Positions 1 to 32,000 of a stretch of 32,000 bases of DNA are shown piece by piece. The stretch is from positions 4,710,001 through 4,742,000 of the forward strand of contig NC_010546.1 of assembly GCF_000017845.1 (NCBI RefSeq), in the 5' to 3' direction. Both the position numbers and the translations under genes were made by a program. This DNA is from Crocosphaera subtropica ATCC 51142. GTDB taxonomy: Bacteria > Cyanobacteriota > Cyanobacteriia > Cyanobacteriales > Microcystaceae. Positions within the stretch are counted from its first letter, which is position 1. Every line of letters begins with the position of its first letter. A model generated the notes under the pieces. That model was not told where the DNA came from. It did not search any database and saw nothing but the letters and a program-made list of their open reading frames with translations.

Positions 1-288
1 TTAGGAATCCCTCTTAATACTACCCTAACTAAAACTATTAAAGGAGCTTCTGAAGATACTGTCTTAGCTGCTATAGAAGCGGTTAAGTATCAATTAGAAA
101 CGAGAGAAGTTGATAACCCTGGCGGACTATTAAATAAGGCTATCCAAGAAGGATGGACTAAACCTGAACCTAATTCTGTTCCCTCTCCTCCCAAACCTAA
201 AATCTACCATCCTACTGATGATGAAGAGAAGAAAAAGCTCTCATCAAAAGACTTAGCTAAACTCAGTAACTTATTCAAGGATAAATAA
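1..288 (+). CDS. 3' end of an ORF entering from upstream (95 codons visible); hypothetical, possibly a replication-associated partner of the downstream helicase
   Basis: Frame 1 is open from base 1 to TAA at 286-288 (...AIEAVKYQLETREVDNPGGLLNKAIQEGWTKPEP...KKKLSSKDLAKLSNLFKDK*). The stop lies 2 nt before the helicase ATG at 291, which suggests translational coupling. I recognise no family by eye. Confidence 0.5.
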   Translation, partial: LGIPLNTTLTKTIKGASEDTVLAAIEAVKYQLETREVDNPGGLLNKAIQEGWTKPEPNSVPSPPKPKIYHPTDDEEKKKLSSKDLAKLSNLFKDK

Positions 289-290
289 CT

Positions 291-1595
291 ATGACTAATA
301 ATATTACCCCTCAGAACATTGAAGCAGAAGAAAGCATTTTAGGAGGTATTCTCTTAGATCCTAATGCTATTAGTAGAGTAGCAGACATCTTACCTCCTGA
401 AGCTTTTTATGTCATGGCTCATCAACAAATTTATCAAGCAGCTTTAGACCTTTACCATAAAGACCAACCTTGTGATTTTATGACGGTCAAGACTTGGTTA
501 AAAGACTATAAACTTTTTACTAAAGTAGGGGGAGAGAATAAGTTAACCCAATTACTTGATAGGACAGTTTCTGCGGTTAATATAGACCGTTACGCTGCTT
601 TAGTAGTTGATAAGTATCAGCGTCGTTTATTGATTAATGCAGCTCGTGAGATTGAAGAATTGGGTTATGATACGGTCACGGAATTACCCTCTGTTTTGGA
701 ACTCTCAGAAGAAAAGTTATTTAAAGTTACAGTTGATGAAAAAGATCCCTTTCAACCTCAACCCATTCATGACTGTCTGAGGGATGTTTTTAATGAATTA
801 GAAGAAGGGAAAAGTCCTGCTTATTCGACTGGGTTAACTGACTTAGATAAGTTAACAGGAGGATTGACAAGAAAAGACTTAATTATTATTGCTGGTCGTG
901 CCTCAATGGGTAAGACTTGGTTCTCTATTTATCTAGCTAATCATGTAGCTATGACTTATCAAGTTCCTGTGGTCTTCTTCTCAGCAGAGATGTCTAAAAC
1001 TCAGTTAACTAAACGGTTTCTAGCCATACACTCAGGGATAGATTCGTCAAGATTAATGCGGAATGAAATTTATCAAGATGAATATGATTCCTTAGTTAAA
1101 GGATTAGGAATACTGACTGAGTTACCCATTATTATTGATGACACTCCTGCTAATACCTTAACTCCTTCAAGAATGCGCTCTGTGTTACGCAGAATTAAAG
1201 CAGAAAAGGGAAGCATTGGGTTAGTGGTAATGGATTATATTCAAAAGTTAGGAGACAGAGCAGCAGGGAATAGAGCGCAAGCTGTAGGGAAGTTTTCAGG
1301 GGCATTTAAGGACATAGCGAAAGAGTTTGATTGTCCTTTTATTGCCTTAGCACAGATTAACCGAGGGGTAGAAGGACAAGCTAACAAACGTCCTTTTATG
1401 AGTGATATAAAAGACTCTGGGGATATTGAACAGGATATGGATCTCGGACTGCTATTATATCGGGATGAATATTATAATCCTGACACTCAAGATAAGGGGA
1501 TTATGGAGATTAATGTGGCTAAAAATAGAAATGGACAAACGGGAGTTTGTCAGGTGCAGTTTAATCCTGTAGTTGGAGTATTCTTCAATAGTTAA
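291..1595 (+). CDS. dnaB: DnaB-family replicative DNA helicase (434 aa, no intein)
   Basis: N-terminal DnaB signature PQNIEAEESILGGILLDP...AFY..AHQQIYQA. Walker A GRASMGKT. Walker B-like LVVMDYIQKL. Further motifs are ALAQINRGVE and SDIKDSGDIEQDMDLGLLLYRDEYYN, with C-terminal KNRNGQTG. The reading frame is contiguous. Confidence 0.9.
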   Translation: MTNNITPQNIEAEESILGGILLDPNAISRVADILPPEAFYVMAHQQIYQAALDLYHKDQPCDFMTVKTWLKDYKLFTKVGGENKLTQLLDRTVSAVNIDRYAALVVDKYQRRLLINAAREIEELGYDTVTELPSVLELSEEKLFKVTVDEKDPFQPQPIHDCLRDVFNELEEGKSPAYSTGLTDLDKLTGGLTRKDLIIIAGRASMGKTWFSIYLANHVAMTYQVPVVFFSAEMSKTQLTKRFLAIHSGIDSSRLMRNEIYQDEYDSLVKGLGILTELPIIIDDTPANTLTPSRMRSVLRRIKAEKGSIGLVVMDYIQKLGDRAAGNRAQAVGKFSGAFKDIAKEFDCPFIALAQINRGVEGQANKRPFMSDIKDSGDIEQDMDLGLLLYRDEYYNPDTQDKGIMEINVAKNRNGQTGVCQVQFNPVVGVFFNS

Positions 1596-1654
1596 GTTCA
1601 GTCAATATCTCACTATCTCTTTTGAATATTCTCTATTTTTTGTCTATTTTCTAT

Positions 1655-2263
1655 TTATAAATTGAGAAATGACCATAACTTTTGAAGATTAAAATCATTC
1701 CAATTTAAAGTCACAGAACTCTCTATCATTAAATCCCCTTGTCTCAGTGTAGTTATCAATGCTGAATCATGTTCTAAACTCGAAAAAAGAGCTTCTATAA
1801 CCTGTAATTGATTTCGAGGAAAGGTATAGTAAACTTTATCCTCTTCGACTCTAACCCCTTCTGGTAACTTATCATTTGGGATTTTACCACCTAAAAAAGT
1901 TTTCCACCCTGCGATTAGATAACGGTAAATAATCGAGTCAGTTTGAAATTCAGGGGAGGTTAATAAACGAAGTTGTCCTTCAATAGAATCTTCATGAAGA
2001 ATAATTTTTTCTGGGGTAAAGTGTAATTTTACTTGAATTTCTTTATATTCGACAGTGGCAATGATTCCTTCTGATGAATGAGGTTCTAAATTTTTTAGTT
2101 GTTCAACTCTAGAAACAGCTTGTTGACAGAGAAGTAAAACGGTTTGTCTTTTCAGAGTTAACTGTTTTGTTTCTGAACTAAATACAATATAGTCTTTAAG
2201 AATTCCTTTGAGAATTTGTTTGGAATCTTGGACGGTTGCTTTGAGTTTGTTAAATATGCTCAT
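1655..2263 (-). CDS. hypothetical protein (202 aa), co-directional with and 65 nt downstream of the dynamin-like GTPase gene
   Basis: Long ORF with no competing frame and no recognisable motif. It is predicted soluble, with no long hydrophobic run. Its position suggests an operon with 2329..4938. Confidence 0.6.
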   Translation of the reverse strand: MSIFNKLKATVQDSKQILKGILKDYIVFSSETKQLTLKRQTVLLLCQQAVSRVEQLKNLEPHSSEGIIATVEYKEIQVKLHFTPEKIILHEDSIEGQLRLLTSPEFQTDSIIYRYLIAGWKTFLGGKIPNDKLPEGVRVEEDKVYYTFPRNQLQVIEALFSSLEHDSALITTLRQGDLMIESSVTLNWNDFNLQKLWSFLNL

Positions 2264-2328
2264 CTTGATTACTCAGTAAATAGTTTACACTAATTTTTTA
2301 TTTTCTAAAACTTTTGAATAGAAGTCTT

Positions 2329-4938
2329 CTAATTAACTTGTTCTGTTAAAAATACATCGATTACAGCACATATCTGATTTAGTTCTTGATGCTTTTGGCT
2401 AATCAACACCTTGTCTTGGTAACGCTTTTCAACATTTTTCTGATGTATTTTTTCTTGTTTTTCAAAGAAATCTTCACAACATATAATAATTTTATCTATG
2501 CCTTCCTTTCCCTTTTTTAAAATTGATTCTAAAATAGTAGAAATAAATTCATCTAAATCTTTTTCAATTGACTTTTGAGATTTGTTGATCTGTTGAATAG
2601 TTTCTTCTATTACTTTATTTTTTATGGTATCATGAATGTTATCAACATCTAATAAACCTAGCCCGAAAGAACTGGCAATCCATGATAATATTGCAGCTAT
2701 AATTATTCCAATAAATCCTACCCCTGTAAAAGCTAATAATCCCAGTGCAACAGCACCTCCTCCTAATCCACCAAACAAGACTCCTCCTCCTCCTGTGATA
2801 TCTACTTGAACAGCCTTAATCAACTGAGAAACTTTTTTACTAAGTGTTAGGTTATTTTTTTTGTCTATTGACTGTAAATTTTGATCAATAATAGCCATTT
2901 TTCTTGTTATAAATTCCTCTAATATTTCAATTTTTGGTAACAAAATGTTTTTTACTAAATCATTATCTACCCATGTATCTATATCTTTTTTCAAACAAGC
3001 TACACATTGATTAGTATAGTCTTTAGCTAGTTTGTTTTGATTCCATAAATGCGAATACTCAGATGTCCATGAGGATTTTTTCTGATATAGCCGATGACTT
3101 AACCCTTCTAACCATCGATTGAAAGACTCTTTGGTTTGGACGCTTGCTTCGCTTAATAATTGCTCCATTTTTTTCTGAAATTGTATATCATACCCCGTAG
3201 CTTCTCCTATTTGTTCTATAACCTCTTGTTTAGCTTTTTTAGAAAGGATAACTTCATTGTTGAGAAAGCTTTCATATTCTGTTAAATCGGCTATACATCG
3301 CTGAATTATTAAGTTCAATTCATGGAGATATTTCTTAATTACTAAATAACCTCTTTCGTCACTCATAAATTTTTCTAGGGTTTGAGTAAAATGTTGAAAT
3401 TCTCTTAAATACTCACTCTCGGCTTGATTAATAATAGAATCTAAAGCTTCTTGAGCAGATAAAAAATGAACTCGATTATCTCCACTTATTAAGGCAGGTG
3501 GACTAAACACAATATTTTCAATTCGTTCTCTAACTTGTTGACGATCCTTTTCTCTTCGCAAGAGATCCCATTTATTAACGACAAGAAAAATATTTTCAGC
3601 AGAAACTTCTGAGTTGTCTCCATTTAAAAATTGTTTTAACTCTTGAAGAACTTCTTTTTCTCTTTGAGTTAGGGGGCGAGAAGCATCCGTTAGAAAAATA
3701 ATGGCATCCGTATCTTCGAGAATTTGCTTAGTGATAGCAGTACGGTCAGGATGTTCATTTAACCCTGGAGAATCAATAATTATTACCCCATTTTTACACA
3801 AAGCTAAATTGGGATGCTCGAAGATAACTTCTTTGATAGGATTTTCTATTAGTTGTTGATTGATATCACATTGTTCTAATGCAACCTCATAGTCAATAGT
3901 GACTTTATCCTCATATTTTTCAAAAGGAATTTCTTCTTCTGTACCATCTTGATAGTGACAAATAACTCGTTTTTTCTCCCCATATTTTAAAAGACTAACT
4001 GTTCCACTACAAGGGATAGCTCTAGTGGGTTGAATTTCTTCTCTCAGTAGTGCATTTAATAGGGTTGATTTTCCTTGACTGAAATCGCCAATAACTGCCA
4101 CTCTAAACTGTTGTGATTGCAGAGATTTAGAAGTTTTTTCTAGGTCTTTAATTAGCGTATCAGACAATAATCCCTGTTTGTAGCTATCTTTTAAAATCAA
4201 GGATACTTGATTGAATAATACTTTTAGCTGTTGTCGATGGATTTGGAAATTTTCTAGTTTTTGATAAGAGAAACTCGCTTTAGGAGAAGAGATATTATCC
4301 TGATCATCAAACTTATTAATATTTTGTTTTTCTAATTGGGGTAATTGTTCGCAAATCTGTTGAGCAGCTAAAACAAAGATTTTGTCAAGTTCTTGAAAAC
4401 GACAAGGATCTAATAAGGACTGTAGATCAGCTAAAATATCTGGTTCAATATTTTCTTGATTAGTTAATACTGCTTCAAGTGCCTTTTGATATTGACTTTC
4501 AATCTCAAGAACAAAAGCAATGTGCTTGAGATACTTTTGTTCATTTATCTCTATTTTTCCATCGGCAACGGACATTTGATAGCCTAAACTTAGAAGAAGT
4601 AGCTTTTCTGATTCTGATAAAGATTCTGCAAGAGTAATTATATTATCGATAGAATAGAGTTTCTGCTGTTGAATATTTTTAGTAATAATTTCCGCTAATT
4701 CATAAATATTATCTGCATAAGAGCATAAATACTTAAGAGTTATTTCTAATTTTCCTTTTTCCTCCTCTGCCACTATTCCATCGGCAAAAATTACCCCATT
4801 TAAAACCGCTAAAACAGAGGCTAGAAAAACCACTGGGTGGCTAATATTTTTGGGTTCTAACTTTTGACCTGTTAACTGTGATATTAAAATGTCAACTTTT
4901 GAACTCATTAAGGACGTATTCATAGATTCTAGCTTCAT
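2329..4938 (-). CDS. dynamin-family large GTPase with N-terminal TerB-like domain and C-terminal Gly-rich membrane segment (869 aa)
   Basis: G1 P-loop GDFSQGKST (aa 284-292), G3 DSPG (aa 389-392) and G4 NKWD (aa 455-458), with long helical regions after the G domain as in bacterial dynamin-like proteins. The N-terminus (aa ~33-146) has the paired ADG...E motifs typical of TerB/DjlA-N domains (FADGIVAEEEKGKL and VADGKIEINEQKYL). The hydrophobic Gly-rich stretch GGGGVLFGGLGGGAVALGLLAFTGVGFIGIIIAAILSWIASSFGLGLL spans aa ~716-763 (nt ~2650-2793). Confidence 0.8.
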   Translation of the reverse strand: MKLESMNTSLMSSKVDILISQLTGQKLEPKNISHPVVFLASVLAVLNGVIFADGIVAEEEKGKLEITLKYLCSYADNIYELAEIITKNIQQQKLYSIDNIITLAESLSESEKLLLLSLGYQMSVADGKIEINEQKYLKHIAFVLEIESQYQKALEAVLTNQENIEPDILADLQSLLDPCRFQELDKIFVLAAQQICEQLPQLEKQNINKFDDQDNISSPKASFSYQKLENFQIHRQQLKVLFNQVSLILKDSYKQGLLSDTLIKDLEKTSKSLQSQQFRVAVIGDFSQGKSTLLNALLREEIQPTRAIPCSGTVSLLKYGEKKRVICHYQDGTEEEIPFEKYEDKVTIDYEVALEQCDINQQLIENPIKEVIFEHPNLALCKNGVIIIDSPGLNEHPDRTAITKQILEDTDAIIFLTDASRPLTQREKEVLQELKQFLNGDNSEVSAENIFLVVNKWDLLRREKDRQQVRERIENIVFSPPALISGDNRVHFLSAQEALDSIINQAESEYLREFQHFTQTLEKFMSDERGYLVIKKYLHELNLIIQRCIADLTEYESFLNNEVILSKKAKQEVIEQIGEATGYDIQFQKKMEQLLSEASVQTKESFNRWLEGLSHRLYQKKSSWTSEYSHLWNQNKLAKDYTNQCVACLKKDIDTWVDNDLVKNILLPKIEILEEFITRKMAIIDQNLQSIDKKNNLTLSKKVSQLIKAVQVDITGGGGVLFGGLGGGAVALGLLAFTGVGFIGIIIAAILSWIASSFGLGLLDVDNIHDTIKNKVIEETIQQINKSQKSIEKDLDEFISTILESILKKGKEGIDKIIICCEDFFEKQEKIHQKNVEKRYQDKVLISQKHQELNQICAVIDVFLTEQVN

Positions 4939-4955
4939 AAAAAATCTCTGACTAT

Positions 4956-4994
4956 AACATTCCCCAATGTCACTAAAAAATTAACAACATTCCC
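4956..4994. promoter_or_regulatory. direct repeat AACATTCCC x2 (30-nt spacing) in the divergent promoter region between the dynamin-like gene and the 420-aa gene
   Basis: AACATTCCC occurs at 4956-4964 and again at 4986-4994. Both copies lie inside the 133-nt intergenic region 4939-5071. Confidence 0.25.
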
Positions 4995-5071
4995 AAAAAA
5001 TACGGATGAGTTACTCAACCTAATCTATTAATCTGGACACAGATAGTTTTTTACACCAGGAAAACAGCAAA

Positions 5072-6334
5072 ATGTTGTTTCAGTTCTCTCCCCTCATTGA
5101 AGCAGGAATCGCAGCAGGTAAATATGCACCTGTTATGTCTTCTGGGGTTCCCATTGGACTTGCCAGAGATGTCGCTACAGGCCAGTTTGTTGCTCATGCC
5201 CAAGGTTTGATCAATACGGTAGGAATGCCACTTAACCCCCTAATTTCTCCTATTCAACTGCTGTCCAGTGGCGCACAAATGTATCAAACCCACAGAGGTT
5301 TTCAAGCGGTACAACAAGGGCTTCAATGTCTTCAGGCTAGTGTAGGAGTCTTGCAAGCTACCACTGCTGTCATTGGGGTAGGAGTGGCCGCAGGGGTTGC
5401 TCTTTCTGCTGTCAATCTCTATCACACCCTAAAATTAAGAAAAGCTGTAGAAAGACTCGAAATAAATGTCGAAAACGGCTTTATTGATTTAAAACAAGTC
5501 TTGAAAGATCAAGAACGAGAGATTATTCAACTCATAGAAGAAGTCGCTCAAGATATTAAATTTGAACAACATCGTTTAATTTTAGTCAAAGCCTATGGCT
5601 TGTTTACAAAAGCACTAGATCGTTTGCGTTCAGCCCTTTACTTACAGGATCTTAGCCGTAGAAATGCTGAAATCGATGCAGCACGGGGAATGTTATTTGA
5701 AGCCTTAGCAGACTATACTAATCCTCAATTACTTGAAGAAATATCCGCCCCAGGAATCCTACGCAGAGCCGAATGTGCGTGGGGCATAGAACAAACCATT
5801 ATTGCAACTTACCAAATGCAAGGAGAATTATCTGTTGTCGGAGATCGCCTTGAGTCCCTTCAAGGTAAGATCCGTCAAGATACAGTTAAACTCGTTGAAT
5901 CTTTGGAAACTGAAGACGAGCTTGATTTTCTGTTTCCTGAAATCAGCCGAATTCGTCATCATGATTTAGTTGTTATAGAGTCCTGGCAAACTCAAAATGA
6001 TTGGATCAAGTCTCTCCCTTCTGAAGACCTTAAATTACTTCAAAGTGCTGATTTTAGCCAGACAGATATTCCCCCTAATGCCAGTCAACAAGAAAGCCAA
6101 CTTATGCTCTCAGAACCCCTAGAACTTTCACTTTATAAAGACTTACAAGAAAAGTCTCATCCTGGTTCTCTACGAGATCAGTTATTGTTCATGATGGACT
6201 CTAATTTACGTCAAAATGCTGAATCGTATATTAGTCAGCAAGCAAGTTTATTGGGACATGAAACCTTAGCCTTATCTAATTTACAAATCGCTTCACATTT
6301 AACCATTGCTAATCTTTACTGGTATTTTAAATAG
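5072..6334 (+). CDS. hypothetical protein (420 aa) with one hydrophobic segment and a helical/coiled-coil body; divergent from the dynamin-like gene
   Basis: Long ORF. A hydrophobic segment VGVLQATTAVIGVGVAAGVALSAVNLY lies at aa ~91-117, followed by a charged helical region. The C-terminal motif LTIANLYWYF recurs in a remnant at 26722..26988. I recognise no family. Confidence 0.65.
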   Translation: MLFQFSPLIEAGIAAGKYAPVMSSGVPIGLARDVATGQFVAHAQGLINTVGMPLNPLISPIQLLSSGAQMYQTHRGFQAVQQGLQCLQASVGVLQATTAVIGVGVAAGVALSAVNLYHTLKLRKAVERLEINVENGFIDLKQVLKDQEREIIQLIEEVAQDIKFEQHRLILVKAYGLFTKALDRLRSALYLQDLSRRNAEIDAARGMLFEALADYTNPQLLEEISAPGILRRAECAWGIEQTIIATYQMQGELSVVGDRLESLQGKIRQDTVKLVESLETEDELDFLFPEISRIRHHDLVVIESWQTQNDWIKSLPSEDLKLLQSADFSQTDIPPNASQQESQLMLSEPLELSLYKDLQEKSHPGSLRDQLLFMMDSNLRQNAESYISQQASLLGHETLALSNLQIASHLTIANLYWYFK

Positions 6335-6742
6335 CCACAGTTGAACAAGCCTCGATGTACATTCTTCACCAACTTAGTTCTAGTCGTTTTGAATTTAATT
6401 ATTAAGACGCATTGGGCGTTGATTGTAAGGTAGCAACCAATATTCAAGAGAAACTATCAAAATCTACTAGAACCTAAAATTATGAGTTTTTTAGGTTAAT
6501 GGGGTTTTAAATCATTTCATTACTCGTACTCACTCACCTCCGCTTTCATAAACTAAAAAATGCAGTGTTGATTTCTTCAAGCCTACAGTTATCATGAGGT
6601 ATCATAATTTATGTTGTTAATGCTTTTTACTTTTTATCTTCATCCCTTATTGTATAAAATATAAATAACAATAGAAGCTATATATATCAATAATTATAGC
6701 AATTGTGTACGAGATAATTTTGGGTTTAAAGATAACTACACA

Positions 6743-7252
6743 ATGACAAAAGCAGCAGTTGCTGTATTAAAATTGCCCAGTTTAGAATTAGTAGAAAGTC
6801 AAACAGCATTAATACCCACAACCTTTCCTTATATTCCTGGTTTCTTATCGTTTAGAGAAATTCCGGCACTATTAAAAGTGATAGAAAAACTGACGATTAT
6901 TCCTGATATCATTCTCTGTGATGGACAAGGAATAGCCCATCCGAGACGCTTGGGTATTGCTTCTCATTTAGGGGTTTTACTCAATATTCCCACTATTGGT
7001 GTGGCTAAATCTTTATTAATAGGAAAACATGAAGAAGTTCCCCTAGAAAAAGGCTCCTGGAAACCATTAATTGATAAAAAAGAAGTCATAGGAGCCGTAT
7101 TAAGATCAAGGACAAACGTAAAACCTATTTATGTTTCTATTGGTCATAAAATTAGTTTACCCACAGCCCTAGATTATGTGATGGCTTGTTTGACAAAATA
7201 TCGCTTACCCGAAACCACTAGATGGGCAGATAAGTTAGCATCAGATAAATAA
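6743..7252 (+). CDS. nfi: endonuclease V, apparently 5'-truncated (169-aa ORF; homology runs ~30 nt upstream of the ATG with no start codon)
   Basis: FPYIPGFLSFREIPALL, DGQGIAHPRRLGIASHLG, PTIGVAKS and YRLPETTRWADKLA match conserved EndoV blocks as in the E. coli and T. maritima enzymes. The usual ~40 N-terminal residues are absent. Confidence 0.8.
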   Translation: MTKAAVAVLKLPSLELVESQTALIPTTFPYIPGFLSFREIPALLKVIEKLTIIPDIILCDGQGIAHPRRLGIASHLGVLLNIPTIGVAKSLLIGKHEEVPLEKGSWKPLIDKKEVIGAVLRSRTNVKPIYVSIGHKISLPTALDYVMACLTKYRLPETTRWADKLASDK

Positions 7253-7271
7253 TTAAATTAGCAACTAAACA

Positions 7272-7649
7272 ATGATTAAACTGTTTCTTTTTATTGGTTC
7301 AATTTTAGCTGGCTTATCCGTCGCAGGTGGGGCATTTGCCAGCCACGCTTTGAAAGATAAATTGAGTGATCGCTCCTTAGAAATCTTTGAGACAGGGACA
7401 AAATATCAGATGTATCACGCCCTAGCTTTAATCTTAGTGGCGTTATTTTTAACTCGCCTAGAAACTGTCCCGATGACTTTAAGCAGTGCAGGCTATGCCT
7501 TTATTATCGGTATTCTCATCTTTTCAGGGAGTCTTTACGCCCTTAGTTTGACAGGGGTAAAATGGCTAGGAGCGATCACCCCTATTGGTGGGGCTGCGTT
7601 TCTTGTGGGTTGGCTAAGTTTGGCGATCGCAGCTTGGGGCATGAAGTAA
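7272..7649 (+). CDS. DUF423 (YgdD-like) small membrane protein
   Basis: 125 aa with four hydrophobic helices. The motifs GGAFASHAL and YQMYHALAL are typical of DUF423. Confidence 0.75.
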   Translation: MIKLFLFIGSILAGLSVAGGAFASHALKDKLSDRSLEIFETGTKYQMYHALALILVALFLTRLETVPMTLSSAGYAFIIGILIFSGSLYALSLTGVKWLGAITPIGGAAFLVGWLSLAIAAWGMK

Positions 7650-7723
7650 ATTAAAATTAGAGATTCTTGGTTAAGGGTTCCCTCTAAGATGATAAACTGA
7701 CCTATTAGACACAAAATTTTTGA

Positions 7724-8953
<1,230 letters not shown>

Positions 8954-8974
8954 GTGATCATTGACTGTTATCTT

Positions 8975-8999
8975 AAGGGTGGCAATTTAGCCACCTTTT
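8975..8999 (+). terminator. putative intrinsic terminator after sqdB
   Basis: AAGGGTGGC (8975-8983), loop AATTTA, then GCCACCTTT (8990-8998). This gives a 9-bp stem with one G-U pair, running into a T tract 21 nt after the sqdB stop. Confidence 0.4.
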
Positions 9000-9005
9000 G
9001 TCATA

Positions 9006-9305
9006 TTAGGGATTTCCGATCCAACCCAACATTTTGGCTAAACCCCCTAACAAGGCAACAATCAAACCAATCACTACACCACGATTGATAAATTCTTGAT
9101 TGTCTAACGGTTTACTAATTCCTTCTACTTTTGTATCAAGTGTCTTGATGTCTCCTGATAATCTTTCTTATCCTACTTCAACATTAGTGAGACGTTCATC
9201 TATTTTATACTTTTCTAAAGTCTCTTTTTGGTTGCTACCTATTTTATCCTCAATGTGCTTAAGGATTTCTTCTAATGAGTAGGTAACTGTAACGGGTTCA
9301 TTCAT
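9006..9305 (-). pseudogene. small coiled-coil / C-terminal transmembrane protein gene interrupted by one in-frame TAA (99 sense codons)
   Basis: The minus-strand frame reads ATG(9305) MNEPVTVTYSLEEILKHIEDKIGSNQKETLEKYKIDERLTNVEVG, then TAA at 9170-9168. The same frame continues ERLSGDIKTLDTKVEGISKPLDNQEFINRGVVIGLIVALLGGLAKMLGWIGNP to TAA at 9008-9006. The second half has no start codon of its own until close to its end. Confidence 0.55.
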
Positions 9306-9466
9306 GATTTTATTGATGCTCCTGTTCTTTTATTGTAGTGTTTATTTTTGATACGTTAGGCAATACTGATCTTATTAAATGTAAAAAATCTCTCTTGAAA
9401 TCAAGGGAGAAAATAATGATATTAAACATAAGTTGAACCACAATAATTATAGGAGAGCAATTAACT

Positions 9467-10375
9467 ATGTTAGAAGATTGGAAAAATTTAAGTAAATGGT
9501 TATCGAATCCTACTGTAGAAAAATTAATAGAAGTTGCTGTTGGTATTGTTGTAATTTGGATTTTATTGCGGTTATTACGTCGGTTTTTAGGACGTTATAT
9601 AAAAGATGCTGATATTCGTTATCGTACCCGTAAAGGAATTACCTTTATGGGTTATTTACTAATACTTTTATATACTGCTAGTGTATTTAGTAATAGTTTA
9701 GGTCAACTAACAGTTGTTTTTGGGGTTGTGGGTGCAGGAATTGCTTTTGCGATGCAAGAAATTATTGTTAGTTTTGCAGGTTGGATTGCTATTTCGTTCG
9801 GTCAATTTTATAAGCCAGGTGATAGGGTTTTATTAGGGGGTATTATGGGAGATGTAATCGATATTAGTATCTTGAGAACAACTTTAATGGAGTGTGGGGA
9901 CTGGGTTAAAGCGGATCTTTATAATGGGAGAATTGTTAGGATTGCTAATAGTTTTGTTTTTAAAGAACCTGTCTATAATTATTCAGGAGATTTCCCTTTT
10001 CTTTGGGATGAAATTAAGGTTCCTGTTAAATATGGGTCAGACTACAAATTAGCTAGACAGTTATTAGATAATGTGGTTCATGAGGTGGTAGGAGACTATG
10101 TTCATTTTGCTCAAGAAAAATGGGAAAAAATGGTGCGTAAATACTTAATTGAAGACGCAAGAATAGAGCCAATGGTGACATTAATTGCCAATGATAATTG
10201 GGTAGAATTTACAATTCGTTATGTGGTTGACTATAAGCTACGTCGAGCTAAGAAAGATGAACTTTTTATTAGAATCCTAGAAGAAATAGATAAAACTGAA
10301 GGCAAAATCAAGTTGGGTTCTGCTACTTTTGAATTAGTAGAAGCTCCTAATTTGAATGTTAATATTCAGCAATAA
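9467..10375 (+). CDS. mechanosensitive ion channel family protein (MscS-like, 302 aa)
   Basis: Pore-helix-like GVVGAGIAFAMQEIIVSFAGW is followed by a beta-domain motif PGDRVLLGGIMGDVIDISILRTTL. An AGGAG Shine-Dalgarno-like sequence precedes the ATG. Confidence 0.8.
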   Translation: MLEDWKNLSKWLSNPTVEKLIEVAVGIVVIWILLRLLRRFLGRYIKDADIRYRTRKGITFMGYLLILLYTASVFSNSLGQLTVVFGVVGAGIAFAMQEIIVSFAGWIAISFGQFYKPGDRVLLGGIMGDVIDISILRTTLMECGDWVKADLYNGRIVRIANSFVFKEPVYNYSGDFPFLWDEIKVPVKYGSDYKLARQLLDNVVHEVVGDYVHFAQEKWEKMVRKYLIEDARIEPMVTLIANDNWVEFTIRYVVDYKLRRAKKDELFIRILEEIDKTEGKIKLGSATFELVEAPNLNVNIQQ

Positions 10376-10519
10376 TTTTAAAATTTTTTCTATGTTTAGA
10401 TACTCAAACCCAAAAAAACAACTTTTATGAAAAATACAAACAGCATTTTCACTTAAATTAACCTAAAATGCTATAACAAAGAAAGTTGATGTAAATATAA
10501 CTATTATCTATTGTTGATT

Positions 10520-11740
10520 ATGATTAAAGTTCTTCATTTTTCAGATATTCATCTCGGTAGTGGATTTTCTCACGGAACAATTAACCCCAAAACAGGCTTA
10601 AACACCCGTTTAGAAGACTTTATTAATTGTTTAAGCTTATGTATTGATCGAGCAATTAATGAACCGGTTGACCTGGTTTTATTTGGGGGTGATGCCTTTC
10701 CTGATGCCACGCCTCCTCCTTATATTCAAGAAGCATTTGCTGCTCAATTTCGACGGTTAGCTGATGCTAATATTCCCACCATTTTATTAGTGGGAAATCA
10801 TGACCAACATTCTCAAGGAAACGGAGGAGCAAGTTTATGTATTTATCGCACCTTAGCAGTTCCTGGTTTTATTGTTGGGGATAACTTAATCACCCATAAA
10901 ATAAGCACAAAACATGGACAAATTCAAGTAATAACTTTACCCTGGTTAACTCGTTCTTCTTTGTTAACCAAATCAAAAACAGAAGGCTTATCCTTAGACG
11001 AAATTAATCAGTTATTAATTAAAGCACTAGAACCTGTTTTAGAAGAAGAAATCAGAAAACTCGATCCCAACCTTCCTACTATTTTGTTAGGTCATTTAAT
11101 GGTCAATCGGGCTAGATTTGGAGCAGAACAATTCTTAGCAGTGGGTCGAGGTTTTACCATTCCTATTTCTTTATTAATTCGTCCTGAAATTGATTATGTT
11201 GCTTTAGGCCATGTCCATAAACATCAAAATCTTAATCCTAATAATAATCCCCCTGTGATTTATCCAGGAAGTATAGAAAGGGTTGATTTTAGCGAAGAAA
11301 AAGAAGAAAAAGGTTATATTTTAATTAATCTCAAAAAAGGGGAAGTTAAGTGGCAGTTTTGTCCCTTGCCTGCTCGTCCTTTTCTTACAATAAAAGTTGA
11401 TATTTCTCAAGCAGATGATCCTCAAACTGCCCTAGTGAAAGCCATTGAAAAAAAGACCATTGATAATACAGTGGTAAGGGTTAATTATCAGATTCGTTCA
11501 GAACAATTAGAACTTATCAATAACAGTGTCATTCATGACGCTTTAAAAGCTGCCCATAGTTATACTATTCGACCTGAAATTATTAGTCAATTATCTCGTC
11601 CCCGTTTACCAGAATTAGGAATAGGAAAAAGTTTAGATCCCATCGAAGCATTGAAAACCTATCTTGATAATCAAGAGGATATTAAAGATATTAAAGAGGA
11701 TATGTTAGAAGCAGCACAGTTATTATTAAATGAAAGATAA
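10520..11740 (+). CDS. sbcD: exonuclease SbcD / Mre11-family nuclease subunit
   Basis: Calcineurin-like phosphoesterase motifs are present: LHFSDIHLG, GGDAFPD, VGNHD, GHLMV and LGHVHK. I place the start at ATG 10520 (MIKVLHFSDIHLG) rather than the TTG at 10511. Confidence 0.85.
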   Translation: MIKVLHFSDIHLGSGFSHGTINPKTGLNTRLEDFINCLSLCIDRAINEPVDLVLFGGDAFPDATPPPYIQEAFAAQFRRLADANIPTILLVGNHDQHSQGNGGASLCIYRTLAVPGFIVGDNLITHKISTKHGQIQVITLPWLTRSSLLTKSKTEGLSLDEINQLLIKALEPVLEEEIRKLDPNLPTILLGHLMVNRARFGAEQFLAVGRGFTIPISLLIRPEIDYVALGHVHKHQNLNPNNNPPVIYPGSIERVDFSEEKEEKGYILINLKKGEVKWQFCPLPARPFLTIKVDISQADDPQTALVKAIEKKTIDNTVVRVNYQIRSEQLELINNSVIHDALKAAHSYTIRPEIISQLSRPRLPELGIGKSLDPIEALKTYLDNQEDIKDIKEDMLEAAQLLLNER

Positions 11741-11774
11741 TTTCTAGTTTTAATTCTATTAAAAATTACATCAA

Positions 11775-11794
11775 ACCCGCCTAAATCGGCGGGT
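11775..11794. terminator. hairpin between convergent sbcD and the TPR gene
   Basis: ACCCGCC (11775-11781), loop TAAATC, GGCGGGT (11788-11794). On the minus strand it is followed by TTGATGTAATTTTT. There is no T tract on the plus strand. Confidence 0.35.
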
Positions 11795-11818
11795 AAATGA
11801 TCGGTGAAGCAAATCACG

Positions 11819-12358
11819 TTATTTTGATGAAACTAAGCGTTTCTTTAATAATTCAGCCCGACGTTTAGCCACTTTATTATTTTCATCAATTTTTAAAGTT
11901 TCTTCGTAAGTTTCTATGGCTTTGGCAATCATTTGCTTTTTCTCATAAGCATTAGCCAAATTATTGAGGGCGATCGCATACTCAGGATAGAGTTTAATGG
12001 CATCTTTGTAATTACGAATAGCGAGATCAACTTGTTCTTGAGAAAAATAAGCAAATCCCAGGGCATTGTACATTAGGGCTTTATTTTCGGCTTCTATGTT
12101 CTCCCCAGTTTTGAACCCTTTTTGTAAAAGATTAACCGCTTGAACATATAATTTTTTATCAAGAAATAGACTGGCTAATTCATAATACTCCTCAGCCTTC
12201 CCTTTTTCGTTTTGTAGTTTTTTCTGCAATTTATAAAACCGATTTTCTGTACGACGGGTCTTAATAATTTGTAAGAGGAGAAAAATGGCAAGTCCTCCTA
12301 AAAAAATAACAATCCCTGATAAATAAATAATTGGTAATATTTCGTTCATCGTTCCCAT
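11819..12358 (-). CDS. TPR-repeat protein with N-terminal membrane anchor (179 aa)
   Basis: N-terminal hydrophobic helix ILPIIYLSGIVIFLGGLAIFLLLQII. TPR-like repeats follow (YYELASLFLDKKLYVQAVNLLQK, YNALGFAYFSQEQVDLAIRNYKDAIKLYPEYAIALNNLANAYEK). Confidence 0.75.
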   Translation of the reverse strand: MGTMNEILPIIYLSGIVIFLGGLAIFLLLQIIKTRRTENRFYKLQKKLQNEKGKAEEYYELASLFLDKKLYVQAVNLLQKGFKTGENIEAENKALMYNALGFAYFSQEQVDLAIRNYKDAIKLYPEYAIALNNLANAYEKKQMIAKAIETYEETLKIDENNKVAKRRAELLKKRLVSSK

Positions 12359-12485
12359 CCCTAGTGTGTAGTTATGTGTTGTTGTTGGGACTGTTGATCG
12401 GAGTTGCTTTCCCGGTCAGCCATCCTAAAATCTGCTAATAGGTCGTGTCTTGAGCTAAATGAGCAGAATAGGACTTCTCACTTCC

Positions 12486-13268
12486 TCAAGGAAGCCCCCA
12501 ATACTTCAGGCGGTTAGCTAACCAACCCGACGCTTTCCAGCGACCAATGGCTTCATTAACACGACTCCGTAAACTAGCATACTGCAATCCTTTAGGCATC
12601 ACCACCCCTAACCCTTCCCCTGATAGACGCACGGGAAGTTGGTAATATTGGGGGTATGCTTGCACCCAACCTGCTAAAACACTATTATCAGCAGCAAAAG
12701 CATCCACTTGTTCTGTTTCGAGTAAAGTCAAGGCTTCTTGATAGGAATTAACCCCAATGAGTTCAGCTTGGGGAAGTTCAGCCCGAATAACGGCAATGGT
12801 ACTCGATCGCTTTAAGAGGGCAATTTTTCCCTGGGAGAGATGATCTACAGCCCGAATGCGAGGATTATTAGTAATGATACCTGTGCCATCTAAATAATAG
12901 TAGGGGCTAAAATTAACTAAGCGTCCACGAGAACTATTGATAGTAATACGGGCGATGGCCAGATCCACTTCTCCATCAATCACTTTTTGCAGACGTTCTT
13001 GATTTTGGACAGGTTGTAAAATGATCGCTTGAGGATCGCCTAAAATATCTTGAGCTAATTGTTTGGCAAGGTCAATTTCCAATCCTTGTAATTGATTATT
13101 TTGGTTACGAAACCCTAAAGGACGCACATTATCCTTAACCGCAACAATTAACTTCCCTCGCTGTTTGATTTCTTCTAAGGTAGCAGCGATCAGATTACTA
13201 TTGCCTAAGTTGAAAATAACACCAATTATCAACATTGAAACCAATTTTCTTGTTAAAGCATTAAGCAT
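12486..13268 (-). CDS. periplasmic amino-acid-type substrate-binding protein (SBP family 3)
   Basis: It has a signal-like N-terminus. Blocks typical of polar amino-acid binding proteins are present: LIVAVKDNVRPLGF, GLEIDLAKQLA, VDLAIARITINSSR, VNFSPYY. Its start lies 23 nt downstream of the REC-GGDEF gene stop. Confidence 0.85.
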   Translation of the reverse strand: MLNALTRKLVSMLIIGVIFNLGNSNLIAATLEEIKQRGKLIVAVKDNVRPLGFRNQNNQLQGLEIDLAKQLAQDILGDPQAIILQPVQNQERLQKVIDGEVDLAIARITINSSRGRLVNFSPYYYLDGTGIITNNPRIRAVDHLSQGKIALLKRSSTIAVIRAELPQAELIGVNSYQEALTLLETEQVDAFAADNSVLAGWVQAYPQYYQLPVRLSGEGLGVVMPKGLQYASLRSRVNEAIGRWKASGWLANRLKYWGLP

Positions 13269-13291
13269 TGTAGTAACTGATTAAGAACAAA

Positions 13292-14299
13292 TTATTGACT
13301 GACTTTTAACTGTTCGTTGTGCATAATAGCAACTCGATTTCTTCCGTTTTCTTTAGCCGCAAAAAGAGCTAAATCTGCCCGTTTAAGAATATCTTCCATT
13401 TTTTGATCTTTACTGTCATAAGTAGCGATACCAATACTAACGGTAATGCTAACAGTTTTATCTTCTACCTGTAAAGTTTCTTTTGTCATGGCTTCACAAA
13501 CCCGTTGGGCTGCTTTATATGCCCCTTTTAAATTAGTATGGGGTAAAATAACCACAAATTCTTCTCCCCCTAATCTTCCTAAATGACCTTTTTTAGCGAG
13601 GGCTTCTTCTTCTGTTTCTAATCGTCCAATATAATCTACTTTTCTCAGACAATTTAGGGTAATTTTGACCATCATTTTTAGGGCTTCATCCCCTATATCA
13701 TGACCATAGGTATCATTAATAGTTTTGAATTTATCAACATCGATGATCAATAAAGAAAAGGAAGAATTATACCGTTGACTTCGTTCAAATTCTTGTTTAC
13801 CCAGGCTAAAAATTGAGCGACGGTTAGGAATTCCTGTTAATTCGTCAGTGGCAGCGATTCGTTTCATTTCTTCATAAGCTTTTTTGAGTTCATCTTTGGT
13901 TCTTTTTAGGTCTAAATGGGTTTTAATTCGGGCTAGAAGTTCAGGGGTTTTAAAGGGTTTGGTTACATAATCAACTGCCCCAGATTCAAACGCCTCGATT
14001 AGATAATTAGTTTCAGTGGCAGCCGTTAAAAAAATGACAGGGATTTGCTCAGTTTTTGCATTTTTTTTAAGTTGTTTACACACTTCTAAGCCATTCATTT
14101 CTGGCATCATTAAATCTAATAAAATCAAGTCGGGTTCTGTTACTTTTGCCCTTTCTAAAGCTTGTTTCCCTGAAATCGCAAAAGTTGTTCCGTAACCCGA
14201 TGTATCGAGAATTTCGATCAATAATTGTAAATTTTTACGAATATCATCTACAACCAAAATTAAAAAATCTTCAGGCTTAAAAGGGTCTAAATTTTTCAT
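13292..14299 (-). CDS. response regulator with GGDEF output domain (diguanylate cyclase, GGEEF motif)
   Basis: REC domain motifs are ILVVDD, DLILLDLMMPEMNG and phospho-acceptor-context VTKPF. The GGDEF domain shows DELTGIPNRR, LLIIDVDKFKTINDTYGH, RLGGEEFVVILP and GRNRV. Confidence 0.9.
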   Translation of the reverse strand: MKNLDPFKPEDFLILVVDDIRKNLQLLIEILDTSGYGTTFAISGKQALERAKVTEPDLILLDLMMPEMNGLEVCKQLKKNAKTEQIPVIFLTAATETNYLIEAFESGAVDYVTKPFKTPELLARIKTHLDLKRTKDELKKAYEEMKRIAATDELTGIPNRRSIFSLGKQEFERSQRYNSSFSLLIIDVDKFKTINDTYGHDIGDEALKMMVKITLNCLRKVDYIGRLETEEEALAKKGHLGRLGGEEFVVILPHTNLKGAYKAAQRVCEAMTKETLQVEDKTVSITVSIGIATYDSKDQKMEDILKRADLALFAAKENGRNRVAIMHNEQLKVSQ

Positions 14300-14337
14300 T
14301 TTTTTAGAGAATTAAGGAACAACAGTGAATTAAATGT

Positions 14338-17300
14338 TTATTGTAGCGATCGCACTATATCAGGAAAAGTCTCTAAGGTTTTGACTAAGTTTTCACTATC
14401 ACATTCTTGTCGCTGGATTTCTAGACGATTTCCATAGTCAATCAGGGTTGGACAATGATAGTCTTGTCCCCATTGTTGTAAGCATTGAGCAAATTGACGT
14501 AACTCTTGAGTAATCATGGTCTTCCGCAAAGAAAACCATACTTTTTCCTCGATCTGGTAGAGTTTCTCTAATAATTCGGGAGGGATTGAAGTACGTCCTA
14601 GGGGTAAGCTAGGAAGATGATCTTCAGAGATGGTGGTTAGGGGTTGAATATTTTCACAGGGAAAAAGTTCTTGTAAGGTTAATAAAAGTTGAACCCGACT
14701 GACAGGTTTAATCAAAAAAACTTGACAAATTTTTTTGAATTTTTCTTTTTCTTTATCTTGGGCAGAAGCCGTTAACATCACAATCGGAATGTGTTGTGTT
14801 TTGGGTTGCTGTTTGATGATTTTACTGGCTTCATAACCATCCATATTAGGCATTCTCAAATCCATTAAAATGAGATCAATTGGATAGATTTTGACTTTTT
14901 CTAGGGCTTGTTGGCCATCATTAGCGACTAATAGGCTATGGTGAGTATCTGCAAAATAACCGATTAATAAGTCTCGATTGGAAGCCACATCATCGACGAC
15001 TAAAATAGTCAAGGGGGAAATTTGATTGAAATTGATATTAACAGCTTCTTTACGAGGCATTATATTTTTACTGTCTCCAATAGTAACTTTAGGAAAAGAC
15101 ACGGTAAAGATACTACCTTTACCCAGTTCACTCTCTAAGTCAATTATTCCCTTTAACATCTCGGTTAAGCGATTAGTAATGGTTAGTCCTAGCCCCGTTC
15201 CGCCATATTTTCGATTACTTTGTCCTTCGCTTTGGGTAAAGACATCAAAAACCCTTTTTCGTTGGTCTAGGGCGATGCCAATTCCTGTATCCTCTATGGA
15301 AATTTCTAGAGAACAATAGCTAGGGTGATGATTTTTATCAGACGGTAACAATTGACTTTTAACACTAATTTTTACATAACCTTTTTCAGTAAATTTTAAG
15401 GCATTTCCCACTAAATTAAAGAGAATTTGTCTGAGTCTAACTTCATCAAAGACAATAACATCAGGAACTTGGTTGTTAATATTAACTAATAACTCTATAT
15501 TTTTTTCTTTAGCTGTTTCTACAAACATTTGCTTGATTTCAAAAATCAATCCTCTTAAATCAATCGGTTCATGAATAATTTCTATTTTTCCTGATTCAAT
15601 TTTTGATAAATCTAAAATATCATTAATCAGAGATAATAACATTTTCCCCCCAGAAGCAACAGATTCAAGATAATGACGGGAACGTTCATCGGTAATTCTC
15701 TTATCGAGTAAGTCACAAAATCCTAAAATTGCATTCATAGGAGTTCTGATTTCGTGACTCATATTAGCTAAGAATTCACTCTTGGCGTTATTAGCAACTT
15801 CTGCGATTTCTTTTGCTTTTTTCAAGGCTTCTTGGGCTACTTTTTTTTCTGTAATATCGGTAATGGTTCCCACTAAACGGTAGGGTTGACCTTGTTGATC
15901 TTGAATACATTTTCCTTTAGTTTCAATCCAAAGATAATGACCATCACGGTGTCGAATCCGATGGATATTTTCGTAAATTTTTGTATTACCTTGTAAATGA
16001 TTTTGTACATCTTTCATCACTTGCTCCAAATCATCAGAATGAACGTTATCTGACCAGGTAGATAAAAGATTAGGTAAAGGTTTATTTTCATAACCTAAAA
16101 TTTTCATCCATACAGGAGAATAATAAACCGTATCATTTCTTAAATCCCAATCCCAGATACCATCATTTGTCCCTGATACAGCTAAATCATAACGTCTTTC
16201 TCGTTCTCTTAATTCTTGTTCAATGATTTGTTTTTCAATAATTTCTTGAGTCAAATTTTCGTTTAATTTTAGTAATTCTTCTGTTCTCATTTCCACAATA
16301 TTTTCTAGATCCTGCTGATGTTTTTTTATAGATTGAAATTGATCCTTAAGAATTTTTCTCATCAAATCAAAGTTATTAGTAAGTTGAACTAACTCATTGA
16401 TTTTCATGATAGGTAAAGATTCTTCTTGTTCCCCTTGTAAAATTTTATGAGGTAAATCTTCGGTAACTTGAGCTAAGTTTTTCAGAGGATCACTAATAAA
16501 GCGGCTAATAAAAAAGGCTAACAATAAGCCCATTAACGAAATTGAAAACATCACTGCTAAATTTTTGATATAAAGTTGTTCTAAATAATCAAAATGTTTA
16601 GCTGTTTTGATTCTTACTATTAAAGACCAAGGTAAAGTGGGGTAAAGATTAATTTCTTTAACATAAAATGAATTACGCCAACGGGTCATAATAGGCGTTC
16701 CTGGCGCAATGGGAAGCCACTGAAAAATATTATTATGGCCAGGACTATTATGAATTTCTCCCCCCTCTTTCCAGTCAAATACGTTTAAAGGGGTGAGGGT
16801 TTCTTGACTATCAGCAATGATACGATTTTCTTGATCTAGTAAAATAGTTTGTAGGTCAAATTGGTCTAATGGAAGGTTGACTAATTGAGAAAGGCTGCTT
16901 AATTTCAGAGAACCATAAATGACACCCAGAAAACTATTATTTGAGAGATTAACAATAGGAACTTGAATGCCAATATGAGGCGTAGGGATTGCTTTATCGC
17001 TATGTACTTTAGTTATAAGGGGTTTTCTGGTAATTGCTAATTTTTCTAAGAAAATCAATTCATCAATTTTCGTTCCCCGTAAGGTTTTCCCTAATTTATT
17101 GGTTGTCGGATAAGCGTGTAAAATAACACCTTGCTTATCGGTGATGTAAATTTTTATAAAAGCAGGTAACGCATTTTTAATTAATAGTAAGGCTTCCGTT
17201 GGTTCTAATGCTGGTGACTCAGACAACGTTAAAGCCAAGGCTTCAAGTCCTTGGAAATTTTGTTCGTACCAACTGTTAACGTTTTTGGTAATTGCAATGC

Positions 17301-17925
17301 TAATAGTGTCAATTTCTGCTTGAATTTCTGCTTCAATAAACTTAAGACTTTCTCTACCCTGTAGCACTGTTAAAAGGAGACTCGGAAACAAAATAAATGC
17401 TAATAGGAAATTGAAGAGAGTTTGTTTGAGAGAAAGAAAAGGTTTTGATTTTTGAGGATGAATTAAATGATCAAGAGGAATATAGGAAACAAAAAAATTA
17501 GCAATCAGGGCGTTAAAAATAGCATTCAGTCCCTGTTTTAAAGCAATTAATAGGGTTCCTGATGCGGACACGGGTAAAATAAACCCATAACATAGCCCCA
17601 CTAGAGGCATTCCTAAGAATACCCAATAAATAGCATCGAGGAGAACAAAATTACGATAACGACGGGATAATAAGCCAATAAATACTGCTTCTAGGGTCAC
17701 AATAATCATGGCATAAGGATGACCCCACAGGTAATAAGTAATACTCCCTGCAAGCATCCCGGCAAAAGTTCCCCAAAAAATGCCGTAATAATAAACAACA
17801 ATTAAAACAGCAATACTACCAAAGAGGAAATCCACTCCAAAAAAGAGGGGCAACTTGAAATAGTTACCTAATACCCCAACCAATAATAATAGGGCGAGAA
17901 TACCAAAATATCGAAGATTCCCCAT
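14338..17925 (-). CDS. hybrid sensor histidine kinase (polytopic N-terminal membrane domain, extracytoplasmic sensor region, HAMP/coiled coil, PAS, HisKA, HATPase, REC, C-terminal helical tail)
   Basis: About six N-terminal hydrophobic helices are followed by a ~260-aa loop, a TM segment, and then a PAS domain (YDLAVSGTNDGIWDWDL...YLWIETKG). The H-box is SHEIRTPMNAILGF, the N box LVGNALKFT, and the G boxes DTGIGI and GGTGLGL. The receiver domain shows ILVVDD...LILMDLRMPNMDG...IKP. The stop lies 38 nt upstream of the REC-GGDEF gene. Confidence 0.9.
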   Translation of the reverse strand: MGNLRYFGILALLLLVGVLGNYFKLPLFFGVDFLFGSIAVLIVVYYYGIFWGTFAGMLAGSITYYLWGHPYAMIIVTLEAVFIGLLSRRYRNFVLLDAIYWVFLGMPLVGLCYGFILPVSASGTLLIALKQGLNAIFNALIANFFVSYIPLDHLIHPQKSKPFLSLKQTLFNFLLAFILFPSLLLTVLQGRESLKFIEAEIQAEIDTISIAITKNVNSWYEQNFQGLEALALTLSESPALEPTEALLLIKNALPAFIKIYITDKQGVILHAYPTTNKLGKTLRGTKIDELIFLEKLAITRKPLITKVHSDKAIPTPHIGIQVPIVNLSNNSFLGVIYGSLKLSSLSQLVNLPLDQFDLQTILLDQENRIIADSQETLTPLNVFDWKEGGEIHNSPGHNNIFQWLPIAPGTPIMTRWRNSFYVKEINLYPTLPWSLIVRIKTAKHFDYLEQLYIKNLAVMFSISLMGLLLAFFISRFISDPLKNLAQVTEDLPHKILQGEQEESLPIMKINELVQLTNNFDLMRKILKDQFQSIKKHQQDLENIVEMRTEELLKLNENLTQEIIEKQIIEQELRERERRYDLAVSGTNDGIWDWDLRNDTVYYSPVWMKILGYENKPLPNLLSTWSDNVHSDDLEQVMKDVQNHLQGNTKIYENIHRIRHRDGHYLWIETKGKCIQDQQGQPYRLVGTITDITEKKVAQEALKKAKEIAEVANNAKSEFLANMSHEIRTPMNAILGFCDLLDKRITDERSRHYLESVASGGKMLLSLINDILDLSKIESGKIEIIHEPIDLRGLIFEIKQMFVETAKEKNIELLVNINNQVPDVIVFDEVRLRQILFNLVGNALKFTEKGYVKISVKSQLLPSDKNHHPSYCSLEISIEDTGIGIALDQRKRVFDVFTQSEGQSNRKYGGTGLGLTITNRLTEMLKGIIDLESELGKGSIFTVSFPKVTIGDSKNIMPRKEAVNINFNQISPLTILVVDDVASNRDLLIGYFADTHHSLLVANDGQQALEKVKIYPIDLILMDLRMPNMDGYEASKIIKQQPKTQHIPIVMLTASAQDKEKEKFKKICQVFLIKPVSRVQLLLTLQELFPCENIQPLTTISEDHLPSLPLGRTSIPPELLEKLYQIEEKVWFSLRKTMITQELRQFAQCLQQWGQDYHCPTLIDYGNRLEIQRQECDSENLVKTLETFPDIVRSLQ

Positions 17926-18003
17926 TCATCCTTTTCGTCAAAGACTCTAATTCTCTATTTTAGCAATTGATGAGGAATGGAGGAAAATGAAGCAGTTTCT
18001 TCT

Positions 18004-18375
18004 TTAATGGTGATGCTGATGATTCTGATGATTGTGATCGTTTTGATGATTGCTATGATCGTGGGGTTCTGAGCGAATTTCTACCGGTCCAACTTGCCAT
18101 CTGCCTAAGTTGACCAGAGACATGGTTTCTAGGCCGACAGAAACCACACCCATACTCACTAACCCAGTAGCGATCGTTCCCATAGCCACACTCCCAAAAG
18201 AAATGAAACCCATCGGCACAATACCAATAGCAACAATTCCCATCGGTGCAACCCCAATGGCAATATAGCCAGTCGGCGTAATGCCAACAGAAATCAGTTT
18301 CCTTTTCTTCGGCTGACTACATTCTCCTGTAGCTTGTATATCGATCAATTTTTCGGATTGTAATCTAGATGCCAT
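18004..18375 (-). CDS. small membrane protein with 10-residue Gly/Pro-Met-Gly repeats and a His-rich C-terminal tail (123 aa)
   Basis: Period-10 repeats read ISVGITPTGY / IAIGVAPMGI / VAIGIVPMGF / ISFGSVAMGT / IATGLVSMGV / VSVGLETMSL. The tail is HDHSNHQNDHNHQNHQHHH. No competing ORF exists. Confidence 0.6.
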   Translation of the reverse strand: MASRLQSEKLIDIQATGECSQPKKRKLISVGITPTGYIAIGVAPMGIVAIGIVPMGFISFGSVAMGTIATGLVSMGVVSVGLETMSLVNLGRWQVGPVEIRSEPHDHSNHQNDHNHQNHQHHH

Positions 18376-18482
18376 GATGTCTTGAGATAAAAGGCTTTTT
18401 GAGGCTTCTATTGTACTGATGAGTCTTATTATTCGTCAAAAGACAGCCTGTCAAAGTTGCTGATTTGTTTTCAGAGTAAAGT

Positions 18483-19445
18483 TTAAGGATGAAGACTACC
18501 ATCCGGCATGGTGGCTTCGGTTAAATTAATATCACTAATATAACTGTTGCGAAAATTAGCATTGCGAAAATCTCCCCCTCGCAAAGACGCATCAATTAAA
18601 TTGGCCCCTCGTAAAATACTATCGTTTAAAAGGGTTCGATGGAGTAAGCTGTACCCTAAATTCGCATGACGTAAAATTGCCCCTTTCAAGTTGGCTTGTT
18701 GCAAATTAGCTGAACTTAAATCAATTTCGCTGGCCAGGGTAACTGCTCGTACATGAAACTCAGATAAAGCCACAAGATTGAGGTTAACTTCTCGTAAAAT
18801 GGCTCCGCTTAAATTGGCTCCTTTTAAATTAGCTCGACTAAAATTGGCTTTTTGTAAAAAGGCTTCTTGGAGATCAATATTATGTAACTTACTGTCACTA
18901 ATATCTGCTTTATAAAGGTTAGCATTGGTCAAATCAACTTCTCTGAGATCAGCACCACTGAGATCAGCACGACTAAAATTGGCTCCACTAAGATCCACTC
19001 CCCTGAGATCGGCTTCACTGAGATCGACACGACTTAATTTTGCTCCACTCAACATTGCTCCACTAAGGTTAGCTCCCCTGAGATTAGCACTTCTGAGATC
19101 AGCATTACTCAAATTAACTTGTTTGAGATTTGCCCCGCTTAAATCAGCACTAACTAAATTAGCCCCTTCTAAATCTACCCAACTTAAGTCAGACTGGCTT
19201 AAATTGGCTCCTGTTAAATCAGCGGCCGTTAATTTAGCACTAATCAAACGAGCATGGGTCAATTCAGCACGGTTTAAATTGGCCCCACTGAGATCAGTGC
19301 CACTTAAATTTGCCCAATCCAAAACAGCCCGACTTAAATTGACCTCTGTGAGCTTTTGTCTAATTAACTCGATTCGCTGAAGGTCTAGCCGACTAAACTC
19401 TCTATGTCCCTGACTGTATTGCCAGATTAATCCTTCGACATCCAA
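18483..19445 (-). CDS. pentapeptide-repeat protein (320 aa)
   Basis: Almost the entire protein consists of A(D/N)LxG-type pentapeptides (ANLSGTDLSGANLNRAELTHARL...). Confidence 0.9.
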   Translation of the reverse strand: MDVEGLIWQYSQGHREFSRLDLQRIELIRQKLTEVNLSRAVLDWANLSGTDLSGANLNRAELTHARLISAKLTAADLTGANLSQSDLSWVDLEGANLVSADLSGANLKQVNLSNADLRSANLRGANLSGAMLSGAKLSRVDLSEADLRGVDLSGANFSRADLSGADLREVDLTNANLYKADISDSKLHNIDLQEAFLQKANFSRANLKGANLSGAILREVNLNLVALSEFHVRAVTLASEIDLSSANLQQANLKGAILRHANLGYSLLHRTLLNDSILRGANLIDASLRGGDFRNANFRNSYISDINLTEATMPDGSLHP

Positions 19446-19543
19446 TTTTTTTTACAATAACTGTGACTAAATCGGTCTGTGATGAGGTGGGGAGGGGGTA
19501 AAATATTTCATCCTCTCAGGTTTTCCTCATCCATCTATCCCTT

Positions 19544-20134
19544 TTATTGCCACGCAAGATAGGGTAAGGTTTGCGCGGTTTGTTTAATTTGTTCTGGATT
19601 TTGAGTTAACTGTCCGCAACTGTCCCATGTTCCTTCAAGAAGCATTTGACGAGATCCTTCTCCCATGGAAATGGGTGCTACCCAATCATCGCATTTGACT
19701 TGTTTGGCTGCTAAATCTAGGGTAATTTGAGCCTGAGGGTTATTTTGTAGTTTGCTTTGTAATGTTTTAATGGCTTCAGGAGATGCGGTAACGCAAGGAA
19801 CGCCATTGGCAATACAGTTACCGAAAAAGATTTCGGCAAAACTTTCTCCGATAATCGCTTCTATTCCCCATCGTATAATGGCTTGGGGTGCGTGTTCCCG
19901 TGATGATCCACAGCCAAAGTTAGCATTCACCACTAGAATGTTAGCTCCTTGATATTGGGGTTGATCAAAGGGATGTTCTCCTTTGAGTTGAGTGCGATCA
20001 TCGGCAAATACTTGCTCTCCTAACCCGTCAAAGGTGACACAGCGTAAAAATCGTGCCGGGATAATGCGATCGGTATCGATGTCATCTCCCACTAGGGGAA
20101 TGCCTCGCCCAGAAATTAACTTCACTTCGTTCAT
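19544..20134 (-). CDS. leuD: 3-isopropylmalate dehydratase small subunit
   Basis: Motifs [30 protein letters not shown] and [12 protein letters not shown] are typical of LeuD. I place the start at ATG 20134 ([11 protein letters not shown]...) rather than the upstream ATG at 20167. Confidence 0.88.
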
Positions 20135-20240
20135 TAACGGTTGCCTGTCCCTTCCTATGGTTATCAATCAAGAAATTTCTCTTTCTCTATAATAATCTTT
20201 AAGTTCGTGACACACAGCAAGGAGTTAGGGAAATTTAATT

Positions 20241-21359
20241 CTAATCACCTGAATTTGAGGTTAACGTCCGCCAATTTTCTTGTATTTCTTTAAATTTAAG
20301 CTGCATTTCAATAGATAGTAATTGTTCATTTAATTTTTTAGTTAAGGGATGATTAAGGGTTAGGGCAATGCTATAGTTTTGAGTCCCCACATCCACCCCT
20401 AATATTTGATAAGGTGCTTTAGAATTTTCGTGTAAATAATGCTCTAAAACTAAGCGAGAATATAAGACTCCATCCACTTGATTTGATTTTAATAGTTGAA
20501 TCCCCTGATCTATCTCTTCAATAGTCACAATTCTTGCTTGATAATATTGCCCCCATTGAACCCCCGTAGAACCAGCAATAACCGCTAAACGAACTCCTTT
20601 GAGATCATTGGTACTTTGTATTTTTTGGTAAGGTTGAGCAGAAAAGGCTAAAGATAAAGTGCTGGCCACACCCCCGATCAAAGTAGCAACCACTGCCAAG
20701 GAAATAATCATCCAACTTCCGGCAATCAACCGTCCTAAATGAGTAATAGGATAGCGATCGCCATAACCAACGGTGCTAAAAGTAGTTAAAGCACACCACA
20801 TTCCTTCTCTGATTCCTGGTAAATAAGACTTAGGAAATTGCTCGCTATTGCAGTGACGTTCAGCTAACCAGAGTAAATTACCCACAGTAAATAAACATAG
20901 CCAAATTAAGATTATCGACGACAAAAAAGCCCATCTTAAAAAAGGTCTAATTATGGATAAAGGAGTTGGTGCATGGATGGGAACCAAAATAGATAATTTA
21001 TCTTGATGAACCGGTTGCGTAAAATCAAAGCGATTAATATTTTGCTGCGTTGTGGTAATGCCACCAATGGCAATATCTATATTGTTTTTGGCTAATTGAT
21101 CGAAGGTGTTAACAATAGAATGATCATAAACAATTTCATAATTAAGCCCCAAAGCGATCGCCAGTTCCTCCCACATTTCTATACTAATCCCTGTAACGGC
21201 TGAATCTGACTGATGATCCTGGATCATCACCCCAGGGGCTTCTCCTGCTACCCCAACCCGTAATTTAGGCTGGTTTTCTGCTGATTGTGCTTGAACAGTT
21301 ATAGGTGTGCCATTGAAACACAGTAACAAGAAAACTGTTAATAATTTAGAGATGTTCAA
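20241..21359 (-). CDS. GluR0-type ligand-gated K+ channel (substrate-binding lobe 1, M1, P-loop, M2, substrate-binding lobe 2)
   Basis: It starts with a signal sequence and an SBP-like lobe (LRVGVAGEAPG...IDIAIGGITTT..R...FTQP). A TM helix follows, then the K+ selectivity filter TFSTVGYGD. A second TM helix and a second SBP lobe (LKGVRLAVIAGSTG...) complete it. This is the architecture of Synechocystis GluR0. Confidence 0.8.
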   Translation of the reverse strand: MNISKLLTVFLLLCFNGTPITVQAQSAENQPKLRVGVAGEAPGVMIQDHQSDSAVTGISIEMWEELAIALGLNYEIVYDHSIVNTFDQLAKNNIDIAIGGITTTQQNINRFDFTQPVHQDKLSILVPIHAPTPLSIIRPFLRWAFLSSIILIWLCLFTVGNLLWLAERHCNSEQFPKSYLPGIREGMWCALTTFSTVGYGDRYPITHLGRLIAGSWMIISLAVVATLIGGVASTLSLAFSAQPYQKIQSTNDLKGVRLAVIAGSTGVQWGQYYQARIVTIEEIDQGIQLLKSNQVDGVLYSRLVLEHYLHENSKAPYQILGVDVGTQNYSIALTLNHPLTKKLNEQLLSIEMQLKFKEIQENWRTLTSNSGD

Positions 21360-21513
21360 CGTTTCCTCCTTTACGAAAGGTTGTTACTCCATCACTGATA
21401 CGTTCATACAAATAGATTTATCCGATTTTTTGTTTCGGTCCTGATCGTCTCATGCGATCGCTTTAGGAAGAGGGCCAGTAATTCTTAGATAATTTTTAAT
21501 TAAATCCTCTTAA

Positions 21514-22719
21514 TCATTTATTTATCCACTTTCCATAAAGATTAACCAGAGGATTAGCGGTTAAACCATGAGCTAAAATACTTAACATAATTGTCGTAAT
21601 AGCAATGATGACAATTTCGGAACTATGGGGTAATTTAGCATCAAAAATAAAAACCGCAAACACAACACTAGCCAACCCCCTCGGACCAAACCAACCCACT
21701 AAAAGTTTAGTCCATTTATCTAATTCCATCCCAAATAAAACCAGAAAAACTGGAAGCATCCGAATCACTGTTAAACTTAAAACCGCATAAAGAAAAGTTT
21801 GCCAAGTTTGTTGACGCACTGCTAACATTACCAACGATGAACCAAAGGCAACCCAAGTAATTAAAGAAAGGTTATCCCCTACCGCTTCAGATGCTATTAA
21901 TAGTTCTTCTTTTCCTCGTTTTAAGATAATACCAAACATTAGTCCCCCTACAAAACAAGCGATAAATCCACTGCCTCCAAAATGTTGCGCAGTAGAAAAA
22001 CATCCCAATGCTAAGGCGATCGCCATCACCGGTTGCCAGTGATGTTCAATCCAATTTCGTGCAATAAAAAATTCTCGCAATTGGTTAGTAATAACAGCAA
22101 AACTAACCCCCACTAATAAACCAATGCCAATCTCTTCAGTAAATAGAATAGCCACTAATTCCAGGGGACTCCTTTCTAGGTTTTCTCCTGTCGTAATAGC
22201 CAGTAAAGCAAATAAGAGAGGAACACAAATACCGTCATTTAATCCACTTTCAATATTAAGGTCTTCCCGAATATTGTCAGGGATTTTGGGGTTGCTTACC
22301 ACGGCTTTTCCTAACGCTGCATCTGTAGGGGCTAACATCACCGCTAATAAACCCGCTTCTACGGGGCTAAATTGAGGGAAGAGAAGGGTACTGAGTGCGA
22401 ACCCTAGCAAAATGGTTAAGGGTAATCCCAATGCTAACAGTCGCCAAGGTAAACGTAAACTCTGTTTTAACACTTTGGTATTAGCGTTGGCTGCATCGTT
22501 AAAGAGAATTAAGGCCAGGGTTAATTCGGTCACCGTTTTTAGATTTTCTGAGGTGACATCAAATTGAAGCATTCCCAGTCCAAATGGACCGAGTAATAAT
22601 CCCATAAAGACGAAAACCATTGCATCAGAAATCCAAGTGCGTCTTATGCGTCCACCCACTAAACTATAAATTACGACAAAAATTGAAAGAATTGCCCAAT
22701 CGGAATAGGGTTCAAACAT
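21514..22719 (-). CDS. cation:proton antiporter, NhaP/CPA1-like (401 aa)
   Basis: It is polytopic, with ~11 hydrophobic helices. It carries the ESGLNDG motif characteristic of Na+/H+ exchanger family proteins and the motif PRGLASVVFA. Confidence 0.8.
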   Translation of the reverse strand: MFEPYSDWAILSIFVVIYSLVGGRIRRTWISDAMVFVFMGLLLGPFGLGMLQFDVTSENLKTVTELTLALILFNDAANANTKVLKQSLRLPWRLLALGLPLTILLGFALSTLLFPQFSPVEAGLLAVMLAPTDAALGKAVVSNPKIPDNIREDLNIESGLNDGICVPLLFALLAITTGENLERSPLELVAILFTEEIGIGLLVGVSFAVITNQLREFFIARNWIEHHWQPVMAIALALGCFSTAQHFGGSGFIACFVGGLMFGIILKRGKEELLIASEAVGDNLSLITWVAFGSSLVMLAVRQQTWQTFLYAVLSLTVIRMLPVFLVLFGMELDKWTKLLVGWFGPRGLASVVFAVFIFDAKLPHSSEIVIIAITTIMLSILAHGLTANPLVNLYGKWINK

Positions 22720-23024
22720 TGCTTAATAGATTCTTTCCATAATACTTTTTATGTTTAAGGCTTAAATCTAACACATTTTGTTCCTTCTTTGTATCTGTTG
22801 CTTGCCTTGAATTTCTTTGGTTGATCGAGTATGATTACCGTTAAACAAATTTTTAATAAACTACAAAAAAACAGCTTATTCTATTAAGATTTTATGTATC
22901 TTTTATTACCTTATAAAAAAATACTGAGTGGTTTTTTGTGGGTTCTACTCTTCCTGATAATAAATCCTGCTGTTATGGCTGGAGAATCATTTTTAGTTAT
23001 GATAATAAAAATGTAAAAGTTATT

Positions 23025-25067
23025 ATGAAAAATTTAAAATTAGTAAAACTTGATGCTCAACGAATTAAAAAACTAATGTTATCTATCTCTAGGTTAATTA
23101 TCATTTTTATTGTGAGTTTAACCTTAACTTTAACCTGGACAACTCAGAGTTTTGGACAAATTAGCTTATTTTCTCAACCCTCTAACGAAACCAATAGTCA
23201 AACCGGCCCTTGGGATCTTAACCAGGCCTATACCTGTGGAAAATTTTGGTGTAGTGATGTTTATATTCATGATGATATCCGAGACAGTAAAAATATTTTA
23301 TTAACACCAGAATTAACCTTAGCTACCCTCAAAAAACTAAATCAGTCTAGTACAGAAGCCACTCAATTATTAGAAAAAAGAGCTAAAGTCATCGAGCAAA
23401 CTTTTAATAGAATTGTTAATAATATTATTATTACGAAAATTAGTTCTAAACCTCCTATTATTAAACCTTTGAAATTTTGGAAACCGGCCGCACTACCAAA
23501 GTTTTTACATCCTAACCCTATCAAACCCCTTCATCCTTGTACACCCAAGATAAAAATTGGTATCAAAAATAATCAGACTGTTATTTTTATTGATGAGCAA
23601 TTAGATGTAGATATTGCTTCACAATCAATTATTACTGTAACCGAGATAGATGCCACAGCTAATGGAAAAACCATTGAAGATTTAGCAAAAACTTGGCAAA
23701 ATACGATTGAACTCTCTTTTAGTAATGCCTTTTGGGGATACGAATTTGACCGCCAATATCCTCAAGCAAGATTAGTAATGTCTAGTATTGCTATGGGAAT
23801 AGCGTTACTATTAATTATGTTCATTGAATTGCTCAGAACTTGGTTGAGAAGATGGGATAATGGACTTAGACAAAAACTAAAAAACTTAACAGAATCTATA
23901 ACAGTTAAACCAGAAGCATCTACCCCAACTAATCTTAAGGCTGAGAATAATAATGATTGTTTAACAGAACAGAATAGCCGACCTGATAAATCTCACAAAA
24001 AGCGAAGCAAATTATCTTTTTGGTTGACTCGAATTTTAAATTTTATCAAAAAAGTAATTAAGAAAAATAAATGGTTGTATGGTCGCTTATCTCGTTCCCA
24101 ACAAAAGATCATATTACAGAAACAAAGTCTAATAAAACAAGAAAGAAATTTTGCTCAACTCTTACTGAGGATATCTTTCATTTTGCAAATACTGAGCTTA
24201 ATGTCTGGTTTTGTTGTTATTACCTTAATCTTTCGGGACATTCGTTTTTTATCCGTTTTTCTTCTAAGAGAAACGCTTAATATAATATTCTTATGGATAG
24301 GGTTAACGCTTCTCGATAAAATAGGTGATTTTATGATTGACTATTATTTGAATCGTTGGGCTAATCAAGCTCAAATCTTTGATCCAACTTCTAATCGTTA
24401 CACCCTGAGAATTAATACTTATTCAGTCGTGCTTAAACAAGCCACCACGTTTATCACAATTATCTTAGGTATTTATGGCACTTTATGGCTCATTGGACTT
24501 AAACCTTCTGTTTTAGCAGGGGCAGGTATTTTAACAGTAGCTCTTGCGTTTTTATCCCGTAATCTATTAGAAGATATGCTTAATGGTGTTCTTATTTTAT
24601 CTACTGATCGCTATGCTATTGGAGATGTGATTGATGTAGGTGAAGGTATGGGAGGTTTAGTGGAAAATATTAATTTATTTGTTACGTCTTTGCGTAATCT
24701 TGATGGGCAAGTGATCGCTATTCCTAATAGTAAGATCAGCACTGTCATTAATAATACAAAGGAATGGTCAAGGGTAAACTTTACCATCAAAATTGCTTGG
24801 AATGAAGATATTAAAAGAGCTATTGATGTGATGAATCAAGTAGCTAATCAAATGCAAAATGAACCAGAATGGGGCAGCAAAATTTTAGAACCAATGGAAG
24901 TATTAGGGATAGATGAAGTGTCTCATGAAGGGATTTTGATTCATGTATTAATTAAAACCCAACCCAGTGAACATTGGGGAATTGGTCGAGAATTTCGACT
25001 ACGAGTCAAACAAGCTTTTGACGAAATGGATATTTCTTTGGGAATTCCCCATCGTAAAATTGTATGA
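23025..25067 (+). CDS. mechanosensitive ion channel family protein with long N-terminal extension (681 aa from ATG 23025)
   Basis: The C-terminal ~270 aa is MscS-like (GAGILTVALAFLSRNLLEDMLNGVLIL, IGDVIDVGEGMGGLVENINLFVTSLRNLDGQVIAIPNSKIS). The N-terminal part has a signal-anchor and extra TM helices. The GTG at 22938 gives an unlikely Cys/Trp-rich leader, so ATG 23025 is preferred. Confidence 0.8.
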   Translation: MKNLKLVKLDAQRIKKLMLSISRLIIIFIVSLTLTLTWTTQSFGQISLFSQPSNETNSQTGPWDLNQAYTCGKFWCSDVYIHDDIRDSKNILLTPELTLATLKKLNQSSTEATQLLEKRAKVIEQTFNRIVNNIIITKISSKPPIIKPLKFWKPAALPKFLHPNPIKPLHPCTPKIKIGIKNNQTVIFIDEQLDVDIASQSIITVTEIDATANGKTIEDLAKTWQNTIELSFSNAFWGYEFDRQYPQARLVMSSIAMGIALLLIMFIELLRTWLRRWDNGLRQKLKNLTESITVKPEASTPTNLKAENNNDCLTEQNSRPDKSHKKRSKLSFWLTRILNFIKKVIKKNKWLYGRLSRSQQKIILQKQSLIKQERNFAQLLLRISFILQILSLMSGFVVITLIFRDIRFLSVFLLRETLNIIFLWIGLTLLDKIGDFMIDYYLNRWANQAQIFDPTSNRYTLRINTYSVVLKQATTFITIILGIYGTLWLIGLKPSVLAGAGILTVALAFLSRNLLEDMLNGVLILSTDRYAIGDVIDVGEGMGGLVENINLFVTSLRNLDGQVIAIPNSKISTVINNTKEWSRVNFTIKIAWNEDIKRAIDVMNQVANQMQNEPEWGSKILEPMEVLGIDEVSHEGILIHVLIKTQPSEHWGIGREFRLRVKQAFDEMDISLGIPHRKIV

Positions 25068-25183
25068 TTAATTCCCCTATTGACAATGATCAATCATTAA
25101 CTTATTTCTTTGGAAAACAAGATAATTAATATAAAAAGGCGATCATTAAAATTTGTTTTATGCTGTAACGCACCAAAATAATT

Positions 25184-26329
25184 TTAACGACAAAAATCTT
25201 TCAAAGCATAAGCAATTCGTTCTTGTTCTTCAGGGGAAAGATCAGGAAACATGGGTAAAGATAATACTTCCTGAGCAGCTTGTTCAGTAACAGGAAAATC
25301 TCCTCTTTGATATCCTAAATTTTGATACACTTTTTGTAAGTGCAAGGGAATAGGATAATAAATCATAGAGATAATTCCTTGTTCTTGTAGTTTTTGTCTC
25401 AGGTTATCTCTAGTTGTTGTTTCTTGATTACTTTTATTTTCAACTAAAATGGTATATTGATTCCAGACATGATAACCTCCTTTAATTTCTTGGGGAAGTT
25501 GTATACCTGGAACGAGATTTAAGAGTTGATGATACCGTTGAGCAATTTCTCTTCTCTGCTCATTCCATTGATCAAGATAACGTAATTTGACTTGCAAAAT
25601 CGCTGCTTGGATGCTGTCGAGACGGCTATTAATACCCACCACATCATGATAATAGCGTTGTGCTGAACCGTGTTCTTTGATGACTCCCATAATTTGGGCG
25701 ATCGCTTGATCATTGGTAGTAACGGCACCACCATCCCCACAAGTTCCTAAATTTTTCGTCGGAAAAAAGCTAAAACAACCCATATGTCCCACACTCCCCA
25801 CCATATCATCTCCCCATTTTGCCCCAGTCCCTTGGGCGCAGTCTTCGATTACATAGAGGTTATGTTTTTGAGCAATGGCCATTAAACGGGTCATGTTGAC
25901 GGGTTGGCCAAAGAGGTGGACAGGTATAATGGCTTTGGTTTGCGGGGTAATGGCTGCTTCTATGGCTTCGACATTGATATTGAAAGTGTCCCGTTCAATA
26001 TCCACAAAAACGGGTTTGGCTCCTACTAAACTAATGGTTTCAGCAGTAGCAATGAAAGTGAAGGGTGTGGTAATCACTTCATCCCCTGCACCAATATTTA
26101 AAGCCCGTAAGGCTAAATAAAGTGCGTCAGTCCCTGAGTTACAACCAACACAGTAGGAACTACCGACATATTGAGCTAACTGCTCCTCAAAATCGCTTAC
26201 CACCGCACCGCCAATATAACGACCGGAACGAACTACTTCGAGAACAGCACTATCAATTTCGTCACTAATCAGCTTATATTGACGAACTAAATCAACAGGG
26301 GGAATGGTATTCACTGGCATTTTAACCAA
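25184..26329 (-). CDS. DegT/DnrJ/EryC1/StrS-family PLP-dependent sugar aminotransferase
   Basis: Family blocks are present: SGRYIGG, GCNSGTDALYLALRAL, EVITTPFTFIATA, IPVHLFGQP, and SFFPTKNLG containing the PLP lysine. The 381-aa length is typical. Confidence 0.9.
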   Translation of the reverse strand: MVKMPVNTIPPVDLVRQYKLISDEIDSAVLEVVRSGRYIGGAVVSDFEEQLAQYVGSSYCVGCNSGTDALYLALRALNIGAGDEVITTPFTFIATAETISLVGAKPVFVDIERDTFNINVEAIEAAITPQTKAIIPVHLFGQPVNMTRLMAIAQKHNLYVIEDCAQGTGAKWGDDMVGSVGHMGCFSFFPTKNLGTCGDGGAVTTNDQAIAQIMGVIKEHGSAQRYYHDVVGINSRLDSIQAAILQVKLRYLDQWNEQRREIAQRYHQLLNLVPGIQLPQEIKGGYHVWNQYTILVENKSNQETTTRDNLRQKLQEQGIISMIYYPIPLHLQKVYQNLGYQRGDFPVTEQAAQEVLSLPMFPDLSPEEQERIAYALKDFCR

Positions 26330-26721
26330 GGGTTTTTACTTATGAAAGCAAATTTTTTCCCAAAAGGGAAGTGTCATCAGAAGACTTAGGAAAAAGATAA
26401 GTTTTGATTATTACTTTTTAATTTCAGTTTTAAAATCAAAAATGTTGATAATTTAGTGACCTTGACAAATTCTGAGAATAATTATCAATAGTTGACGAAT
26501 TCAAGGCTTTCTGGTAAGCTTATCAAGAATAAAAATCTGTAGCCACTTTGTCTACTTTTCACTTTAATAGCTGTAACCCCCATTAATTCGTTAATATTCC
26601 CTACAGTTATTGATTTGAATTACCGTTTTTCTTCACTATTTTGAACAAATGTACTAAACTTGATTGTCCTCGGCTTGACAAATCATTAAAAATGTGTACT
26701 AGCAGAGCAGCAAAAATATAC

Positions 26722-26988
26722 TTAGGTGTTACTTAAGTCTAAACGTAAAGCTTCTATCTTATTGTTAATGGTATTTTTGTGAATCATTTGTTTGATAGGA
26801 ACGTCTTGGAAATACCAATAAAGATTAGCAATGGTAAGGTCAGATGCTTCTTTTAAATTGGAGTCAGTTAAAGCTGTATAATTATCTTGTTTGGCTCGTT
26901 GACTAATTTTGGTTTCGTATTGAGAACGTAAAGAAGGTAAGAACTTAAATTTCAGTTGAAGTATTATCAAACGGAAACTCAAGAACAA
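26722..26988 (-). pseudogene. C-terminal remnant of a paralogue of the 420-aa protein encoded at 5072..6334
   Basis: The segment SLRSQYETKISQRAKQDNYTALTDSNLKEASDLTIANLYWYFQ aligns with NLRQNAESYISQQASLLGHETLALSNLQIASHLTIANLYWYFK, the C-terminus of the 420-aa protein. No homologous N-terminal 370 aa is present, and a stop lies 2 codons upstream of the ATG. Confidence 0.5.
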
Positions 26989-27223
26989 AAAGAATTAAAA
27001 TATCAATGGCTAGAAACTCACAAACTGCAACTATTTAGGATCAAACAATCTTTAGAAGATGTTTTGTCTTCTTTTTAATTCAGATAAGTAAGTATTTTAA
27101 TATTAGTTTTGTGAGGTGGGCAAAAATTTTGAGTTAGTTGATATTTTATATAGTCTTTTTATTTACCCACCCTACACTAAATGTGATATCTTTAAAAAGA
27201 GTAAAAATTGATGATATTATTAA

Positions 27224-28348
27224 ATGTCTAATTATACCTTTGTTTTTTTAGAAATCTTTTCCCAAGAAGGAGGAATACAAGCTTATGTTAAAGATGTTCT
27301 AAAAGCTTATCTATCCTTAATAGAAAACGCTTCTAATGCACCAAAAACCGACATTTTTTTATTAAGAGATGCACCAAACTGTAATAACCCCTTAACCAGT
27401 GATTTAATTACTTATCATTATTTGAAAACTCTTCCGGCGTGGAAAGGAAGATTAAAATTAGCCATAAACTTATTAACCTATTTAATCAAAAAACGACCTC
27501 ACAGCGTCTTTTGTGGACATATTAATTTAGCCCCATTAGTTCAATTTTTCTGTCAACCTTTGGGTATTCCTTACACTGTTCTAACTTATGGTAAAGAAGT
27601 CTGGAAAACCTTACCCAAAGCACAACAAACCGCCTTAAAAAATGCCGATGCTATCTGGACTATTAGCCATTATAGTCGTGATTGTTTATGTCAAGCAAAT
27701 AACATTAATCTTAACAAAGTAGAAATCGTTCCTTGTGTTGTAGATGGTCATCAATTCACCCCAGGAGAAAAGCCCATCGAACTGATAGAAAAATACCAAT
27801 TACAAGACGCAAAAGTATTAATGACCGTTGCTAGATTATGGTCTGGAGACATATATAAGGGGGTAGATGTGACCATAAGAGCCTTACCGAAAATTTTACA
27901 ATCTTTTCCTAATGTTAAGTATGTCGTTATTGGAAGAGGAGATGATCGACCCCGTTTAGAAAAATTAACCAAAGATTTAGGTATTAGCGATCGCGTGGTT
28001 TTCGCCGGCTTTGTTCCTACCGAAGACCTAGTGAACCATTATCGAATGGCCGACGCTTATATCATGCCGTCTCAAGAAGGGTTTGGCATCGTTTACTTAG
28101 AAGCTATGGCCTGTGGGGTTCCAGTTTTGTCAGGAGATGCTGACGGTTCGGCTGACCCATTACAGGATGGAAAACTAGGTTGGCGTGTCCCTCATCGTGA
28201 TGCTGATGCAGTAGCGCAAGGGTGCATAGAAATCCTTCAAGGGAATGACCAACGCTGTCAGGGACAATGGTTGCGAGAACAAACCTTAGCACAATTTAGC
28301 CCCGACGCATTGTCCCAAAAATTAGCATCTTTGCTAAAGATTAATTGA
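27224..28348 (+). CDS. glycosyltransferase family 4 (GT-B, RfaG-like)
   Basis: The C-terminal GT1/GT4 core shows VLMTVARLW..KG, VKYVVIGRGDDRPRLEKL, VVFAGFVP and the EGFGIVYLEAMACGVPVL (E-x7-E type) motif. Confidence 0.85.
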   Translation: MSNYTFVFLEIFSQEGGIQAYVKDVLKAYLSLIENASNAPKTDIFLLRDAPNCNNPLTSDLITYHYLKTLPAWKGRLKLAINLLTYLIKKRPHSVFCGHINLAPLVQFFCQPLGIPYTVLTYGKEVWKTLPKAQQTALKNADAIWTISHYSRDCLCQANNINLNKVEIVPCVVDGHQFTPGEKPIELIEKYQLQDAKVLMTVARLWSGDIYKGVDVTIRALPKILQSFPNVKYVVIGRGDDRPRLEKLTKDLGISDRVVFAGFVPTEDLVNHYRMADAYIMPSQEGFGIVYLEAMACGVPVLSGDADGSADPLQDGKLGWRVPHRDADAVAQGCIEILQGNDQRCQGQWLREQTLAQFSPDALSQKLASLLKIN

Positions 28349-28518
28349 TTATTATCTATAGAATAAGTTAATTAAAGGATAAATATGAGAAAAAGTTGAA
28401 AAGAAACTGAAAAGTATCAAAGAATATTCCTTTAGACGTTGTAAGTCTCAATTTTAATCGATATCATAGGAAACGTACTGTATTAATTACTTCTCACACG
28501 GTATAACCGTTAATCATT

Positions 28519-28791
28519 ATGGAAAACATACAACTCATCAACATTGGGTTTGGCAATATTGTTTCTGCTAATCGAGTTATTGCTATTGTTAGCCCAGAAT
28601 CAGCCCCCATAAAGCGTATTATCACCGATGCTCGTGAAAGAGGTCAACTAATTGATGCCACCTATGGCCGTCGCACTCGTGCCGTTATAATTACTGATTC
28701 GAGTCATGTGGTGTTATCGGCCATACAACCAGAAACGGTCGCCCATCGTTTTGTGGTCAACAAAGAAACTGCCACCATCAACAGCAATTAA
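28519..28791 (+). CDS. remA: RemA/DUF370 family regulatory protein
   Basis: The 90-aa sequence [61 protein letters not shown] is the conserved RemA (YlzA) pattern. It sits immediately upstream of gmk, as in many bacteria. Confidence 0.85.
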
Positions 28792-28810
28792 TGTCCCTGG
28801 GACTAATTTC

Positions 28811-29380
28811 ATGGCATCAGGAAAGCTCATTGTATTAACCGGTCCTAGCGGTGTGGGAAAAGGCACCTTAGTCCGTGCTTTATTAAACCATCATCCCGAA
28901 CTCTATTTATCTATTTCTGCCACCACTCGTTCTCCTCGTCAGGGGGAAGTAGAGGGTAAAGATTACTATTTTTTAAGTAAGAGTGCCTTTGAAACCATGA
29001 TTGAGGAGAATCAGTTATTAGAATGGGCAGAATATGCCGGTAATTATTATGGGACTCCCCGTACTAAGGTTGAAGAAAAAATTAACCAAGGTTTAATTGT
29101 GCTTCTAGAAATAGAAGTGATTGGGGCAAAAGCCATAAAAAACAGCTTTCCTGATGCTTTGAGAATTTTTATCCTTCCCCCTTCAATTGAAGAATTAGAA
29201 CATCGTTTAAGAAGTCGAAAAACGGACTCAGAATCAGCAATTTTACGTCGTTTAGATAGGGCAAAAGAAGAATTGGCAGTCAGTGAAGAATTCGATAAGT
29301 GTATTATTAATGATGATTTAGAAATAGCTTTAGCGCAACTAGAAAAGGCTATTTTTTTTGATTCATCAATAACGAACTAA
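28811..29380 (+). CDS. gmk: guanylate kinase
   Basis: P-loop [12 protein letters not shown], plus ISATTR.PR.GE..G.DY.F and EWAEY.GNYYGTP. The start is set at ATG 28811 (MASGKLIVL...). The upstream part of the 28706 ORF overlaps remA in another frame. Confidence 0.92.
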
Positions 29381-29590
29381 ATCTTTAAATAAGGATTGTA
29401 AAAACTTAGGTTAATTCATCTCAAAATGGTTTAATCACTAGATTAATATCAGAAAATTTACTTATAGTTGTGGTTAATCTTTATATTAGTGTCAGTATTT
29501 TTGGGGATTGACGCTAATTAATTATGATTCATATCTTAGTAATAAGATAGGGAAAATTGACCCTTCTTATGATCCCATGTAGGATAAACC

Positions 29591-29968
29591 ATGAATCATT
29601 CCACAAAGTTTAAACACGACTTAGAAAACCTAACCCAGAAGACATTTTACTTTTGTTTAGGTGCAACTTCTTCCATTGTTCAAAATACTCAAGACAATTT
29701 ACAACAGTTATCAAAAAATGCTCAACAAACTGTTGAAGAATTAATCAAACGAGGAGAAGATACTTATTCTCATTCTCCTGAAATTAATTTCCCCAATTTT
29801 CAAACCCAAGAATCTGTAAATATTGGTCTTAAAACTCGTCTTTTTATGTTAGTCAAAGGAGATAAAGACCTAGCAGAAAGATTAATTAATTTACAAAAAC
29901 AAAAAAATCCTGGACATCCTGAAAAATGGTATTGGGAAAAAGTTATTTATGACTTAGAAAGAAATTAA
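29591..29968 (+). CDS. hypothetical protein (125 aa)
   Basis: The ORF has no competitor and lies 54 nt upstream of the S8 protease gene. I recall C-terminal motifs like PGHPEKWYWEKVIYDLERN in other cyanobacterial proteins, but I cannot name a family. Confidence 0.5.
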   Translation: MNHSTKFKHDLENLTQKTFYFCLGATSSIVQNTQDNLQQLSKNAQQTVEELIKRGEDTYSHSPEINFPNFQTQESVNIGLKTRLFMLVKGDKDLAERLINLQKQKNPGHPEKWYWEKVIYDLERN

Positions 29969-30022
29969 AATTTAATAGAAAATAGTAAGCTTAATCAACA
30001 TAATTAATGGATAAACAAAACC

Positions 30023-31723
30023 ATGAAATTCTTAAAACGTATCGGAATAATTGCCTTATTTTTTCTGGGAGTCTCTTGGGCAGTTTGTAACTTTCAAGGA
30101 TTAGCTAATAAAGGAGAATTTGATTCTATAGTTCTGAACTTCAAACAAGATATTCCTATCACAGAAGTTGAAAACAAAATTAGCCAACTTAGTAAACAGT
30201 ATAATCAAGAAATTCATTTAAACAGCGAATTTTCTCAAAATGAAAGAATCTATATTCTCGAAGGAAATAAACAACTTCTGAATCAATTAAAACAATCTCA
30301 ACTCAGTGCGTTAGCAGATTATATTGAACCCAATTATCGATATCATACCCTAGAAGCTGTTAACGATCCCCGATATAGTGAACAATGGAATCTGCAAAAT
30401 ATTAATATTGAAGCTGCCTGGCGACAAGCCAAAGGGAAAGGGGTAACCGTTGCTGTTATTGACACAGGAGTTACCCCTGTTCCTGACTTACAAAGAACAG
30501 AATTTGTGGAAGGATATGACTTTGTTAATAATAAAAAAGAGGCTAATGACGATCATGGTCACGGGACTCATGTTGCTGGAACCATTGCTCAATCAACGAA
30601 TAATAGATATGGGGTTGCAGGGGTTGCTTATCAAGCAAAAATTATGCCTCTAAAAGTGTTATCTGCTGCCGGGTTTGGTACTATTTCTGATATTGCTGAA
30701 GCCATTCGTTTTGCTGCTGATCATAACGCCGATATTATTAACATGAGTTTAGGGGGTGGTGGGGCTAGTCAAATGATGGAAGATGCCATTAATTATGCCC
30801 ATGAAAAAGGTGTGGTTATTGTCGCAGCAGCCGGCAACGAAGGTCGTAGTTCTGCCTCTTATCCGTCTCGTTATGATAAAGTTATTAGTGTTTCTGCCTT
30901 GAATGCCAATAACGAGAAAGCCTTTTACTCCAATTATGGGGTGGGTGTAGATATTTCGGCCCCAGGGGGTGGAGAAGATAAAAAGATTCTTCAAGAAACC
31001 ATTGATCGCAATAGTGGACAAGCAACCATAGCCGGGTTTATGGGAACCAGTATGGCTTCTCCCCACGTTGCCGGCGTTGCGGCCTTAATTCGTTCGACTG
31101 GTGTTAAGGAACCCGATAAAATTCGTAAGATTTTAGAAGAGTCAGCCAAAGAAGTCGAAAACGATAAATTAAACTATTATGGTTCCGGTCAATTAGACGC
31201 AGAAGCAGCCATAAAATTAGCCAGAAAAGGACAATTTCCCCTACGGTTAGATCATGATCTATTAATGAAGCTGTTAATGTTAGCAGTGGCTTATGGGTTC
31301 ACCGCATGGTTCAGTAAGTCGATTCGTTTCACAGACGTTTTTCATCTGGGAATGGTATTAGGCAGTTGTGGCTTTTTCTTATTAAAGCTGGTCGAAATTT
31401 TCGATGTTCCCCAATGGCCATTAAGATTAGTGAGTAGTCCTATCGGAGAATGGGGCAATGCTATTCAAGGGACTGTCGATATTAATCCCATTTTTGCCAG
31501 TGTTCTGATTCCTTTCTGTCTCATGGCCTTACTATTAGGAAATCATGACGGAAAATGGTTTGCAATGGGGACAACCCTAGGAATGGCAGGATTTTTGACC
31601 GTGACCACCTTTACTTCTCCTGATCTCTGGTTATTGAGTCCAGGTTTAATGTCTCAAATCTTTTTAGGGGTTAATGCTTTGTTGTGTTTAGGGTTAGTTA
31701 GTTTATCTTTAAAAGAAAATTAA
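30023..31723 (+). CDS. S8 (subtilisin-like) serine peptidase with N-terminal signal/anchor, propeptide-like region and C-terminal polytopic membrane domain
   Basis: The catalytic triad contexts are VAVIDTG (D147), HGHGTHVAG (H180) and GTSMASPHVAG (S343). An oxyanion Asn lies in AAAGNEG. Residues ~412-562 (nt ~31256-31708) form about five hydrophobic helices. Confidence 0.9.
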   Translation: MKFLKRIGIIALFFLGVSWAVCNFQGLANKGEFDSIVLNFKQDIPITEVENKISQLSKQYNQEIHLNSEFSQNERIYILEGNKQLLNQLKQSQLSALADYIEPNYRYHTLEAVNDPRYSEQWNLQNINIEAAWRQAKGKGVTVAVIDTGVTPVPDLQRTEFVEGYDFVNNKKEANDDHGHGTHVAGTIAQSTNNRYGVAGVAYQAKIMPLKVLSAAGFGTISDIAEAIRFAADHNADIINMSLGGGGASQMMEDAINYAHEKGVVIVAAAGNEGRSSASYPSRYDKVISVSALNANNEKAFYSNYGVGVDISAPGGGEDKKILQETIDRNSGQATIAGFMGTSMASPHVAGVAALIRSTGVKEPDKIRKILEESAKEVENDKLNYYGSGQLDAEAAIKLARKGQFPLRLDHDLLMKLLMLAVAYGFTAWFSKSIRFTDVFHLGMVLGSCGFFLLKLVEIFDVPQWPLRLVSSPIGEWGNAIQGTVDINPIFASVLIPFCLMALLLGNHDGKWFAMGTTLGMAGFLTVTTFTSPDLWLLSPGLMSQIFLGVNALLCLGLVSLSLKEN

Positions 31724-31745
31724 GAAACTGACTAAGAACAATTTT

Positions 31746-31789
31746 GCGATCGCCTATTTCAAACCTGGAAGTAGGCGATCGCATTTTTT
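31746..31789 (+). terminator. intrinsic terminator built from two HIP1 copies
   Basis: GCGATCGCCTA (31746-31756), a 15-nt loop, TAGGCGATCGC (31772-31782), then ATTTTTT. It lies 22 nt after the protease stop codon. Confidence 0.6.
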
Positions 31790-31915
31790 GGAAAAATCCA
31801 ACACCAAACCCTGAACCCCTAACACCGAACTCAACTTACCTAGTTGGCAAAAGGTAATAAGTATGAGAACAATGGTTAAATATAAAATAAAAATAATACT
31901 GTCACCAACTAGCCG

Positions 31916-32000
31916 ATGAACGACAACGCAACTGCTAAGAACCGCCTTCTGGGAGAATTTGACTATTATTTATTTGGCCAAGGGGATCATCATCGCATCT
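31916..32000 (+). CDS. 5' end of an ORF leaving the window; possibly a 1,4-alpha-glucan branching enzyme-like protein
   Basis: The visible sequence is MNDNATAKNRLLGEFDYYLFGQGDHHRI. The D..LF..G.H.RI pattern resembles the N-terminus of some GlgB proteins. Only 28 codons are visible. Confidence 0.35.
   Translation, partial: MNDNATAKNRLLGEFDYYLFGQGDHHRI

What the first reader, a model, noticed from the sequence alone, without database searches (positions are those of the whole stretch)
1655..6334. TerB-like/dynamin-like GTPase cassette with two unclassifiable partners: candidate undescribed membrane-associated conflict or defence module
Three genes share a 133-nt divergent control region.
- The first is an 869-aa protein. 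It combines a TerB-like N-terminal domain (paired ADG...E motifs), a dynamin-type G domain (GDFSQGKST, DSPG, NKWD), long helical stalk-like regions and a Gly-rich hydrophobic hairpin (aa ~716-763).
- The second is a 202-aa protein 65 nt downstream on the same strand, with no motif I can recognise.
- The third is a divergent 420-aa protein with one hydrophobic segment and a helical body, also unrecognisable.
The block sits in a HIP1-free, visibly AT-richer segment. It is flanked by a DnaB-type helicase on one side and a 5'-truncated nfi on the other, which is the context expected for horizontally acquired cargo.
Bacterial dynamin-like proteins remodel or seal membranes (Nostoc BDLP). They have been linked to phage resistance (B. 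subtilis DynA; the LeoA-type GTPases of the Eleos system). TerB domains recur in stress and conflict systems.
This single-GTPase, TerB-fused, three-gene layout does not match the Eleos layout as I know it. The functional link between the three genes is inference.
Basis: partly seen in the sequence, partly recalled or inferred. Interest (0 to 1): 0.75.

Follow-up and report, generated by a model that had tools for sequence, protein, structure and literature searches.

The report
Conserved cyanobacterial TerB-dynamin gene pair
The locus is not a mobile phage-defence cassette: it holds a chromosomal, vertically inherited gene pair found in many cyanobacteria (a membrane-remodelling dynamin-like GTPase fused to a TerB domain, plus an uncharacterised membrane-anchored partner), and the third gene is a recent optional add-on.

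Summary
The window is Crocosphaera subtropica ATCC 51142. The three ORFs correspond to cce_4566 (exact match), the gene between (by numbering cce_4567, no exact record found) and cce_4568 (exact match).

The sequence observations hold. The 869-aa protein carries TerB, a Dynamin_N G domain and a hydrophobic hairpin. The 202-aa and 420-aa proteins match no known family. The gaps of 133 nt and 65 nt are as stated.

The three-gene, horizontally acquired defence reading does not hold.
- The GTPase is a full-length relative of Nostoc BDLP (profile E 5e-45).
- It sits divergently next to a p420 orthologue in 68 of 76 evaluable genomes across cyanobacterial orders, at a median spacing of 139 bp.
- The intergenic region carries a conserved dyad and conserved -10-like boxes.
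- The two proteins' divergences co-vary (r = 0.84) and follow taxonomy.
- Flanking genes are ordinary chromosomal genes and differ between orders.
- Neither protein has a close homologue on plasmids or phages.
- The 202-aa gene lies in a 668-bp indel absent from the sister species, and it accompanies the pair in only 3 of 80 other loci.

In other genomes p420 orthologues carry C-terminal ACP or GUN4 domains.

Best reading: a conserved two-component membrane fusion or repair module. The function is inferred, not shown. It is an uncharacterised variant of bacterial dynamin systems.

The parts
2329..4938 (-). TerB-fused BDLP-class dynamin-like GTPase (by gene numbering cce_4567; no exact record was found). 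869 aa as the longest ORF; the likely true start is M6 at 4923, giving 864 aa.
   Evidence: Pfam TerB and Dynamin_N. A profile of 17 homologues matches full-length Nostoc BDLP 2J68 with E 5e-45 over profile positions 213-836. 679 homologues, nearly all with the same TerB+Dynamin_N architecture.
4492..4815 (-). TerB domain (residues 42-149) with invariant acidic pairs D53/E60 and D126/E133
   Evidence: This domain is about as conserved across 59 loci (0.73) as the G domain (0.77).
3499..4101 (-). Dynamin-type G domain (residues about 280-480): G1 GDFSQGKST, G3 DSPG, G4 NKWD
   Evidence: G284, K290, S291, D389-G392, N455 and D458 are invariant.
2644..2787 (-). Gly/Ala-rich hydrophobic hairpin (residues 718-765), the predicted membrane-inserting paddle or double transmembrane segment
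   Evidence: Kyte-Doolittle 19-residue peak of 2.46. It lies within the span of the full-length BDLP profile alignment; that it occupies the place of the BDLP paddle is inferred.
4939..5071 (.). Divergent control region of 133 nt. It holds a conserved dyad (TCCGTATTTTTTGGGA on the - strand, 4991-5006) between two conserved -10-like boxes, one for each gene.
   Evidence: Median spacing is 139 bp in 64 pairs. The core CCGTRWTT occurs in 51 of 64 intergenic regions, against a background of 0.058 per kb per strand. Invariant columns in a 13-taxon alignment.
5072..6334 (+). p420 (cce_4568), the dedicated partner of the GTPase: conserved N-terminal beta-hairpin region, one hydrophobic segment (89-117), and a helical bundle (about 160-420). 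No known family.
   Evidence: Adjacent and divergent to the GTPase in 68 of 76 evaluable loci. About 60% identical between Crocosphaera and Nostoc.
1655..2263 (-). p202 (cce_4566), a soluble alpha/beta protein of unknown fold. It is a facultative accessory or passenger, not part of the conserved core.
   Evidence: 100% match to cce_4566. AlphaFold2 pLDDT 89 with no Foldseek match at E<1e-3 in PDB or BFVD. Next to the pair in only L019, L031 and L057 among 80 loci.
1631..2298 (.). 668-bp indel relative to C. chwakensis CCY0110 that carries p202. It is bounded by a 10-bp direct repeat CTTTTGAATA at 1619-1628 and 2311-2320.
   Evidence: blastn of the window against L001; sequences read directly.

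Best explanation
The core of the locus is a two-gene module that is widespread in cyanobacteria, chromosomal and vertically inherited.

Gene 1 is a BDLP/mitofusin-class dynamin-like GTPase. It has a G domain, a helical neck and trunk, a membrane-inserting hydrophobic hairpin and C-terminal helices. A TerB domain with intact acidic pairs is fused to its N-terminus.

Gene 2 (p420) is transcribed divergently from a shared control region of about 140 bp. That region carries a conserved dyad between the two -10-like boxes. p420 is a membrane-anchored helical protein with no known relatives. In other cyanobacteria it carries a C-terminal acyl-carrier-protein (ACP) domain or a porphyrin-binding GUN4 domain.

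Inferred mechanism:
- p420 is the membrane-resident adaptor or receptor of the GTPase. Both have Gly/Ala-rich hydrophobic segments that could pack together in the bilayer.
- The TerB domain gates the nucleotide-dependent opening of the BDLP-type fold, in response to a metal or membrane-proximal signal.
- The complex tethers and then fuses or reseals membranes (thylakoid or cytoplasmic membrane) during membrane stress or biogenesis.
- One regulator binding the dyad co-controls both genes.

The 202-aa gene is a facultative accessory that entered, or was retained, in C. subtropica only.

Shown: the domain architecture, the homology to BDLP, the conserved pairing, the co-inheritance, the conserved cis-element and the ACP/GUN4 fusions.
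Inferred: physical interaction of the two proteins, the role of TerB, fusion or repair activity, and which membrane is targeted.
For: - Architecture.
- Full-length homology to BDLP 2J68 (E 5e-45), then Cj-DLP1 and mitofusins. LeoA reaches only E 3e-3.
- Pairing: a p420 orthologue lies divergently upstream of the GTPase in 68 of 76 evaluable loci spanning Nostocales, Oscillatoriales, Pleurocapsales, Chroococcales and Leptolyngbya-like taxa.
- No other neighbouring gene is conserved beyond the genus level.
- Reciprocal check from the p420 side: the pair is intact in Funiculus; only a GTPase remnant is left in Westiellopsis.
- Co-inheritance: pairwise identity matrices correlate, r = 0.84 over 59 loci. 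The nearest neighbour falls in the same taxon group in 49 of 52 cases for the GTPase and 44 of 52 for p420.
- Conserved intergenic dyad and -10-like boxes.
- Chromosomal contexts are ordinary cellular genes such as alaS, priA, dapF, hfq, a PBP and lspA.
- No full-length or close homologue on plasmids, and p420 is absent from phages.
- Genuine single-ORF fusions: p420-ACP with the DSL phosphopantetheine motif, and p420-GUN4, in Calothrix, Aphanizomenon, Microcoleus, Coleofasciculaceae, Nostoc and a close Crocosphaera relative.
- p420 is 99% identical between the two Crocosphaera species, so it is under strong purifying selection.
Against: - No experiment, expression data or localisation data were found for any of the three genes.
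- p420 has no detectable homology or fold match to any characterised protein. Its adaptor role rests on gene order alone.
- The pair is not universal. The scan counted 242 species-level genomes encoding a relative of the GTPase; pairing with p420 was examined only in the 80 loci returned. p420 has decayed next to an intact GTPase in Okeania, Dapis and Trichodesmium-type genomes. The module is therefore dispensable and accessory in the wide sense.
- Distant p420 paralogues carry WD40, TPR or MORN repeats. Such architectures also occur in conflict systems.
- TerB domains occur in the defence systems Shango and Bunzi (bioRxiv 10.1101/2022.05.11.491447).
- The ACP and GUN4 fusions suggest a link to lipid and tetrapyrrole metabolism but do not prove one.
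Confidence: 0.55

Rival explanations
1. One reading: a horizontally acquired three-gene anti-phage or conflict module, in which the dynamin-like GTPase seals or remodels membranes during infection and the two unknown proteins act as sensor or effector.
For: - PADLOC LeoA (E 6e-22) and LeoBC (E 2e-10) matches.
- TerB occurs in Shango and Bunzi, and B. subtilis DynA delays phage lysis (bioRxiv 10.1101/2022.05.11.491447; PMC9950537).
- Distant p420 paralogues have WD40, TPR or MORN tails.
- p202 is an indel. It occurs on two plasmids, once beside NB-ARC and CHAT genes.
- p202 has a borderline PADLOC PDC-S49 match (E 0.003).
Against: - The LeoA match is confined mainly to the region around the P-loop. 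NCBIfam LeoA scores 27.8 bits against a cut-off of 325, and solved LeoA reaches only E 3e-3 against 5e-45 for BDLP.
- There is a single GTPase, and its partner is not a dynamin.
- The pair is vertically inherited, co-inherited, and absent from plasmids, with p420 absent from phages.
- It is flanked by ordinary chromosomal genes in most genomes inspected; the exception is Funiculus, where an NB-ARC/WD40 gene lies next to p420.
- p420 is about 60% identical across orders and 99% identical between sister species. This is unlike fast-evolving immune genes.
- p202 is missing from 76 of the 79 other loci.
Confidence: 0.12
2. p202 is a true third component, as the finding proposes: an optional regulator or cargo adaptor of dynamin-like proteins that can be encoded in cis or elsewhere in the genome.
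For: - p202 homologues lie next to the pair in at least two different arrangements. In C. subtropica p202 is downstream of the GTPase. In Nostocales loci L019, L031, L057, L090, L095 and L104, and in Nostoc LLA-1 and Calothrix FACHB-236 (by consecutive locus tags), it is downstream of p420.
- One homologue sits 346 bp upstream of a different Dynamin_N gene that is followed by YjcZ and patatin genes.
- Another is within 5.4 kb of a dynamin gene on a Stanieria plasmid.
- No terminator-like site was found between the GTPase gene and p202 in the window.
Against: - Most p202 homologues (about 35 of 43 loci) have no dynamin or p420 neighbour and sit in unrelated contexts.
- Nostoc sp. MG11 encodes p202 on a different contig from the pair.
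- The sister species lacks it at this site.
- In several p202-adjacent loci the GTPase or p420 is fragmented.
Confidence: 0.2
3. The pair acts in cell division or septum remodelling, as Streptomyces DynA/DynB do, or in metal or tellurite-type stress resistance through TerB, rather than in bulk membrane fusion or repair.
For: - Bacterial dynamins are known to act at division septa (PMC9950537).
- The TerB acidic metal-binding pairs are invariant.
- In Coleofasciculus and Funiculus the pair neighbours a PBP and lspA.
Against: - No division genes are consistently linked.
- No terC, terD, terZ or other Ter-operon genes occur in the window or as conserved neighbours.
- The pair occurs in both unicellular and filamentous forms.
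Confidence: 0.1

Closest known systems
Nostoc punctiforme BDLP (PDB 2J68/2J69/2W6D), the 'Tandem B' cyanobacterial dynamin-like protein
   Same: Homology over the full length: G domain, neck, trunk and the paddle region (profile E 5e-45, positions 213-836 against chain residues 12-672). The extended P-loop GxxxxGKSxLxNALL described for cyanobacterial BDLPs is present (PMC5827413).
   Different: This protein has an N-terminal TerB domain of about 200 residues that BDLP lacks. It is encoded singly beside a non-GTPase partner, not in a tandem of two dynamin genes. The N. punctiforme orthologue (ACC79321) is a separate gene and is not among the Npun entries listed in PMC5827413. The hydrophobic segment is about 48 residues, long enough for a double membrane span.
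Mitofusin / Fzo1 / plant FZL-type fusion dynamins
   Same: Same order of parts: G domain, helical region, bipartite hydrophobic anchor, C-terminal helices. Significant profile matches to Mfn1, Mfn2 and Fzo1 (E 5e-13 to 8e-8). It plausibly works like a membrane-anchored fusion dynamin.
   Different: The matches mainly cover the G domain and adjacent helices. No eukaryotic or plastid orthologue appeared among the listed hits. Those proteins have no TerB domain. A relationship to FZL could not be tested here.
Eleos system (LeoA + LeoBC dynamin-like pair)
   Same: Dynamin-type G domain; PADLOC LeoA and LeoBC profiles give partial matches.
   Different: Eleos is defined by two consecutive dynamin-like genes found in defence islands (bioRxiv 10.1101/2022.05.11.491447). 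Here there is one GTPase, the partner shares no homology with it, the NCBIfam LeoA score is far below cut-off, and the contexts are not defence islands.
Campylobacter jejuni DLP1/DLP2 and B. subtilis DynA
   Same: Bacterial fusion or tethering dynamins. Cj-DLP1 is the second-best solved relative (E 1.7e-15). Both need two dynamin modules, on two polypeptides (Cj-DLP1/2) or fused in one (DynA).
   Different: In those systems the second component is another dynamin. Here it is a novel membrane-anchored helical protein. NCBIfam DynA scores 50.6 bits against a cut-off of 1600.
TerB-domain proteins (Ter operon TerB, DjlA N-terminal domain, Shango/Bunzi TerB proteins)
   Same: Pfam TerB above cut-off, with the paired acidic motifs conserved. 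A weak NCBIfam DjlA match covers residues 36-161. TerB proteins are generally membrane-proximal.
   Different: No Ter-operon partners and no J domain, helicase or ATPase partners. No paper in the searchable library describes a fusion of TerB to a dynamin.

Membership tests
Dynamin superfamily, BDLP/mitofusin class | Dynamin_N G domain above the curated cut-off, with G1, G3 and G4 motifs conserved | tested here: met
   95.4 bits against a cut-off of 27. G284, K290, S291, D389-G392, N455 and D458 are invariant.
Dynamin superfamily, BDLP/mitofusin class | Homology beyond the G domain to the helical neck and trunk of a solved BDLP | tested here: met
   2J68 E 5e-45, profile positions 213-836 against chain residues 12-672.
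Dynamin superfamily, BDLP/mitofusin class | Membrane-binding paddle or hydrophobic anchor within the trunk | tested here: met
   Residues 718-765, Kyte-Doolittle peak 2.46. G726 and G728 are invariant.
Dynamin superfamily, BDLP/mitofusin class | GTP-dependent self-assembly and membrane remodelling | not testable with these tools
   Needs biochemistry.
Eleos (LeoA/LeoBC) defence system | Two consecutive dynamin-like genes | tested here: not met
   One GTPase gene. The neighbours p420 and p202 have no GTPase domain, and hhalign of p420 against the GTPase gives probability 0.4%.
Eleos (LeoA/LeoBC) defence system | Full-length match to the LeoA family model | tested here: not met
   NCBIfam DLP_LeoA_gen scores 27.8 bits against a cut-off of 325, covering residues 230-300 only. 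Solved LeoA reaches E 3e-3.
Eleos (LeoA/LeoBC) defence system | Residence in defence islands or on mobile elements | tested here: not met
   Neighbours are ordinary chromosomal genes in most contexts read. One context has an adjacent NB-ARC/WD40 gene. No close homologue on plasmids, and p420 is absent from phages.
TerB domain family (PF05099) | Profile match above the gathering score, with two conserved acidic pairs | tested here: met
   28.8 bits against a cut-off of 24.4. D53, E60, D126 and E133 are invariant. PF05099 is precomputed on nearly all homologues.
Tellurite-resistance (Ter) operon | Linkage to terZ, terA, terC, terD, terE or associated genes | tested here: not met
   None in the window and none among conserved neighbours.
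B. subtilis DynA-type two-headed dynamin | Two fused dynamin modules; NCBIfam equivalog score | tested here: not met
   One G domain. 50.6 bits against a cut-off of 1600.
Any described family for p420 and p202 | Significant sequence or fold match to a curated family or a solved structure | tested here: not met
   Pfam, NCBIfam and PHROGs give nothing significant, and PADLOC gives only a borderline PDC-S49 match for p202. PDB profile searches give E >= 0.2. Foldseek against PDB and BFVD gives no hit at E < 1e-3.

The most novel reading that the evidence does not exclude
The TerB-BDLP/p420 pair could be a dedicated cyanobacterial machine for thylakoid or plasma-membrane fusion and repair. Its adaptor (p420) would couple membrane remodelling to the supply or sensing of membrane building blocks: acyl chains through the ACP-fused forms and chlorophyll precursors through the GUN4-fused forms. 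TerB would act as the trigger, and a dedicated regulator would bind the conserved dyad. This would make it a prokaryotic functional counterpart of plant FZL, with a new kind of non-GTPase dynamin receptor.
Probability: 0.15. Interest if true: 0.8.

Novelty: new variant of a known kind. Interest (0 to 1): 0.5.

Why it matters
Which proteins fuse, repair and shape cyanobacterial membranes, thylakoids in particular, is a long-standing open question. The many cyanobacterial dynamin-like proteins have almost no assigned functions (PMC5827413, PMC9950537).

This locus defines a clean, testable unit:
- one BDLP-class GTPase with a built-in TerB domain;
- one obligate-looking membrane partner of a new family;
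- a conserved shared operator;
- natural ACP and GUN4 fusions that suggest what the partner binds.

The pair occurs in genetically tractable strains such as Nostoc punctiforme. It also serves as a caution: dynamin plus TerB does not by itself indicate phage defence.

Tried and rejected
- Exact look-up of the 869-aa protein found no record, probably because the annotated start differs.
- Foldseek of the p420 and p202 models against PDB, and of p202 against BFVD, gave only insignificant matches (Cry-toxin helical domain, START/Bet v 1-like; TM-score 0.28 or below).
- PDB sequence-profile searches for p420 and p202 found nothing.
- I tested whether p420 is a degenerate dynamin stalk. hhalign against the GTPase family was negative.
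- PHROGs gave only a TerB match. Rfam found no RNA family in the window.
- The repeat search found no flanking mobile-element repeats around the block.
- The promoter and terminator scan was uninformative: 21 promoter-like sites against 19 expected.
- Literature searches for the locus tags and for TerB-dynamin fusions returned nothing relevant. Many hits were for the author name 'TerBush'.
- I looked for ACP or GUN4 remnants downstream of p420 in the window and in C. chwakensis. None were found.
- A stricter regex for the dyad, meant to find other regulon members in the loci, was not informative.
- An extended P-loop motif scan for other dynamins next to p202 homologues found only the one intact TerB-dynamin.
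- The neighbourhoods of three distant p420 paralogues (WD40, MORN and one without a recognised domain) showed no dynamin.
Full report
IDENTITY OF THE WINDOW AND CHECK OF THE OBSERVATION

The 202-aa ORF is 100% identical to cce_4566 of Crocosphaera subtropica ATCC 51142 (formerly Cyanothece 51142). The 420-aa ORF is cce_4568. By numbering, the GTPase between them would be cce_4567, but an exact look-up of the 869-aa translation found no record.

The divergent gap is 133 nt, and 65 nt separate the GTPase gene from p202.

- Pfam confirms TerB at residues 42-149 (28.8 bits, cut-off 24.4) and Dynamin_N at 280-435 (95.4 bits).
- The P-loop (K290), DSPG and NKWD motifs are present.
- The paired TerB acidic residues D53/E60 and D126/E133 are invariant among 17 diverse homologues.
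- Hydropathy shows a 48-residue Gly/Ala-rich hydrophobic stretch at 718-765 in the GTPase and one hydrophobic segment at 89-117 in p420. p202 has none.
- p420 matches nothing in Pfam, NCBIfam or PADLOC. p202 matches nothing in Pfam or NCBIfam and has only a borderline PADLOC PDC-S49 hit at E 0.003.
- The flanking genes are a DnaB-type helicase and an nfi ORF that matches only positions 37-198 of the Endonuclease_5 profile.

Two parts of the description are weaker.

First, the 'HIP1-free, AT-rich segment' is not a coherent island. The HIP1-free stretch (1-7622) also covers dnaB. The window holds only 11 sites and has another gap of 6.4 kb. The chance of such an empty stretch is about 0.05. The GTPase gene (31.8% GC) and p202 (32.3%) are low, like two MscS genes elsewhere in the window, but p420 is 40.8%, above the window mean of 36.1%.

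Second, all homologues align from residue 6 and M6 is invariant, so the GTPase probably starts at the ATG at 4921-4923.

WHAT THE GTPase IS

A profile of the family matches the solved Nostoc punctiforme BDLP over its whole length (2J68, E 5e-45, profile positions 213-836 against chain residues 12-672). Next come Campylobacter DLP1, mitofusins 1 and 2, IniA and Fzo1. LeoA reaches only E 3e-3 and SynDLP about 3e-4.

The protein is therefore a BDLP/mitofusin-class dynamin with about 200 extra N-terminal residues that contain TerB. The PADLOC LeoA and LeoBC matches reflect similarity around the P-loop. The NCBIfam LeoA and DynA models are far below their cut-offs.

The architecture is not peculiar to this strain. 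679 homologues were scored, and nearly all are 845-880 aa with TerB plus Dynamin_N. They come from Nostoc, Calothrix, Microcoleus, Coleofasciculus, Pegethrix and others.

THE KEY RESULT: A RIGID TWO-GENE MODULE, NOT A THREE-GENE CASSETTE

A scan of one genome per species found 242 species-level genomes with a relative of the GTPase. I examined the best 80 loci.

- A p420 orthologue lies divergently upstream of the GTPase in 67 loci by HMM, plus one cut by a contig end.
- Four loci have too little upstream sequence to judge.
- Eight loci lack an intact p420, several with remnants. Six are Okeania, Dapis, Trichodesmium or other Microcoleaceae genomes, and two are MAGs labelled Phormidiaceae and Cyanobacteria (L065, L063).
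- This gives 68 of 76 evaluable loci.
- The ORF-to-ORF spacing has a median of 139 bp.
- Clustering all flanking ORFs showed no other gene conserved beyond the genus Nostoc.
- Starting from p420 instead, Funiculus has the intact pair, and Westiellopsis has p420 next to a decayed GTPase.
- The pairwise identity matrices of the two proteins correlate (Pearson 0.84, 59 loci).
- The nearest neighbour of each sequence is almost always in the same taxonomic group (49 of 52 for the GTPase, 44 of 52 for p420). All exceptions fall within Nostocales.
- p420 is the more conserved partner: about 60% identical between Crocosphaera and Nostoc, and 99% identical between C. subtropica and C. chwakensis.

Within the intergenic region there is a dyad, ACCGTATTTnnnCGGT in Nostocales and TCCGTATTTTTTGGGA in the window (4991-5006, - strand). 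It sits between two conserved -10-like boxes, one facing each gene. Its core occurs in 51 of 64 intergenic regions, against 0.058 per kb per strand elsewhere in the loci. It forms invariant columns in a 13-taxon alignment. Counting in the window copy, the dyad is centred roughly 40-50 nt upstream of both inferred transcription starts. That is where a shared regulator would bind. This last step is inference.

p202 BEHAVES DIFFERENTLY

Against the sister species C. chwakensis CCY0110:
- window 1-1630 (dnaB) aligns at 89.8%;
- window 2299-6376 (GTPase plus p420) aligns at 95.3%;
- the two blocks are contiguous in the sister genome.

So window 1631-2298, which carries p202, is a clean 668-bp indel. 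It is bounded by a 10-bp direct repeat, CTTTTGAATA.

Among the other 79 loci, p202 is near the pair in only three (L019, L031, L057). There it lies downstream of p420, not of the GTPase.

Looking from the p202 side (43 loci from genomes and metagenomes):
- about six have p420 or the TerB-dynamin adjacent, some of them fragmented;
- one sits upstream of a different Dynamin_N gene followed by YjcZ and patatin genes;
- the rest are in unrelated contexts.

p202 also occurs on two cyanobacterial plasmids, once beside NB-ARC and CHAT genes with a dynamin gene 5.4 kb away.

The recurrence in two different arrangements is more than chance would give. p202 may be an optional dynamin-associated accessory, but it is not part of the conserved unit.

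IS IT MOBILE OR DEFENCE-RELATED?

- PLSDB plasmids contain no p420 homologue and only distant G-domain matches to the GTPase. The phage collection has no p420 or p202.
- The contexts in N. punctiforme (ABC transporter, purU-like gene, alaS), Pegethrix (priA, a sigma factor, bioB), Coleofasciculus and Funiculus (dapF, hfq, a PBP, lspA) and the rest of this window (DUF423, an epimerase, MscS channels, two-component genes, a Na/H exchanger, a subtilase) are ordinary chromosomal genes. One exception is an NB-ARC/WD40 gene beside p420 in Funiculus.
- No flanking repeats or RNA elements were found.

Eleos is defined by two consecutive dynamin-like genes in defence islands (bioRxiv 10.1101/2022.05.11.491447). 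None of those features is met here.

WHAT CAN BE SAID ABOUT p420 AND p202

AlphaFold2 with 65 homologues gives p420 a pLDDT of 77 and pTM of 0.80. The model has small N-terminal beta-hairpins (18-42), hydrophobic helices (70-127) and a well-predicted helical bundle (about 160-420).

p202 folds confidently (pLDDT 89) into an alpha/beta domain.

Neither has a Foldseek match at E < 1e-3 in the PDB, nor does p202 in BFVD. p420 is not a degenerate dynamin stalk.

An exhaustive profile search of 1.84 billion representatives found only 241 proteins at E <= 1e-3. The distant ones share only the first ~300 positions of p420 and then carry WD40, TPR or MORN repeats. Three such paralogues that I inspected have no dynamin neighbour.

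More telling, true orthologues sitting next to the TerB-dynamin carry single-ORF C-terminal fusions:
- an acyl-carrier-protein domain with the canonical DSL motif (Calothrix, Aphanizomenon, Microcoleus, Coleofasciculaceae, and an 82%-identical relative of the Crocosphaera protein);
- a GUN4 porphyrin-binding domain (Calothrix, Nostoc).

The Crocosphaera protein ends before the acidic linker, and no remnant of either domain lies downstream.

p420 therefore looks like a modular adaptor: a conserved membrane-anchored base with an exchangeable C-terminal binding or carrier module.

MECHANISM

Shown:
- a catalytically intact BDLP-class GTPase with a membrane-inserting hairpin and a conserved TerB domain;
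- an almost obligatory, co-inherited, divergently transcribed membrane partner;
- a conserved shared cis-element;
- ACP and GUN4 fusions on the partner.

Inferred:
- p420 recruits or anchors the GTPase, possibly by packing of the Gly/Ala-rich hydrophobic segments;
- TerB gates the closed-to-open transition known for BDLP;
- the complex tethers and then fuses or reseals membranes during stress or membrane biogenesis;
- the ACP and GUN4 tails point to lipid and chlorophyll-precursor traffic, and hence to thylakoids.

I give the 'conserved two-component membrane-remodelling module' reading about 0.55. That it is a functional gene pair is much more certain than what it does. The rivals are defence (about 0.12), p202 as a true third component (about 0.2; compatible with the main reading), and division or metal-stress roles (about 0.1).

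COMPARISON WITH WHAT IS KNOWN, AND NOVELTY

The survey of cyanobacterial dynamin-like proteins (PMC5827413) sorts them by neighbours into KGK, HSR1, chaperone, Tandem A/B and unclassified groups. It does not mention TerB. Its only N. punctiforme entries are the tandem pair Npun_R6512 and Npun_R6513, whereas the TerB-dynamin of that strain is a separate gene (ACC79321).

No paper in the searchable library mentions cce_4566, cce_4567 or cce_4568, or a TerB-dynamin fusion. Databases label the proteins 'dynamin family protein' and 'hypothetical protein'.

I rate this a new variant of a known kind: a bacterial dynamin system with a novel fused sensor-like domain and a novel non-GTPase partner. It is not a new defence system.

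VERDICT

- Observation: partly confirmed.
- Defence and horizontal-transfer interpretation: largely not supported.
- What remains: a real, conserved, uncharacterised two-gene membrane module. Interest is moderate (0.5). It would rise if the link to thylakoid lipid and pigment handling holds.

Noticed in passing
window 1619-1628 and 2311-2320 (indel 1631-2298): The p202 gene sits in a 668-bp segment absent from C. chwakensis CCY0110. The segment is bounded by a 10-bp direct repeat, CTTTTGAATA. This fits either an insertion with target duplication or a deletion by microhomology in the sister species.
   Followed up: yes
window 6377-6506 and 6717-7252: Synteny with C. chwakensis ends at about 6717, just before the nfi ORF. 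That ORF lacks roughly the first 36 profile positions of Endonuclease V, and no upstream ORF supplies them. A 130-bp stretch (6377-6506) is also absent from the sister genome. A local rearrangement probably truncated nfi.
   Followed up: partly
window 4991-5006 (- strand); loci L002-L078 intergenic regions: A conserved dyad (ACCG-N8-CGGT type, core CCGTRWTT) lies between two conserved -10-like boxes in the GTPase/p420 intergenic region, across cyanobacterial orders. It does not match the regulator motifs I recalled from memory (NtcA, LexA, Fur, HLR1, CIRCE). The binding factor is unknown.
   Followed up: partly
L033 8122-9858(-), L015 6148-7878(-), L027 8262-9860(-), L078 3053-4615(-), L061, L080, L035; proteins P0244, P0282, P0351, P0274: p420 orthologues adjacent to the TerB-dynamin carry single-ORF C-terminal fusions: either an ACP domain (with the DSL motif) or a GUN4 porphyrin-binding domain. 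The fusions are scattered over Nostocales, Oscillatoriales and a close Crocosphaera relative.
   Followed up: yes
proteins P0467, P0469, P0491, P0497 (loci L129-L133): Distant paralogues share only the N-terminal ~300 residues of p420 (hydrophobic segment plus the NGFxDLK helical region). They continue into WD40, TPR or MORN repeats. The three whose neighbourhoods I read (WD40, MORN and one without a recognised domain) are not next to dynamins.
   Followed up: partly
L082 6001-11413 (Nostoc sp. UHCC 0870): A p202 homologue lies 346 bp upstream of a different, TerB-less Dynamin_N gene (793 aa). That gene is followed by YjcZ and patatin-like phospholipase genes. This may be a separate dynamin-lipase cluster.
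   Followed up: no
L044, L048, L049, L053, L055, L056, L063, L065; L134: The pair is decaying in some lineages. p420 is absent or reduced to fragments beside an apparently intact GTPase in Okeania, Dapis and Trichodesmium-type genomes. In Westiellopsis prolifica the GTPase is reduced to fragments (residues 7-61 and 576-866) beside an intact p420.
   Followed up: partly
window 2299-6376 versus 1-1630: The GTPase/p420 block is 95.3% identical in DNA to C. chwakensis, while the adjacent dnaB is 89.8% identical. The pair is thus more conserved than the neighbouring replication gene, or it was exchanged recently between the two species.
   Followed up: no
L011 (labelled Candidatus Sericytochromatia) and protein P0034 (labelled Methylacidiphilales): These apparently non-cyanobacterial labels are probably binning errors. 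P0034 has the same longest-contig length (28,226 bp) as the Calothrix sp. CSU_2_0 contig of L026. L011 is nearly identical in its intergenic sequence to a Coleofasciculaceae contig (L035).
   Followed up: partly
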